Positions 1 to 64,000 of a stretch of DNA of 64,000 bases are shown piece by piece. Position numbers and translations under genes: made by a program. How positions within the stretch are numbered: position 1 is the first letter of the stretch; the number at the start of each line of letters is the position of its first letter. The DNA lies in the IMG/VR virus record IMGVR_UViG_3300022866_000322, positions 157,343-221,342 of that record; one strand, written 5' to 3'. A model generated the notes under the pieces. It had not been told where the DNA came from. It searched no databases and was given only the letters and a program-made list of their open reading frames with translations.

Positions 1-1004
1 TTTGCTACTGGTGTCAATCCATCAATACACATGTGCTTAGGATCGTGTAACATGTTAAAGTAATGATCATTGAACGTTTGTGTGTTTACCCACTCGCATA
101 GTTCTTCTAAGTAATAAACATTTTGTGCGTTAATGGTCATGCACACTTGTGTGGTAATTTTTCTTATGTTGCGATCACGCAGTTTATGAAAACGTCTTAT
201 GTTGTCTTCTACTTCGTTCCACTTAGCACCGTAGCGTTCGTATTCAAAACGCTTGCCTACGTTGTCGATACTGAATGCAATATCCACACGTTTAAAGTGA
301 CTCCATAACTCATACGCATCTGGCCATTGTGTACCGTTTGTGTTGTAGTGTATGTCAATGTCTTTGGCGTAGCCTTGATCTACTGCATACTGTAGCAATT
401 CAAAGTGTTCTTTGATCATAAATGGCTCACCGCCAGTGAATTCTAGATACTTGATGTTGGGTAGTAGTTCACGTAGGTTGTCCCAGAAGGCTTGTGTCTT
501 TCTTGGCCATTGTCCTTGTTGCAAGAACTTGTATGCCAAGTGGCTCTTTTTGTTCTTCAATTCGGGTATATAATCTATTTCTTCTTGTGCCCATTTACTA
601 CTGCTCCAACTTCCGCATATACGACACTTTAGGTTACAAATGTTCCCCAGCTTTAAATCCACAAACCATAATTGGTCTGGTTTGTCGTTAGCATAGTCTA
701 CTTTGTCAACAAACTCTTTTAGTCGGATCCTACTGTGTATGCGTTTGCTTGCACGGCCTGCGGCTTCTTCTTGCCAACAGCGTGTGCAGGTCTCTGGTTT
801 CTCACCATTTCTAAATTGTTGCCGTAAGTCTTGCATGTACTTGCTGTTGTATATTGTCTGCAAATTGTCTTTGTTTAAGTCATACTTTTCGCCTGACTCA
901 TCTGTTATTTCGTCTATTGCCAAACAGCAAGGTCTTGCGGATCCAATTGGACTAGCTTCTATGCTAATCCAAGGTAGCATGCATATTGTTTTAGGAAGTT
1001 CCAT
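1..1004 (-). CDS. Radical SAM protein with N-terminal twitch-like domain (partial; runs off the window edge)
   Basis: Not in the ORF track. Manual translation from the ATG at 1004 gives MELPKTICMLPWISIEASPIGSARPCCLA...CTRCWQEE...NICNLKCRICGSWSSS...FTGGEPF, open to position 1. It overlaps the upstream gene by 14 nt. Confidence 0.9.
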   Translation of the reverse strand, partial: MELPKTICMLPWISIEASPIGSARPCCLAIDEITDESGEKYDLNKDNLQTIYNSKYMQDLRQQFRNGEKPETCTRCWQEEAAGRASKRIHSRIRLKEFVDKVDYANDKPDQLWFVDLKLGNICNLKCRICGSWSSSKWAQEEIDYIPELKNKKSHLAYKFLQQGQWPRKTQAFWDNLRELLPNIKYLEFTGGEPFMIKEHFELLQYAVDQGYAKDIDIHYNTNGTQWPDAYELWSHFKRVDIAFSIDNVGKRFEYERYGAKWNEVEDNIRRFHKLRDRNIRKITTQVCMTINAQNVYYLEELCEWVNTQTFNDHYFNMLHDPKHMCIDGLTPVA

Positions 1005-2319
1005 TTAGTTCCTTGTACTCAGGGAATGTGTCCCAGAAGTTTTCGTTTCTTATAACATCTAATTTTGCAATTTGTTGCTCAAACTCAGGCCACTGCTTGT
1101 TGTTATCTTGTCCTTGTAATAAACTCAACACACTCTCATAGCCATTAATGGCACGACGTAAACTGTCCTGCGGGTCTAACCATGCAATATGTTCTTTGTA
1201 CTTGGGCGTTATAACATTCTTTTTAAATTCCGTTGTAAATATATCTGGTCTGTACCAGTCTGGTGACTGACATATATTAATATTCCAGTCTTTTGCTTCA
1301 ATTAGCCCTAACTCTACCCACTCTTTGTGAAAGTCTGGCACGTGTAGCACGTTCATTGCACTCACGGTTGCGCTTACATAAAAGTCCACATGCGGTACTT
1401 CTTTTAACATGCGTTGTCTGTTCTCAACTGTTTGTTTCCAATCTGTGCCTTTGCGCATAAGCTCTGCTCTAGCACCACTAGCATCTAAACTGGCGCCAAC
1501 ACTAACATTCGTAAAATGTTGCCAGTAATCGAATACATGTTTGTTTTTATAACGCATTTCGCTAAAGTTTGTATTGTACTGTATTCGCACATCTGTCTTA
1601 CCGTACTCTATTAGTTTGTCTAATAGATAATAATGTTCTTTCATTATAAGTGGTTCGCCACCTGCAAAATACACCTGCTCTAAATGTGGAATATGCTGTT
1701 CCATTTGTTCCAACATACTGTCTTCGTTGCCCGCAGTATACTCTACTCGTGCCATGTCCCTACCCAGTACATCTGGCTTACGATTATACAGTTTTACATG
1801 GTCATTATACCAATTACTGCTAAAGATAGGACCACAACTTCTACAGCTAAAGTTACACAGGTTACTGAACCTAACGTCCCAGTAGCGTATTTTAAAATCA
1901 TCTACAGAACCATCTGCATTAGTCTGCTCTGCTTCTGCTATGTGATGACCGTAGTTTCTGTTTGAATCGTTGCGCATACTAAATGCACCGTGTTGTTCTT
2001 GCTCGTAACACTTGGTACATTCTTTACACTCTTTACCTGCAAGCATATTTGTACGCATTGTTTTGTAATCGTCTTGATTCCATACCTCTTCCATAGTATG
2101 CTTGCGTAAGTCACCTACAGGATGCCAATAATCACTTAGACAACAAGGATATGCTCTGCCATCTGGAAATGCATGCATGTGCATCCAGGGCAACATGCAA
2201 AACGTTTTGCTGTCCATTAACAAGTCTGTTTGTTTCTCAGTCAAGTCTTCTAGTTCTGCAAAGTACGGCTTGCGACTCATGTAGTCGTAGCCTTTGTTGT
2301 AAAATTTTTTAGAGTCCAT
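991..2319 (-). CDS. Radical SAM protein, N-terminal twitch type
   Basis: FCMLPW..PCC..CTKC N-terminal Cys domain; NLCNFSCRSC (CxxxCxxC); FAGGEPL. Confidence 0.92.
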   Translation of the reverse strand: MDSKKFYNKGYDYMSRKPYFAELEDLTEKQTDLLMDSKTFCMLPWMHMHAFPDGRAYPCCLSDYWHPVGDLRKHTMEEVWNQDDYKTMRTNMLAGKECKECTKCYEQEQHGAFSMRNDSNRNYGHHIAEAEQTNADGSVDDFKIRYWDVRFSNLCNFSCRSCGPIFSSNWYNDHVKLYNRKPDVLGRDMARVEYTAGNEDSMLEQMEQHIPHLEQVYFAGGEPLIMKEHYYLLDKLIEYGKTDVRIQYNTNFSEMRYKNKHVFDYWQHFTNVSVGASLDASGARAELMRKGTDWKQTVENRQRMLKEVPHVDFYVSATVSAMNVLHVPDFHKEWVELGLIEAKDWNINICQSPDWYRPDIFTTEFKKNVITPKYKEHIAWLDPQDSLRRAINGYESVLSLLQGQDNNKQWPEFEQQIAKLDVIRNENFWDTFPEYKELNGTS

Positions 2320-3652
2320 TGTACCAATCTGCTAGTTCTGGAAAAGTCTCTGTCAAGTTCTTTCCTCTGCGTTTGTCATACTGTTCGTGAAACTGTTTAA
2401 AGTCGTTGTGTAGTTTGGGCATGTCGAATGTGTCTGAATGTGGTGTTTCTACTACATCCAAGTAATCAATTAATCGTATGATGTGGTTAATCTCATGTTC
2501 ATGCAACAACTGCCCAATTGGTCGTGCCGTTTGATAATCCAACCATGTGCGTAAACGTTCTTTGTGTTTAATTCTAATTTCTTCAGGGAACACCAACGGA
2601 CTTTGGAAACTAGGGAAGCGTAAGATATTAAGTGTAAAACTTACAGCATGTTTACCGTGTTTTGATTTCCATCCAACTAATAAATCTAAAAAGGCAGTCA
2701 GACTTTCCAAACACAATGCATTAATTGTACACATTACATGTAACCCACGCAATTTATTTCTATGTACTTTTAGTACTTTGTTTATGTTATCACACCACAG
2801 TTCCCATTCCAGGCCGTCACGTATATACTCTGCTTGTTTATCCCAACTTTCGTTGCTAGTATATAGGTCTATAGGTTGGTCTACACTGTCGAACAATCTA
2901 TCTACATCTATATCCTTACCTAAGTTACTGTTAATCGCCAAGCGTGTTTTACTCTTGCCTTTGTTTTGTTTAAACCAGTCTATAAGTTTCCAGGTGTAGC
3001 CACTCATTAGTGGTTCGCCACCTGTAATGCGTAGTTCGTCTAGCGTTCGGTGTAGGTCTGATTCCCACCACTTGAAGAACGCCTCAACATAAGGATTTTC
3101 CTCGCCGAATTTGTACAACTGCGCACTGTCATGAGCATGGGTAAAATGATTACGCCCGTCAGAAACAAGCCCAGTATAACTTCCGTTTGATTTGATATCC
3201 TTAACCCATGTACTACTAAAAGCAGGGTTGCAATAACTGCAAGCAAATTGACAAGTCCTATCGAAACTGATTTCCAAAGTTCGTAAGTCCACGTCTCCTG
3301 TTGCATCTGATTGATATGCATCGTCTAATTCCTTTATAGTATATATTTTACTTTTATACACACGGTCAGAAATGTTATCACGTTTGATATCTTCAATCTT
3401 CCAGCAGTACTCACAACCTGGCGGACGTTCTCCTGCCTGCATCTGCGCCCTGTCTTGCTTCTTTTCGGGCGTGTTGTGTATTGCTTTGGGATTACGCTTA
3501 ACTTCTTCAATATCAACTTTGTGTGCTGGTGGATGATGACAACTGGTACTCATGCCACTACCAAGCCATATAGTAGCGTTATACCATTTTGCTCCACAAA
3601 AGCTCGCTGACTTTGTGTCTAATATTTGTTGTTTAAATTCTAAATCATTCAT
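2309..3652 (-). CDS. Radical SAM protein, N-terminal twitch type
   Basis: FCGAKW..SCHHP..CEYC; RTCQFACSYC; TGGEPL. Confidence 0.92.
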   Translation of the reverse strand: MNDLEFKQQILDTKSASFCGAKWYNATIWLGSGMSTSCHHPPAHKVDIEEVKRNPKAIHNTPEKKQDRAQMQAGERPPGCEYCWKIEDIKRDNISDRVYKSKIYTIKELDDAYQSDATGDVDLRTLEISFDRTCQFACSYCNPAFSSTWVKDIKSNGSYTGLVSDGRNHFTHAHDSAQLYKFGEENPYVEAFFKWWESDLHRTLDELRITGGEPLMSGYTWKLIDWFKQNKGKSKTRLAINSNLGKDIDVDRLFDSVDQPIDLYTSNESWDKQAEYIRDGLEWELWCDNINKVLKVHRNKLRGLHVMCTINALCLESLTAFLDLLVGWKSKHGKHAVSFTLNILRFPSFQSPLVFPEEIRIKHKERLRTWLDYQTARPIGQLLHEHEINHIIRLIDYLDVVETPHSDTFDMPKLHNDFKQFHEQYDKRRGKNLTETFPELADWYNGL

Positions 3653-4911
3653 TTTAAATTATATTTTCCAAATTCGGCAACTAGCCAAGGAAAGGTTTTC
3701 CTCCAATTTATGTTTCTTCTCAAATCAATATCATTTAAAAAGTGAAACAAACTTGTTATTTCCTTGACATTCGGTTCTTTGCTGTTGCTTTGCTTTCTTA
3801 ATCCATCTAAGTAGTCTTTACTAAGCTGTTCTTCCTCTGTGTCAACAGGCTTTAATGCCAATGCCTTTTGAAAGTCTTCTTCGAATATGTTTCCGAATAT
3901 GTCTATTCTTTGATTAGTAGGATCATTTACAGAGTTTTGATACAAGTAAATCTTTCTAACCTTAGACCATTCCCTAACTTTTTCAAGTAATATAGGATAA
4001 GTTTTTATAGTCATTGGAGTAAGTGTTGAGTTAATAACTAAGTTAATATACTTCTTAGACAATATGTACAAAAAGTTTTCTTCCCATTGTTTTAAATCTA
4101 ACGGAAATCTAACATACTCGGCTTCCGGCCCCCAATTGTCCAAACTTGCTGTAACTTGAAACCCACCTATTTTTCTTTTTGCTATTAATTTCTCTACTTT
4201 ACTTATAATTTCAACTAATCTATCTTTCTTAACACTAAGATTGGTAAAAATTTGTAGTGTAAGTTTCGGACTGGGGTATTGATCAAATATATCCAAACAT
4301 TCTATAAATTCTTTTTGAAATAAAGGTTCTCCACCTAAAAAGTTAAACTGGCTTAAATTATGCCCTTCGTTCTTTAACCAATCGTATACCTTTTGCTTGT
4401 TGGCATCGAAGCTATTTGCATTCTTAAAAATTACGCCATGTCTCGAATAACTCCACTTTTGACTTGTGTATTGCCCGACATGCTTGAAGTTTTCTTCTGC
4501 CCACATAGAGCTGAAAAGTTCTGAACAGTATAGACATTTTTGATTACACAAGTTGCTGAAATAAACTTCCAACACTGTAGGTGTCACACTGGTTGCTATC
4601 GGATTGTCCTTGAGTTCAGGGGGAGTTGGGACGCCGGGCATTGCCAGATTTGTTGTTCTATCGCTCTCGCCTCCTGCTTGTTCTATGTCTCTGCAGTATT
4701 CGCATCCTTGGCCAGGCCACTTGCCTTCTAGCATCATTTCCCTTGATTTAACTTTCTCTTCTGTATTATGAAAATCAAATGTATCTAAATCAAATTCATG
4801 TCGGTTGCAACGATGACAACTTGCTGTTTCGCCTAAACTGAGATATATGGTGCTCCATCCCCATTTCAGACGGCAAGCAGTTTCTGTTTTTATAGGAAAT
4901 ATTTTATTCAT
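3649..4911 (-). CDS. Radical SAM protein, N-terminal twitch type
   Basis: ACRLKW..SCHRC..CEYC; NLCNQKCLYC; LGGEPL. Confidence 0.9.
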   Translation of the reverse strand: MNKIFPIKTETACRLKWGWSTIYLSLGETASCHRCNRHEFDLDTFDFHNTEEKVKSREMMLEGKWPGQGCEYCRDIEQAGGESDRTTNLAMPGVPTPPELKDNPIATSVTPTVLEVYFSNLCNQKCLYCSELFSSMWAEENFKHVGQYTSQKWSYSRHGVIFKNANSFDANKQKVYDWLKNEGHNLSQFNFLGGEPLFQKEFIECLDIFDQYPSPKLTLQIFTNLSVKKDRLVEIISKVEKLIAKRKIGGFQVTASLDNWGPEAEYVRFPLDLKQWEENFLYILSKKYINLVINSTLTPMTIKTYPILLEKVREWSKVRKIYLYQNSVNDPTNQRIDIFGNIFEEDFQKALALKPVDTEEEQLSKDYLDGLRKQSNSKEPNVKEITSLFHFLNDIDLRRNINWRKTFPWLVAEFGKYNLK

Positions 4912-6289
4912 TGTGTGCGTGGTACCTGCATTCTTCCCAAAACTCTTTCATTTGTGGGAACGTTGCTAAAAAGTTAGTCTTACTACGTTTGTCTTGCTCG
5001 TTAAAAAATCTATAAAAGTCTGCACGTTGCATTATAACATACTCTGGTGTTAATTTGCTACCTTCGCGCATCCAATCTAGAACTCTGTGCATACGTGCTA
5101 TTTCATAATCTTTAAATCCAACATACATGTTTTCTTCTGTTTCGCGATGTAATTCCATCCACTCTATAATGCCCGCTAACCTGTCTGCATACACAGGCGG
5201 GAGTATCTGCAAACTTTGCCAAGTTGGCTGGCGCAGTATGGGAGTGTCAAACCAAACACGTTGGTATGTATGACTCTGAGTTGCTCGTAAACGCAATATT
5301 TCTTGCAATAGATCCTGTAAACCTAATATGTTTAGATTATTCATTGTTATAATAAACGTTAAACTATTTCGGTACGGAATCTGAGTAAGGAAACTGTCAC
5401 ACCGCTTTATAATCTTCTGATAGTCTGCACCGTATCTGATATAATGTGCATGTTCTGCTATGCCAGTATCAATACTAACATACTGCATAAAGTGTTCTAT
5501 GTTGCTGTTACATAGTTTTTCTACATAATTTAAGTATTGGATCCACAACTTTTCATCTACACTAAAGTTACTGGTAACATCTATGTGCAGATCAGGCTTG
5601 GGAAACGCCAACACATAATCAAACACTTTGAATGTGTTACGATCCATAAGTGGTTCGCCGCCAGTCATCCTAAAGTGTTTTAGTTTAGGATACAGTTCGG
5701 GCCACCATTTCCAAAATGCTTCCACATACGGATTCTCTTCGCGAGCAGGGATAGGTCTACGTCTGCCTGCAAAGTGTTCCGGGGCATTGTGTGGTTTGCT
5801 GGTTGGGTATGCGCCAAATCTTTTTATTTCGTCAGCCCAAGTACTGCTAAACTGAGGGCTACAGTAACTACACTTAAGATTACAAGCGTTGTTAAAATTG
5901 ACTTCCACATAACTCGGTATTTCATCTTCATCGCCAGTGCTCTCCATTATACGGTCAAAGTGTTCTGCGGCCCAAGGCTCGCCTGAGCGATAATGTCTAT
6001 CACTAAGGTTACCCATGTCTTCTTGTGTCCAACAATAACTACATTCGTTTGGACGTTCCTGCTTGATCATTATTTTGCGTTGTTCTTTTTTGTGCTTGGT
6101 ATTGTGCAGTGCGCTAGGATTATCTTTTAGTTCAGCGGCATCTATTTGGTGCAGTGGCGGATGATAACAACTGTTGTTCAACCCTGTAGGCAAGTGCAGA
6201 CTTACCTGTTGCCATTTGGCAAGGCACATTCCGTTTCCAAGTTTGTCACGCATCTGTTCTGCGCTATTCATAAAAACTGATTTAGCCAT
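4904..6289 (-). CDS. Radical SAM protein, N-terminal twitch type
   Basis: MCLAKW..SCYHP..CSYC; NACNLKCSYC; TGGEPL. Confidence 0.92.
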   Translation of the reverse strand: MAKSVFMNSAEQMRDKLGNGMCLAKWQQVSLHLPTGLNNSCYHPPLHQIDAAELKDNPSALHNTKHKKEQRKIMIKQERPNECSYCWTQEDMGNLSDRHYRSGEPWAAEHFDRIMESTGDEDEIPSYVEVNFNNACNLKCSYCSPQFSSTWADEIKRFGAYPTSKPHNAPEHFAGRRRPIPAREENPYVEAFWKWWPELYPKLKHFRMTGGEPLMDRNTFKVFDYVLAFPKPDLHIDVTSNFSVDEKLWIQYLNYVEKLCNSNIEHFMQYVSIDTGIAEHAHYIRYGADYQKIIKRCDSFLTQIPYRNSLTFIITMNNLNILGLQDLLQEILRLRATQSHTYQRVWFDTPILRQPTWQSLQILPPVYADRLAGIIEWMELHRETEENMYVGFKDYEIARMHRVLDWMREGSKLTPEYVIMQRADFYRFFNEQDKRSKTNFLATFPQMKEFWEECRYHAHNE

Positions 6290-7245
6290 TACCAGCCTTC
6301 CTGTTTCCTAATAACACTTATCTCTGTGGTCATTACCTCAGCATTGCGTAGTGTAGCACCATAATGATGTTTGAAAAACTTGCTCTGTTGTGCATCTAGT
6401 GTAACAATAGGTAAACCTAGCCGTTTTGTGAGTGCTGTTTCTAAATTTGCGTTATGCTCCATTGGGTCGTTGTCTTTAACTGACTCCCATAACTTTTCTA
6501 ATTCAGCAAAGTCTTGTACACGCTTGTAAGGCCAGTCTTCTAACATGGTCATGTAAGTACCAAGTCGTGCGCCATACATTGCCCACACACCATTCTCAAC
6601 ATCCATGCCTACACTTTGCCAAATACACAAATGATCATAGTTGCGATTGTTTACTTTCTTTTCAAACTCTACCAGTGTTGGCTTTGCACCACGATCCAAA
6701 CACATCTTTACACCTTCTCTAAATCCTGCTCGCCATGCTTGCTTGGGTGTGCCGTTTGGGTATGTTGTACTGTAGCAGTTGTGCATTGCTATGTACTTGG
6801 GATCAAAACAAAACTCCACTGCTGTGTCGTCACTGCCATCACTGGCTTCGTGTGTTTGCATGTTGTTAACAAATGTACGTGACCAAACACTTAGTCCGCC
6901 GTTGCCGTAACGTAGTCCATTGATCGTGTTCTTAGCTTTCCAACGGAATGCGCCACCTTCGAACGCAGGTTCTATTTCCAACTGTAGGTTAAAGAAGTCA
7001 GGATCAGGTAAGTTATCACCATCGATCAGCACAAACCATTCTGTGTTGCTCAGAGCGGCTGCGGCTTTGTGTGCGGCATCTGACCCTTCTACTCCGTCAA
7101 CACGATCCGCCCAAGGTACCATGTTCTGTATTTGTATCCAGAACTCTTCCTTCTTTGGTTCGTCATAACTTAGATAGATGCAATCCAAGTCTGCTATGTC
7201 AATAATCTGTGTATCCATAATATTCTGTGTTGTTGTGGGTTTCAT
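6289..7245 (-). CDS. Glycosyltransferase-like protein (GT-A fold)
   Basis: N-terminal CIYLSYDE strand, AHKAAA helix and FVLIDGDN (DxD) motif, a typical GT-A nucleotide-sugar-binding pattern. The real start may be slightly downstream (MDTQII). Confidence 0.65.
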   Translation of the reverse strand: MKPTTTQNIMDTQIIDIADLDCIYLSYDEPKKEEFWIQIQNMVPWADRVDGVEGSDAAHKAAAALSNTEWFVLIDGDNLPDPDFFNLQLEIEPAFEGGAFRWKAKNTINGLRYGNGGLSVWSRTFVNNMQTHEASDGSDDTAVEFCFDPKYIAMHNCYSTTYPNGTPKQAWRAGFREGVKMCLDRGAKPTLVEFEKKVNNRNYDHLCIWQSVGMDVENGVWAMYGARLGTYMTMLEDWPYKRVQDFAELEKLWESVKDNDPMEHNANLETALTKRLGLPIVTLDAQQSKFFKHHYGATLRNAEVMTTEISVIRKQEGW

Positions 7246-7567
7246 CTTGCTCTAACAATAAGCCTGCGTGGTTCTTTACTACTTGAAAATCACCTTCACC
7301 GTGTACCAATTGTCTTTTATATCCTGGGTTGAACACTTTTACTTTTAGTTCACCATCTTTTACTCGTGCGTACTTGTGCATGTTTTCGTATTCGTCTTGT
7401 TCGACAACAATATAATCACCTTCAAGGTGCGGCTCAGTCATTGACTGGCCTACAATCTCTCCATTGAGATCATGGTATACTCTGTACTCCTTTACTATTT
7501 CTTTAGGAGTACCAACCAGTGCATTAACTTCTGCTAAAAACTTTTCAAGCTCGTTCATACTGTTCAA
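7199..7567 (-). CDS. Hypothetical protein within the glycosyltransferase cluster
   Basis: 122-aa ORF coupled to neighbours on both sides; no recognisable motif. Confidence 0.7.
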   Translation of the reverse strand: MNSMNELEKFLAEVNALVGTPKEIVKEYRVYHDLNGEIVGQSMTEPHLEGDYIVVEQDEYENMHKYARVKDGELKVKVFNPGYKRQLVHGEGDFQVVKNHAGLLLEQDETHNNTEYYGYTDY

Positions 7568-8402
7568 TAAGTTCTGCTGTGCACCATTCTTTTACATGAT
7601 AGTGTACAGGGTTAAGTTGATTAATGTTGTTGATCCTGATTACTGGTGGGTCTGTTTCACACATAACTGTGTCTGTCCATTTACTTGACCCTGCCCATCC
7701 TTGTATGTGTGGTTTCATATGAACAAAGTTGAAGTAATCTAAACTGGGCATTGTGCAATTTTCAACGCCATACATCTTAGCGGCAAGTGCGTATATAACA
7801 TCAGTGCTAGGACGTTCTTCCCTGCAGTTTATCAACACGTTATCTCTAATATGATTATAGTGTTTATACAAAGTGCGAGCAAGTTGGAAAAATTCAGTTG
7901 CCTCACGTGTAAATCTAAAATACATCATACCATTATAGATGTTTGGCAAGTCGTTGTCAACCCAGAACTTTCTGTATCCAGTGTCAACAACCACTTGATC
8001 CTGAAGATTCCTGCAATGCGTTGCAAGCACAACAGGTTTCAGTCTAAGTGCGTCCCACCAGTGATCCACATTGCGTGTGAACAACAAATCCGCTTCTACC
8101 TTAATTGTTTCTTTAAAAGGTGAACATGAAAATAGGTCTGGTTCACGTTCCATAGGCCAGTCAGTCGCATTTACAGTTCTAACATAATCAAACACCAGGC
8201 TCTGCTTGTCTGTAATCAACTCTTGTGTAGTTGGGTCCACTGCTACACAATATCGTGCATCGGGCATTACTAACTTTATACTAAGTGCTTGCAAGTATGC
8301 CATTTTCAAATAGTCTGCACCAATTGCCAGGGTCATGAACCCTTGCTGTTCTTTGTGATCAAACATCAAGTATTTCCTCAACAAACTCTTCAAACGCATC
8401 AC
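7545..8402 (-). CDS. Glycosyltransferase-like protein (GT-A, GT8-like)
   Basis: YLKMAYLQALSIK N-terminal helix; SPFKETIKVEADLLF (ExD variant); YNGMMYF; TDVIYALA; late HMK and HYH motifs. Confidence 0.65.
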   Translation of the reverse strand: MMRLKSLLRKYLMFDHKEQQGFMTLAIGADYLKMAYLQALSIKLVMPDARYCVAVDPTTQELITDKQSLVFDYVRTVNATDWPMEREPDLFSCSPFKETIKVEADLLFTRNVDHWWDALRLKPVVLATHCRNLQDQVVVDTGYRKFWVDNDLPNIYNGMMYFRFTREATEFFQLARTLYKHYNHIRDNVLINCREERPSTDVIYALAAKMYGVENCTMPSLDYFNFVHMKPHIQGWAGSSKWTDTVMCETDPPVIRINNINQLNPVHYHVKEWCTAELIEQYERA

Positions 8403-9204
8403 TGACTAAAAAGTTCTTGTCCATAATATGTACATTGTGCTTTGGTATGGTGATTGCTAAATCTTTGAGTCGCACAATAATCTTGTCTTTTAAATTTGTG
8501 TCCATGCGCACAACTTCTTGCACCACAGTAAACATCTTCCACGGAATAATGTTCTTAGACGTGGAACAATATCCATTTAGTATTGTGTTAGCCATAGCAA
8601 ACGAATAATCATTGCGATAACTTGTACCGTCTACCATAAACAGGTTTCTGTAATAAGCCCAGTTGCGCTGTATACGTCCTATTAGATTAAAGAACAGCTC
8701 ACTGCGTGGGCATTTTCTAAACATTACCACAGTAGCCCACAAGTAAGGCAAACTTACTTGCCCCATACGTGCTGGCATGGTTTCTGCACTACTGTTGCTG
8801 TGTTCCATAACACGATAATCATAGTCCAGTTCCATTAACTTTAATAAACCGTCGTCTAACACCAAGTAGTCTGTGTCTATCAGCAGTGTGTTATCGTATG
8901 GACTATGTTCGTATGCAGTATAACGACCGTGATTCTTCCACTGCTTTACTTCTTTAGATATATGGTCGTTTCTAAAGTTGTTGCCTGTGTAGTTGACACG
9001 CACAACATTGTCATAATTATGCTTGGGCTGTGACTCTGTGTCAGTTACTAGCGTGATAGGCAAGTTGAGATGTTGTTCTACTAACCGTGCAGAAAGGTCT
9101 GCGATACGAACATAGTCAACATCAACAGTGTTATGAGCAAAAAATACTACACCTTTAGACTCTGCGGAGTCGTCTGAGTTCATTATATTGTTGATGCCAG
9201 TCAT
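8359..9204 (-). CDS. Glycosyltransferase-like protein (GT-A, GT8-like)
   Basis: SPYDNTLLIDTDYLV (DxD); WATVVMF; RNDYSFAMA; late HIMDK. Paralogous to 7545-8402. Confidence 0.7.
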   Translation of the reverse strand: MTGINNIMNSDDSAESKGVVFFAHNTVDVDYVRIADLSARLVEQHLNLPITLVTDTESQPKHNYDNVVRVNYTGNNFRNDHISKEVKQWKNHGRYTAYEHSPYDNTLLIDTDYLVLDDGLLKLMELDYDYRVMEHSNSSAETMPARMGQVSLPYLWATVVMFRKCPRSELFFNLIGRIQRNWAYYRNLFMVDGTSYRNDYSFAMANTILNGYCSTSKNIIPWKMFTVVQEVVRMDTNLKDKIIVRLKDLAITIPKHNVHIMDKNFLVSDAFEEFVEEILDV

Positions 9205-9469
9205 TCATTACCGCTTGATATCGTTGTTGAGCTAATTCTAAGAATTCTGTTCTGTCTACTTTGATTGGATTCTCATATGTGTCTTCTAAATACAGTTCGT
9301 CACTGTTCCACGTTGCCACGAATGATATCAGGTCAGGCGTGATCTTAAACAACCCATTACCGTATGTCATGTGCAACTCTGTTTGAATGTGTTCTCTTAG
9401 TGTGCGTCTGTTGGCTTGATAGTCCGTGGCCTGCTTGATTTCTGCAACTATGTTGTCTAATTCTGTCAT
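9155..9469 (-). CDS. Small protein resembling DUF4376 tail-fibre-associated proteins
   Basis: YGNGLFKIT...LEDTYENPIKVDRTEF pattern recalled from DUF4376-type proteins; located next to fibre genes. Confidence 0.45.
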   Translation of the reverse strand: MTELDNIVAEIKQATDYQANRRTLREHIQTELHMTYGNGLFKITPDLISFVATWNSDELYLEDTYENPIKVDRTEFLELAQQRYQAVMNDWHQQYNELRRLRRV

Positions 9470-9479
9470 GGTATTATAT

Positions 9480-9519
9480 AAAAAGAATGGATAAGCATAT
9501 TATACTGCCTATCCATTCT
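9480..9519 (-). terminator. Intrinsic terminator of the tail-fibre operon
   Basis: Minus strand AGAATGGATAGGCA-GTATAATA-TGCTTATCCATTCT followed by a short T run, just after the stop at 9541. Confidence 0.7.
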
Positions 9520-9527
9520 GTTGTCAA
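9499..9527 (-). promoter_or_regulatory. Perfect-consensus sigma70 promoter driving the GT/radical SAM cassette
   Basis: The minus strand reads TTGACA (9527-9522), a 17-bp spacer, then TATAAT (9504-9499), about 30 nt upstream of the ATG at 9469. Confidence 0.9.
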
Positions 9528-9540
9528 CTACAATTAACTA

Positions 9541-10470
9541 TTAACCAATAGTTACTGAGCCCCAGACAGCAGACAAACCTGATGCTGTCTCTGGTGCTGT
9601 TACGTTTACTTTACTAACAAACTGTACATCAATGTTGTCATTGAAACTGCCGCCAGCGCCAGTAGCCGCGGCCTCAAGTGTTATTGTCCAAGTAATAATT
9701 GTGCCTACGTCACCATTTGCGCCTTGTGTACCATTTGACTTAACAGCAACTTGACAGAAGTCTGATGTGTATGGAGTGTATGCCGCACCTGACTCGTCGA
9801 CTCTTGAAATTACTTGGTTACTGGTTGTTAAATCATAATAACCAATGGTTAGATTGTTTGTGGTCTCAGTTTCGCCTGTGCCTGTACGTCCGTTGTTAGT
9901 GGTTGCTCTAAAATCTGCAACACCCCCAACTGCTGTTACCATTGATAGTGCTTGTGCGCCACGTCCTGTACCACCTGTGTTCGCACCTGCCGTTAAATCT
10001 AAATTAAGTTCGCCGCCTGCGTTAAAAAAGTAACGTGCTTGGTCTGCACTAGCAAATGTTGCTGTGCGGGTAAATGTAAATGTTGCGATACCGTCAGCAT
10101 CAACTGGATTGTGTGTTGTACCTGAATCTGTTGTGGTTGAGCCTTGTGCGTTAAAAACCAAACGATTCGTGTATGCTAGGTCAACGCCGTCATCAACACC
10201 AAGTTGGTATGCAACAATGTCACCTGTCACAACCGCAACAACACCTGTGCCTACACCAGTCTGATGTGTACGCACAATGTTCAGTTTGTTGATTACACTA
10301 GCCCACTCAGTGGCGCTGACTGTGTCACCGGCACTTTTAGTGGTTATTGCTGTTTGTCCGTAGCCTGCATCGCCGGTTCCAACAGACCAAGTTGTGTTAA
10401 GTTTGTTTCCCCCATTAATGAGAGTGTTATAATCGGCTGCTGATATGATCCCACCGGATTCGTATGCCAT
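9541..10470 (-). CDS. Virion structural protein (tail/baseplate associated)
   Basis: G/T/A-rich 309-aa protein at the end of the late fibre operon. Confidence 0.7.
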   Translation of the reverse strand: MAYESGGIISAADYNTLINGGNKLNTTWSVGTGDAGYGQTAITTKSAGDTVSATEWASVINKLNIVRTHQTGVGTGVVAVVTGDIVAYQLGVDDGVDLAYTNRLVFNAQGSTTTDSGTTHNPVDADGIATFTFTRTATFASADQARYFFNAGGELNLDLTAGANTGGTGRGAQALSMVTAVGGVADFRATTNNGRTGTGETETTNNLTIGYYDLTTSNQVISRVDESGAAYTPYTSDFCQVAVKSNGTQGANGDVGTIITWTITLEAAATGAGGSFNDNIDVQFVSKVNVTAPETASGLSAVWGSVTIG

Positions 10471-10490
10471 GTTCTACTTCCTTATGCTAT

Positions 10491-12146
10491 TTAACTATTT
10501 AGTTTCACAATGGCCTCAACTACTCCTGCGCCATCATCTAATTTATTTTCTAATGATCTTCCGATCACATTAAATGCAGTAACTTCACTCTTTGTTCCTG
10601 CACGAGCTAATCCGTTTCCTGCGGCAACTAATCGTTGCCCTTTCTTGATTGGGCCAATTACTCGAACTGGTACACGCCCGTTTACTGCAACTGGTGGATG
10701 TGTTGCATCACCACCAGCCCCACTGTTCATTAAGTATGCTGCCTTTGTACTAATAACGCCAAATACATCTTCACTTAATGCATCTGACGCCGCTGTAATT
10801 TCTTCTACACCACCTAGTGCAACAACTGTGCCTGCTGGGTATGCTGAATCACTAGCAAAACGCTCTGCCAAGTCAGCATATTGTGCTTGTAGCGAAACAC
10901 CAAAAATAGTATTAAATCGCATACCGTTACTTCCCAGGTTAACAGTATTACCCACAGTTGGGAATACTGAATTGGCAATGTAAATGTCTGTTACGTTAGC
11001 TCTTGTAGTGGCTACATTAGCACTAAACAGGTTGCCTGTAAAGCTGGTTTGGCTAATTACATTACTCCAACGGTTAGTTATGTTACCTAAAGTATATGTA
11101 ACATTTGCGGACGGGTTTACATTTGCTGTAAATGTAGTTGTTCCAACACCACCACCTAATCTTGTGTCAACATAATTCTTGGTTGCTATACTAAATCCAC
11201 TGCTTGCGGCTGTTGGATTTGCATAAACTTCTGCAAGTCCTGATGTTGCATTACCTTTAAAGAAGTTAGTATCAACACTTCCTTTGTTTAAACTGAATAT
11301 TACATCTTTGTTGTTTGTAAGTCCTTTGACATGCAATTGATCAGATGTAATTAAAATTTGTCCGTCGCTTCCTGCGCCAACTGTTAGGCCGGAATCGTTT
11401 GTTAATGATACTGCACCATTAATTGTTTGTGCTCCAACACCACCGTTTAGTATAATGTTATCAACACTAGTAGCTGAACTATCGCCTGTTCTAAATATAC
11501 CCAAAGTCGAGCTTGCGTTGCCTTGGAATGCATTGTTTGCAATTGCTGTTGATAAGTTCAATCCAGGCTTAATAGTTGCAAAACCTGCAACTGCTGTTGT
11601 AAAGTCTGATTCCTTACTCCAAATAGCAACTAGTGTGTTATCGACATAAATTTTTACAACAACATAAGTTGCACTAGGGCTTACTGCAACAATAGTATCT
11701 GGTATAGCACCCGAGTTACCTGTTGAGCTTGTTGCCGCTGGACCTACTGTAGTAAAGCTGGTTCCGTTATAAACTTTTAGTTGAAGAGTACTAGTATCCC
11801 ACCACTGTTCGCCAACTACCGGACTATTTGGTGCGCTTGCACCGCTAGACATTGTTGCTAGTGGTTTAAATGCTTGACTTGCGGCACCTTTTGTGGTTGC
11901 TGTGTTAATTTGCATTAACTTAGTTCCGGTGTCCCACCATAGTTGTCCTGGCAATGGGCCAGTCGGTGCAGATCCGTTAGCAAAGTTTTCTACTATACGT
12001 ACAACATTCTGATTTAAGAACGTGCCATATCCTGGGTAGTTTTTACCAACAAGTGTTAAACTGGTAGTTGTAGTGTCGATAGTTCCATCGGCTAAGCCTC
12101 CTGATATCAGCTCTGTACCGTTGGTTTGTGTAATATTGTATGCCAT
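10491..12146 (-). CDS. Tail fibre protein with C-terminal peptidase G2/intramolecular-chaperone-like domain
   Basis: N-terminus SLTLVGKNYPGYG..NQN..ENFA..P.GP.PGQLWWD, shared with 13656-14777. C-terminus QYADLAERF..GTVV..GG..E..V.GVIS..AAYLMN..PVAVNGRVPVRV.G...KGQRLV. Confidence 0.8.
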   Translation of the reverse strand: MAYNITQTNGTELISGGLADGTIDTTTTSLTLVGKNYPGYGTFLNQNVVRIVENFANGSAPTGPLPGQLWWDTGTKLMQINTATTKGAASQAFKPLATMSSGASAPNSPVVGEQWWDTSTLQLKVYNGTSFTTVGPAATSSTGNSGAIPDTIVAVSPSATYVVVKIYVDNTLVAIWSKESDFTTAVAGFATIKPGLNLSTAIANNAFQGNASSTLGIFRTGDSSATSVDNIILNGGVGAQTINGAVSLTNDSGLTVGAGSDGQILITSDQLHVKGLTNNKDVIFSLNKGSVDTNFFKGNATSGLAEVYANPTAASSGFSIATKNYVDTRLGGGVGTTTFTANVNPSANVTYTLGNITNRWSNVISQTSFTGNLFSANVATTRANVTDIYIANSVFPTVGNTVNLGSNGMRFNTIFGVSLQAQYADLAERFASDSAYPAGTVVALGGVEEITAASDALSEDVFGVISTKAAYLMNSGAGGDATHPPVAVNGRVPVRVIGPIKKGQRLVAAGNGLARAGTKSEVTAFNVIGRSLENKLDDGAGVVEAIVKLNS

Positions 12147-12168
12147 TTTAAGTTTTCCTCAACTTTAT

Positions 12169-12176
12169 TATTTATG
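12169..12176 (-). promoter_or_regulatory. T4-type late promoter (CATAAATA)
   Basis: Matches the NATAAATA motif found upstream of many structural genes here; the T4 late consensus is TATAAATA. Confidence 0.7.
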
Positions 12177-12195
12177 CGTATTTAAAACTGTGGTG

Positions 12196-13659
12196 CTAAG
12201 AACTGTACGCTCTCACAACAGTGCCATATTCACCGCTTACTGCTGCCAATGCGCCTTGCGTTTGGCCAGCATCTTCTACTTTTCTCCATGTGCCGTCAAC
12301 CTTTACTTGCACGTCGTTAATACTTTTCCATGCACCACTTACTTTAACAAAGGCGTCTGTGACCTGTTTCCAATTTCCACTTACTCTAGTAGAGAACAAG
12401 CCTACTGGTGCTATTTCTAAAACTATCAATCCATTTTGTCCGTTGCCGCCCCCGCGAGCACCTCCGCCTGCAAATCCTGATTTGTAATACAATGTACCAA
12501 CACCGGTTGATGCACTGTTGGCTGGTAAGTTGCCTCCTGTTTTACCAGGGTTGGCTGGCACATCCGGAATACTGCCAGTGGGAATAGGGCCCTCGCGACT
12601 GGGACGAGAGAAGGTAAGTGTGTTACCGCTACCGCCTGTGCCACCAGGGTATCCACCACCACCTGCGCCACCACCGCCACCATCGGGAACACCTTTATCT
12701 TGGCCGTTCATTCCCCTATAGTCTGATGGTGTTGCACCTATAACATTGTTACCAATTGATGCATTAGGGTCGGTTGCTGGAAACAACCCTGCGCCGCCAC
12801 CTCCACCACCACCTCCGGCTATTAATATAGGAGTATTGTTGAGAAGCACAACCGAGGCTCCCCCACCGCCACCTCCGGTTCCTGATGCTCCATTAAAGCC
12901 TGACCTTCCACCTGTGCCACCGTTGAGTGATAGTGTAGAATTACTGCTTATGTTTGTTCTAGCATCGCCGGCGGCGCCGCCAGGACTCTGACCTCTCGGC
13001 TGATTGCCAGGACCGCCTTTACCGCCTTCGCCAACTACTACTTCTAGTGTATCACCTGATGTTGTCGTAAAGGTTAATGTATTGTACAGTCCCGGTGACC
13101 CAACACCACCGCTAACAGAAGCATCATTGCCGCCGCCTCCACCGGCACCACCCCATATGTGGGCTGTAATAGTTGCCGCATACGGAAGGACGGCCTGATA
13201 TCTTCCACTGGGAATCGCCGTAACAGTTAAGTTATCTTTAAGGTTAAAATTGTTTCCGCCTACAGGTGCTGTCACTGTTGCGGCAAGTCCGGCCGCTCCA
13301 CTGGTATTAGTTACTTGCCAACTAAGCAAATACTGTGTGCCTGCAACAAATGTTACTGTGTCTGAAGATGTACTTTGTGGATTGCTACCTGCTAGAACTT
13401 GTTCACCAGTAAAAGTCCCGCCAGTGATTGCCCACGAAAAACTGTCATCGCATGATGCTTGTAATGTGTGTGTCCCGGATGTATTTGGTATGTAGTATCT
13501 TGAAATTGTATATGTTACTGTCGTGTTACTATAGTCACGCCATACTGCATTGTTGTTTAAAAATGTGGGCCAAGAAGCATCACTTCGTAATACCAGATTA
13601 GTACGGCCTTGGGGGGAAGGATCAACTACAAATTCTTTAACAGTTAACCTAGTACTCAT
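12196..13659 (-). CDS. Glycine-rich adhesin/receptor-binding protein, possible PA14-like N-terminal domain
   Basis: HIWGGAGGGGG, GGGGGAS and AGGGGGGGGAG glycine-rich domain; THTLQASCDD PA14-like motif; C-terminal RVSGNWKQV..VKVSGAWKSI..VKVDGTWRKV repeats. Confidence 0.7.
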   Translation of the reverse strand: MSTRLTVKEFVVDPSPQGRTNLVLRSDASWPTFLNNNAVWRDYSNTTVTYTISRYYIPNTSGTHTLQASCDDSFSWAITGGTFTGEQVLAGSNPQSTSSDTVTFVAGTQYLLSWQVTNTSGAAGLAATVTAPVGGNNFNLKDNLTVTAIPSGRYQAVLPYAATITAHIWGGAGGGGGNDASVSGGVGSPGLYNTLTFTTTSGDTLEVVVGEGGKGGPGNQPRGQSPGGAAGDARTNISSNSTLSLNGGTGGRSGFNGASGTGGGGGGASVVLLNNTPILIAGGGGGGGGAGLFPATDPNASIGNNVIGATPSDYRGMNGQDKGVPDGGGGGAGGGGYPGGTGGSGNTLTFSRPSREGPIPTGSIPDVPANPGKTGGNLPANSASTGVGTLYYKSGFAGGGARGGGNGQNGLIVLEIAPVGLFSTRVSGNWKQVTDAFVKVSGAWKSINDVQVKVDGTWRKVEDAGQTQGALAAVSGEYGTVVRAYSS

Positions 13660-14777
13660 GGGGTATACTTAAACCAAATGTCTCCGTCGGCACCATCACT
13701 AACGGTTGGATCTGCTGTGCTTACAAACTTTCTACTACCGTCCCAAAATACACCACGTGTCATTACATATTGTGTTGTGGCAACCTGTGTGGTATTGGCA
13801 CCAAATGTTGCTGTTGGTGCAACAGGAGTTCCTGTGAATGTTGGACCTGCTGTGTCTGCTTTTAGGTTAACATTTGCACTAAGTGCGGCAGTTTGTGCTA
13901 GGTTAACGCTGTCAAGTCTTCCGCTCAGTGTACTGATGCTAGTATTTGCACCAGTGACGTTGTTGTTGATTGTTGTAATACTGGTGTTTGCATAAGTTTG
14001 GAATGCACCAACATTGGCATTTATACCAGGTACAGTTGTCCCTACTACTGTACCTAAGTTTGCACTTGTAGTTTGTGCTCTTGTGTTGGAAAATGCTTGG
14101 TACGAACCTATATTGGCCTGCGTAGTGTCTATTTCAACATTAGCCGCTGTTACGTTTGCTCTTAGTGCTGACTCTGCGTCAGTTCTAACTGCAAGATTGG
14201 CATTTATGGTTGCTACATTAGCAGTCATTGCTACACCAGCATCATACCTGTTTTGCGCATCCACGCTGTCTACATATATCTTAGTAGTAACACCCATGTT
14301 GCTCGTAGCATTAGCAGATACTGTTGCTAGTCCTGTGTTGCCTTGGATGTTTAAAACATTAGTGCTTGTGCCCGCAACATTAGCAAATACTGCAATATTG
14401 CCATTATTGTTTGTATTTGTTACGTTTACAAGTCCGGCAACTTCTTTTATTTCTACGTTGCCACCACCACCAACAGTTAAGTTGCCGGCTATGTCTACAT
14501 TACCTGAAATGTTTGAGCCTACTTTAAACCAGGTCGTACCATTATAACTGTTTAGGTTGTTGGTACTAGTGTCGAACCACAGTTGTCCTGTAATAGGATT
14601 AGGTGGACTGGTACTTAATGCAAAGTTTTCCAGTATGTGTACAAAATTTTCGTTAGTAGCATCACCGTAGTTTTGAACTAGACGTCCAAAAAGCGTAATA
14701 CTAGTACTGGTGGTATCCTTAGTACCATCAAGTACTACTATTGTTGTTCCATCTGTTTTATTTACATTATATGCCAT
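13656..14777 (-). CDS. Tail fibre protein (trimeric coiled-coil shaft)
   Basis: Same N-terminal fibre module as 10491-12146; AN(V/I/L/T) periodic helical shaft; GTPVAPTA..NTTQVATTQYV fibre motif; C-terminal GADGDIWFKY. Confidence 0.8.
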   Translation of the reverse strand: MAYNVNKTDGTTIVVLDGTKDTTSTSITLFGRLVQNYGDATNENFVHILENFALSTSPPNPITGQLWFDTSTNNLNSYNGTTWFKVGSNISGNVDIAGNLTVGGGGNVEIKEVAGLVNVTNTNNNGNIAVFANVAGTSTNVLNIQGNTGLATVSANATSNMGVTTKIYVDSVDAQNRYDAGVAMTANVATINANLAVRTDAESALRANVTAANVEIDTTQANIGSYQAFSNTRAQTTSANLGTVVGTTVPGINANVGAFQTYANTSITTINNNVTGANTSISTLSGRLDSVNLAQTAALSANVNLKADTAGPTFTGTPVAPTATFGANTTQVATTQYVMTRGVFWDGSRKFVSTADPTVSDGADGDIWFKYTP

Positions 14778-14783
14778 TGTTTA

Positions 14784-15446
14784 TTACCCCTGACTTGTCA
14801 AGTTGGTCAGTGTTTGTATTCTAACTGTGTAGTCAATCTGTATCAATCTGTTGAGTGACTTTTGCACAGGGTGGAATACTACATGTGTTAACAACTTGCC
14901 TGTTGTTGCTAATCCACTTGTACCATCTGTGCTTCTTGCTTTAAGTCCAAGCTCGTCGAATGTGTATGTGTCGTCAAGGGTAGTTGAATTGTCAAATGCG
15001 CTTTGTCCTGTTGGTTCGCCATAATCAAGCAAGCAACTTACTACTATGTCTGTAAATACCTTGCCTGGTGTGTGTCTAATTTCCATCTTGTTGCGTGTAG
15101 GATCAGTGTTAAGTGTACTGGTGTTGTCTACAATCTTAGCAAAAGTTGGGTTGTACAAATTACTGTTGCTGGTATTGGTATTGCTTGGCAAATAGTTGAT
15201 GACCCCTGTTGGATCAACACTAGTACCTCCGTTACCAAAATGCATTTCGTAAATGTAACCTTGTTGTTTATTTGCAAGGTTGTATGCGATTGCTTCACTG
15301 ATGTTTTCATAGTGAATAGCATTTCGCTTGTTAATAAAGATTTCCCCAGACTCTGGGTCAAAAATCTTAATGTGTCCTTGAACGTGTAAACCACCGTGCT
15401 CGTCTGGTTTTGGTTCAAGTTCTGAATTTTCAGGTAAGGTTTGCAT
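14784..15446 (-). CDS. Tail-collar/baseplate fibre-attachment protein (DUF3751-like)
   Basis: FGNGG, FDELGL and LLTHVVFHPVQKSLNR motifs. Start moved to the ATG at 15446 (GGAAG RBS, late promoter upstream) from the track's 15491. Confidence 0.55.
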   Translation of the reverse strand: MQTLPENSELEPKPDEHGGLHVQGHIKIFDPESGEIFINKRNAIHYENISEAIAYNLANKQQGYIYEMHFGNGGTSVDPTGVINYLPSNTNTSNSNLYNPTFAKIVDNTSTLNTDPTRNKMEIRHTPGKVFTDIVVSCLLDYGEPTGQSAFDNSTTLDDTYTFDELGLKARSTDGTSGLATTGKLLTHVVFHPVQKSLNRLIQIDYTVRIQTLTNLTSQG

Positions 15447-15469
15447 ATTATTTTCTTCCGTGTCTAGAG

Positions 15470-15477
15470 TATTTATC
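15470..15477 (-). promoter_or_regulatory. Late promoter (GATAAATA)
   Basis: NATAAATA motif about 25 nt upstream of the ATG at 15446. Confidence 0.65.
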
Positions 15478-15487
15478 TGGGGTTTAA

Positions 15488-18400
15488 TCATGGAGTATAA
15501 CTCCTCTCTGCTTTGATGTATTCAGCCCACTCAGTGGTACTAGAATCCAGTGTATCACCAGTTCCGTATGCCTTCCATAAGTAGTCCTGTTTAATTGTTT
15601 TGCCTGTTACACTAACATTACCAGTACTAAGTACTTCACCTAGTATGTTAAGTGCGGAAACATTAGCTGTTGTTGTAGTGCCATTGATACTAACATTAGC
15701 ATTAGCAATTCTTAGGTTGCCATCAACAAAGTCTACAGCAACCACATTGGCGTTTGCTACAGTTTCAAGTATTCTAACATTTGCTGTAGGACCAGTCTGC
15801 GTTATGTAATCACCAATGTTAGCACTGATTGTGTTGTTTAACGACACACGCCATGTAACATTTGCGGCTACTTTCTTTTCACCCGTTAGTGAGTTGGTTG
15901 TTGCTAGTGCTATGTTTGGTAACTGCTGTGCCAATGAGCTATCAACTACACGAGCATTGGCATAGTGTACGTTTGCACCAGTGCCGTCAACTCCTCTGCG
16001 CAACTGTGAAATTGTGTTGGCAAATACCTGCTTAACGTTTGATGTGTTGATGTATGCGTTAGCATTAGCAAACACATTTCCTAATACTAGGAAAACATTA
16101 CTGCTGTATGTAATCAAACTATCTGTTGCAAACTCAGTGTTGGCTGTCCAAACATCAGCACTGAGCATTTTAGCATCATCATACTTCTGGTAGTAGTAAA
16201 TCAATTCACCGTTGATGAATACCTCACCTGGTGAACCACCGACTCCAGTGCCTGGATCTGGTAGCAAGGCAGCGTTGTCAACAAATATGTTAACATCGTC
16301 AAGAGCCAAGTTAGCAGTAAGTGTTGTTGTACTGTTTGCACTTATTCGGTAGTAACTTCTGTCACGGTCCATTGGTTCAAACACTCTAAAGCCATAACTT
16401 GCAGTGTTTGACGCTGTATTAGTAAACACACGCATTTCAAGTGTGTCATACATTCTACCCGGAACTAGTTCTTCTGGTGCATGACTATTGTAAGCATCTA
16501 AGTAGAAACCACCAGCAATGTTAATGTCCTCTGGTCTAGTTCCTAGTGCGGTGTCTGTGTAAAAACTTGCAATGTTGCTGTCAAGTAAGTCGTCAATGTA
16601 CAAGTTACTGATCTTAACATTAGCAGTACCGGAACCTAACACATCCATAACATTAGCAGTAGTTGCAACACCATTTACGCGAACAACATTAGCATCAAGT
16701 TCTAAGAAACCTTGCTTTTCTTGGATAACTGCAATTTCTTTTACACTAGTATAGTTGTTCAACACTCTTGCGTTTGCAGTTGAATTAGTCTGAGTAATGT
16801 AGTCGCCTTCGTTTGCACTTATACTTTCACCTAACGACAACGTCACAATACTTTCGATCGGTTGCCCACTTAGCATCATTTCATCACGTGACACGCTTAC
16901 TACTCTGAACGTTGCATTGTTCTCAAAATTGAAGGTTTCGTACATGCCCTCAATTTTAATAGGATCATTTAGATTAAAGCCACGGTCAACGAAGTCTACC
17001 TGTTGTGTGTTTGCACTAGTAATCTTATGACCTGTGTAGTTGAATCCAATTACATTGCTCGTTAAGGTAAAGCTGTTAGATGTAAACGTCTCTCCACTTA
17101 TTTTATTACCAGGATAACTTGTACCAAACATCAATTGATTGATGTCTTTGCCTGGTCTTCCAAAACTTGGAACATAGTAACTGGTTATTCTATCTGCGGC
17201 ACTAAGCAATACATTACCGCTATCAATTTCTGTAAAGCGTGTAAAGTCAAACACTGTCTGCGAACTTACATTTGCGTTTGTAGCCAAGTATGCTGTGTTG
17301 TTGTAGAATATAATGTTGCCACTTGTGATATACAAGTTGCCGTCTATTTGTGTAATTCCGTTGCTGTTGAAATCATACTGTTGTACAAAGTTGCCTACGT
17401 CATCTGCTACAAACAAGCGTGTACCGTCGTGTCTCATGTACAAGCCAGTTGGATTAGTTGCATTCAAGTCTGCTGAATTATTAAGTGTAGCAGTTGAGAT
17501 ATCCCATGCCGTTGAAAGTGTATAACTCCATATCTTGTTATACTGCTGTCCAGTTACAAACAGTTCTTTACCATCTTCTCTGAAGCGCATACCTGTTGGA
17601 ATATTTTCTTCGCTAGCCACGCTCTTGCTTCGTGTGCTGTATGTTGCACTGCTTGCTAACCACGGAATGCTAAGTTCATATTCAAACACTGTGTCATTTG
17701 CTGTGCCTAACACGTACATTCTTGTGCCGTCTGTACTGAATTCAACACTAGTTGCACTTGTTTCTTGGCTGTTAATGCTTACAACACTGATGTTAGCGGC
17801 TGTATTAACAAACCAAGGAGTAGCAAGTCTGTACTCGTAAACGCTGTTACTTGTATCCCCAACAGTGTACATGCGAGATCCGTCTTCTCTAAAGAACAAA
17901 CCTTGCACACTGGTGTCTTGAACATTAACATTAGCTACAGCAACGTTGCTTGCCGTTGTAACTTCCCATGGTGTACCTAGTGTGTACTCATACACACTGT
18001 TTGATGTGTCGCCTGCGATATACATTTTAGTACCGTCAGGTTTGAAAAATACATCTGTAATAGTAGTATCTTGTGGAGCAACATTTGCATTGCCGTCAAG
18101 TTCTATTCTGTTCAAGTCATAGCTGTTTGCAAAGTTGCCATTTACTACAACAGTATCTTCGTATGCAACATTCGCGGTCCATTGTGCTACATTACTGGTG
18201 TAGGTTATTCTATCAAATTTAATTGTGCTGTCTATGCTTCTAACAGTGTTGTATCCACCTTGGCTATCAAACTCACTGTTTAACATTGCATACGCTGTTG
18301 CACCCTCACCTGTGCCGTTAATTACCACGTTTGGTGTAGTAGTGTATCCTGATCCTGCCTTTGTAACAGTAATACTAGTTACAGTTCCATCAGCGGCACT

Positions 18401-21400
18401 AATTGTTGCAGTTGCATTGGCTCCTGATCCGCCACCTCCTGTTATTTCGACGTTTGGTGCAATGGTGTAATTTTGTCCTATATTGCCTACAATAATTTCA
18501 CCAACTTTAAGTTTATAGTTGTCTGCATATGGCTGGTACAAGTCAGTTGTAAAATATGTACTGTCAGATGTAACCTGGATGTTTGGTGAGCGGAATGTAT
18601 TTTCTTCTGCATACCAACGTGCCGGGATGTCAAAGTCTGTCCAACTACCAGTTGCAGTATCAGTCTTTGTGTAAACTGGAGTAAACTCTTTAAGTTGTGT
18701 TCTGTATGGCTTTACTTCATCTATATACTGTTTATAAAAATCTTGATTATCTTTGCTGTAGGTTGGCAATTGCTCGAGTGATCTAAGATTATGTAATACA
18801 TCAATAAAGCTGGTTTTAAATATCCAGTCTGGATTTTTCTGTTCTTCAAACACATAATTTATTATTGTAAAGAATAGCTTATTAAAATCTGTAGCCAAAC
18901 TGTTAATAAAAATTTGGGTGTACAAACTATCAAAAATATTTCCTATTTCGCTGCCTGCTTGCTTATCGAATGCTACTGCGTCAAACACAGCAGTATCAAA
19001 GCCCAAAGTTATTGTGGTGTCGTACAATAAGCTACTTAAAGTTACTGTGGCATTTTCTGCCGCAATCAAAGAAAGCTGTCCTGTGGTTTCGTATCTATAT
19101 GTGGACCAGTTTCCTGCACCATCATCTAGTATTTTTATGTAGTCGTTGTTTGCCAATACTAATTTTTGAATATCACCATACGTATTAACAGTATGCGCTA
19201 TTGCATTACCTGCAATGTAAGTACTGTCATACCATTCCGAAGGTGTCCACCACAGGTCTGTCTTGTAACTCTGGCTACGTATTAAATCAAACTCTCTTGA
19301 CGTGCCGTTGAACTCAAGCAATGACCATCTGTTTTCGTAACGACTATCTTGCGGAATTAAAATTGTATACCCATCAGCAAAACCTGTAGTGTCGAGATAT
19401 TCTACATCTGTATATGATGCTACTTGTGCATCATAACTAGCAGGGAACGGTTGTTGTACATACAAACTTGTTGCTGTAGTTGTTAGCAATACTGGGTGCA
19501 GTGCTAGTAGCCTGTTGGCTTCATTTACAAAAACTTCCAAGGCAGCTGATCTATCCAAGAACAGTCCTTGTCTAGGTCTAGAAAGTATCCCTAGCCTGTC
19601 TTGTGGTTTAAGTGTAATGTCGGGCACCAATCTACCTGTGCTGTCTTCACCACGTAAACTATCTCGCAGTTTGTCTATTACACGTTGAGGGATGGCACTT
19701 GTAGTAGTGCCTTGCTGAACTAATCCAAATTCGTTGTGTATTAATTGATCGTTATTCTCAACAGTCGTGGTGTCCAAATGCAAAATAACATCACTGCCTG
19801 TGGTCTTGTCATTTATGTTGTACAAGTTTACACTACTAGGCGAAGTTAATCCTAGGTAAGGAATATTTTGATCCTTTGGACTTCTTATATATTGTTCTAA
19901 TAGAGTAGTGCTGATCCGACGGTTTGCAGTTACTGGATCGACACTAGTCTTTCCACTTACCCAATAATAATACTTGCTTACGATTATGCCAGTGCCAGGA
20001 TCAACAAAAGTTGATTGTGTGTAAGCAGAGTCATCTGCATTCTTAGGCACACCATCTCCGCCATTACCTACATATTGACTAGGTAAAACATCGCTTTCTA
20101 CCCATTCGTAAATTGTTACTGTACTTCCCGGGAACAAACTACCCCAATTAATACTTCTGTACAATAGTGTACTCTGCTCGTAATCAATAAAGTTAGCTAC
20201 ACTAGTGTCCCACCATGTCTTACCAATTTGTTGGGTAGTCCAGTAAAATGAATCATTTGATATGCCGGTGCTTGCTGTTGTTGTATTATAAGAAGCTGGG
20301 TCAAATTCCTCAATGTAATCTAGTTCCTGTTCAACAGCACCTAGTAACTTGCCTTTGACAGGATCTAATATATCTAAATAATTTATTATTGTTTCTGATG
20401 TCTTATTATAAATGAACGCTGAATTAATTGCATCAATTGCTACCCTTGGTTCTTTGTACCTAAGCAATTCCCATCCAGGTTTACTACCTTCGTTGTAGTA
20501 TGTGTATACACTTCCACCGCCTACTGTAATGTCTGAATCATTAGTAACACCAATTACCATGATATCATTTACAATATCAATATCAGCACCATAATCATCA
20601 CCTGTCTCGACGCCAGGTGCAGTTAGTTTTTGGCTGAATGCAAATATTGATGGATTGTCTTCTGACTCGTAAGGGTTAGCTATGAGATCATATAGGTAAA
20701 CTGCACCTGAATCTTTAACTATCTTAACAAACGTAGTAGATAAACTATCAAATATTGTAACTGTGTCAGCTATATCAAAAGTCGTAGGGGTTGTAGTATC
20801 TGCGCCTTCGCTAGATATTGCCAACTTACCAACGCTTTGGCTAATGCCTATCGCAGTACCAAACTTTTCTCCAATTTGATTAGGATGGGTTACAACTTGC
20901 GTATGCTTGTAGATCTCTATTCCGAGATCAGTTAATCCGGTACCTGTGCTTGCAGAGGTAATGTTAAGTTTTTCTGTAGCAACTTGTACATTGCTTGTAA
21001 TTTGTAGCCTCCAATGGCTTTCTGTTTCTCCCGACGTTACGTTACTAATAAACACCAATGCATTACTTGCTGTTACTCCCGGAATACCTGTTCCATTAAT
21101 GTCATTGGCTACGTCTGTTATAGTAGTTCCGGTAAATTCTACTGGCCTATCGTTAATTACAATACTGTCACCTGAAGTAACAGTGGCGTTGCTCACTGTG
21201 CCTGTTACGTTACCGTAAACTCTTCCTGTGTTTACCAGTCTATAGACTGCTCCCGAACTATATTGATTTGCAAAGTAGGAAGGAGCACTTCCGTATAGAT
21301 TACAGCCAGTACCGCATAACTGAATATCAGTTCCGAATCTTTGTCCGTTGATTCCTGTCAAACTAGGAGAGATAATCTGATCTTGGACGAAGTTATTGGT

Positions 21401-24400
21401 TTCAACTGTTAGCGTAAGCCCTGCTGTTTGGACATCGGGAAACTGTACAGTACTTGGTGCGATTATATAATAATCAAGATCTTGGGTCAGTTCTACACCA
21501 TTCAATAATACTCTGTAGCTGTTAGCAAAAGCGTCCGGGGCTGTGAATGATGCCGATGTACCGTCTGTAGTAAACTCTGTAATTGTTCTATGGTACGCAT
21601 ACAATAGTCCGTCGTTGCCCTGTGTCCCTACAACTGCTGTGTCACTTCCAACAGTAAGTACGCTACCGTCTGAATTAGTAGCAAGACTTGATCCAAAGTT
21701 TGTACTAGCGTTTCCAGTTATTGTTGTAAGATTTGTGTAGAAGCTACCACGGGTGAATACCTGTATAACGTCGTTAGTTGCTGGTGGTGTTACAAATGTT
21801 ATCGTTTCGCCGCTAACACTGTATTCGATGGTTGGTACATACTCTACTGCACGTAGTTGTGAGTACACAAAAACTTCGGTTGGATCGCTTGTGAGTATGG
21901 ATACGTTACTGAATGTGCCTGTAGCTACAGACTGCGTGTCCGATACAATGTTGGCTGCAACGTTGGCTCCATTGATTGCAATAAGATCTGTGTCAGTGAA
22001 TGCCGCAACGTTTCCTGTAATAATAACAACATTAGTGTTAGTCAAAACTCTGGTGCTATCAAACACAACTGTACCACTTGCTGATGATGTTGTACCTGGA
22101 CTTTGATACGTTATGGTATCGTTTACTGCAACACTAACATTAGCATCTAGTACTAGGTTATATCGTTCGACTGGCAGCAGAACTGGATCAACTGCTGTTC
22201 TCAGGTTCAATTGATAACAGAAAACTTTATTTGCACCACTAGCACCAATATACAAATAGTTTGCATCTCTACTAATTGCCAAACTAGATCCAAACAAATC
22301 ACTTGCGCTACCTGCGGCATCAGTTAATATTTGTTGTATGATACCGTCTTTAAAGATGTAAACATAGCCTTTTCCGCTCGAACTGTCTGGTGCGCTGACT
22401 GCAACATATCCTTGTGCATTTACAACTTTGTATCCGAAGCTGTCTAGTCCTGTACTGTTTGCACTTAAAGCAAAACTTGCTGTCCAAGAATTAGTAACGG
22501 ATCTGGTAAATGCATTAACTCTACCCTCGCCTGACCCTGGCGAACCTACATACATCAACTGAGCAAGATTAGGTTCTATACTAACTGTTCTACCAAAGTT
22601 ATCATTGCCGGATAGTTTACTAGGATCTAGCTCCGCTTTGCTGTTATATACCCACGGGCTTGTTTTATTGTATACACCCCAATTTCCATCGTTGTCTAAA
22701 TTTTCTACCCATACCTTATCATTTTCTAACCACCCACTTACTGGCATCACTGATTGTATGTCAACAGGATTGCTTATCTTGGCGCTGGACAATCTATACA
22801 ACAATCCCGACCCACTGATTACTGCTTCTTCCTGCAATGCTTCTAAGTTTCTTGTTATTGTAATACTAAACCTAGTAGTGTCTATGATGTTGCCTACTTT
22901 ATACGCCCCGTCAAATCTATCATCAAAGTTTTTAATAACAACTACATCATCAACTGCTAGTCCGTGATTTTCATTAAACACAACTTCTGCAGAACCGTCA
23001 TCTCGGCTTCGCAGTATAAACACCAAACCGTCTATATAAGTTGCTCTGAATACATTCCAGCTACCGTTAAAGTCTTTAGCTACCCAAATCTTGTACCCTG
23101 TTCCTATTTTATCAATTGATGCAGATAATGAATCATAGTTATTTAAATTAAACAGTGTAGTGTCTACGTCTGCTAGGTTTACAAAGCCTGCCACTGGCAA
23201 CGGACGTAGTAACGGAAACTGTGTTCTGTCTTCAGTCACAAATACATTTGCGTTGTAAGTGCCAGATATCTTAAAGATATCGTTTTCTATAATTGCAACT
23301 GTTCCTTCTTGGGCGGCGTTGTTGTTATCTGTAAACTGTATAAGTGTAGGATTTTTAGTAATTGCAGTGTCGCTCAACGGTGTTTCAATGAACGCATTTG
23401 TATCCAATGATCCGTATTCGCCTACACGCATAGCCCAGTTTTCATACCAGTCAATATCTGAATCTAAGTTGCCAAATATTCCACCTTCTAAAGCATTAAT
23501 AGAGTTAGGTGTGCCTTTTTGTGTAATTAATCCTTGGTAATACTTTGACTGGGTAGTAACGTCTATACCTAAGTCAGTAAAGTACTGTCTTTCTCTGAAC
23601 CCAGTGATACCGTCACTGAATAATTGTATTTCTTCGTTAGCAGGTTGATTGTCTATATCGTAGAAACTAACACCAAGTTGTGCGTTTGATGCAAGATTTC
23701 TCAACATTCCGCTTTGTAATTCTGCCTTGTCAAACTGCTTCCATTTCGTAGTTTGGAAATTAGGATCGGCGGTTATGTTTTCTAACGCTGTATAGTATCT
23801 ATTTTTATGCTGGACAATAGATCCTTTAAGGTAATCAGTTCCGCCGCCCCACGCATCGATGCTATCACTGCTGAACATGAATCCTGGCAGTTCTAAACTT
23901 CCGTTCCAAGAATCAGTTTTGTATCCAACAAACTTTAATCTATATTGTCTATTACCTAATTCCGGAACGTAGATAACATCATTGAATTCAGTAACGTTAT
24001 CTAATATCAACAAGTGTTCTGTTTGTACTAAGTTTAGTTCAGCAAAACCCACTGACTTTTGTGCGTTGGATTGGAATGTAAACAAGTTATCTTCTCTATA
24101 AACCGAAAATTCGTTTTTATTAATTGGTTTAAAGTTTAGGTCAAGTACTCTACTGCCAAACGGTGCATTTTTTATCTCGTCTACAATTGCTGTTTGTTCG
24201 AATACCTTTAAAGTATCGCTCACAGGACTTAACACAAGAATATTATTAACACGCCATCCTTGTGTTGTCCAATGTAAGAATTCCTTAACACTTAGTATAA
24301 AATCTTTTTGTTGCTTGAGAGAGTCGTCATTGTCTACAAAAAGAAATCCTTGACTCTGTAGGAATCGCTGATAGCCTACTAAAAAATCAGTAACTTGTTG

Positions 24401-27400
24401 ACTGGAATTAAATTCAAAACCATAAGGTATTGTAATTTTTTGTTTTTTAAAGTCTCTAAAGATTACAGCACTGGCATCACCGTCAGTAACTTGATATGCG
24501 TTATTGTTAGGCTCGCTAGGTATAATAGTAAAGAATGGGCTGGTTATATCATACCCGCTTACTGTATACCCATTGGCTGTTCTTTGTACAATGACAGCAC
24601 TATATGTAATCTTCCTAATAGGGCTACCTTTGTATATCTTTAATGCATAGTTGTCATCGGGAATAACAACACTGTTGTTTATACTACTCGGACTGCTCTG
24701 CTCTGCCAGTAGTTCAATGAATTTTTTATCGGTATATCCTGCCACTTTGTTTAACAATTGAACATTTAGTTTTGCTAAATTTTCTTGTATTACTGTAGGC
24801 GCTGAACCTGCACCTAAGTTGGTTATGTAATCTGTTATCCAGTTTAAGTACCCAGCAGTGCGTTGTGTTACACCGTTTGCATCTACGTACCCGTTAACAT
24901 GAAGTGAGGTAGGGGTAAGGTGCTGACTTGTGTCAGTGATTTCAAATTGTCCAGTAAAACTATTTCTTTTGTATCTATGTACGTCTGCTTGTAGTCCGTA
25001 AAATCTAGCAGGTTTTGTTAGTGCCAACGCTAACATTAACGCATATGGATATTCACTACTGCGTCTCCATGCAAGTTCAACAGGACCTATATCTCCAACT
25101 GCATAACTTATATTAGCTCGACTACCATCAAAATCAGTGACGAGCATTTGCTCAGGACTACGTAAGTTACCGTTATCGTCTACTGGTATAAATTCACTTA
25201 GGTTTGGTCTTTGGTAACGTAGATCAATACCTTGTCTATCGCCACTGTGTATGTAGCCTATACTTAAATCACTCCATAGGGTGCTATTTCCGCCTGTGTA
25301 CGGAGAAACTCCATATCTGGTTTCCCAGTAGTCTGGCTTTTTGCTAAAGCCTAGCATTTCCCATGGATGCGTATGTGGTCTATCAGTGTCGTAGAAGTAT
25401 CTGTAAATGCTTCTCCAGGTTCCTGGTAAAGTTTCACCATTGACTATATCTCTAAATGCTTTGTAGTTCCAAGTGAACGGATCGCTTGCACTAAAATAAC
25501 TGTTTGTAGAAAAGTCAACTCTATTTGTGCCTACCCAGGCCAAAAATCCTTGGCTTAAAACTTGTGTAAATTCTGCTCTAGTATAGTCAGTGTCTCTGAA
25601 TTTGCCGGGCACGTAGTCAATGATGTTAAAAGTATCAGTATCATATTCAACCTTGACGTTGTTATAAATTCTACGCTCTAGTTCTAATAACAGATCATCT
25701 CTAAAGTCATTAAAGGCGGGAGTAATACTACCATCATGTCCTTGAATTACATTTGCTGGTGTACGCAGTGTATTGTCTAAATACTTCTCAGGAATGAACT
25801 TAGGATACATTCCCATCTTTGTAGGAGTTTCTGGGATGAAACTTCCGTCTGTATCACTGTACTCTACAATATCTATCTTGTCTTCAAATAACAATCTAAA
25901 ATTACTTGTGAAAGTTATTGCGGCACGATCTGTATTGAAGGTATAATCTCTGCCTTTTACTACTAAGGTCTTTGTTGTAACATCATCTACAGTTCTAGTC
26001 ACATAAACTAAAACAGATTTGTTACTCGGAATAGTGTCGTTGAATATACTTGTGATTTCGTATGCAGTGATCTCTGGGTCAAGAACAGTGTAAGTAGGAA
26101 TCAATGATCTATTGTCATCTCCATGTGGTATCATGTCACTACGGAACCACGGGAAACTACTGTTCTTAACGCTGTGCATTTGCAGAAGCACTGCATCAAA
26201 ACTAGTCTGCACGTTGTTTAAATCTAACTCAATCTTTCCTGCAACTTCTAAGAAATTCTTCCTGAATTTTGAGTATTCTCTATTGGCTAATTTAATGGCG
26301 TTAATCGAATCCATCGTTGGGTGATTTAAAAACAGTCCTGCATACACTGCAGGGGCACTATGCTGAAGTATACTTCCTGATGTGTTTTTATACACAATGT
26401 CTCTCAGGTTACTACTTCCAGGTACAGTACCCACAACACGTAAACTGTTATTTTTCAGCTCTATTAGATGATTCCTCATTTGCCCTAGTGTAACTGTAGA
26501 CAGATTTTTATTCAAAGTATTGATGTCTAAGTTAATAGGAACTTCGTAGTGTGCGTTAGCAGTGACCGGTATATCTTTATTAAAGATAGCAACAAACACT
26601 GCATCGTTTTTTGTAATCAGATCTGGATTAACCAATACTGCAAATTTATCTACTACTTTTGTAGTTGCAAAGTTACCCACGCTTACAATCTTGTTGTTGA
26701 CGTAAACTTTGATATGCGGGAAATTAGTACTAACGTCAGGCAAATTATCAATTGGGAATAAATTAGTTACGCCGTCGTATACAAAATCATAAATTTTAAA
26801 TTGTTTACTAAAATTGGTTGCAATTTCCCATACGTTGTCTCTGGCACATGTTGTAGTTGACACGTTCTTCTGTAAATAACCAGCATTCACTTTTTGTGGA
26901 GTTACAACATTGTTGGTCCCTGCCAGGTAAGTGAATGTTTGAGAATCAAAAGTGTTTTCAAATTCAATATCACCTTGATTCGTAAAGTTTTTGTAACTGA
27001 GAGGGAAACCCAATACTGTATCGTTACTGCCAGTTCCTCGCTTATAAGAAAATATCTTAGATCCAGTGAACGTTGTTCCAGTGAATGTACTTGCGTCGGA
27101 ATAACTTATGCCTTTACTGTCAACTACGTCAAATAACGGTTCTTGGTTATTTGCAGTTTTCTCTTGCGCTATAGTCCAACTGAAGCCATTGAAGTACCAT
27201 TGTTTACCACCATTGGTTCCTGACAGGACCAGCACAGTATTGTTGTCTACAACTGTTGCATCATCTGCTTCAACTAAGTATGCCTTGTAAACATCACTCG
27301 GGTCGTCTATTGCTTTTTCAATAGTAAAATTGTAAATTTTGTTTCTTACGTTGTCATCTAAGTCACTTGCAAATATAACTCTATCGCCGGTTGTAAGAGT

Positions 27401-29647
27401 GAGTGTCCCTATAGTAAAAACTGTTGTGTCGACCGATACCACACCTTGCACTTGTTGAAATGCTCTGGTAATAGTAGTGTCTAAAATGTCGACAGGTAAC
27501 TTAGCAACTGCTCCGCTATTATATAATTGGTAATCTGCGTCAAATTCAATAATTGGTCTGCTGGCACGTTGTGCTTGATCTAATAATACTTCTTGATCAA
27601 GATACCCTGCTGTCTTTTCTATAACATCTATGTGTACCCATCTATTGCCACGGCTCCATGCATTTCTGTCCAGGCTAGATCTGTTTACTGTGATGTAATC
27701 TTGGTACTCTGGTTGTAAATATACTTCAAAACTTGCGCCTGAGCCCGACCCGCCTGTTACCGAAACAGGATTAGTAGGTAATACTGTGTAGTTTCCTCGT
27801 TGTTTAATCTTAAATGTCTTTATTGATCCAGACTCCGGGGCTGTTACTGTAATTATAGGATTAGCCTCGTATCCACTGCCGCCACTTGCTAGTGTAACTG
27901 CTGTAACAACACCATTTGTCAATGTTGCTGTGGCACTAGCCAAACTTCCAAATGCACTTGATGGATTTGCAAAAGTTAACGTTGGCGTTGCTAAGTAACC
28001 GCTACCGCCATCTACAATAGTTACCGCCGTGACTGCCCCTGAAGAAGGATCTATAGTTGCTGACAATACCGCGGTATCTTTAGTTATGCTATCAACTACT
28101 GCTATTGCCGCAGTAGTAAAAGTTCCGCCTTGGATAGTGACTCTATCATTGACTTGATAGTTTAGTCCTCCAGCTGTAACAAAACTATCGTTTAGAGTTT
28201 CCACACTGATTAGCTCGTCTTCAGGCACTAGTCTGATTCCTGTGCCTACACCTTCGATATAATAGTTTTTGTTTCGATAACTTGCTGTAACTGTACTGTC
28301 AAAACTAATTTTTAAACCATTTGTAAATACCACACCGTTAGGACTTGTGTAATTTATTTCGCCTACTATGTCCCTATCAGGATCTATAGTGTCAACTACA
28401 GCATCAACAATGTTTATGATGCCACTGGCACCTGAATCAGCTTGATTTTGGTAATATAAATTTGTTAATGGGGCAGTAATGTATGGTACAAGTTCATAAA
28501 CAGAGTTTCTAACAAACCACTGTTTACTTGCGTATGTAGCGCCACCTTTAATTCTTACTTTATTGTTTTCAGGCACAGCAATTTTACGTACCAAGAAAAT
28601 TCTATCATTGCCGGCAGCGTCAGGCTGTATTGACACAGTGTAAACAGAAGTCCTTTCGGATAACGGAATTTGTACACTCTGATCCAAGTATACGACACCT
28701 TCCTCAGTTCTAGCAACATCAATCCAGAAACTATCATCAATGTAATTTCTATTAACGAATACAACTGTAGCACCATCTAAATATGCAACAGGACCATCAA
28801 TGCCGCCGTATGTGTCAATTAACTCCTGTGGCTTGGCTCCTTGCACTTGATTAAATGCCAAATCAGTAGCATAACTTACTGCTTCTACTGTAGGGAGATC
28901 TAAAAAGCTATCTTGCGCTGTTGCGCCAGGTACCGTGAAAGTTACAGTGCCCGAGTCAGTTCCATTATTCGAAACTCCCAGTACTCCCCTAGTTTCAACG
29001 TTACTCAGATCAGGATCTATACCGTCCTTGCCTGGCTTGCCTTGTATCCAGAAGTTGTTTCCTGGGTTATTAATTACAAACTCGTATACTCCGCCACGTG
29101 CTAGTGCAATACTTGGGTTAGGCACGTTGTCACTGCCAGTAAATTCAAAAGCGTTGTTTACAGGATTATATGTTACAGTAAACGTCTGGGGTGTGCTTAT
29201 GCCACTGGATGTAATTTGTACTGGGTTAGGTCCTGAACTTAACCAATAGTACTGGCTGAAGTTTACAAATTTATCAAAACTTAACTTAGGATCATACGTA
29301 TAAAACTCATTGTCGAACAATCTGTTGTGATTGTTTGTTAGGCCGCCTTCGTATCCAATTTTATTAACAATGTCTACATAAGTTGTTGCATAGTCTACTT
29401 TGTTAGTTATTTGATCTTTAATTATCACGCCAGGTTCTAGCTGATAGTCTGCTCTCGATGCAGTTGGTTCAGATACATAGCTATCAGTTGCTTTATAAGA
29501 AGGTGCTAGTTTTCTACCAATGTAACCATTGACTTGTTTAAGTTGTGGTTCATTAACTAGCTGATCAACTGTAGCGTTTAAAAACTTTTTATTAGTATCA
29601 GTTTGAAAAACGTCAGGTAAAAACTGGTGAGTTTTGAATGCTGCCAT
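15488..29647 (-). CDS. Giant multidomain baseplate wedge / adhesin protein (4719 aa)
   Basis: Uninterrupted 14.1-kb ORF directly downstream of gp6. It has FG-GAP-like repeats (DNFGRTVSI, DLFGSSLAIS, NFGSSLAT, RFGTDIQL, EKFGTAIGI, DDYGADIDI), a YncE-like beta-propeller (FFKPDGTKMY, FFREDGSRMY, FSTDGTRMY, FREDGKELF, MRHDGTRLF) and GSGY beta-repeats. Confidence 0.85.
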   Translation of the reverse strand: MAAFKTHQFLPDVFQTDTNKKFLNATVDQLVNEPQLKQVNGYIGRKLAPSYKATDSYVSEPTASRADYQLEPGVIIKDQITNKVDYATTYVDIVNKIGYEGGLTNNHNRLFDNEFYTYDPKLSFDKFVNFSQYYWLSSGPNPVQITSSGISTPQTFTVTYNPVNNAFEFTGSDNVPNPSIALARGGVYEFVINNPGNNFWIQGKPGKDGIDPDLSNVETRGVLGVSNNGTDSGTVTFTVPGATAQDSFLDLPTVEAVSYATDLAFNQVQGAKPQELIDTYGGIDGPVAYLDGATVVFVNRNYIDDSFWIDVARTEEGVVYLDQSVQIPLSERTSVYTVSIQPDAAGNDRIFLVRKIAVPENNKVRIKGGATYASKQWFVRNSVYELVPYITAPLTNLYYQNQADSGASGIINIVDAVVDTIDPDRDIVGEINYTSPNGVVFTNGLKISFDSTVTASYRNKNYYIEGVGTGIRLVPEDELISVETLNDSFVTAGGLNYQVNDRVTIQGGTFTTAAIAVVDSITKDTAVLSATIDPSSGAVTAVTIVDGGSGYLATPTLTFANPSSAFGSLASATATLTNGVVTAVTLASGGSGYEANPIITVTAPESGSIKTFKIKQRGNYTVLPTNPVSVTGGSGSGASFEVYLQPEYQDYITVNRSSLDRNAWSRGNRWVHIDVIEKTAGYLDQEVLLDQAQRASRPIIEFDADYQLYNSGAVAKLPVDILDTTITRAFQQVQGVVSVDTTVFTIGTLTLTTGDRVIFASDLDDNVRNKIYNFTIEKAIDDPSDVYKAYLVEADDATVVDNNTVLVLSGTNGGKQWYFNGFSWTIAQEKTANNQEPLFDVVDSKGISYSDASTFTGTTFTGSKIFSYKRGTGSNDTVLGFPLSYKNFTNQGDIEFENTFDSQTFTYLAGTNNVVTPQKVNAGYLQKNVSTTTCARDNVWEIATNFSKQFKIYDFVYDGVTNLFPIDNLPDVSTNFPHIKVYVNNKIVSVGNFATTKVVDKFAVLVNPDLITKNDAVFVAIFNKDIPVTANAHYEVPINLDINTLNKNLSTVTLGQMRNHLIELKNNSLRVVGTVPGSSNLRDIVYKNTSGSILQHSAPAVYAGLFLNHPTMDSINAIKLANREYSKFRKNFLEVAGKIELDLNNVQTSFDAVLLQMHSVKNSSFPWFRSDMIPHGDDNRSLIPTYTVLDPEITAYEITSIFNDTIPSNKSVLVYVTRTVDDVTTKTLVVKGRDYTFNTDRAAITFTSNFRLLFEDKIDIVEYSDTDGSFIPETPTKMGMYPKFIPEKYLDNTLRTPANVIQGHDGSITPAFNDFRDDLLLELERRIYNNVKVEYDTDTFNIIDYVPGKFRDTDYTRAEFTQVLSQGFLAWVGTNRVDFSTNSYFSASDPFTWNYKAFRDIVNGETLPGTWRSIYRYFYDTDRPHTHPWEMLGFSKKPDYWETRYGVSPYTGGNSTLWSDLSIGYIHSGDRQGIDLRYQRPNLSEFIPVDDNGNLRSPEQMLVTDFDGSRANISYAVGDIGPVELAWRRSSEYPYALMLALALTKPARFYGLQADVHRYKRNSFTGQFEITDTSQHLTPTSLHVNGYVDANGVTQRTAGYLNWITDYITNLGAGSAPTVIQENLAKLNVQLLNKVAGYTDKKFIELLAEQSSPSSINNSVVIPDDNYALKIYKGSPIRKITYSAVIVQRTANGYTVSGYDITSPFFTIIPSEPNNNAYQVTDGDASAVIFRDFKKQKITIPYGFEFNSSQQVTDFLVGYQRFLQSQGFLFVDNDDSLKQQKDFILSVKEFLHWTTQGWRVNNILVLSPVSDTLKVFEQTAIVDEIKNAPFGSRVLDLNFKPINKNEFSVYREDNLFTFQSNAQKSVGFAELNLVQTEHLLILDNVTEFNDVIYVPELGNRQYRLKFVGYKTDSWNGSLELPGFMFSSDSIDAWGGGTDYLKGSIVQHKNRYYTALENITADPNFQTTKWKQFDKAELQSGMLRNLASNAQLGVSFYDIDNQPANEEIQLFSDGITGFRERQYFTDLGIDVTTQSKYYQGLITQKGTPNSINALEGGIFGNLDSDIDWYENWAMRVGEYGSLDTNAFIETPLSDTAITKNPTLIQFTDNNNAAQEGTVAIIENDIFKISGTYNANVFVTEDRTQFPLLRPLPVAGFVNLADVDTTLFNLNNYDSLSASIDKIGTGYKIWVAKDFNGSWNVFRATYIDGLVFILRSRDDGSAEVVFNENHGLAVDDVVVIKNFDDRFDGAYKVGNIIDTTRFSITITRNLEALQEEAVISGSGLLYRLSSAKISNPVDIQSVMPVSGWLENDKVWVENLDNDGNWGVYNKTSPWVYNSKAELDPSKLSGNDNFGRTVSIEPNLAQLMYVGSPGSGEGRVNAFTRSVTNSWTASFALSANSTGLDSFGYKVVNAQGYVAVSAPDSSSGKGYVYIFKDGIIQQILTDAAGSASDLFGSSLAISRDANYLYIGASGANKVFCYQLNLRTAVDPVLLPVERYNLVLDANVSVAVNDTITYQSPGTTSSASGTVVFDSTRVLTNTNVVIITGNVAAFTDTDLIAINGANVAANIVSDTQSVATGTFSNVSILTSDPTEVFVYSQLRAVEYVPTIEYSVSGETITFVTPPATNDVIQVFTRGSFYTNLTTITGNASTNFGSSLATNSDGSVLTVGSDTAVVGTQGNDGLLYAYHRTITEFTTDGTSASFTAPDAFANSYRVLLNGVELTQDLDYYIIAPSTVQFPDVQTAGLTLTVETNNFVQDQIISPSLTGINGQRFGTDIQLCGTGCNLYGSAPSYFANQYSSGAVYRLVNTGRVYGNVTGTVSNATVTSGDSIVINDRPVEFTGTTITDVANDINGTGIPGVTASNALVFISNVTSGETESHWRLQITSNVQVATEKLNITSASTGTGLTDLGIEIYKHTQVVTHPNQIGEKFGTAIGISQSVGKLAISSEGADTTTPTTFDIADTVTIFDSLSTTFVKIVKDSGAVYLYDLIANPYESEDNPSIFAFSQKLTAPGVETGDDYGADIDIVNDIMVIGVTNDSDITVGGGSVYTYYNEGSKPGWELLRYKEPRVAIDAINSAFIYNKTSETIINYLDILDPVKGKLLGAVEQELDYIEEFDPASYNTTTASTGISNDSFYWTTQQIGKTWWDTSVANFIDYEQSTLLYRSINWGSLFPGSTVTIYEWVESDVLPSQYVGNGGDGVPKNADDSAYTQSTFVDPGTGIIVSKYYYWVSGKTSVDPVTANRRISTTLLEQYIRSPKDQNIPYLGLTSPSSVNLYNINDKTTGSDVILHLDTTTVENNDQLIHNEFGLVQQGTTTSAIPQRVIDKLRDSLRGEDSTGRLVPDITLKPQDRLGILSRPRQGLFLDRSAALEVFVNEANRLLALHPVLLTTTATSLYVQQPFPASYDAQVASYTDVEYLDTTGFADGYTILIPQDSRYENRWSLLEFNGTSREFDLIRSQSYKTDLWWTPSEWYDSTYIAGNAIAHTVNTYGDIQKLVLANNDYIKILDDGAGNWSTYRYETTGQLSLIAAENATVTLSSLLYDTTITLGFDTAVFDAVAFDKQAGSEIGNIFDSLYTQIFINSLATDFNKLFFTIINYVFEEQKNPDWIFKTSFIDVLHNLRSLEQLPTYSKDNQDFYKQYIDEVKPYRTQLKEFTPVYTKTDTATGSWTDFDIPARWYAEENTFRSPNIQVTSDSTYFTTDLYQPYADNYKLKVGEIIVGNIGQNYTIAPNVEITGGGGSGANATATISAADGTVTSITVTKAGSGYTTTPNVVINGTGEGATAYAMLNSEFDSQGGYNTVRSIDSTIKFDRITYTSNVAQWTANVAYEDTVVVNGNFANSYDLNRIELDGNANVAPQDTTITDVFFKPDGTKMYIAGDTSNSVYEYTLGTPWEVTTASNVAVANVNVQDTSVQGLFFREDGSRMYTVGDTSNSVYEYRLATPWFVNTAANISVVSINSQETSATSVEFSTDGTRMYVLGTANDTVFEYELSIPWLASSATYSTRSKSVASEENIPTGMRFREDGKELFVTGQQYNKIWSYTLSTAWDISTATLNNSADLNATNPTGLYMRHDGTRLFVADDVGNFVQQYDFNSNGITQIDGNLYITSGNIIFYNNTAYLATNANVSSQTVFDFTRFTEIDSGNVLLSAADRITSYYVPSFGRPGKDINQLMFGTSYPGNKISGETFTSNSFTLTSNVIGFNYTGHKITSANTQQVDFVDRGFNLNDPIKIEGMYETFNFENNATFRVVSVSRDEMMLSGQPIESIVTLSLGESISANEGDYITQTNSTANARVLNNYTSVKEIAVIQEKQGFLELDANVVRVNGVATTANVMDVLGSGTANVKISNLYIDDLLDSNIASFYTDTALGTRPEDINIAGGFYLDAYNSHAPEELVPGRMYDTLEMRVFTNTASNTASYGFRVFEPMDRDRSYYRISANSTTTLTANLALDDVNIFVDNAALLPDPGTGVGGSPGEVFINGELIYYYQKYDDAKMLSADVWTANTEFATDSLITYSSNVFLVLGNVFANANAYINTSNVKQVFANTISQLRRGVDGTGANVHYANARVVDSSLAQQLPNIALATTNSLTGEKKVAANVTWRVSLNNTISANIGDYITQTGPTANVRILETVANANVVAVDFVDGNLRIANANVSINGTTTTANVSALNILGEVLSTGNVSVTGKTIKQDYLWKAYGTGDTLDSSTTEWAEYIKAERSYTP

Positions 29648-29658
29648 TGCTTATCTTC

Positions 29659-32600
29659 CTATACCCTATTAAGTTGTCCTGCTGTAATAGCAGAAATAAT
29701 TTGTACATCATTAACTGTTGCCGCACTTATAAGAATCTCGTTTGGCTCTGTGTTAATCTGATATAAGTTACCAAAACTGTTTGACCCCGTATTAGGTACA
29801 ATTATGATACTACTCACTGTTGGTGTTAATTCACTATGCAAATATGCACTTAGTTCACTCATGTAAAATGATTCTCCGAAGTCCCAGTTGTTGATATCAA
29901 AGTAAGTGTTGATAGATTCAATTATTAAACTCTTTACTTCGTTATCACTTACGTTGGAACTAGGATTCTTAACCACTTTAAATGTTGCTCGCAACTCTGT
30001 CTCTGCTTTGCTACCAAACAAAGGTTTGAACGTTGCCGCGTTGTATATTAAACTGTCACTTACAGTTTTAAGATTTTCGATAGTGCTGTATGCTGTTTGT
30101 AAGTCTTCACTGGTTGGTGCAACCGGCTCTGGCAATGTTGCTGTTGTATCTGTAATGTATGCAGTGTAGTCGTCACCATATGCCTTGGTTAATATATACA
30201 GATCTATTAGGTTGTTTGGACTAGGATCTATTCTATTATTGTTTGGACTATTATGCTTGTATTGAAATGATACCTGCTCTCTACCAATTCTGGCAATGTA
30301 ATTTGTAAGTAACGTTATTGCAGTGCCGCTGGATCGGAAAAACTTATTGTCAGTGTACGCATAAAAGATTGTATCAATTGCGTACAAAGATATGTTGTTT
30401 AGAACGTCGCTTTCAGTTGCATAACTAGAAACTATGTCTGTCTTTGCAACAGGATCGTATTGCAGGAAGTTTACGGTATCTTGCGACTCTACAAAATATA
30501 TATACTTGTTCTGTGGATTAACTGTAGGGGCAACAAACGTAACAAACAAGTCAGGATCGTCAGGTACACCATCTAAATTTTCATCTGGGAACGTAACTAA
30601 TATTTTCCTATTATCAACAGTGCCATCTTCGGCGATAACACGATTGTCGATAGCCCATGATTGAGGATAGAAAATACTATCCGAACTGTCAGGCTTTGTG
30701 TTGGTCCTTAGTATCTTAATCTCATCTATTAATGTTGTAGCAGTCCTTGAGTCGTATACCTTTGCGTTTGGGTCGAAATAAAATCGTGTTTCTCTGACGC
30801 TTTCGAAGAAATATTTTGTTCCCCTGCTGGTCACATTGTATTCTTGATTGTCGTAGCTTAATCTCAAGAACCAACTGTTATCTAAATTTGTTCCTGTAGT
30901 GCTACCTGCATTGGTAAGACTAAAATTCCCAGTACCAATGTTGGCTTCGCTGACAATTTTCCACTCCATTTCACTTATATCATATCGCAATGCGAATGTT
31001 TTGAAACTTAAGATATTATCAATAATTGTAGTTATAAGTGTTGCTGGCCATGAGTTTTCAAATACTGGTATAACCTCACCTACTATTGCTGTACTAGGAA
31101 CAACCACACTCATTATAGCGTTGCCAACTCCAGGAGTTGGATAACTTATCACGCTTGCCCATATACTTGTACGTTGGAACTCAGTTGTAGGAGTGCCAGT
31201 TATAAGTTGATTTTGTGCATTAAAGTACTTGCCCGACGGAGCATTAAACTTTATAAGAGCTCCTTGGGTTAAGAATATATAATTATCAGAACTAAATGTT
31301 CCTGTACTACGTCCACTACTTGTAGAAACTTGTGTAAACGTTGCTGTTGGTGTTTGTCGTGTGGCAGTTCTGTAGTACAACTGTTTTACATCAGTCTGCG
31401 AAATAATATCTTGTATGGTAGTTTGTACCAGATTACTTACTTCACTCCTACTTGTAAACTGGAATGTTGACGCTACAGTAGAAACATCTTCTTTGTAGAT
31501 TTCTCCGTCTTCAGAAAAAATGTTTGTACTAGAATACTTGCCTGTTGCATCAATTACATCTAAGTATCTGCTTATGCCTGAACTACTTCTATTAACTGCT
31601 TTTGCTTTTAATATAGTACTGAAAGTGGTATACGGCAAGACATTGTAATCTTCCCCCGATACCATGCGATTCTGTGTGTAATATTGTTGTGGTGCTTTTG
31701 TTCTAATCTCGTCAAGAGACTCACGACTACTTGCATTTGTTACTGTATACTGTAAGCTGGCGCGAACTGATAAAGTTTCAGTACGTCCTGTTTTGCTACG
31801 ATACGGAATATTAATTGTAATAGAACTCATTTCCTCAGGTGTAATCTTATATGTCTGATTATTTGACAATCTGTAGTACAGTCTAAAATTACCGTCGGGA
31901 ATGTTTGTAAACGACCCGTCACCAAACACTAAATCAATTTGATCATTTGCCCGAGTACCGACACTGTATAAATTTCTTTCTGACGTATTATTATAGATTA
32001 CATTAATACCATTCACAGCCGGGACTTTAGTCCATTCTGTATCAATGGTTCCGTTGGAGTCTAATCCATACAGCCATACGTCGCTGTTATTAATGTTATT
32101 AAAATTAACATTTACTATACGGTTAGGTAAACTCTCACTGACGTTAAAATTTAAATTAAGCAGTTCACCTTGCTTAAAGTAGAAGAAATATCCAGTATTA
32201 TTTGATGCATTACCTTGATTGTCGTTTCTGTATAAAAAATTAAACAGGCCGTTGGGCTGTGGATCTTTTTCGTATACATATTCATACTCTGCTGTGGATG
32301 CGCTTACTACTTCGAATCTTGTTGTGACTCCGGATATGCTGGTGTTAAAAGAATTGACCGGAATAATGTTGTTTAACATTTTTACAGTATACTCATCAGT
32401 TTTGATACCATTGAGTGTTTTTGTTGCTCCGGGTTTACCTATGGATTGTGTAGTAAGCAAAGAAGCATTAAGCACGGCCGTAAATTGTTCTAGCCAGTTT
32501 TCGTTAGTACTGTCATTCCAGTTGATAATCGTGTTTGCAAGATTGTTACCTTCGCTGTCAAAGACGCTTTCGCTAGTAGAAACACTTTGAAACTTAATAA

Positions 32601-32949
32601 AGCCAGTGGCAGGTATATTGCGCTTGGGGTTGTAACTGATTAGTTTAGCCAGTTTGAGAATACTGTCTCTGCGCTCTGCTGTGTCTAAGAAGTTTTCTCT
32701 AGCATTCAAATCAGTTCTGAATGCTAAACTTTGCCCTAAGAATGCAATTAAATCAATTAGTGCAATGTATTCACTTGATTCAGTAAAGTCATTGAAGTCT
32801 TCAGGATAGTAAGTACGCAAGTACTCGATCATGCTCTTACGTATCGTTTCAAAATCAAAACTTTGAAAGTTTGCGTCTTTAAATGTTTGATAAATTTTAG
32901 TCCAATCCTGTTGAACTAATAAACTTGTTTGTCTTGTAGTAGTGGCCAT
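29659..32949 (-). CDS. gp6: Baseplate wedge protein, T4 gp6-like
   Basis: DFETIRKSMIEYL..DF..SSEYIALIDLIA..DLNARENFLDTAERRDSILKLAKLISYNPKR; ES.DEIR..AP..Y..QNRMVSGEDY. Confidence 0.9.
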   Translation of the reverse strand: MATTTRQTSLLVQQDWTKIYQTFKDANFQSFDFETIRKSMIEYLRTYYPEDFNDFTESSEYIALIDLIAFLGQSLAFRTDLNARENFLDTAERRDSILKLAKLISYNPKRNIPATGFIKFQSVSTSESVFDSEGNNLANTIINWNDSTNENWLEQFTAVLNASLLTTQSIGKPGATKTLNGIKTDEYTVKMLNNIIPVNSFNTSISGVTTRFEVVSASTAEYEYVYEKDPQPNGLFNFLYRNDNQGNASNNTGYFFYFKQGELLNLNFNVSESLPNRIVNVNFNNINNSDVWLYGLDSNGTIDTEWTKVPAVNGINVIYNNTSERNLYSVGTRANDQIDLVFGDGSFTNIPDGNFRLYYRLSNNQTYKITPEEMSSITINIPYRSKTGRTETLSVRASLQYTVTNASSRESLDEIRTKAPQQYYTQNRMVSGEDYNVLPYTTFSTILKAKAVNRSSSGISRYLDVIDATGKYSSTNIFSEDGEIYKEDVSTVASTFQFTSRSEVSNLVQTTIQDIISQTDVKQLYYRTATRQTPTATFTQVSTSSGRSTGTFSSDNYIFLTQGALIKFNAPSGKYFNAQNQLITGTPTTEFQRTSIWASVISYPTPGVGNAIMSVVVPSTAIVGEVIPVFENSWPATLITTIIDNILSFKTFALRYDISEMEWKIVSEANIGTGNFSLTNAGSTTGTNLDNSWFLRLSYDNQEYNVTSRGTKYFFESVRETRFYFDPNAKVYDSRTATTLIDEIKILRTNTKPDSSDSIFYPQSWAIDNRVIAEDGTVDNRKILVTFPDENLDGVPDDPDLFVTFVAPTVNPQNKYIYFVESQDTVNFLQYDPVAKTDIVSSYATESDVLNNISLYAIDTIFYAYTDNKFFRSSGTAITLLTNYIARIGREQVSFQYKHNSPNNNRIDPSPNNLIDLYILTKAYGDDYTAYITDTTATLPEPVAPTSEDLQTAYSTIENLKTVSDSLIYNAATFKPLFGSKAETELRATFKVVKNPSSNVSDNEVKSLIIESINTYFDINNWDFGESFYMSELSAYLHSELTPTVSSIIIVPNTGSNSFGNLYQINTEPNEILISAATVNDVQIISAITAGQLNRV

Positions 32950-32975
32950 ATTGTCATTAATACCTGTGTATTCAG

Positions 32976-32983
32976 TATTTATG
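32976..32983 (-). promoter_or_regulatory. Late promoter (CATAAATA)
   Basis: NATAAATA upstream of gp6. Confidence 0.7.
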
Positions 32984-33003
32984 GCGTTTAAAATATGCTA
33001 TTA

Positions 33004-33381
33004 TTATACTACTGCTACTTCCTGACTGTTTGAATTAAACTCTAACTTTAGGCTGGAGGAAAAGTTTCCGGGTAGGAATGTTAGTTCAATATCTACGTTG
33101 AGACCTTGTTCAAATTCGTTAATAATTACCCTATCCGCACGTAATCTTGGGTCGTATTTAACAATGCGAGTAATATCGTCAATTAGCACTGATTTTAGAT
33201 CCGCTGTCATAGGTTCGTAAAGGAGTCCCCAAATTATTGTACCAAAATTTGGATTCATTAACTTTTGCCCTTTGTTTATGTTGAAGTGATTAATTAAGTC
33301 CTGCCTGACCAATTCAAAGTCATTAAGATGGAACTTTTTAACTCTACCAACAGTACTGAAACCTCTATATCGTATAGCCAT
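33004..33381 (-). CDS. gp25: Baseplate wedge subunit, gp25-like
   Basis: LVRQDLINHFNINKGQKLMNPNFGTIIWGLLYEP...YDPRL, the GPW/gp25 signature. Confidence 0.88.
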   Translation of the reverse strand: MAIRYRGFSTVGRVKKFHLNDFELVRQDLINHFNINKGQKLMNPNFGTIIWGLLYEPMTADLKSVLIDDITRIVKYDPRLRADRVIINEFEQGLNVDIELTFLPGNFSSSLKLEFNSNSQEVAVV

Positions 33382-33398
33382 ATGTATATTTACTCCGT

Positions 33399-34910
33399 TT
33401 AACTGTCGGAAAGAACAACTCCGACGCCTAATGTATTAAAAGCATATCTGCCAGCATTAAAAAACAATGACCCAGGTCTATCTTGGCTGTCTACTACCAA
33501 ATCTGCATTTTGTTTCCATTCTTTAACCTTGGAAGATATTACTGTTGTGTATACACTAGATATTCTTGAATCAAGAATACCAATATTTGCTCCTGCTGAA
33601 TTTATAGCCCTGAGCTTTGCTAGTCCTTCTACGTTTGCAAACAACGCACTTTGTACAACTTGTGTTGTTCTTATTGCAACGTTAGTCAAATCTTCAACAG
33701 TGGAGTATAGTTTTCTTTCGCTTAGTGGAGTTGCGGAAGTTAGCGTAAACTTACTTGCTATGTCTGCTATGCCACTGTCAACATATTGCTGGTATGCTGT
33801 ATCTGCACTGCCCAAATAACTTAACGTGTTTGCCAAGTTGATAGCAAGATTTGATGTGCGAGCAATAACATAACTCAAGTCTGTGTTTCGTAACCTTGAC
33901 ACTGTTCCTGTCGCAATGTTACTGGTAATTGCTTTTCCTAATCTGAATGTACTGTTGTTTACAGTGTCTGTCATGGTGTGTATTTCGTATATACCATTAT
34001 AAGTTCCAGCACCCGACACCTGCACAGGTAATCCTTGCACAAACAGTGTTCTTAATCCTGTTGGAGATACGTCACTTAACGAATCGTTTGCACTGCCGAT
34101 ACTGCTAACAGGGTATTGTGCTGAACTGGTGACAGTTCCTGTGTCAACTGTAACAACAATGTTTGCGTTGCCTTGGTGTGGATCACTGTAGTCAAATTCA
34201 AACAAGTTTATTACATTGCCGACTGTTTTAACCCCGTTAAGCGAAGTGAGTAGTACGTCGGCTAGATTAGATTTACCTAGATTTGTATCCACTGTTACAG
34301 TTCTTCCTGAACCAAAACTGTGCGTAGCAGGGAAGGTGTTTATGAATGCAACATTACTCACTCGAGAAACATTAGCAGTAATATATACTTCGTCAGGCAC
34401 AGTAAAACTGGTGCGATAGGTGGATATATGATCCTGGAACTGGTATGCCACAGCAAGAATACCACAAATAATATCACCAGTGTCCCCGACTGTGATAACT
34501 CTTGCGTCTATGCATGCTTTGTATTGTTCAGTTAGATACCGTTCCATTATGCTATCTTGCACTGCTTGATTACTTAGGAAAGTTGCGATCGAGTCAATGC
34601 CATCTTTGCCTGACCATACTTCGCCATTTTCTATCAGATAACCATAATTAATTAGGGTCTTTATATGTACAGCGTATCTACCAAATCTTGGACCTAGGCT
34701 GTAGGCTAAGTTATTACCTGTTTCCATATAAGCAATTTGTGTCATCAATCCTTTAATACTATTCCGGCGTAGACCAGGAATACCAGGACTTATACTATCT
34801 ATCGAAACACCAAGTGCCGCACTGGGCAAGTTTAATATGCTCCTCGGAGCCAATTGGTTTGTCCTTGGTGCTTGCTTGGCTACAATAATGCCTTGATTTG
34901 GAATAGCCAT
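33399..34910 (-). CDS. Baseplate-associated protein, possibly a lysozyme-like domain with a large insertion
   Basis: IAYMETG..Y..GRY..FL.NQAVQD..GILAVAYQF resembles a lysozyme-like fold. It is followed by ~300 aa of S/T-rich sequence and a C-terminal KEWK..D..FFNAGRYA. Confidence 0.5.
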   Translation of the reverse strand: MAIPNQGIIVAKQAPRTNQLAPRSILNLPSAALGVSIDSISPGIPGLRRNSIKGLMTQIAYMETGNNLAYSLGPRFGRYAVHIKTLINYGYLIENGEVWSGKDGIDSIATFLSNQAVQDSIMERYLTEQYKACIDARVITVGDTGDIICGILAVAYQFQDHISTYRTSFTVPDEVYITANVSRVSNVAFINTFPATHSFGSGRTVTVDTNLGKSNLADVLLTSLNGVKTVGNVINLFEFDYSDPHQGNANIVVTVDTGTVTSSAQYPVSSIGSANDSLSDVSPTGLRTLFVQGLPVQVSGAGTYNGIYEIHTMTDTVNNSTFRLGKAITSNIATGTVSRLRNTDLSYVIARTSNLAINLANTLSYLGSADTAYQQYVDSGIADIASKFTLTSATPLSERKLYSTVEDLTNVAIRTTQVVQSALFANVEGLAKLRAINSAGANIGILDSRISSVYTTVISSKVKEWKQNADLVVDSQDRPGSLFFNAGRYAFNTLGVGVVLSDS

Positions 34911-36394
34911 TATATATCCTGTTGTTTCTTACTAGGTATCAGTGTTCCGTTATTCCTTTGCAGTTCACCTGTCTCTCTAGACCACGGTTCGTGCGTAGGG
35001 GTAAACGTTGCTATGCTATCAAGTGTACTGGCTGTATCAATTACCCAGCGTTTAGTAGTTGGGTCAAACTTTACATCATTTTGTTTGTATTGTTCCAATG
35101 GTGCTACACGGTTAGGAACATCAACAGACTTACCTGACGTGTTCAAATGTACTTGTGTACCAGTTAACCATAGTTCTCCTTGGCCAACTTGCCACCCACT
35201 GGTTGTGCCTGACTTAATTTTCAATTGTCCACCTACTCTTAAGTCGTATCTACCAGCGTCCATCAAATGCTCGTTAGCAACACGTTCACGCTTTTGTTGT
35301 GCTTGTACTTCTATGTTCTTTTCTGCAAAACAATTTATACTGTCTCCTGCTTGTATGTTAACATTTGCGTCTGCATGCAGGTTAATATCCAACTCACTAC
35401 GTACACTTAGTGTTTTAGCACTGTACACATTTACTGCACCGTTAGGAGTTAGTTCAACATACGCTGTTCCGTCTTTGTTGGTTATATAGATGATGTTTTC
35501 TGTGTCATGCATCAATATGGTATGGCCGCCAGCAGTACGTAATCTTACTAGATCGTTGTCACCGTAAATATCACCGTCATCCATAACCAGTGTATGACCA
35601 CCCGAACGTCCCTGCGGATTGTTAATTTGTGTGCGGTTATCTGGATTGCTTAACAGCTCGTTAACTGCTTCCTTTGACTCGGCGGTTTTTGTAACGTCAG
35701 GATATGGTCTTCCTGGTGTGCTTAAACCAAATACCCTGCTGGGTGATTCTCTCTGGCTGCTACTTGTAATTGTTCCTCTGACAGGATCTGTTTCTAAGCC
35801 TTGCTGTAATACCACTTCGGCTTGTATCTGATGGGCTACTCTTTTTAAATTCAACAGGTTGCCATCTTGATTTCTTTTATCATTGTTTAAGTTTACTTCA
35901 CTGGCAGGCAAGTAAACGTCTCCGTCCGTTAATCCCCTGCCTTCAAGACCGCTGCCTTTGAATATTGTTTTATCATTTTTTAGTCTACTGATGCCCGGTA
36001 ACATGTGTCTTGAATCAGCGTTGGGAACACACGCAAACCAGTATCCTCTACTGATGTCGCCTGCTACAAATGTAACCAATACTTGATTATCTATGTCTGG
36101 AGGGACAGCCCAGAATCCATAAGTTTGCTGTTCGTATGAAAAGAATTTGTCGTCCGATGTTGTGCCTCTGGTTGATCCTCCGAATGGGCTTGCGTAAGTT
36201 ACTGTAATGCCTACGTCTGACCCTTCAAAATGGCCTGACAGGTCTGGAATGTAAACTTCAAGTCTGCCTAGTCTCGCAGGGTCTACATTATTTTTAACAA
36301 TTCCTATATAAGGCCCAGAGTCTACAACAATACCCGAAGTACTGACTCTATCGTAGAGTGGATTAATACGTTTTCTATTTGTTGAATTTGCCAT
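34910..36394 (-). CDS. gp5: Baseplate hub / central spike protein, gp5/VgrG-like
   Basis: OB-fold start GIVKNNVDPARLGRLEVYIP..PPDIDNQVLVTFVAGD; GHTLVMDD..RLRTAGGHTILMHDT; beta-helix repeats. Confidence 0.8.
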   Translation of the reverse strand: MANSTNRKRINPLYDRVSTSGIVVDSGPYIGIVKNNVDPARLGRLEVYIPDLSGHFEGSDVGITVTYASPFGGSTRGTTSDDKFFSYEQQTYGFWAVPPDIDNQVLVTFVAGDISRGYWFACVPNADSRHMLPGISRLKNDKTIFKGSGLEGRGLTDGDVYLPASEVNLNNDKRNQDGNLLNLKRVAHQIQAEVVLQQGLETDPVRGTITSSSQRESPSRVFGLSTPGRPYPDVTKTAESKEAVNELLSNPDNRTQINNPQGRSGGHTLVMDDGDIYGDNDLVRLRTAGGHTILMHDTENIIYITNKDGTAYVELTPNGAVNVYSAKTLSVRSELDINLHADANVNIQAGDSINCFAEKNIEVQAQQKRERVANEHLMDAGRYDLRVGGQLKIKSGTTSGWQVGQGELWLTGTQVHLNTSGKSVDVPNRVAPLEQYKQNDVKFDPTTKRWVIDTASTLDSIATFTPTHEPWSRETGELQRNNGTLIPSKKQQDI

Positions 36395-39132
36395 TATGCT
36401 ATTCCTGCAGGATTACTAAAAGGTGGATTTTGTTGTATTTCTACAGTTGTGTTGTTTATGTTGGCCTTAGATGATTGGGTCTGCTGTTGTGCGGATTCCG
36501 GAACACCTTCTCCGTTAACTATAGGAAACACACCTGGGTCGGGACTGTTCCTTGCTTCTACTAATGCGGTGATATCGTTACCGGCTATGCCAAAGACATT
36601 GTTAACTTGTTGTACTTCAGGTTCGGGTGCAGACACAAAGTTTAGGTCGTCTTGTATACCCAGGACGTTGTTAATTTCTTGCACTTCGGGTAGAGAGTTG
36701 TCTGCGTCTGACTCGGGACTAAAATCAGTAAGTGTATTAGGCATTTTAATAATGTGTATAGTTTGTTCAAACTGTCCTTGCGAAAGTGTGCTTTCTACTG
36801 TTAGGACTTTGAATACTCCACTAAATGTAGAATCTAGTTTATAACCTGACGACAGTGTGTCAGCAGTATTGGGATTCATTATCCCAACATTATCATCTAT
36901 ATCTGTTGCACTTTTTACTAGGAGTTGCACATAAACTTGATTGGTATCAAAAACTATTTGTCCACTATTGTTTATGGGCAACTCTGGGGTTATGCCTTGT
37001 TTAAATTCATCGTACCCTCCGCGGGACGGATTATAGTACATGTCATCCTGTTTAATAAATGCCGGGTCACCAATTATTTTCATTTGAATACTAAGCATGT
37101 CTCCAGCAGACCTGCTGTAAATGCTACTTGCAATATCAGTAACTGTAATGCTTTTAAAGTCGTCGGTTCTATTTACTTGCCCTGATCCTGGGGCGTTTGC
37201 TCCCACAGGAATGAGCGAACTTGGTAGATCTCTAGGGGATTTATCAGTTGATATATACGGAAATTTATTTTCTTTTGATTTTATATCTGTCTCGTTACGT
37301 TTGGACAAACTAGATCCTGCTCTGTTCTTGAAGAATTGAGTTTTTGCGGTATAGAATGCAGTGTCGAACGTTATGTCAAGATCAATAATATCGGTATTTT
37401 TTCCTGTGTATCTATAATTGTATGTACGAACAACATTGTCTTTTGCTATCTTTGTTTTAGCAAAGTCGGGATGATTTGTATTTGCAGTAATATAGGGCAC
37501 GATATTATATGTAACTTCCATTGCATAGTCCTGCGCATCTCCGTTATCATATTCATTTAACTTAACCTCTGGTATAATCTTATACCAGTTTAGGAATTTA
37601 AATTCATCAAGACTTTCGTCTGCACCTGCACGCCCGTTAAACTCTTTTACTTGATCTGTTATGTAGTTACTCTTTTGCATTACCATGTCAATAACGCTAT
37701 TGATATTTGTTCCTTGCTGTATAGGGAAAGTTTGCTCTGTTCTGGCTTTTGGTATTTTTCCGTCACCAAATGACGCTTGCGCTTGAAGACCAGGAATTAC
37801 ACTCGCCGCCATAGGTACTGTTTTAAGTTCTGCTGTTAAAGGATTAACTATCTTGCTGTCAGCAAATAACGGATCGACGTTAAATTTAACAGTTAATCTG
37901 GGGAATTTAAAATTTGTATCAGGGCCACTGGTGCTTCTATACCATTCGTTAATACTGGCCGGGAAACTAGAAGTTGTGTCGCCTTCTTCTGAATTACCAA
38001 AGAACTCCCCAACAGTTCCTGCTCTGACTGTAAGCATTTTAGGGATAGATGCTGTTGTCTGTTGAAACGGAGAGTGATTATATGCTATGGCATTAATCTT
38101 GTACTCGGTATTTCCTTCACCCGGTGCAATTTTCATATTTAGAAACTTTATGGGAATACGTTTGGTGTCAATAATAAAATTGTTACCGTCTGGATCACTT
38201 GCATTTCCAAGAAAGTCAATTTGCAACATGTAAGGTTGCGCCAAGTAGTTTCCATCACCTGTTGTAATATTCGCACTTATTAACCTGTCCAGGAAAGTCA
38301 TGCCATACGGTTCTATGATGTCAAAGTCAAACGTAAGTGTATTACTTGCACGTGAGCTGGCATTCAATCCAACCACCGTAAACATTTTAAAATTATCAAT
38401 GCCAAAGTTAACTTTGAAATCAGGATGTCTATTGTTTAGTTCTCCGCCTCCACTTTGTACCAACAAGTTTTTAGGTACAAAACTACCTGGATTCTCAGTC
38501 AAGTCGTTATAATCATCCCTGGTTAAAAGGTATAGGCTAATTCTATATGTGCTACTTGCATAGTCATGCAGGACATTTGTGCGTTTCAGATCATCTTGGG
38601 ATACTGCCGCTTGTTGTGAAAGTTCATTCTGCTTTGTGTTGGCATCACTGGTTTTGTCTGATTGTGAACCCAATTGTAGTTCACCTTCTCCAACTAGTCT
38701 ACCGTCAAACCCATCGTCCTCATTGCTTACTACAGCAGGACGCTCTTGACCAAATGCAACTGCTTCTCCGTCTGGATTAAATACCGCTCCTGCGGCTTTG
38801 TTTTCTTCTTCGTCAGTTAACGGTTCTGGCTCGGACGTAAATGCTTGTACTCCTTCGCCTTTGAATGCAGGAGCTTCTGTGTTTTCTACTTGAGATTCAG
38901 CAGTTTGTCCCTTGGCGCTGTTTTGATCGCCTTGTTGATTTTTTAACGCATTAAGTTCTGCGCTGAGAGCTTCTGCTTCCCTGTTTAAATCTCTAAGGAT
39001 TCTCACATCAAAGAAAGGGTCAGCTCCAATTTTATTTTTGCCTTCAATCTGAAGTTCTAGGCTCTCTCTTCTTCCATCGATTCGATTGAGTCGTTGCTCT
39101 ATCTCATCAATTCTGTTTGGTATGAATGCCAC
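36394..39132 (-). CDS. Baseplate hub protein (gp27-like) with N- and C-terminal extensions
   Basis: NVLHDYASSTY..FDIIEPYG..PYMLQIDF..IIGDPAFI..FSGVFKVLTVESTLSQGQFEQTI; position between gp53-like and gp5-like genes; GTG start. Confidence 0.55.
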   Translation of the reverse strand: MAFIPNRIDEIEQRLNRIDGRRESLELQIEGKNKIGADPFFDVRILRDLNREAEALSAELNALKNQQGDQNSAKGQTAESQVENTEAPAFKGEGVQAFTSEPEPLTDEEENKAAGAVFNPDGEAVAFGQERPAVVSNEDDGFDGRLVGEGELQLGSQSDKTSDANTKQNELSQQAAVSQDDLKRTNVLHDYASSTYRISLYLLTRDDYNDLTENPGSFVPKNLLVQSGGGELNNRHPDFKVNFGIDNFKMFTVVGLNASSRASNTLTFDFDIIEPYGMTFLDRLISANITTGDGNYLAQPYMLQIDFLGNASDPDGNNFIIDTKRIPIKFLNMKIAPGEGNTEYKINAIAYNHSPFQQTTASIPKMLTVRAGTVGEFFGNSEEGDTTSSFPASINEWYRSTSGPDTNFKFPRLTVKFNVDPLFADSKIVNPLTAELKTVPMAASVIPGLQAQASFGDGKIPKARTEQTFPIQQGTNINSVIDMVMQKSNYITDQVKEFNGRAGADESLDEFKFLNWYKIIPEVKLNEYDNGDAQDYAMEVTYNIVPYITANTNHPDFAKTKIAKDNVVRTYNYRYTGKNTDIIDLDITFDTAFYTAKTQFFKNRAGSSLSKRNETDIKSKENKFPYISTDKSPRDLPSSLIPVGANAPGSGQVNRTDDFKSITVTDIASSIYSRSAGDMLSIQMKIIGDPAFIKQDDMYYNPSRGGYDEFKQGITPELPINNSGQIVFDTNQVYVQLLVKSATDIDDNVGIMNPNTADTLSSGYKLDSTFSGVFKVLTVESTLSQGQFEQTIHIIKMPNTLTDFSPESDADNSLPEVQEINNVLGIQDDLNFVSAPEPEVQQVNNVFGIAGNDITALVEARNSPDPGVFPIVNGEGVPESAQQQTQSSKANINNTTVEIQQNPPFSNPAGIA

Positions 39133-39135
39133 CTA

Positions 39136-39441
39136 TTAGACTCCCAAATCTGATTGGAGAGTTGTTTTCTTGGGGATATATATTTGTGCGCCTGGTCTGA
39201 AATCACGCAAAGGATCTTTAAGTACGTTAGGGTTGCGTTGTGCAAATACCCACCATAGTCTACTGTCGCCATACAAGTCGAACGCTAATATGTCCGGACG
39301 TAAATCGTAAACCTTGTCTATTTCATACAACACATCATCTGCTCTCTTGGTTATTGGTCTATTAACCATAACGTCAAGGTAATTGCCAGACACATTAGTG
39401 CTGGCATACGGACTCGATGTTGAATACTTTACGTTTGCCAT
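39136..39441 (-). CDS. gp53: Baseplate wedge gp53-like / LysM-fold protein
   Basis: RPDILAFDLYGDSRLWWVFAQRN..DPLRDFRPG..IYIP. Confidence 0.8.
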   Translation of the reverse strand: MANVKYSTSSPYASTNVSGNYLDVMVNRPITKRADDVLYEIDKVYDLRPDILAFDLYGDSRLWWVFAQRNPNVLKDPLRDFRPGAQIYIPKKTTLQSDLGV

Positions 39442-40382
39442 TAAATGAATCCTTTATCTAGCTGTTGGCCGGCTGCAAATTGTTCAAAGGAGAATTCCAA
39501 TTGTCGCTTACGGCTGTATACTGGTTGTAGAGAAATCATTATGTTACTCAATGTAGGAATACGTTGTCCGTTACTCGCTGATATATAGTCTACGCCAGGT
39601 GGCATTGTATGTGAAAAATTAGTAATCAAGCACGGAACATGTGGCAAATAGTGTTTACCGTATCCATCCAAGTATACTATCGGTGGCGGTGATCCTTGGA
39701 ATTCTCCTGAATTACCAAAAAACATTTTTGTTGCTGATCTAAAAAAGTGTAGTGTTGCTAACACATAGTCTGCATCAACAGATGTTTGTGCGGAGAATTC
39801 TCCTGCAATAGAAATAGCTTGCACTTCACTGCTTTGATAAAAGTAATTTGTGTAGTTACTGTGTGTTAGATTAGTGGAGTTGTATTTTGCTGTCTGCTGT
39901 ATTGTCAGAGTAGGAGCATAAGGAAATATTACCCCGTCAGTATTCAGCAACGGAAACATAATATCTCCGCCAGCTCTGTATAGTATGTTTGCGTTCGGGG
40001 AAACGCTGACTCTCACACGCCAATCACCATTGTTTCCGCTATTTGCGTCAGGCACCTGACTTCCGCCATCGGCAAAAGTAACCACGCCATCAATACCAAC
40101 TTCTCGCGTTTCAGCGCCTGGTGGTAAGAGGCCCGACACTAGTTTGCCATCAAATTTCTGGCCGCCCCCGGGGGCTAATTTTGCTCCAGCTAGTCTGGTC
40201 TGTTGCGGGTTAGGGTTTGGTGGAATAGCGGCTGTCCTATTATTTGATTTACCGTTTAGAAACGCAAAATCAGCGTCGCTGATTCCGCCGCGAGGTCCGT
40301 TAGGACTCTGATTAGTTTTTCTATTAGTAGTACCGAACCCTGTACCAGGATTGGAAAATATTCCAGATTTAACGACTGCCAT
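39441..40382 (-). CDS. Tail tube initiator, gp48/gp54-like
   Basis: IFPYAPT..HSNY..FYQSSEV..ISIAGEF..PPPIVYLDGYG..VPCLITNFSHTMP tube-fold pattern. Confidence 0.65.
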   Translation of the reverse strand: MAVVKSGIFSNPGTGFGTTNRKTNQSPNGPRGGISDADFAFLNGKSNNRTAAIPPNPNPQQTRLAGAKLAPGGGQKFDGKLVSGLLPPGAETREVGIDGVVTFADGGSQVPDANSGNNGDWRVRVSVSPNANILYRAGGDIMFPLLNTDGVIFPYAPTLTIQQTAKYNSTNLTHSNYTNYFYQSSEVQAISIAGEFSAQTSVDADYVLATLHFFRSATKMFFGNSGEFQGSPPPIVYLDGYGKHYLPHVPCLITNFSHTMPPGVDYISASNGQRIPTLSNIMISLQPVYSRKRQLEFSFEQFAAGQQLDKGFI

Positions 40383-40397
40383 TTTTTTAGATTCCTC

Positions 40398-40426
40398 TTG
40401 CTCTTTAGATATTTATCTGTTAAATT
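40398..40426 (+). promoter_or_regulatory. sigma70 promoter for the late sigma factor gene
   Basis: TTGCTC, 17-bp spacer, then TAAATT with an extended -10 TG at 40418-40419. Confidence 0.6.
40410..40417 (-). promoter_or_regulatory. Late promoter (GATAAATA) of the baseplate operon
   Basis: NATAAATA about 28 nt upstream of the ATG at 40382. Confidence 0.7.
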
Positions 40427-40453
40427 ATATGCTTATATAAAGGAATGCATTCC

Positions 40454-41314
40454 ATGAGAAAACAAAACTATCTCAACAACAGAGATATACTGAAAGAGAT
40501 ACACAAAAGCAAGAAAACATACTGCAAATCCACAACATCAGAAAACGGTGACTTTGATATTATTCTCCCTGGTGTTGAGCGAATCAACAAAACAAACATA
40601 GCAGAAGGGCGCAAACTACGTGCTGAACGTTTAGGCAGGGCCGCTTTTGATGCCGCACAACTAGAGTCAACAGTAAAACTTAAATTAGACGAGTTTAAGG
40701 TAAACACTCGTGATGTGCCTGCTACAGACGTTGTGTTTAGAATTATGACTTTCGAACACATACCACTTGACCCAAATGGTGGCAAGAGGAAAAAGAAAGA
40801 GATAAAAAAATTATTCATTGACAATGATGATCATGTTGATCAAGAGAACGAAATACCAGATGATATCCCTGTAGCGAAAAAACATGTTAGATGTAACTTC
40901 CCACCTTTCTTCCACTACAGAATTACCCAAGAAGGTGAGCCATACCTAGTATGTAAGAGTCATTGGATTGGTGATTTAGAAACGGGCGAGTTTTCAAAAG
41001 ATCATGGCACTATGACAAACAAGCTAGCTCACATGTTTATTAAGTTATGCGAACGCTATGCTACTCGGTCAAACTGGCGTGGTTACACATACAACGACGA
41101 AATGCGTAGCACTGCACTTGTGCAGTTAAGCCAAATTGGATTGCAATTTGATGAGTCAAAAAGTCAAAACCCGTTTGCATACTACACTGCCGCGATTACA
41201 AATAGTTTTACTAGAGTGTTAAATATGGAAAAGCGTAACCAAAATTTGCGTGATGATATATTGGAGATGAATAATCTAACTCCTAGCCATACCAGACAGA
41301 ACTCAGGCAAATAA
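40454..41314 (+). CDS. gp55: Late transcription sigma factor, gp55-like
   Basis: NYLNNRDIL..LAHMFIKLCERYATRSNWRGYTYNDEM..FDESKSQNPFAYYTAAITNSFTRVLNMEK. Start placed at the ATG at 40454 (AAGGA 9 nt upstream). Confidence 0.9.
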   Translation: MRKQNYLNNRDILKEIHKSKKTYCKSTTSENGDFDIILPGVERINKTNIAEGRKLRAERLGRAAFDAAQLESTVKLKLDEFKVNTRDVPATDVVFRIMTFEHIPLDPNGGKRKKKEIKKLFIDNDDHVDQENEIPDDIPVAKKHVRCNFPPFFHYRITQEGEPYLVCKSHWIGDLETGEFSKDHGTMTNKLAHMFIKLCERYATRSNWRGYTYNDEMRSTALVQLSQIGLQFDESKSQNPFAYYTAAITNSFTRVLNMEKRNQNLRDDILEMNNLTPSHTRQNSGK

Positions 41315-41324
41315 GCCAAAGACT

Positions 41325-41353
41325 TTGGCATATACAACTTTATGTGTTATAAT
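41325..41353 (+). promoter_or_regulatory. sigma70 promoter for gp47/gp46
   Basis: TTGGCA (41325-41330), 17-bp spacer, TATAAT (41348-41353). Confidence 0.8.
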
Positions 41354-41359
41354 TATTAG

Positions 41360-42379
41360 ATGACTAATCTATTTAAAAAAGCCGCTGTATGCACAGATAT
41401 CCACTTCGGATTAAAAAGCAATAGCACTCAACACAACGAGGACTGTTTAAACTTTATCAAGTGGTTTACTGCAAAGGCTAAACAAGAAGGTTGTGAAACT
41501 TGTATTTTTACAGGTGACTGGCATAATAATCGTGCCAGTATCAACATTGTTACTCTTAACTACAGTTTACGTGCACTAGAGCATCTAAACAACAATTTTG
41601 ATCATGTGTTCTTTATCCCAGGCAACCACGACTTGTACTACAGAGACAAGCGTGATGTGCAGAGTGTAGAGTGGGCTAGACACTTGTCCAATGTGCATAT
41701 CATGAACGATTGGCAACAAGAAGGCGATGTTATCTTTGCACCATGGATGGTAGGCGAAGACTACAAACGTGTGCCCAAGTATTCAGGCAAGTACATGTTT
41801 GGGCACTTTGAGTTGCCCAACTTCTTTATGAATGCTATGGTGCAGATGCCAGATCATGGTGAAATCAAAGCAGAAGCATTTGGCGGTATTGAGACTGTGT
41901 TCACTGGGCACTTTCACAAACGCCAAGTGCAACGCAACATACACTACATTGGCAACTGTTTCCCACACAACTATGCTGACGCCGCAGATGATCAACGTGG
42001 CATGATGGTGTTAGAGTGGGGAGAGGATCCAGAATACTTTAGTTGGGACGAACAGCCACGTTATCGTGTATACCAACTAAGTGATTTATTGCAGAACACA
42101 GAAGCGAGGCTACAGCCAGGCATGCATGTACGTGTTGATTTGGATGTGGATATCAGTTACGAAGAAGCTACCTTTATCAAAGAAACGTTTGTAAACACAT
42201 ACAAACTAAGAGAGATTACTCTTATACCACAAAAGCACATAGGCGACGATATCTCATTTGACACACAGGGTAATATTAAATTCGAAAGTGTAGATACTAT
42301 TGTTACTGATCAACTAACAAATATCAATAGTGAACAGTATAGTCCGAACATGCTGTTAGACATCTATAGAAATTTATGA
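41360..42379 (+). CDS. gp47: Recombination endonuclease, Mre11/SbcD-like
   Basis: Metallophosphoesterase motifs TDIHFG, GDWHNNR, GNHDLY, GHFE and GHFHKRQ. Confidence 0.93.
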   Translation: MTNLFKKAAVCTDIHFGLKSNSTQHNEDCLNFIKWFTAKAKQEGCETCIFTGDWHNNRASINIVTLNYSLRALEHLNNNFDHVFFIPGNHDLYYRDKRDVQSVEWARHLSNVHIMNDWQQEGDVIFAPWMVGEDYKRVPKYSGKYMFGHFELPNFFMNAMVQMPDHGEIKAEAFGGIETVFTGHFHKRQVQRNIHYIGNCFPHNYADAADDQRGMMVLEWGEDPEYFSWDEQPRYRVYQLSDLLQNTEARLQPGMHVRVDLDVDISYEEATFIKETFVNTYKLREITLIPQKHIGDDISFDTQGNIKFESVDTIVTDQLTNINSEQYSPNMLLDIYRNL

Positions 42380-42810
42380 GTTGGCGCACTATACAATTAG
42401 GCGATAGCAACTGTGACCAAGACCAAATTATCTTAGACTTATACAAGGATACTGCTGTAAATTACATAGGGAACGACCCTGATTTTGCTAGGAAATTAAC
42501 TTTAGATACCGACAGTGAACATGCTGTGGCAGTGTTTAATCAGCCCGGATTGTTGTCGGATTTTATTGATTTTGTACAGCAGTTAGCTGAATACAAAACA
42601 TTTTATTTGGGCATTAATCGCTATTTTATATTAGGCAATGATACTACAATAACATACGACACTGCTAGTAACACAGACAGTAAAAACCTCTTTTTTACAG
42701 TACAGCAGGTGTTAAATTGCAATATAGTGCAGTCAGGAACGTATGACAACGATCAAGGACGCTACTTTAATTTTGTGCAACCGTTGACTTGGATGTATGC
42801 AACAAACTAA
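42376..42810 (+). CDS. Hypothetical protein inserted between gp47 and gp46
   Basis: 144-aa ORF with ATGA coupling to gp47. Confidence 0.75.
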   Translation: MSWRTIQLGDSNCDQDQIILDLYKDTAVNYIGNDPDFARKLTLDTDSEHAVAVFNQPGLLSDFIDFVQQLAEYKTFYLGINRYFILGNDTTITYDTASNTDSKNLFFTVQQVLNCNIVQSGTYDNDQGRYFNFVQPLTWMYATN

Positions 42811-43345
42811 GATCACAGCAGAGAATCGTGACGATTTTTACAGGACTGTGTATCCTACTATCAGCATGGCCAAACATGAACTTATAGATTTAGATAAGTT
42901 ACCTGGCAAAAAGGTGCTGTTTGATAGCGCAGGATGGCACTACGAACAACTGTTTACAAATCAAAAGATTATCAAACTAGAACACTTAGACTCTTGTAGT
43001 TCTTACAAACTAGAGAGACAACAGTTTGATTACATTTATACAGACGCTAAGATTCCTGCACTAATGCTAAATGAAGGAACCCTGGTATACGACAATGGCA
43101 CTTATTTAAAATACAAAACTGCACAACAAATAAAGCAGTCAGTAGCGTACCTAAGTGAACGAATACAACCATCAGTTATTGTGTTACGCATGGTAACTAC
43201 AACTTTGAATGATTCACGCTTCGAAAACAGGATACAAAGTTTTCTAAACATTATCCCAGACAACTTCTACTTTACCAAGTTTGTCTATAATATAGACAAC
43301 GTGTACATGGAAATGAAAATTAAAAAGACCTATGATCTCAATTGA
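42797..43345 (+). CDS. Hypothetical protein inserted between gp47 and gp46
   Basis: 182-aa ORF overlapping both neighbours by 14 nt. Confidence 0.75.
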   Translation: MQQTKITAENRDDFYRTVYPTISMAKHELIDLDKLPGKKVLFDSAGWHYEQLFTNQKIIKLEHLDSCSSYKLERQQFDYIYTDAKIPALMLNEGTLVYDNGTYLKYKTAQQIKQSVAYLSERIQPSVIVLRMVTTTLNDSRFENRIQSFLNIIPDNFYFTKFVYNIDNVYMEMKIKKTYDLN

Positions 43346-44195
43346 TTTTGTTCCAGGCTCACACGGGCACTTTTTAGAGTATGTGTGTAACAAATACATC
43401 ATGGGGCAAAGCATAGACTTTAATCCTTTCAACAGCATAGGTGCAAGTCATGCCAAGTTTGATAACGAAAACTATAATAAAAACAAGCACTTCCGTGCAT
43501 TACATTATTCTATAGAGAACATAGATAGATCTGATAGTGTATTACGTATTACAGTCGATCACGATGATTTGTTGATGTTAACCGCAGTAACATTTTTACG
43601 TGCAGGCGATTCTAACATTAACTTAAACGATCTACAGCACAACACATACAACACACTGGCAAACAGCAAATACTTTTCATGGTTAGTGGATTCACTAAAC
43701 AAATCGTATCCCAACTTGAAAATGTCAGCAGACAACCCCAACTGCCCAAGACACATACTTAGGGAGTTTTTTAAATTTGGATTTACGCATCCAGAACAAA
43801 ATGGTTTGATTTTAGAGTACAACAAACTATCTTACCCGTCTGACATAAAATGTTTTGACTTTTCATACAAAAGTTTTTATAATAAACAGTTGTTTTACAA
43901 AAACCTTGACAAAATTGCTGATTGGGTTGGCAGGACCTGCAGTTTAGATATTAACGACACTATCTGGGATACGTTTTACAGTAAACAGATTTTTAGAAAT
44001 TACAAGTCGCATTGCAACAAAATAATTAATTGTATTGCAAACAAAGAAAGCCTAGCTATTCCTAATTTAGATTTATTGCAAGAAAGTTATATCAACGGTG
44101 TACTGGAAAAACAGTATAACATTGAGATGCCTTTTAATCAGGAAAAATATTTCACAAACACCACTGAGATAATCAAGCACTTATGTTTAAAGTAA
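43332..44195 (+). CDS. Hypothetical protein, possible sulfotransferase-like P-loop fold
   Basis: N-terminal IDFVPGSHGHFLEY loop and a late SYKSFY..F..LDKIADWVG segment resemble the sulfotransferase 5'-PSB and YEDL..I..FLG motifs. Confidence 0.4.
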   Translation: MISIDFVPGSHGHFLEYVCNKYIMGQSIDFNPFNSIGASHAKFDNENYNKNKHFRALHYSIENIDRSDSVLRITVDHDDLLMLTAVTFLRAGDSNINLNDLQHNTYNTLANSKYFSWLVDSLNKSYPNLKMSADNPNCPRHILREFFKFGFTHPEQNGLILEYNKLSYPSDIKCFDFSYKSFYNKQLFYKNLDKIADWVGRTCSLDINDTIWDTFYSKQIFRNYKSHCNKIINCIANKESLAIPNLDLLQESYINGVLEKQYNIEMPFNQEKYFTNTTEIIKHLCLK

Positions 44196-45952
44196 ATAAT
44201 CTAACAGTAAAAAACTTCATGAGCGTGGGCAATGCTACCCAGGCTGTTAATTTTGGTCGCAAGGATTTAACTCTTGTGTTGGGTCAAAATTTGGACTTAG
44301 GTGGTGACGATACTGGCGCACGTAATGGTACAGGCAAGACAACTATAATTAATGCGCTAAGTTATGCGCTGTACGGTGAAGCACTAACAAAGATTCGCAA
44401 AGATAACTTGATAAACAAAACCAATGGTAAAAACATGTTGGTTACTATTGAGTTTGAGAACAGCGGTGTTGGTTATAAGATAGAGCGCGGGCGCAAGCCT
44501 AACACTGTGGCATTTTACGTAGGCGGGCAAAAACAAGAAATTACAGATGAGTCACAGGGTGATTCAAGAGAGACACAAGCAGAGATAGAACGCATGTTAA
44601 ATATGAGCCACGACATGTTTAAACATATTGTGGCACTAAACACATACACAGAGCCGTTTTTGAGTTTACGTGCAAATGATCAACGTACAATTATTGAGCA
44701 GTTACTAGGCATTACTATGCTCAGCGAAAAAGCAGATGTGCTCAAGGAACAAAACAAGCAAACCAAGGGCGATATTACAGAAGAAGAGTATCGTATCAAA
44801 GCAGTACAGGACGCTAATGAGCGTGTGCAAGGGCAGATCGAAGCTACAAAACGCAGACAAACCTTGTGGCAAAACAAAAAACAAGAAGAAGTTGATAAGT
44901 TGGCAGGGGCACTAGAAAACTTAGACGGTATAGATATCGAAGCAGAGTTAAATGCACACGACGCATTAGATAAGCACAGTGTAATATCTAAAGAAGTAAG
45001 CGAAGTAAATCGCTGGAAAGTGTCAGGTAACCAGGAATGCACACGTTTAGAGAAGCACATCACAAGTTTAACTTCGGAAGTAGCAAAGTTAGAAAAGCAT
45101 GAGTGCTATGCATGTGGTCAAGAAATACATGATGAAAAACACTTAGAAGTACTAGAGAAGAAGAAGGCAACACTAGAAGAAACGGAACAGCAACTCAATG
45201 AAAGTAAAGAAAAAGTACAAGCTCAAGTTGATCAACTCGAGAAACTGGGAGATCCAGGGCCAATACCCAATGTGTTCTACGACTCAAAAGAAGACGCGAT
45301 CAATCACAAAAACACAATCGAAAACTTAACTAACCAGCTTGAAACAAAATTAGCAGAATCTGATCCGTATGAAGAACAGATTACTGAAATGGAAACACAG
45401 GCGGTACAAGAAGTTGATTACGACAAGATAAACTCACTTACTAACATAAAAGAACATCAAGACTTTTTATTGAAACTATTAACAAACAAGGATAGTTTTA
45501 TACGTAAACGCATTATAGATCAAAATTTGAGTTATCTAAACACAAGACTAATACAGTACTTGGATAGGATTGGACTTCCGCATACTGTACAGTTTAATAA
45601 CGATCTTACAGTAAGTATTGAAGAACTAGGTAGAGAACTAGACTTTGACAACTTGAGCAGGGGTGAACGCAACAGACTGATACTTAGTATGAGTTGGGCG
45701 TTCCGTGACGTGTGGGAAAGTTTGTATCAACAGATTAATTTGATGTTTATTGACGAAGTGATTGACACTGGCATGGATGCTAGTGGTGTTGAAAACAGTT
45801 TAGCAATACTTAAAAAGATGGCACGTGAAGGTAACCGTAGTGTTTGGCTAGTATCACACAAGGATGAACTAGCAGGGCGTGTTAACAATGTATTAAGTGT
45901 AGTGAAAGAAAATGGGTTCACTACATATAACAACGATGTAGAAATATCTTAA
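44183..45952 (+). CDS. gp46: Recombination ATPase, Rad50/SbcC-like
   Basis: Walker A GARNGTGKTT; coiled coil with CYACG zinc hook; LSRGE signature; LMFIDEVID Walker B; VSHK. Confidence 0.95.
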   Translation: MFKVNNLTVKNFMSVGNATQAVNFGRKDLTLVLGQNLDLGGDDTGARNGTGKTTIINALSYALYGEALTKIRKDNLINKTNGKNMLVTIEFENSGVGYKIERGRKPNTVAFYVGGQKQEITDESQGDSRETQAEIERMLNMSHDMFKHIVALNTYTEPFLSLRANDQRTIIEQLLGITMLSEKADVLKEQNKQTKGDITEEEYRIKAVQDANERVQGQIEATKRRQTLWQNKKQEEVDKLAGALENLDGIDIEAELNAHDALDKHSVISKEVSEVNRWKVSGNQECTRLEKHITSLTSEVAKLEKHECYACGQEIHDEKHLEVLEKKKATLEETEQQLNESKEKVQAQVDQLEKLGDPGPIPNVFYDSKEDAINHKNTIENLTNQLETKLAESDPYEEQITEMETQAVQEVDYDKINSLTNIKEHQDFLLKLLTNKDSFIRKRIIDQNLSYLNTRLIQYLDRIGLPHTVQFNNDLTVSIEELGRELDFDNLSRGERNRLILSMSWAFRDVWESLYQQINLMFIDEVIDTGMDASGVENSLAILKKMAREGNRSVWLVSHKDELAGRVNNVLSVVKENGFTTYNNDVEIS

Positions 45953-45980
45953 GATCAATTGGTCTTGATAATTATATGTA

Positions 45981-46403
45981 ATGTCATGGTTATTTGAATC
46001 TAAAGAAATAGAAGTACTACCAGAAGATTGTGTTGGATTCGTTTATTTGATAACGAATTTAACAAATAACCGTAAATACATCGGGAAGAAGCTTGCACGG
46101 TTTAAAACCACCAAGCCCCCACTTAAAGGCAGGAAGAACAAACGCCGTGGAACAAAAGAAAGTAACTGGCGTGAATATTATGGCTCAAACGACGAACTCA
46201 ACAAAGACATAGAACAACTAGGCACAGAAAACTTTCAAAGAGAAATACTCTACTATTGTAAAAGCAAGGCAGAATGCAGTTATATCGAGGCACGAGAACA
46301 ATTCAGACACAAAGTCTTAGAAACACCACAATACTATAACGGACATATACAAGTCCGTGTCCATGGCTCCCACATTATAAACAAATTAAGTAGTAACAGC
46401 TAA
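45981..46403 (+). CDS. Small GIY-YIG-family nuclease-like protein
   Basis: GFVYLITNLTNNRKYIGKK (GIY-YIG), YYGSND, FQREIL, E..EQF..YYN. Catalytic domain only. Confidence 0.8.
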   Translation: MSWLFESKEIEVLPEDCVGFVYLITNLTNNRKYIGKKLARFKTTKPPLKGRKNKRRGTKESNWREYYGSNDELNKDIEQLGTENFQREILYYCKSKAECSYIEAREQFRHKVLETPQYYNGHIQVRVHGSHIINKLSSNS

Positions 46404-46826
46404 CACAGGCTAATCTCGTGTGTACCAAACCTGACAGTAACGTGTGCAGGGACGTAAGACTTGCCGCTACAGCAAGCACTCAATCACTACCCATATGGAT
46501 GAAGACTCTCAATGCTAGAGTTTGATTGTTTGAACAGGATTCAATAAAGCTAAAAAGACGTAGTAGCGATACTACACGTTTATGTAATATGTTAGCGTAT
46601 GTTATATAAATCGCCGTTGTTATAAAGACGGAGCTCGAGGTACCGGACAACCGCCTCTGTAATGCTCTAATGCTAAGTGACTGTTATACTCAGATGAAGC
46701 AGTTTACTTTTTTGCCCGCCCTGGGCAAAGAGTGACCATGTGATCTAGATGAAACGTCTAAAAACATATCATTAAAAAACAAGTTGATGAGTGATAACGA
46801 AATCAACAGACTAACGAAGTTAGTCT
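46404..46826 (+). ncRNA. Candidate structured non-coding RNA or origin-like element (unassigned)
   Basis: ~420 nt with no ORF in a gene-dense genome. It contains many stems, several with G-U pairs (details in findings). Confidence 0.55.
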
Positions 46827-47044
46827 TAAAAGAATGGCATTCCTGACTTTTTAGTTGTTTCTAGATTATCTTTGATTAGTTTGGACATAAGTGATCTATC
46901 TTCTTGTGACAAAGACATACCTTCATCATAGGAAAGACTACCCCGCATATACCAACACAATTTAAGGATTTCTTCTTTTAAGGCTTTTGACTGTTTATCT
47001 AATGTGTCAAAGTAATCAAGCATGTCTGATTCAGACATGGCCAA
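46826..47044 (-). CDS. Baseplate hub assembly protein, gp51-like
   Basis: EEILKLCWYMRGSLSYDEGMSL..EDR; sits after the gp26-like gene. Confidence 0.6.
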   Translation of the reverse strand: MAMSESDMLDYFDTLDKQSKALKEEILKLCWYMRGSLSYDEGMSLSQEDRSLMSKLIKDNLETTKKSGMPFF

Positions 47045-47049
47045 AAGCC

Positions 47050-47883
47050 TTAGCCGAAAAAATTACTGAACTCAAAACTCATTGAAGCTTCGTACTGCTT
47101 CTCGCATTCAGGGCAACCAACATCAAACGGTTTAATTTTGTTTTGCGTTGCCAAGTGTTCTACATGGGTCTTGATTGTTTCGTAAACTTTCCTATCACAG
47201 TTGTTTAAGAAGTCCAGTATGTGCTTTTTGTTGGTAACATTAGTTTCGTCGATCGTGATACTCTCAATGCTATCTACTATAACACTTACATTCAGATCCG
47301 TTACTTGTGGTAGTAACTCATTGAATCTTTTGGTTTTTTCTTCGTCACTTAGGTCACTTGCCATGATTGTTTGCAGTAAACTCTGTGTCTTGAAGTTTGC
47401 TAGGTTACTGTTGTTAACAGTTTCGAATAGTTGAGGTTTAAATTGTATGATTAGATCGTCTGACGCTATGCTGTCAAACACAGGTTCTGTCATGGTATCC
47501 ATTAACACTCGCAAGTCTATAGCGTGTTCGTTAGTTTCGTTGCAATGCTTGCATTGTGATGTGATAGTAAGTTCATCACCGTAACTGGCTATTCTTAATG
47601 CTACAAGAATAGCGTCAAGGTCACATGCAGGAATCTTCCATGCATTTTTAATGTTGGGTAAACAGCTGGTAATTACATTAACAGTGCCTTCTCCGTTAAG
47701 CAGTGCGTCCGGAGTTTTGATTGTGATCTCATCCTTGACTGTCATCGGGTATACTGGAATCTGTCCTGACTCAGGAAGATCTATAGATCCTGCAGGCCAA
47801 TGCTTGCCTTTGCTAGGGAGTTCTAAATAAATTGCAGGTTGTCTAAAGTGTTTTGCTAACGGGTTATTTGGTTCATTTACCAT
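47050..47883 (-). CDS. gp26: Baseplate hub subunit, gp26-like
   Basis: NPLAKHFRQP.IYLELPSKG..VYPMTVKDE..TPDALLNG..DLDAILVALRIASYG..CKHC..CPEC. Start placed at the ATG at 47883 (AGGA RBS). Confidence 0.8.
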   Translation of the reverse strand: MVNEPNNPLAKHFRQPAIYLELPSKGKHWPAGSIDLPESGQIPVYPMTVKDEITIKTPDALLNGEGTVNVITSCLPNIKNAWKIPACDLDAILVALRIASYGDELTITSQCKHCNETNEHAIDLRVLMDTMTEPVFDSIASDDLIIQFKPQLFETVNNSNLANFKTQSLLQTIMASDLSDEEKTKRFNELLPQVTDLNVSVIVDSIESITIDETNVTNKKHILDFLNNCDRKVYETIKTHVEHLATQNKIKPFDVGCPECEKQYEASMSFEFSNFFG

Positions 47884-47895
47884 GGTTTTGAATCC

Positions 47896-47903
47896 TATAA
47901 ATA
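47896..47903 (+). promoter_or_regulatory. Late promoter (TATAAATA) for the tape measure gene
   Basis: Exact T4 late consensus. Confidence 0.8.
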
Positions 47904-47920
47904 GTATTACTAGATACAAT

Positions 47921-47928
47921 TATTTATA
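47921..47928 (-). promoter_or_regulatory. Late promoter (TATAAATA) for gp26/gp51-like genes
   Basis: Exact T4 late consensus on the minus strand. Confidence 0.8.
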
Positions 47929-47939
47929 AGTGAAAACAT

Positions 47940-50147
47940 ATGGCTGTTAATATTAATATTCCTGGAATCGGCACTGTCAGTGCTTCTGATGCGGCTACTG
48001 AATCAACGTTACGAGCACTTTTAGCCGCCACACAAGGCGCTAACACGATTATACGGTCCAACGAGTCTACTATAGCGTACCAACAGGCACTCCAAGAACG
48101 ATCAGCGCAAGCAACTAATGCGCATATGACCTCGATTGGATCTAATACAAGGCGAGCAGGAACAGATATTAGCAGATTTGCAGATGACGTATCAAGTGGT
48201 CTTGCTGGCGTAAATGAACGGACTTACAGATTTCGCCAGTATCTAATAGATCTAAGTCATGCGGCAGCCGCACTTACTGATCGATTTGTCTCAAATTATG
48301 AAAGTTTGGCTACTGACCCGGTAGGCAGTTCAGTTAAAACAGTTAATACTTTAATTGATTTGTTTGCGGGCGCACTAAGCGGCCTATTGGGTTCTTTCAC
48401 CAGCTTTGGTAGTAAACTACTATCGATAGAAAAAGGCTTCAGCATTACTAAATTTTTATCTGGAGCTATTGATGGCATAGCTTCGGCCGCCAAGTATGTA
48501 AATGAGTTTCTTGGCAAACAATTACAAATTACGTTAGACAGTTTCCGAGAATTTAATCGTATGGGGACTACGTTTGCTGATGGTATGAGTACCATCAGAG
48601 CCGCAACCGGCAGTGCTGGAATATTACTGCAACAGTTTACACTAGGTATTAGATCGTCGATTGACAGTGTTAGAAATCTAGGTATAGGTACAGAATCAGC
48701 GACTATGTCAGTTGCAAGAGTTATGGAGCAGTTGGCAAAATCAACGCATGATATTGTAGTAAGACAACTTGATGATCAAGGAAACCTCGTAGCAGTTACG
48801 CAAACACAAAGTACATATAGAGAATCTCTTAGAAGATTGGGATACGAAATTGAAGATCAGATAGCATTGTCAGCAGACTTCTTGGCTATCCAACGTGCGT
48901 CAATGACTTCGGAGCAATTTAGGGAGTATACACGCAGGGGTATAGACCAAACAGTTGCCAAAGATACATTAGACTATGCAAAAAATCTAAGACTTATAGC
49001 CAATCTTACTGGAGTAAATGCGTCAGAATTAGCCAAAGAAGCAAGAGACAAACAGCTGTCTGCGGTAGCTTTAGCTAATCTTGATGGGGAACAAAGGAAG
49101 ATATTTGGCGGAGTGTCAACGGCATTAACACAAATGCCTGAAGTTCAAAACGCAATAGAACAGTTAATTGCTAGCCAAGGCGGCAATTACATTGACCCTG
49201 CTTTAATACAACTAACTAATACTATTCCGGAATTTGATCGAGCCATACGTAGAATTTACAGTAATATTGTTGACGGGTCAATGACTGCCGAGGAGGCAGC
49301 CCTGGCCACAGCAACAGACATGGGTGATATAGGTGAAATCGTTAAGCAAAATCAGGGCGCTTTCCGAGAAATAATTACTGCCGGTGCGTTTGGCGCAGGC
49401 GGCTCGATTGTAAGAGACACCATTAGTCTCCTTAATAGTATTAATAATTTTACAATAGATGGAAAAGCTGTAGAAGCTACTAGACTTGCTATAGAGGTAG
49501 CGTCTAACGCACCAGATAAACTTACTCAAAGTTTGAATAAGTCCGCCGAGACTATGTTAGAGATTGGCGCCGGAATTGAAAGGCTCACTACAGGCAATGT
49601 ATTAACAACATACTCTAGCTTTTTAGAAAGAGTTAACAACGGAGTAAGAGTCTTTGTTGAAGGAATTGCAAATTTGCCTACGAGTACATTGAACGCAATC
49701 CTGTCAGGGAAGGGTATTGTTGACACTGTTATTGACTCTTTCGGAGGGAAAAATAATACAACTACAGATAATCCTTACCGATACAATCCCGTCGACCCTG
49801 ATAGAAATAACCTTAGAGGTGGCCAAGGTACCGGTGAGTTTCCGTCTCAAGGAGCTGAATTATCCGGTGGCAGTAATGTTGCAATTGCTGGGCTAAATGG
49901 CGGTGATGTACTTGCTGTTATGAAACAACAAGTAGCGGAAACTAAAAATGTAACGGCTCAAGTAATTGCTGCCGCGCCAGGATCAAACGCAGACAAAGAA
50001 AGTTTAGCAGAACTTAAAGAAGTTAAAGGACTCTTGGGGCAACTAATACAAGCAGTAGACAACAACACTAGTGTTGCCCAAACTACTGCTCGCGCAAATC
50101 AAAACCAAGCAGATTCATCGTTTAGATATAATGCCTTCGGCCAGTGA
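47940..50147 (+). CDS. Tail tape measure protein (putative)
   Basis: Long A/L/S-rich helical protein; DYAKNLRLIANLTGVNASEL pattern; divergent from the hub genes. Confidence 0.65.
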   Translation: MAVNINIPGIGTVSASDAATESTLRALLAATQGANTIIRSNESTIAYQQALQERSAQATNAHMTSIGSNTRRAGTDISRFADDVSSGLAGVNERTYRFRQYLIDLSHAAAALTDRFVSNYESLATDPVGSSVKTVNTLIDLFAGALSGLLGSFTSFGSKLLSIEKGFSITKFLSGAIDGIASAAKYVNEFLGKQLQITLDSFREFNRMGTTFADGMSTIRAATGSAGILLQQFTLGIRSSIDSVRNLGIGTESATMSVARVMEQLAKSTHDIVVRQLDDQGNLVAVTQTQSTYRESLRRLGYEIEDQIALSADFLAIQRASMTSEQFREYTRRGIDQTVAKDTLDYAKNLRLIANLTGVNASELAKEARDKQLSAVALANLDGEQRKIFGGVSTALTQMPEVQNAIEQLIASQGGNYIDPALIQLTNTIPEFDRAIRRIYSNIVDGSMTAEEAALATATDMGDIGEIVKQNQGAFREIITAGAFGAGGSIVRDTISLLNSINNFTIDGKAVEATRLAIEVASNAPDKLTQSLNKSAETMLEIGAGIERLTTGNVLTTYSSFLERVNNGVRVFVEGIANLPTSTLNAILSGKGIVDTVIDSFGGKNNTTTDNPYRYNPVDPDRNNLRGGQGTGEFPSQGAELSGGSNVAIAGLNGGDVLAVMKQQVAETKNVTAQVIAAAPGSNADKESLAELKEVKGLLGQLIQAVDNNTSVAQTTARANQNQADSSFRYNAFGQ

Positions 50148-50150
50148 TGC

Positions 50151-50158
50151 GATAAATA
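50151..50158 (+). promoter_or_regulatory. Late promoter (GATAAATA) for portal
   Basis: NATAAATA about 24 nt upstream of the ATG at 50182. Confidence 0.7.
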
Positions 50159-50181
50159 TAACACAACTTCGGAATCACTAA

Positions 50182-51930
50182 ATGACCTGGCGAAAATATT
50201 TTAAAAGTAGCAACATACCTAGCAACGTAAGTCCTATAGGCAGTGGCCGTAGCAGTGGTGCAAACCCTGACTATCGCAACTTTGAGAGCAACTTGCCTGA
50301 CGTATACATTGGTCACCCAAATCGTACTGAACGTTATAATCAGTACGAGCAGATGGACATGGATTCAGAGATCAATGCCGCACTGGATATCCTTGCCGAG
50401 TTTATGACACAAACTAACGAATCAAACGGCACAAATTTTGACATACACTTTAAAGATAGTCCTACAGACAACGAAGTAAACATAATCAAAGAACAGTTAC
50501 AACAGTGGGTATCACTTAATGAATTAAACAAACGCACGTTTAAGATCATACGAAATACTATCAAGTATGGAGATCAAGTATTTGTGCGTGACCCAGAGAA
50601 CTTCAAGTTATTTTGGGTAGAAATGAGTAAAGTTACAAAGGTTATTGTTAACGAAGCAGACGGTAAAAAACCTGAACAGTACCTAATTAAAGATATTAAT
50701 CCTAACTTTCAAAATCTCACAGTTACATCAGTAGCCGCAACAGACACTTACATTAATCATCCACAAATTGGCGGAGGTGGTGGCGGTGCTTACACACAGC
50801 CAAACACTCCATATTCAGGTGGTAGCAGATTTAGCCATGCGCAAAATGAAACTGCTATTGATGCACAACACGTAATACACATGAGTTTGACAGAGGGATT
50901 GGACGCTTTTTGGCCATTCGGAAACAGTGTATTAGAAAACGTTTTTAAAGTTTACAAGCAAAAAGAACTGCTTGAAGACGCTATTATTATATACAGAATA
51001 CAGCGAGCACCAGAGCGTAGAGTATTCAAAATTGACGTAGGTAACATGCCATCTCACATGGCAATGGCTTATGTAGAACGTATTAAAAACGAAATACACC
51101 AGCGTCGTATCCCGTCACAAACTGGTGGCGGCGCTAACATGATGGATGCTACGTATAATCCATTAGCAATGATGGAAGATTACTTCTTCCCCGTAACAGC
51201 AGATCAACGTGGATCAAGCGTTGATGTTTTCCCTGGAGGACAGAACCTAGGCGAAATTACAGACTTGCGTTTCTTTACAAACAAACTGTTCCGTGGACTG
51301 CGTATTCCTAGTAGTTATTTGCCAACAGGGTTGGAAGACGGAACACAAAGTTTTAATGATGGGCGTGTTGGCACAGCACTAATACAAGAATGGCGCTTTA
51401 ATCAATATTGTAAGCGTCTGCAAAATATGATTGTTGACAAACTAGATCAAGAGTTTAAAACATTCATGCGATGGCGTGGTATTAATATTGATAGTCAACT
51501 GTTTGATCTTAAGTTAGCAGAGCCACAAAACTTTGCACAGTATCGCCAAGCAGATGTTGACTCAGCTCGTATTGCAACATTCGCACAGTTAGAAGCATTT
51601 CCTTACATGAGCAAACGTTTCTTGATGAAGCGTTATTTAGGTATGACAGAACAAGAGATGACCGAAAACGAAGAAATGTGGTCACAAGAACAGGGCGACA
51701 TAGAAACAGCACCAGCAGACGATGCATCATTGCGTAACGTTGGTATAAGTCCAGGTACTATTGCAGGTGACTTAGAAAATGTAGAAACTGCTAGTGAAGT
51801 TCCACCCGGAGCTGAAAGTCAAGCTGGTGGTGCACCAACAGGTGTTCCGGATACAGTAGGCCCAGGTTCGGCGCAAGGTCCTGGACCAGGAGCCGCAGGA
51901 GCTCAACCGTCAGCTCAAACTGCAGGATAG
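50182..51930 (+). CDS. gp20: Portal vertex protein
   Basis: YKQKELLEDAIIIYRIQRAPERRVFKIDVGNMP..EDYFFP..LPGGQNLG-like VFPGGQNLGEITDL..KLFRGLRIPSSYL. Confidence 0.95.
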   Translation: MTWRKYFKSSNIPSNVSPIGSGRSSGANPDYRNFESNLPDVYIGHPNRTERYNQYEQMDMDSEINAALDILAEFMTQTNESNGTNFDIHFKDSPTDNEVNIIKEQLQQWVSLNELNKRTFKIIRNTIKYGDQVFVRDPENFKLFWVEMSKVTKVIVNEADGKKPEQYLIKDINPNFQNLTVTSVAATDTYINHPQIGGGGGGAYTQPNTPYSGGSRFSHAQNETAIDAQHVIHMSLTEGLDAFWPFGNSVLENVFKVYKQKELLEDAIIIYRIQRAPERRVFKIDVGNMPSHMAMAYVERIKNEIHQRRIPSQTGGGANMMDATYNPLAMMEDYFFPVTADQRGSSVDVFPGGQNLGEITDLRFFTNKLFRGLRIPSSYLPTGLEDGTQSFNDGRVGTALIQEWRFNQYCKRLQNMIVDKLDQEFKTFMRWRGINIDSQLFDLKLAEPQNFAQYRQADVDSARIATFAQLEAFPYMSKRFLMKRYLGMTEQEMTENEEMWSQEQGDIETAPADDASLRNVGISPGTIAGDLENVETASEVPPGAESQAGGAPTGVPDTVGPGSAQGPGPGAAGAQPSAQTAG

Positions 51931-51938
51931 TATAAATA
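51931..51938 (+). promoter_or_regulatory. Late promoter (TATAAATA)
   Basis: Exact consensus right after the portal stop codon. Confidence 0.75.
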
Positions 51939-51943
51939 ATAAT

Positions 51944-52174
51944 ATGTTTTTAGCTGAACTATACCAAAAGACCGAAAAAGGTTACTATTCGCCAGGCGAT
52001 GACAACTCTACTATGCATTTGAGTGACATGCGCAAAGGTTCACGCCTTTCCCTCAGCGATCTAAATAGACTACGCATGAGTAACGATGTGCGTAAAATTG
52101 AACACGAAAAGAAACTGACTCGTGTGTCAACACAGTACAAACCACCTGTAGAAGCTGGTGGTATCGGCTTATAG
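51944..52174 (+). CDS. Small conserved-looking head-module protein
   Basis: 76-aa ORF between portal and prohead core; RLSLSDLNRLR motif. Confidence 0.65.
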   Translation: MFLAELYQKTEKGYYSPGDDNSTMHLSDMRKGSRLSLSDLNRLRMSNDVRKIEHEKKLTRVSTQYKPPVEAGGIGL

Positions 52175-52265
52175 CCCACAAATCACTTCAAAAAACACCT
52201 ATTTAACTAGTAATATACCTATATTTGTTAAATACTCAACAGCCATATTAAATTAAGGAGTCACT

Positions 52266-53189
52266 ATGAACAAATATGAACAGCTTATAGAATATATCAT
52301 CAACGAAGATGAAGACAAAGCCAAGGCTTTATTTCATGATATCGTTGTTGAAAAATCACGAGACATTTATGAGACTTTGATGGACGAAGAAACCGTTGAT
52401 GAAACAATTGGTGGAAACGAAGTCGAAGACTTGGTAGACGAAATACAAGCCGACGAAACCGACGGCATTCCTGAAGGCGACATGGACATGGACGCTGAAG
52501 AGGAAATGATGAGCGGTGACGACGAAGTCGACGCTGAAGAAGGCGGTGAAGAAGATCTTGAAGATAAAGTTATGGATCTTGAAAAAGAGTTAGACGAGCT
52601 CAAAGCAGAATTTGATGCATTGATGGCAGATGAGATGGACGAGCCAGCACATAGCGATATGGAAATGGACATGGACATGGACATGGGCGCTAGTGATTCC
52701 GAAGCTGACGAGTTAGAAATGTATGAAGGCGATAAGAAATACAAGAAAATGGAAGAAGACGAAGTCGACGAAGCACATTGCACGCCTGCACACAGAAAAA
52801 AGAAAATGGAAGAAGACGAAGAAGTAGTTGAGGATGCAGAGGAAGTTGCAGAATCAACAAAGCCAAAAGCAAAATACTCTAAGTCAGCAGTTGATCTTAT
52901 GCGTGAGTACGTTGAAAAAGTTGCAATGCCAGCAGGCGAAGATAACAAAGCAGTATCACCAGTTGCAGGATCAAATGACATGGGTGGTACGGCAGTTGAC
53001 TTTGACGCAGGCGGAGACAGTAACCCAGACGGAACAAGCGCACCTAAGGAAGGTAAAGTAGATAAAATGCCACATGCTGGTAACTACCAAAACGTTCCAG
53101 GCGCCAAAGCAAATCTTAGCAAAGCAACAGGTGCTAAAAATACCGAAGAGGCAGGCGTTAACACCAAGGCTGTCGAAGGTGACAAGTAA
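52266..53189 (+). CDS. Acidic prohead core / scaffold-like protein
   Basis: Very D/E-rich, AAGGAG RBS, located between portal and protease like T4 gp67/gp68. Confidence 0.6.
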   Translation: MNKYEQLIEYIINEDEDKAKALFHDIVVEKSRDIYETLMDEETVDETIGGNEVEDLVDEIQADETDGIPEGDMDMDAEEEMMSGDDEVDAEEGGEEDLEDKVMDLEKELDELKAEFDALMADEMDEPAHSDMEMDMDMDMGASDSEADELEMYEGDKKYKKMEEDEVDEAHCTPAHRKKKMEEDEEVVEDAEEVAESTKPKAKYSKSAVDLMREYVEKVAMPAGEDNKAVSPVAGSNDMGGTAVDFDAGGDSNPDGTSAPKEGKVDKMPHAGNYQNVPGAKANLSKATGAKNTEEAGVNTKAVEGDK

Positions 53190-53203
53190 ACTAGGACAAT
53201 AAT

Positions 53204-53845
53204 ATGGCTTTGTACCTAAAAGAGAATCTTACTTTTGACCGGGCCAAGATTGAGGTCATCTCAGAAGACAGCAATACTGGTCAAGGTAAGAATCTTTATA
53301 TGAAAGGGATATTCATTGAGGGAGGCGTCAAAAACGCTAACGAACGTGTTTATCCGCTTCACGAAATTGAAAAAGCCGTTTCGAGTATTAATGAACAAAT
53401 CAAAGAAGGACACAGCGTCCTAGGCGAAGTAGATCACCCAGATGATTTAAAAATTAACTTGGATCGTGTATCACATATGATTGAAAGTATGTGGATGGAC
53501 GGACCATGCGGCCACGGTAAACTTAAAATCCTTCCAACACCAATGGGAAAACTAGTTGAATCTATGATTACTAGCGGTGTTAAGTTGGGTGTTAGTTCAC
53601 GTGGTAGCGGCGAAGTTAATGAGAGTTCGGGACACGTTAACAATTTTGAAATTATTACTGTTGACGTTGTCGCACAACCAAGTGCTCCACATGCTTATCC
53701 AACCCCAATTTATGAGGGGTTAATGAACATGCGTGGTGGACACAACATATTTGAAGTAGCGAAAGAAGCTACTCAAGATCAAAGAGTACAAAAGTACCTG
53801 AAAGAAGGCGTTTTACGCTTAATCAAGGACCTTAAGTTAAAATAG
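53204..53845 (+). CDS. gp21: Prohead protease
   Basis: KGIFIEGGVKNANERVYP..LGEVDHP..RVSHMI..KLKILPTPMG..GVSSRGSG..DVVAQPSAPHAYP. Confidence 0.95.
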   Translation: MALYLKENLTFDRAKIEVISEDSNTGQGKNLYMKGIFIEGGVKNANERVYPLHEIEKAVSSINEQIKEGHSVLGEVDHPDDLKINLDRVSHMIESMWMDGPCGHGKLKILPTPMGKLVESMITSGVKLGVSSRGSGEVNESSGHVNNFEIITVDVVAQPSAPHAYPTPIYEGLMNMRGGHNIFEVAKEATQDQRVQKYLKEGVLRLIKDLKLK

Positions 53846-53854
53846 GAGAACTAG

Positions 53855-54961
53855 ATGTTAGATGCTATCAAGCCATTGATAGATAGCGGTATCATTAACG
53901 AAGATACGCAAGAAGCAATCACTGAAGCATGGGAAGCAAAACTTTCCGAAGCTAAAGAAATTGCCCGTGCAGAACTTCGTGAAGAATTCGCACACCGCTA
54001 TCAACATGACAAACAAGTAATGGTTGAAGCTCTAGACAAAATGGTAACTGAAAGTCTCCAGTCAGAACTTGAAGAATTTGCTTCAGAAAAGCAAGCACTT
54101 GCTGAAGATCGTGTGAAGTTTAAAACACACATGAACGAAAGCAGTACTAAATTTAATGATTTCATGGTAACAAAATTAGCAGAAGAAATCAAAGAACTTA
54201 GAACAGATCGCAAGCAGTACGAGAATAGTGTATCTAAACTCGAACAGTTTGTTATCAAGCAACTTGCAGAAGAGATTCAAGAGTTTGAGCAAGACAAGCA
54301 GGCAGTAGTAGAAACAAAAGTCCGCTTGATTGCTGGAGCAAAAGACAAATTAGCAGAATTACAGCAGAACTTCGTATCACGTAGTTCGGCACTTGTTAAA
54401 GAGTCAGTTGCTAAAAACCTAGAGTCAGAAATGACTCAACTCAAAGAAGACATCCATCAAGCACGTGAAAACATGTTTGGTCGTCAAATCTTTGAAGCCT
54501 TTGCTTCAGAATTCGCTGTTACTCACTTAAATGAGAACAAAGAAATCCAGAAGTTGCAGGCTGTTGTTGTTGCTAAAGAGGAAGCTCTCGCAGAAGCTAA
54601 ATCACAAGCAGAAGAAAAAGCAACAATTGCTGAGTCGAAAGATAAAGAAATTAAAATGATTAAGGAATCGGCGGAACGCAAGGATACACTTGCTGACCTG
54701 TTGAAACCACTTAATAAAGAGAAAGCCGCAGTGATGAGCGAACTTCTCGAAAGTGTGCAGACTGCTAAGTTGCAGAAATCATACGACAAGTATCTACCGG
54801 CAGTTTTAAACGCAAACGGCAGGACAGTTAACGAAGCGAAAGCAGTGTTAACAGAAAGCCGTGTTGAAGTTACTGGTGATAAATCTGCTAAACAAACCAA
54901 CGCAAGAACACAAGACGACAATAATAATGTTGTTGAGATCAAGCGTTTAGCAGGGCTTTAA
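53855..54961 (+). CDS. gp22: Prohead scaffolding protein
   Basis: E/K/A-rich coiled coil between protease and capsid genes. Confidence 0.8.
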   Translation: MLDAIKPLIDSGIINEDTQEAITEAWEAKLSEAKEIARAELREEFAHRYQHDKQVMVEALDKMVTESLQSELEEFASEKQALAEDRVKFKTHMNESSTKFNDFMVTKLAEEIKELRTDRKQYENSVSKLEQFVIKQLAEEIQEFEQDKQAVVETKVRLIAGAKDKLAELQQNFVSRSSALVKESVAKNLESEMTQLKEDIHQARENMFGRQIFEAFASEFAVTHLNENKEIQKLQAVVVAKEEALAEAKSQAEEKATIAESKDKEIKMIKESAERKDTLADLLKPLNKEKAAVMSELLESVQTAKLQKSYDKYLPAVLNANGRTVNEAKAVLTESRVEVTGDKSAKQTNARTQDDNNNVVEIKRLAGL

Positions 54962-54988
54962 TAACCCTAAAAGGAAAAAGGAAAAGAA

Positions 54989-56173
54989 ATGACACAAGCA
55001 CTATTAGAAAGCCGTTGGGGCGAAACAAAAGATGCCCTGTTAGAAGGACTAAATGGCTCCAAGCGTACTACAATGGGAGTTATTCTTGAAAACACCCGCA
55101 AGAGTTTGCAAGAGACCGCTACTGCTGGCTCAACAGCCGCTGGTAACGTTGCTACATTGAACCGTGTAATTTTACCAGTCATTAGACGAGTAATGCCAAC
55201 CGTTATTGCTAACGAAATTGTTGGTGTACAGCCTATGACAGGTCCAGTTGCACAGATTCACACACTACGTGTACGTTATGCTGATAACGCTACATCAACA
55301 GCAGGTGCGCCATTTGATACAAGCGTTACTGCTGGTGACGAAGCACTATCACCATTTAAGATTGCTACAGTATATTCAGGTAGTACTGCTACCGGTCGTG
55401 CTGACAGCACAAGTACACTTGAAGGTACACCAGGTAACAAGATCAACGTCCAGATCTTAAAGCAAGTTGTTGAAGCTAAGACACGTAAGCTATCAGCACG
55501 TTGGACATTCGAAGCCGCTCAAGATGCGCAAGCAATGCACGGCTTAGATATTGAAGCAGAAGTTATGGCAGCTCTTGCACAAGAGATTACAGTTGAAATT
55601 GATCAAGAAGTTCTTGGTTCACTTCGTAGTCTTGCTGGTACTGAGTTCACATATAACCAGGCAGCAGTATCTGGTACAGCTACTTACGTTGGTGATGAGC
55701 ATGCCGCATTGGCAGTTCTTATCAACAGAACAGCTAACTTGATTGCATCACGCACACGTCGTGGCGCAGGTAACTGGGCAGTTGTTTCACCAGCCGCTTT
55801 AACAGTTCTCCAAAGCGCAACAACAAGTGCTTTTGCACGTACAACTGAAGGCACATTTGAAGCACCTACAAACACCAAGTTTGTTGGTACATTGAATGGC
55901 GCAATGAAAGTTTATGTAGACAGCTATGCTGGCGATGCACAGGCAGTTCTAGTTGGTTACAAAGGTTCAAGCGAAGCAGATGCAGCCGCATTCTATTGCC
56001 CATATGTTCCATTAATGAGCAGTGGTGTTGTGTTGGATCCATCAACACTTGAGCCAGTAGTTGGCTTTATGACCCGCTACGGGTACGTAGAGCTCACCAA
56101 TACAGCATCATCGTTTGGTAATGCAGCCGACTATCTCGGGGAAATCGCAGTTTCTAACTTGTCTTTCCAGTAA
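54989..56173 (+). CDS. gp23: Major capsid protein
   Basis: RRVMPTVIANEIVGVQPMTGP..KTRKLSARWTFEAAQDAQAMHGLDIEAE..EITVEIDQE..FYCPYVPL..GFMTRYG. Confidence 0.97.
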   Translation: MTQALLESRWGETKDALLEGLNGSKRTTMGVILENTRKSLQETATAGSTAAGNVATLNRVILPVIRRVMPTVIANEIVGVQPMTGPVAQIHTLRVRYADNATSTAGAPFDTSVTAGDEALSPFKIATVYSGSTATGRADSTSTLEGTPGNKINVQILKQVVEAKTRKLSARWTFEAAQDAQAMHGLDIEAEVMAALAQEITVEIDQEVLGSLRSLAGTEFTYNQAAVSGTATYVGDEHAALAVLINRTANLIASRTRRGAGNWAVVSPAALTVLQSATTSAFARTTEGTFEAPTNTKFVGTLNGAMKVYVDSYAGDAQAVLVGYKGSSEADAAAFYCPYVPLMSSGVVLDPSTLEPVVGFMTRYGYVELTNTASSFGNAADYLGEIAVSNLSFQ

Positions 56174-56192
56174 TAGTAACAAGCAAAAACAG

Positions 56193-56218
56193 AAAAGGGG
56201 TCGCAAGACCCTTTTTTT
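56193..56218 (+). terminator. Intrinsic terminator after the capsid gene
   Basis: AAAAGGGGTC-GCAA-GACCC followed by TTTTTTT. Confidence 0.9.
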
Positions 56219-56275
56219 GTGACTTAAAACTCTATTTGATTCAACACCTTTTCTGTCAATATAAAACAAAATAAC

Positions 56276-56306
56276 TTGACTTAATATGACGGTTAGTGTA
56301 TAAATA
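56276..56306 (+). promoter_or_regulatory. Composite promoter: sigma70 TTGACT-17-TATAAA whose -10 box is also the late promoter TATAAATA
   Basis: TTGACT at 56276-56281 and TATAAATA at 56299-56306; the predicted +1 lies just before the first aptamer. Confidence 0.8.
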
Positions 56307-56311
56307 TATAT

Positions 56312-56363
56312 ACGTTCAGCTGAGAGGCCGGAAGTAGACTTCATTATTAGTCGAAGGAACGCA
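56312..56363 (+). ncRNA. Glutamine-I riboswitch aptamer (glnA RNA motif), copy 1
   Basis: P1 CGTTC/GAACG; P2 GCT-GAGA-GGC; CGGAAGTA E-loop strand; P3 GACT-TCATTATT-AGTC; GAAG. This fits the glnA motif layout as I recall it. Confidence 0.85.
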
Positions 56364-56368
56364 TTATC

Positions 56369-56420
56369 ATCGTTCATCTCGAAAGAGACGGAAGTAGGTA
56401 ATGGTTACCGAAGGAACGCA
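56369..56420 (+). ncRNA. Glutamine-I riboswitch aptamer (glnA RNA motif), copy 2
   Basis: P1 CGTTC/GAACG; P2 TCTC-GAAA-GAGA; CGGAAGTA; P3 GGTAA-TGG-TTACC; GAAG. Compensatory stem changes relative to copy 1. Confidence 0.9.
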
Positions 56421-56447
56421 CCTAACTTTAAAAAGGAGGGTGTTAAA

Positions 56448-56555
56448 ATGACAATGTGGACTCAATATTGTAGACTACATGCACTTGATGACTATCGCAA
56501 GTTATGCATGTTGAAACTTTTGTTGTTGCGTACATTACACAACACATACAAGTGA
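56448..56555 (+). CDS. 35-aa small protein under riboswitch control (MTMWTQYCRLHALDDYRKLCMLKLLLLRTLHNTYK)
   Basis: Strong SD AAGGAGG 8 nt upstream; bracketed by the aptamers and a terminator; below the ORF-track size cutoff. Confidence 0.75.
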   Translation: MTMWTQYCRLHALDDYRKLCMLKLLLLRTLHNTYK

Positions 56556-56561
56556 ACTTCG

Positions 56562-56585
56562 AGGGGTGTAACTGCCCCTTTTTTT
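56562..56585 (+). terminator. Intrinsic terminator after the small ORF
   Basis: AGGGGTG-TAAC-TGCCCCT followed by a T run. Confidence 0.8.
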
Positions 56586-56622
56586 ATAACTGCTATTACA
56601 TATTATTTAAGGAGGATCTTGG

Positions 56623-56907
56623 ATGAATACAGCTACAGAAGTAAAGTGCGAAACGCTCAATATCCGCATAGAACCCAAAGTTCGAGATCTAATTGATCGT
56701 GCGGCGAAGTCACGCGGCAAAAATCTCACGGACTTCATACTGGAGTCTGCTCGTCTCGCTGCAGAAGACACTCTGCTCGACCAGGTGATCATGGCGACCA
56801 GCCCAGACGCCTTTGCGCAGTTTCAGGCTCGCTTGGATATGCTACCTAAGCCTAATGACCGTTTACGCAAAACTATGCTCACGCCTGCTCCCTGGGAGCG
56901 TGAATGA
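56623..56907 (+). CDS. tacA: TacA/DUF1778 ribbon-helix-helix antitoxin (orphan)
   Basis: ETLNIRIEP..RDLIDRAAKSRGKNLTDFILESARLAAED.L..F.ARLD..P.PN.RLRKTM.TPAPWE closely follows the TacA pattern; AAGGAGG RBS; about 53% GC by hand count. Confidence 0.88.
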   Translation: MNTATEVKCETLNIRIEPKVRDLIDRAAKSRGKNLTDFILESARLAAEDTLLDQVIMATSPDAFAQFQARLDMLPKPNDRLRKTMLTPAPWERE

Positions 56908-56927
56908 AGTTGGCTGCTTTTTTATGA
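56904..56927 (+). pseudogene. Possible 5' remnant of the cognate GNAT toxin (ATG AAG TTG GCT.. then stop)
   Basis: ATGA start/stop overlap with the antitoxin, as in tacAT operons. The frame enters the AT-rich repeat and stops after 7 codons. Confidence 0.5.
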
Positions 56928-56936
56928 CTACTATTA

Positions 56937-56944
56937 CATAAATA
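56937..56944 (+). promoter_or_regulatory. Late promoter (CATAAATA)
   Basis: NATAAATA upstream of the gene at 57031; overlaps the right-hand direct repeat. Confidence 0.7.
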
Positions 56945-57030
56945 CTACTGTTCATATAAATCTTTATATGTTCTTATGCGGAACCAAACCGCGTAGGCCT
57001 AGAACGCCACTTAATTTAAGGAGAAACAAA

Positions 57031-57651
57031 ATGGGAAGACCTATAGCAAAAAAGTTTATTGGCGATGGCGTTGGCAAGATTGCAATTACAGCAGTTAAGT
57101 TTGCAAGCGGCAGCGAAGTTCTTAGCGGTGCAGATATTCAAAGACAAAGAACAGCTAAAAGTTTCGTTGTATCTGACGGAGCTAAAACAGAAACATGTAC
57201 ACTGGTTAACAAGTCAATTGGTGCCTTGGGTGCTAGTGAATTTACCATCAACGTTACCGACAACGATGGCGACCAACAGCAAGTTACCAAGATGACCAAC
57301 AGAAAAGTTTACACTGAAGGTACTACTTGGAAACAGTGGACAAAAGATGCCGACGGCTCAGCATCGGGTGCAGTTCAAAAAACAATCACAGGTGCAACAG
57401 CGGCCAACCCAGTTGTTATTACATCTGCCGGTCACGGACTTGCAAATGGAACTAAAATTTCAATCCGTAAAGTAGTTGGTATGGTTGAGCTTAACACTGA
57501 AACCGGCTATACAGTGGCAAGTACTGCAACTAACACTTTTGCATTATCTGGAGTTGACGGTAGTGGATTTACTACTTACACATCAGGTGGTGATGTAACT
57601 GTTGCGGCAGCAGGTGCAGACGATGTGATAATAGATACACAACAGTCTTAA
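57031..57651 (+). CDS. Virion protein with a C-terminal beta domain (E1_FCCH-like, common in phage tail proteins)
   Basis: ITGATAANPVVITSAGHGL.NG..I.I..V.GM.ELN..YTV..NTFAL. Start moved to the ATG at 57031 (AAGGAG RBS). Confidence 0.65.
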   Translation: MGRPIAKKFIGDGVGKIAITAVKFASGSEVLSGADIQRQRTAKSFVVSDGAKTETCTLVNKSIGALGASEFTINVTDNDGDQQQVTKMTNRKVYTEGTTWKQWTKDADGSASGAVQKTITGATAANPVVITSAGHGLANGTKISIRKVVGMVELNTETGYTVASTATNTFALSGVDGSGFTTYTSGGDVTVAAAGADDVIIDTQQS

Positions 57652-57694
57652 TATCAAAAGAAACATAAAGTAAAGTTTTATGTGTTAACTGATT

Positions 57695-57718
57695 AACCCG
57701 CTTCGGCGGGTTTTTCTT
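57695..57718 (+). terminator. Intrinsic terminator
   Basis: AACCCGC-TTCG-GCGGGTT followed by TTTCTTT. Confidence 0.9.
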
Positions 57719-57740
57719 TATCCACCAACATTTCAATCTG

Positions 57741-57748
57741 CATAAATA
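57741..57748 (+). promoter_or_regulatory. Late promoter (CATAAATA)
   Basis: NATAAATA about 22 nt upstream of the ATG at 57770. Confidence 0.7.
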
Positions 57749-57769
57749 TAATGAATAAGGACTTTGATA

Positions 57770-58369
57770 ATGGCCGTAGTCAACAATTTAAACACAGATT
57801 TCTTAATAACCACAAAAGTAAATCCTTCTGCGAATATCACATTGCAGAGTTCCACTGTTTATATAGATGGTGACTTGCAGGTTGGCGGAAACAGCACGGC
57901 TATTTCTAAAGTAGATTTGGAAGTTACTGATAATCTGATTACATTGAATAAGGGTGAATCAGGTGCAGGAATTACATTAGGTAGTGCCGGGATCGAAGTT
58001 GACAGAGGTAGTTCTAGTACAGTTGCCCTTCGATTTAACGAAACTGTCGACAAGTGGCAGATTACAAACGACGGCGCAACCTATGCAAATATACATACCT
58101 TGGCTGCTGACGAAAATCCAACATTGGGTTCTAACTTAGACGTTGCCGCATTTACTATTTCAAGCGAATCAACTGACTATGTTAAGTTTGATAGTAATTT
58201 AGCAGTTAGATATACAAGTGTAGTCCCTGTCGCAGTTGCAGATCATAGTGTAATTTATACACAAACACCAAGTAACGGACAAAGTGGAGTTTACATAACA
58301 AGTACAAGCGATGCTGATAGACAGGTCAGCACAGTAAGAAATTCAGTAGTATATTCATTAGTATTGTAA
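57770..58369 (+). CDS. Virion structural / fibre-like protein
   Basis: VTDNLITLNKGE..AGIEVDRG..LRFNETVDKWQ and LAADENPTLGSNLDV fibre motifs. Confidence 0.7.
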   Translation: MAVVNNLNTDFLITTKVNPSANITLQSSTVYIDGDLQVGGNSTAISKVDLEVTDNLITLNKGESGAGITLGSAGIEVDRGSSSTVALRFNETVDKWQITNDGATYANIHTLAADENPTLGSNLDVAAFTISSESTDYVKFDSNLAVRYTSVVPVAVADHSVIYTQTPSNGQSGVYITSTSDADRQVSTVRNSVVYSLVL

Positions 58370-58381
58370 GGATAAACAAGA

Positions 58382-58699
58382 ATGGCGATTCATAGCAATT
58401 TATTAGGGAGTGGGGTAGCAGGTAATATTACTGTATCAGATGCTACCAATGGTGATGCAGTTACCACAATGTATTTTTGTAATACACATACCGTCCCAGT
58501 TACATTTAACCTACATGTGTGCCCAGCAGGTTTTTCAGCAAATGGCAATAACGTAGTGTATTCGGATAAAGTTATTGCGCCAGGCGATACTTATGTAGTT
58601 GATTGGGAAAAACTTGTATTGGGCTTTCACGACACATTGCAAGCAAATGCAAATATAGCAAGTAAAATTGTAGCAACAGTAAGCACAATAGGATTATAA
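58382..58699 (+). CDS. Small virion structural protein
   Basis: AVTTMYFCN beta-sandwich-like; in the late operon. Confidence 0.65.
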   Translation: MAIHSNLLGSGVAGNITVSDATNGDAVTTMYFCNTHTVPVTFNLHVCPAGFSANGNNVVYSDKVIAPGDTYVVDWEKLVLGFHDTLQANANIASKIVATVSTIGL

Positions 58700-58703
58700 C
58701 GCT

Positions 58704-59141
58704 ATGGGACGTTATGTTAAAAAAATTGAAGTAATGGGTGGAAGTAGCGCCCTTGCATTGCAAATTCCAACCAGTTCAAACAGTATTGGACCTGAAGTAC
58801 TTGAAAATGGTTTGCTTAGATGGAACACAGACAACAGGCGTGTTGAGTTCTGGTACGAGAATGCATGGCAAACCATTGCCAAAGTAGGCACTGTGCAAAT
58901 TGCCACAGACGAATTCACAGGCGACGCAGTGGGCACAACATTTACCATGGGCCAAGCAGAATCAGATGCAAACGCAGTTATTGTACAAATTGGAGGAGTA
59001 TATCAACAACCAAATGTTAACTACACAATGAACGGTAGTACCACAATTACGTTTACCAGCGCACCACCTGCTCCGGGAGTGAACCCAAATAAAATAGTTG
59101 TTGTGCATAATATAAACAGCACTGACTCTGTTTATGAGTAG
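58704..59141 (+). CDS. Virion structural protein
   Basis: GLLRWNTDNRRVEFW and FTGDAVGTTFTM..VQIGGVYQQPNVNYT..ITFTSAP fibre/baseplate repeat. Confidence 0.7.
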   Translation: MGRYVKKIEVMGGSSALALQIPTSSNSIGPEVLENGLLRWNTDNRRVEFWYENAWQTIAKVGTVQIATDEFTGDAVGTTFTMGQAESDANAVIVQIGGVYQQPNVNYTMNGSTTITFTSAPPAPGVNPNKIVVVHNINSTDSVYE

Positions 59142-59151
59142 GAAACGTTAA

Positions 59152-62100
59152 ATGGCAATTGGGAAAATTTCCGGTGCAATGCTTTATGCAAACCTTGACC
59201 GCCAAGGTATAGATTTAGCATTTGAATCAAACTTACTTTACTTAGATGTAAGCAATCACAGAGTTGGCATAGTCAACTCCTCCCCTGCCTATGCATTAGA
59301 CAGCAGTGGCAATGTAAAAATAGCAAATATAATAGTAGAAGGAAGCACCCTTAGTTCTAACACTGGCGTTGTGTCTTTTGGAAGCAATGCCAATGTTAGC
59401 ATCACAGGTGGAATAGATGGCCAATTTTTAACTACAGATGGTAGTGGAAATTTAAGTTGGAGTGCACCGATTGATACTGCCGCAAATCTAGCACTAGGCA
59501 CAGTTGGCGATGGATCGCTTTGGCCCACAGGCATGGTAAGCAGTTGGACAGGAACAACACTGCTTGGCGATGCTGTTGACGATGTAAACGAGTGCATGTT
59601 CAACATAATGAATTCAACAGCAGTTGCTAATGTAGCATTTACTGCTGATACAACATCAGGTGGTGCTGGTACAGCAGTTACATTAACCATTGCCTCACTA
59701 GGTAATCCTAATAGGTACGACATTAATTGGGGCGACGGCACAACTGATAGTAATCAAACAGATTCAACCCCGACACACACATACAGCACAAACAGTGGAT
59801 CACCATTTACTGTGAATGTAAGAGCATACAATAATGGTGGTATTGGTACGTGTAGTGAAATGTATTACGAACGTGATGATTATATCATAATTTACACAGC
59901 TGATCCTGTTGTAACTTTTGCGGCTTACACAGCAAGTTCAGGCGGGAGTCCAATTACGCAGTGGGACGATGGCGACACAGTTTACTTTGAAAATACCACA
60001 ACCAATACAAGTGGTGCTACAGTCCAGTATACTTGGACTTGGGGTGATGGAAGCAGTAATAATGTAATATCCAGCGACGCATCTGCAGGCGGGGTAGGCG
60101 GCAGCAGACTAGCACATACATTTAGTGCAAGTACAGAGCAAGAACAAACAAGAACAGTATCTCTTACACTGGATAGTCATACAACAGCAACCCCAGCAGT
60201 GATACCAACCAATGATTCTAGTGCGTTTAAAATTTATGACGATCATACACCATCAGTTACACTGAGTACCATAACTGGTATTAATCAAGAAGCTACAACT
60301 GGATTGCCTGTTACATTCACTAATGCAACAGAAATCACAATTGGTAATTATGCAACTTACGGTATACAATATCAATACCAGTTTGGTGACGGTAATACAC
60401 ATGTAGTCAACACAGGCACAACCAACGCAGGTGACACAGGTACAACCATTGCACACACTTATGTGCTGTCCGGTAGCGAACAAGCAAATGGTACAGCAAG
60501 AGACTTTACTGGAAACTTGAGAGTACTCAGTGCCCACAGTAATTCACCGTTTATCAGCAGTGCCTTTACTGTACACGTTGAACCAGATGTACGTGCTACT
60601 GTAAGTGGCACAGCAGTAACAACAAGTGATAGATCAGGCGATAATCAATACGATTTGTATGCCTTTACTGATTATAACGGAAACAATCGTGCGTTAGTTA
60701 GGGTAACTAATACATCACAAAATGCTGATAATTATTTGTACGACTGGGGAGATTCTGTAGATGACTCTGTGACTGAAGACGGCTCTTCGGCTGGTAGTAT
60801 AGCCGCAACGATTGACCATAGTTATATAAGTGCAAGCACAGGAAACTATAATTTATCATTTACAGCAAACGGCACACCTGATATTACTGCACAAACAGAT
60901 ACAGACACAGGCATTACGCTTTCACTAAATGCCGTACCGTCAGCACCAGCTAGTTTGAGTGCTAAAAGCATAACACTTAGCGATAGTGCGCAAGGAACAA
61001 GTCCAAAGTTAGCACACGGTTTTACTGACAACAGTGCAACAAACCCTCTGAGCGCAGGTGCAAGCCTAAACACCACCACAGCAAGACGATATACCAGCGG
61101 TACAATTGACACCAGCACAGTAGATAACGCATATAACGGTGTTAGTGGCAACTTGGTTGCTGTAGTAAATGGCATAAGCAAAGGCAATAAAGTATTCAGT
61201 ACTACAACAGGGGAGAACGGAACGTTCACAAGCCTTGTTGTTAGCGGACAACTTGATGCACACGATAGCATTAGCGCAAGCACGTACCCAACAGGATTCT
61301 ACCAAACATTTGACGCTAAAATTACACAGGCACTTTCAAGTTATAGTGTAGGTGTTAATGATGAAAGATTAGAACACAGCTCTACTGGCAATACAAACTA
61401 TGTTAGTGTTGTATACGATGATGTTACAAGTGTACCAAGCATTATTTCAAGCGGTGCACTAGCTGAAGGCACTGGCGGCACTAAACGCTATATATCTGGT
61501 ATTCCTTATTACAATTCAGGATCACCAACAGTTTCGCTGAGTGGAGTGCAAATCAGCAACTTAACAGGTCAAGCATATACAGATCAATCAAACATTGTTG
61601 AAATAGATAATGCTACCAATCAAGAAGGCACAAGTTCTGCAGGTACAACAAATACAGATTACACTTACAGCAACATTGATGGATCAGTAACCATGTTGTC
61701 AGGTGGCATACCTAAAATAGATATAGGTGTTAGCAGTGCATACACCATTGGAGCACTTACTGTTCCAGTTACAGCCAGTTCAGTAAGAACAATAGACAGA
61801 GTCCAAGTACGTGCTAGAAACTGTAATGGTGTAGGTAGTTACAGTGAGAACACAACCAACGTACAAGTACACAAGTCAGCACAAAGTGGTATCAGTGAAA
61901 TTGCTATTGCAGTATCGGATAGTCTGGGAGCAGGATTTGACGATGATGGTGTGCGTATATTCGATTTTAGTGCCGCTACAACAGACAATCCAAGTTATAC
62001 AGGGTCAACAAACTTTTACACAAATAGTCTTTACACAGAAGCAAGTGACCCGGGTGTTGAAGGCACAAAAGAAGCAACTATTAGATTGGGTGTTTTGAAG

Positions 62101-62556
62101 TATGATGTTACAGATTATAGTTCAGGATATCTTCCAGTAGGCCCAGACAGAAGCAGTGACACAGGCACACAATACTTTACATTTGCATTTAGACGTACCA
62201 CAATGGCAAACTTTGACATTAACATAACAAGTGCAAGCATTGCAGGGTTATGGATAGCGGCACCAGGTACTGGTATCGATGACGCTTCAGGATTGAACGG
62301 TTGGGTTGATGCTAGTATAACATATGGTGGTTCAGGCGTTCCTGGATCGGACACTGGCAACGGTGGTAACGGTAGTAACGGATGTGCATTTACTTCAGGT
62401 GATAGGATTGCCAGTAGTACATCACTTAGTGGTGGTTACACAATGACACTGGGAAGTGAAAACGGAACAAATGCAACAGGCAATGTTGTGTTGGTAAGAA
62501 TAGCATTAACAAGTGGACAGAGTGTATCAGCACTTAGCGTAGGAGTGGCAAGCTAA
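59152..62556 (+). CDS. Large virion protein with PKD/Ig-like repeats
   Basis: Repeated Y.(W/F)GDG..HTY motifs (INWGDG, TWGDG, QFGDG, DWGDS); T/S/G-rich. Confidence 0.8.
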   Translation: MAIGKISGAMLYANLDRQGIDLAFESNLLYLDVSNHRVGIVNSSPAYALDSSGNVKIANIIVEGSTLSSNTGVVSFGSNANVSITGGIDGQFLTTDGSGNLSWSAPIDTAANLALGTVGDGSLWPTGMVSSWTGTTLLGDAVDDVNECMFNIMNSTAVANVAFTADTTSGGAGTAVTLTIASLGNPNRYDINWGDGTTDSNQTDSTPTHTYSTNSGSPFTVNVRAYNNGGIGTCSEMYYERDDYIIIYTADPVVTFAAYTASSGGSPITQWDDGDTVYFENTTTNTSGATVQYTWTWGDGSSNNVISSDASAGGVGGSRLAHTFSASTEQEQTRTVSLTLDSHTTATPAVIPTNDSSAFKIYDDHTPSVTLSTITGINQEATTGLPVTFTNATEITIGNYATYGIQYQYQFGDGNTHVVNTGTTNAGDTGTTIAHTYVLSGSEQANGTARDFTGNLRVLSAHSNSPFISSAFTVHVEPDVRATVSGTAVTTSDRSGDNQYDLYAFTDYNGNNRALVRVTNTSQNADNYLYDWGDSVDDSVTEDGSSAGSIAATIDHSYISASTGNYNLSFTANGTPDITAQTDTDTGITLSLNAVPSAPASLSAKSITLSDSAQGTSPKLAHGFTDNSATNPLSAGASLNTTTARRYTSGTIDTSTVDNAYNGVSGNLVAVVNGISKGNKVFSTTTGENGTFTSLVVSGQLDAHDSISASTYPTGFYQTFDAKITQALSSYSVGVNDERLEHSSTGNTNYVSVVYDDVTSVPSIISSGALAEGTGGTKRYISGIPYYNSGSPTVSLSGVQISNLTGQAYTDQSNIVEIDNATNQEGTSSAGTTNTDYTYSNIDGSVTMLSGGIPKIDIGVSSAYTIGALTVPVTASSVRTIDRVQVRARNCNGVGSYSENTTNVQVHKSAQSGISEIAIAVSDSLGAGFDDDGVRIFDFSAATTDNPSYTGSTNFYTNSLYTEASDPGVEGTKEATIRLGVLKYDVTDYSSGYLPVGPDRSSDTGTQYFTFAFRRTTMANFDINITSASIAGLWIAAPGTGIDDASGLNGWVDASITYGGSGVPGSDTGNGGNGSNGCAFTSGDRIASSTSLSGGYTMTLGSENGTNATGNVVLVRIALTSGQSVSALSVGVAS

Positions 62557-64000
62557 TGGCTATATCAGATACACAAAAAGTTGACTACTTGTGGAAGAAA
62601 CTAGGTTACTCAGCAACTAAAACAGACACCAACGCTAACAAAAAAGCACCAAACGAAGCAATAGCAAGTCCGCTATTGATGCGTGCCGATACAATATGGT
62701 CACAGAGTTCGACTATACCAGCAACACTTCCAGGTAGCAGTGCATCACCTGTAACAGTTTACCCAACTAGCAATCCAATTGAAACTACACTAGACGGAAC
62801 TTCTACAGCAAACAGAACATGGAAAACAGGAACAACAGACTGGATCAGTCCTGAGTTTGGCTCAACTTACCAAGTAAAAGTTTATATTCATACGTCAAGT
62901 GATGCCGCAGGAGCAAGCGGCGGCGATCAAGTATTCGCAACTGGTTCCGGAAACAACGACGAATGGTTCTTTGATTACCAGTCTGGTGTATTGCACTTTA
63001 TTGGTGACAACTTACCTAATGGAATAAGTTTTACAGGCAAGAGTGTTTATATCAGCGGCGGCCGATACACAGGCACGTTTGGTACAGGGACAATCGCAGA
63101 AGCAACCATCACTGGCGGCAATGTTACAGCAAATATCAGTGGTAACATTTTAGGAACGTTTGGTCGTTTTACTAGCAATGTTACCGCTCCTTGGTTTGTT
63201 GGAAACATTGATTCAGATATTGGTACGTTTGATACCAGTTTGTACGCCGAACAGCTCACAGTAAGCAGTAATAGTTCATTTAATGATAGTAGTGCTACTA
63301 TACAGTACTTAACTATTAACGGTGAAACAATTACCAGTACAAACGAGCATGTGGTTATAAGTCCAAATATATCCGGCGCCAACAATGTAGTAAAAATTGG
63401 CGGAGTAACTGCACTGGATGTACCAACAGGAAACACAGCACAGCGACCAGCAATAGCAGATGCAGGTTATATTAGATTTAACACATCTACCTCAACGTTA
63501 GAATGGTATACAGGATCCACATGGGCGTCAGGTTCTAGCGGAATTACACAACAGACAATTAATCCAGATGGTAGCGCAAGTACATTTACATTAGACCAAG
63601 AGTCTACAGCAGATGGTGTTTTGGTTAGCATCAACGGTACTAGCCAAAACCCAGATACAGCGTATAGCGTCAGCGGTACAGACATAACATTTACAGAAGT
63701 TCCACTGTCATCTGACATTATTGATGTACGTTTCCTAGCTGTAGCAGTTGCAAGCTCAGGTCTCAACAGTTTAATTCAAGATACCAGTCCACAGTTGGGC
63801 GGCAACTTAGAAGTCAACAGCAAGTTTATTACCAGTGCAAGTAATGGCAATATACCAATCAAAGCAGACGGAACAGGCGAGGTTACGCTACAAGGTAACG
63901 TGATTAGCCTAACAGGAAACTTAGAAGTCAGTGCCACATCTGGCACACCTAGCGATACCACAGACCCAGCAGCCTGGCTCAAAGTTTACGTCGGCGGAAC
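62556..64000 (+). CDS. Virion structural / fibre protein (partial; runs off the window edge)
   Basis: Not in the ORF track. The ATG at 62556 gives MAISDTQKVDYLWKKLGY..EWFFDYQSGVL..PTGNTAQRP..GYIRFNT..LEWY; no stop seen in the stretches I translated. Confidence 0.85.
   Translation, partial: MAISDTQKVDYLWKKLGYSATKTDTNANKKAPNEAIASPLLMRADTIWSQSSTIPATLPGSSASPVTVYPTSNPIETTLDGTSTANRTWKTGTTDWISPEFGSTYQVKVYIHTSSDAAGASGGDQVFATGSGNNDEWFFDYQSGVLHFIGDNLPNGISFTGKSVYISGGRYTGTFGTGTIAEATITGGNVTANISGNILGTFGRFTSNVTAPWFVGNIDSDIGTFDTSLYAEQLTVSSNSSFNDSSATIQYLTINGETITSTNEHVVISPNISGANNVVKIGGVTALDVPTGNTAQRPAIADAGYIRFNTSTSTLEWYTGSTWASGSSGITQQTINPDGSASTFTLDQESTADGVLVSINGTSQNPDTAYSVSGTDITFTEVPLSSDIIDVRFLAVAVASSGLNSLIQDTSPQLGGNLEVNSKFITSASNGNIPIKADGTGEVTLQGNVISLTGNLEVSATSGTPSDTTDPAAWLKVYVGG

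What the first reader, a model, noticed from the sequence alone, without database searches (positions are those of the whole stretch)
56580..56940. Orphan TacA antitoxin captured from a bacterial TA operon, toxin amputated, flanked by a direct repeat
Seen: a DUF1778/TacA ORF at about 53% GC (138 of 260 nt counted) in an AT-richer genome. It keeps its SD and the ATGA overlap into a second frame (MKLA..) that dies after 7 codons, and a 21/23-identical direct repeat brackets it. Established: TacA neutralises GNAT-family TacT toxins that acetylate aminoacyl-tRNA, and some TA systems act in anti-phage defence. Inference: this is a recently acquired counter-defence gene that disarms host GNAT toxins or represses host tacAT promoters. 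Its closest bacterial homologue would also point to the host.
Basis: partly seen in the sequence, partly recalled or inferred. Interest (0 to 1): 0.7.

Follow-up and report, generated by a model that had tools for sequence, protein, structure and literature searches.

The report
Phage-borne toxin-less TacA antitoxin gene
A giant lake phage has picked up only the antidote half (TacA) of a bacterial poison-antidote gene pair, most likely to disarm its host's tRNA-acetylating poison TacT, and the capture event can be traced almost base by base.

Summary
Window 56623-56907(+) is an intact 94-aa TacA/DUF1778 gene (Pfam E=8e-23). It has 51% GC in a 40% GC jumbo-phage contig and lies just after the major capsid gene.

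- **Insert:** a 306-nt stretch (56607-56912) matches bacterial tacAT operons at 93-95% nt. It runs from the ribosome-binding site to the third codon of tacT and then stops.
- **Repeat:** a 21/23 direct repeat brackets the insert.
- **Empty site:** the closest related phages (capsid protein 97% identical) carry one repeat copy and no tacA.
- **Assembly:** many independent assemblies hold both junctions, so this is not an artefact.
- **Mosaic gene:** the last 186 nt, which encode the toxin-binding half, are identical or one base off a tacA allele of a bacterium found in the same salt-lake samples. The first 104 nt carry ten phage-specific changes, including R9C, K17E, E19K and R35L at near-invariant positions of the DNA-binding domain.
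- **Second phage:** a related phage in the same lake carries only the toxin-binding 41 codons, with identical DNA, fused in frame into one of its own genes.
- **No toxin:** no TacT gene was found in these phages.

Best reading: an orphan antitoxin used against host TacT. The origin is shown. The function is inferred. Orphan antitoxins in phages are a known kind, so this is a new member.

The parts
54989..56173 (+). Major capsid protein gene (T4 gp23 type). It marks the phage context and is the upstream anchor for synteny.
   Evidence: PF07068 E=3.5e-98. 97% aa identity to L007/L008.
56311..56422 (+). Two tandem glutamine-riboswitch (glnA RNA) aptamers, the leader of the 35-aa small ORF. This is resident phage sequence shared with tacA-less relatives.
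   Evidence: Rfam RF01739 at 46.7 and 61.1 bits, gathering score 35. Also present in L007, L008 and L010.
56448..56555 (+). 35-aa small ORF downstream of the riboswitches. Resident phage gene.
   Evidence: ORF list. 63-67% aa matches in L007, L008 and L010.
56561..56586 (+). Hairpin plus T-run terminator of the small ORF. Its T-run starts repeat copy 1.
   Evidence: Terminator scan. Fold dG -10.8 kcal/mol, z -2.07.
56580..56602 (+). Direct repeat copy 1. It holds the T-run, a spacer and the first half of a conserved ATAAATA...TGTTC promoter-like element, and is cut off at ...ACATA.
   Evidence: Alignment with empty-site relatives. The element is conserved upstream of the freshwater-2 RNA in relatives.
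56603..56606 (+). Four filler bases (TTAT) at the left junction, of unassignable origin.
   Evidence: blastn homology to bacterial loci begins at 56607. Alignment A3.
56607..56912 (+). The captured bacterial segment of 306 nt: ribosome-binding site, whole tacA and the first three codons of tacT.
   Evidence: 95.1% nt identity to L091/L092, 93.1% to L002 and 89.7% to L003. Homology ends sharply at 56912.
56623..56907 (+). tacA coding sequence (94 aa). Residues 1-50 form the ribbon-helix-helix DNA-binding domain, residues about 51-91 the TacT-binding hook.
   Evidence: Pfam. PDB 7AK7_C E=2.8e-32. Domain limits by alignment to KacA.
56633..56726 (+). 5' block holding all ten phage-specific substitutions: 4 synonymous, plus A4V, R9C, K17E, E19K and R35L.
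   Evidence: Codon comparison and breakpoint scan, 10 versus 1 mismatches, Fisher p=3.5e-4. Residue conservation in 109 homologues and in diverse TacAs.
56727..56912 (+). 3' block of 186 nt, identical to the co-occurring bacterial tacA allele apart from one base (56857) in L091/L092. It encodes the toxin-binding half.
   Evidence: Shared unitigs in run X11 with no variant listed.
56772..56895 (+). 124 nt (TacA residues 51-91) found at 100% identity inside a fusion ORF of a second, related jumbo phage (L180-L183 = G406:33619-33742).
56904..56927 (+). tacT remnant: ATGA overlap, then MKLAAFL and stop. Only MKL (to 56912) is donor sequence.
56913..56917 (+). Five bases (GCTGC) at the right junction. 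They may be a diverged copy of the terminator's 3' arm (GCCCC), which would make the duplication about 28 nt.
   Evidence: Alignment A2 with L007/L008. No hairpin terminator forms here, z -0.28.
56918..56940 (+). Direct repeat copy 2. It continues into the intact ATAAATA...TGTTC element in front of the freshwater-2 RNA.
56953..57033 (+). freshwater-2 RNA motif, the leader of the next phage gene (start 57031). Downstream anchor of the insertion site.
   Evidence: Rfam RF02980 at 63.7 bits, gathering score 49.9. Same motif in L007, L009, L010, L019 and L022.

Best explanation
A lytic-type jumbo phage from a salt lake acquired a 306-nt piece of a betaproteobacterial tacAT toxin-antitoxin operon. 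The piece contains the ribosome-binding site, the whole antitoxin gene tacA and three codons of the toxin gene tacT. It landed in the variable spacer between the capsid-gene region and the next structural gene, by illegitimate (non-homologous) recombination that duplicated 23-28 bp of the target. It lacks the bacterial promoter and its palindromic operator, and it lacks the toxin. The encoded TacA keeps an unchanged C-terminal hook, the part that wraps around TacT and blocks its acetyl-CoA site in solved relatives. Its N-terminal DNA-binding domain has lost three conserved basic residues. During infection the phage-made TacA would bind free TacT of the host, or of an integrative element in the host. 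That would stop TacT from acetylating charged tRNA, so translation continues and the phage completes its cycle. The toxin-binding half appears to be kept matched to the host allele by recombination with host tacA.

Shown: origin, boundaries, empty site, mosaic structure, and a second phage carrying the hook alone.
Inferred: expression, TacT binding in vivo, and any benefit to the phage.
For: - Family and integrity: PF08681 E=8e-23. The length equals that of 109 close homologues. KacA R77, which is essential for neutralisation (PMC6698736), aligns with R80, which is kept.
- Donor: 93-95% nt identity to bacterial tacAT loci, with sharp ends at 56607 and 56912. A canonical 169-aa GNAT toxin follows in L003 and L092. 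It is an orthologue of Salmonella TacT3, 7AK7_A, E=9e-64.
- Empty site: L007, L008 and G406 have one repeat copy and no tacA. None of 80 capsid-related viral loci has TacA.
- Real junctions: L088 is 100% identical over 5285 nt, and the exact protein lies on at least 24 contigs. One Logan contig in run X1 spans both junctions.
- No toxin: none in the 221-kb contig or in five related jumbo-phage records, three of them 91-100% complete.
- Co-occurrence: the bacterial allele, with its own upstream region and tacT, lies in the same run X11 as the phage.
- Mosaic gene: 10 of 11 mismatches fall in the first 104 nt, p=3.5e-4.
- Independent capture: the second phage carries residues 51-91 only, with 100% identical DNA, in frame at both junctions of a resident gene. 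It has no full-length tacA.
- Complex prediction: donor TacT with phage TacA residues 45-94 scored 0.89, best control 0.00. That mark was reached by 51 of 78 solved complexes and 2 of 108 mismatched pairs.
- Modularity: KacA lacking its first 10 residues still neutralises KacT (PMC6698736).
Against: - No expression evidence: no RNA run was listed.
- tacA sits behind a terminator and has no recognisable promoter of its own, so it may be poorly transcribed.
- TacAT is not a recognised anti-phage system. PADLOC gave no match for TacA or the donor TacT, and a literature search linking DUF1778, GNAT and anti-phage found nothing relevant.
- The host is unknown, and the donor species was not found among 401 sampled genomes.
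- The complex score may reflect memory of the solved 7AK7 complex.
- The base-contacting ribbon residues by KacA homology (T11, N13, R15) are retained, so DNA binding may not be lost.
Confidence: 0.6

Rival explanations
1. Neutral passenger. The tacA fragment is an accidental, recently fixed piece of host DNA in a recombination-prone spacer, and it has no role for the phage.
For: The spacer between the capsid gene and the freshwater-2 RNA varies from about 75 nt to 3.7 kb among relatives. There is no own promoter, and the gene lies behind a terminator. GC is not ameliorated. The closest relatives do without it.
Against: The ORF is intact and full length, with a strong ribosome-binding site. 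The same sequence recurs in many samples and assemblies. A second phage independently keeps exactly the toxin-binding domain, in frame at both junctions, which has a chance of about 1 in 9. The direct repeat should allow easy loss by recombination, yet the insert persists.
Confidence: 0.2
2. Repurposed DNA-binding regulator. The ribbon-helix-helix domain, altered at four positions, now represses host tacAT promoters or regulates phage or host genes at new sites. Toxin binding is secondary.
For: The substitutions cluster in the DNA-binding domain and include a charge swap, K17E/E19K, as expected for a change of specificity. The ribbon residues T11, N13 and R15 are retained.
Against: The bacterial palindromic candidate operator was not captured and does not occur in the phage contig. 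Three conserved basic residues are lost, not exchanged. Four synonymous changes in the same block point to age or recombination and not to selection. The second phage discards the DNA-binding domain altogether.
Confidence: 0.12
3. Assembly artefact. Bacterial tacA was joined into a phage contig by the assembler.
For: Hybrid contigs exist. L089 is phage, then tacA, then bacterial tacT and sugar genes. L090 is bacterial integrase side, then tacA, then phage downstream sequence. The phage and the bacterium share 130-186 identical nt.
Against: In the window the insert is flanked by phage DNA on both sides. The right junction shares no sequence with bacteria. The left 104 nt carry phage-only substitutions seen in no bacterial homologue. 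The same arrangement is assembled at 100% identity elsewhere, and in run X1 one contig spans both junctions.
Confidence: 0.02

Closest known systems
TacA3-TacT3 of Salmonella (PDB 7AK7) and the wider GNAT-RHH toxin-antitoxin family (TacAT, AtaRT, KacAT, ItaRT)
   Same: Same fold family by sequence: TacA E=2.8e-32 to 7AK7_C and donor TacT E=9e-64 to 7AK7_A. Same two-domain antitoxin layout, same C-terminal PN(D)RL...PAPW hook, and the same 4-bp ATGA gene overlap in the donors.
   Different: There is no toxin gene, no promoter or operator, and the carrier is a virulent-type jumbo phage. Near-invariant R9, K17 and R35 of the DNA-binding domain are replaced.
Orphan antitoxin counter-defence genes of phages, such as the DarG-like enzymes of T4-like phages against DarTG1 (PMC11825919) and the DarG2-like protein of chimalliviruses (PMC13309987)
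   Same: A phage carries a homologue of a host antitoxin without the toxin. The presumed role is to neutralise the host toxin during infection.
   Different: Those antitoxins are enzymes that reverse the toxin's modification, and they have experimental proof. TacA is a stoichiometric binder, and nothing has been tested here. TacAT has not been shown to defend against phages.
TacA annotated in cyanophage S-CREM1 (ORF106; PMC9964418)
   Same: A toxin-less TacA-family gene in a T4-like myovirus, proposed there too as a counter to host TA systems.
   Different: That host genome is reported to lack TacAT, and no donor, insertion site or mosaic structure was described. In the phage database only two Synechococcus phages match the present protein, at 38% identity.
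Repeat-flanked gene shuffling in the plastic regions of T4-type phages (promoter/stem-loop cassettes; from my own knowledge of Arbiol et al. 2010, not checked here)
   Same: A small foreign ORF lies between a terminator and a promoter-like element and is bracketed by a duplicated regulatory junction. Three successive cassettes end in a T-run followed by RTRACT.
   Different: Only two good repeat copies exist here, and the motif is not a genome-wide family: 6 matches against 3.5 expected. The duplication looks like a one-off target duplication.

Membership tests
TacA / DUF1778 antitoxin (Pfam PF08681) | Sequence match to the family profile above the curated threshold | tested here: met
   80.6 bits against a cut-off of 21, E=8.2e-23. 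7AK7_C E=2.8e-32.
TacA / DUF1778 antitoxin (Pfam PF08681) | C-terminal toxin-binding hook, including the arginine needed for neutralisation (KacA R77) | tested here: met
   R80 and the PNDRLRKTM...PAPW segment are retained. Residues 36-94 are identical to the bacterial P0122 except D79N. The role of R77 comes from PMC6698736.
TacA / DUF1778 antitoxin (Pfam PF08681) | N-terminal ribbon-helix-helix domain with conserved DNA-contact residues | tested here: inconclusive
   The ribbon residues T11, N13 and R15, which align with KacA R8, D10 and R12, are kept. Near-invariant R9, K17 and R35 are replaced by C, E and L. DNA binding itself was not measurable.
Type II GNAT-RHH toxin-antitoxin module (tacAT) | Antitoxin gene followed by a GNAT toxin gene, usually overlapping by 4 bp | tested here: not met
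   Only three tacT codons remain. No TacT-like sequence was found in the 221-kb contig, which is only 63% complete.
Type II GNAT-RHH toxin-antitoxin module (tacAT) | Autoregulated promoter with a palindromic operator upstream of the antitoxin | tested here: not met
   The donors carry a conserved 8+8 palindrome at -56 to -39. It lies outside the captured segment and is absent from the phage contig.
Phage orphan-antitoxin counter-defence | Phage-encoded homologue of a host antitoxin, without the toxin | tested here: met
Phage orphan-antitoxin counter-defence | The host carries the cognate toxin-antitoxin system | tested here: inconclusive
   A bacterium with a near-identical tacA plus an intact tacT co-occurs in the same run. 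Host identity is not established.
Phage orphan-antitoxin counter-defence | The antitoxin binds and neutralises the host toxin | not testable with these tools
   Prediction only: score 0.89, best control 0.00. The mark was reached by 51 of 78 solved complexes and 2 of 108 mismatched pairs, and the pass may reflect the solved 7AK7 complex.
Phage orphan-antitoxin counter-defence | The targeted TA system restricts the phage, and the gene is expressed during infection | not testable with these tools
   PADLOC has no TacAT model hit. No RNA run was listed.
Transposable element or insertion sequence with target-site duplication | Terminal inverted repeats and/or a transposase, with a short (2-14 bp) duplication | tested here: not met
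   No inverted repeats lie at the insert ends. The 338-bp insert codes only for TacA. The duplication is 23-28 bp.

The most novel reading that the evidence does not exclude
The TacT-binding hook of TacA behaves as a mobile anti-toxin module in this lake. Two related jumbo phages hold it in different forms: one as a full gene with a decaying DNA-binding domain, the other as a 41-codon in-frame graft into a phage gene. Both keep it base-for-base identical to the host allele through repeated recombination with host tacA. That would imply that GNAT-RHH (TacAT) modules are an active abortive-infection defence in nature, and that phages track the toxin by gene conversion and not by mutation.
Probability: 0.3. 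Interest if true: 0.75.

Novelty: new member of a known kind. Interest (0 to 1): 0.58.

Why it matters
GNAT-RHH modules such as TacAT are among the commonest toxin-antitoxin pairs. They are known mainly from work on persistence, and a role against phages has not been established. Two phages that independently retain the TacT-binding part of TacA, identical to a co-occurring bacterial allele, are natural evidence that TacT matters during infection. They also supply a ready test set: the donor TacT, the full phage TacA and a 77-aa mini-antitoxin. The locus is an unusually complete record of how a phage captures a counter-defence gene, because the donor, the exact boundaries, the target duplication, the empty site and later mosaic exchange are all visible.

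Tried and rejected
- **Phage database, near-identity search:** the region had no match. The distant search matched only the capsid gene in jumbo phages of many hosts, so no cultured relative or host could be named.
- **Repeat as a promoter family:** the repeat is not a genome-wide motif, with 6 loose matches against 3.5 expected. TATAAATA is not enriched, 4 against 5.3 expected. The longer ATAAATA...GTTC pattern occurs three times in the contig against about 1 expected. I therefore call the element promoter-like only because it is conserved among relatives.
- **Donor bacterium:** its flanks found no close match in five Polaromonas/Aalborgicola genomes or in 401 sampled genomes of that family. 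The best hit was 90% over 263 nt.
- **Expression:** the RNA runs listed first hold at most 10% of the sampled words, and none was listed for the gene alone.
- **Literature:** a search for TacA3-DNA contacts gave nothing useful, so I used the KacA-DNA paper instead.
- **Read evidence:** the runs are kept as Logan contigs, not raw reads. True read-pair support, and the status of the hybrid contigs L089 and L090, could not be settled.
- **Rejected readings:** a transposon (no inverted repeats or transposase) and a phage-borne complete TA module (no toxin).

Full report
**Context.** The window is the last 64 kb of a 221-kb IMG/VR viral contig estimated to be 63% complete. It has a T4 gp23-type major capsid gene at 54989-56173. 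Its DNA relatives in the phage database are jumbo myoviruses of about 290-490 kb, and they match only in that gene. Downstream of the capsid gene lie, in order:
- a strong terminator;
- two tandem glutamine-riboswitch aptamers (56311-56422);
- a 35-aa ORF (56448-56555) with its own terminator;
- the tacA cassette;
- a freshwater-2 RNA motif (56953-57033) that leads into the next gene.

**The observation.**
- The ORF 56623-56907 encodes 94 aa and matches Pfam TacA1 at E=8e-23.
- Its GC is 51.2% against 40.0% for the contig, and only 0.43% of equal-sized windows are as GC-rich.
- GC3 is 50.5% against 29-30% in the neighbouring genes.
- A ribosome-binding site AAGGAGG sits 7 nt upstream of the ATG.
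- The stop overlaps an ATG (ATGA) that opens a frame reading MKLAAFL before a stop.
- The 23-nt direct repeat matches at 21 of 23 positions. No shuffle of the region came close, with a maximum of 18.

**Donor and boundaries.** The protein has more than 1300 homologues, the best at 80-91% identity, from metagenomes and from Burkholderiaceae or Comamonadaceae MAGs. Bacterial loci carry the gene in the canonical arrangement, with tacA overlapping a 169-aa GNAT toxin gene by 4 bp. They often sit beside an integrase or in islands of other toxin-antitoxin pairs.
- At the DNA level the phage matches these loci from 56607, just before the ribosome-binding site, to 56912, the third codon of tacT. Identity is 95.1% to L091/L092, 93.1% to L002 and 89.7% to L003.
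- Similarity ends abruptly on both sides.
- The bacterial upstream region holds a conserved 8+8 palindrome at -56 to -39, a candidate operator. It was not captured and occurs nowhere in the phage contig.
- The donor toxin is a full-length orthologue of Salmonella TacT3 (7AK7_A, E=9e-64).

**Empty site.** Eighty viral contigs with related capsid genes were fetched, and none encodes TacA.
- The two closest, L007 and L008, have 97% capsid protein identity and about 94% nt identity over 3.2 kb. They have the riboswitches, the small ORF and its terminator, then one copy of the repeat, then the freshwater-2 RNA.
- In blastn, window 56237-56584 and window 56917-57039 abut on the same few bases of L008.
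- The insertion is therefore about 338 bp and duplicates 23 bp of the target. If the diverged GCTGC/GCCCC bases are counted, the duplication is about 28 bp.
- Relatives show a conserved ATAAATA...TGTTC element just upstream of the freshwater-2 RNA. The insertion point lies inside it. Copy 2 keeps the element whole, and copy 1 is cut off after ...ACATA.
- The element looks like a promoter, but this is not established.
- There are no inverted repeats and no transposase. I read the event as two illegitimate joints, the second resuming 23-28 bp upstream of the first. That mechanism is an inference.
- The spacer as a whole is a hot spot. The gap between the capsid gene and the freshwater-2 RNA ranges from about 75 nt to 3.7 kb among relatives.

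**Not an artefact.** The exact protein lies on at least 24 contigs from JGI, ENA and Logan assemblies.
- L088 and L178 are 100% identical to the window over 5.3 and 6.3 kb.
- Eighteen salt-lake metagenome runs from different samples hold 94-99% of the sampled words of 56200-57200.
- In run X1 one 5382-nt contig spans both junctions with no difference. In X9 and X13 overlapping unitigs do the same.
- These are per-run contigs, not raw reads.

**Mosaic structure.** Against the closest bacterial allele (L092) the gene has 11 mismatches. Ten fall in the first 104 nt and one in the remaining 181 nt (Fisher p=3.5e-4).
- The ten comprise four synonymous changes and five amino-acid changes: A4V, R9C, K17E, E19K and R35L.
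- Both bacterial alleles compared, L092 and L002, share the other state at all ten positions, so the changes are specific to the phage lineage.
- R9, K17, E19 and R35 are invariant or nearly so in 109 close homologues. R9 and R35 are also conserved in TacAs down to 59% identity and in 7AK7.
- By alignment to KacA, whose DNA complex is solved, the base-contacting ribbon residues correspond to T11, N13 and R15, and these are kept. Positions 9 and 17 lie in the same register at the ends of the ribbon, and position 35 lies at the start of helix 2.
- I infer weakened or altered operator binding. This is not shown.
- From 56727 to 56912 the phage and the bacterial allele are identical except at 56857, where the phage has the majority residue D79.
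- In run X11 the bacterial allele is present with its own upstream sequence and with tacT continuing after 56912. Its depth is about 4.7, against 11-16 for the phage. The two share unitigs over 56727-56912 with no variant listed.
- Because synonymous changes are also confined to the 5' block, selection on the protein cannot explain the pattern alone. The simplest account is an older capture followed by recent recombination, probably gene conversion, of the 3' part with a host allele.
- The two repeat copies differ at 2 of 23 positions, which fits an insertion that is not brand new.

**A second phage with the hook alone.** Scanning viral contigs with the protein found four contigs, up to 289 kb, that are identical to each other over 6.2 kb.
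- They come from a related jumbo phage with 75-86% nt identity to another part of this genome.
- A 77-aa ORF there has three parts: 16 residues of a resident phage gene, then TacA residues 51-91, then 20 more residues of the resident gene.
- The 124 nt of TacA origin are 100% identical to window 56772-56895.
- Both joints keep the reading frame, and the ORF passes the Pfam TacA1 threshold (22.2 against 21 bits).
- That phage (G406, 80% complete) has an empty capsid-side site and no full-length tacA.
- Its junction sequences appear as loose ends in runs X9, X11 and X13, so it lives in the same lake.
- Three related jumbo phages that are 91-100% complete have neither TacA nor TacT.
- Among the other viral contigs with TacA-like genes, six carry TacT directly downstream, probably as whole modules on temperate elements, and one does not.

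[quoted passage not shown] KacA R77 is essential for this, and a KacA lacking its first ten residues still neutralises the toxin (PMC6698736).
- The phage TacA keeps this region unchanged relative to a cognate bacterial TacA.
- A complex prediction of the donor TacT with TacA residues 45-94 scored 0.89, with a best control of 0.00. That mark was reached by 51 of 78 solved complexes and 2 of 108 mismatched pairs. Because a similar complex is solved, the pass shows likeness and does not prove binding.
- Together with the absent toxin, the absent operator, the eroded DNA-binding residues and the second phage's hook-only graft, the best reading is a toxin-neutralising orphan antitoxin.

The weak points are these:
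- no expression data;
- no own promoter, and a terminator just upstream, with no hairpin terminator downstream, so transcription must come by read-through;
- no evidence that TacAT defends against phages;
- an unidentified host.

**Hybrid contigs.** L089 (232 kb) follows the phage up to tacA and then continues into bacterial tacT and sugar-metabolism genes. L090 (47 kb) is the reciprocal form. The phage and the bacterium share 130-186 identical nt, and these assemblies used k=141, so assembly chimeras are the economical explanation. Real reciprocal recombinants are not excluded, and they would fit the gene-conversion idea.

**Comparison and novelty.** Orphan antitoxins as phage counter-defence are established for DarG-like enzymes (PMC11825919). 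A toxin-less TacA has been annotated in cyanophage S-CREM1 (PMC9964418). In 50,697 phage records only two Synechococcus phages match this protein, at 38% identity. This is therefore a new member of a known kind. What distinguishes it is the traceable capture, the mosaic exchange with a co-occurring bacterium and the parallel domain-only capture in a sister phage.

Noticed in passing
window 56311-56365 and 56369-56422, with the small ORF at 56448-56555: Two tandem glutamine-riboswitch (glnA RNA) aptamers precede a 35-aa ORF directly after the capsid gene of a jumbo phage. The same arrangement occurs in relatives L007, L008 and L010. A phage that senses glutamine next to its main structural gene is unexplained.
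   Followed up: partly
window 56953-57033; also L007:4846-4929, L009:5757-5838, L010:5785-5872, L019:7733-7810, L022:5269-5335: The freshwater-2 RNA motif is the conserved 5' leader of the gene that follows the capsid region in many related jumbo phages. It is preceded by a conserved ATAAATA...TGTTC element. At least part of this orphan Rfam family therefore belongs to jumbo phages.
   Followed up: partly
window 46398-46531: A strong match to Polynucleobacter-1 RNA (93.7 bits, gathering score 37) lies inside the phage contig.
   Followed up: no
L183:2995-3228 (= G406:C1 about 33575-33805); resident orthologue L184:1984-2589: A second jumbo phage from the same lake carries a 77-aa in-frame fusion. 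TacA residues 51-91 (124 nt, 100% identical to window 56772-56895) replace about 292 nt in the middle of a resident 201-aa gene of unknown function.
   Followed up: yes
L089:1-8285 and L090:3985-4444: Two hybrid contigs switch between phage and bacterial sequence inside tacA, in reciprocal directions. They are probably k=141 assembly chimeras formed through the shared 130-186 nt. They could also be real phage-host recombinants.
   Followed up: partly
window 56173-57031, compared with L022, L015, L019, L009 and others: The spacer between the capsid gene and the freshwater-2 RNA is a hot spot for gene gain. It measures about 75 nt in L022, about 730 nt in L007/L008 and 3.7 kb in L019. Three successive units in the window each end in a T-run followed by RTRACT.
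   Followed up: partly
L002:4001-4455: In the MAG contig with the closest bacterial TacA (91% aa), the downstream toxin ORF has only 57 aa. The locus lies in an island with an integrase, ParE, HigB, PrlF-YhaV and an AAA_21 + RloB pair. Bacterial near-orphan tacA copies therefore exist too.
   Followed up: no
L199:1501-1746: One further viral contig (IMGVR_UViG_3300048577_000435) has a TacA-like gene (43% identity) with no TacT-like sequence within 1.5 kb. Six other viral TacA loci do carry TacT.
   Followed up: no
window 57031-57651: The gene after the freshwater-2 leader (206 aa from the ATG at 57031) gives a Pfam match to the ubiquitin-activating-enzyme E1 FCCH domain (E=1e-9). This is an odd hit for a phage structural-region gene. 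It is poorly conserved even in the closest relatives.
   Followed up: no
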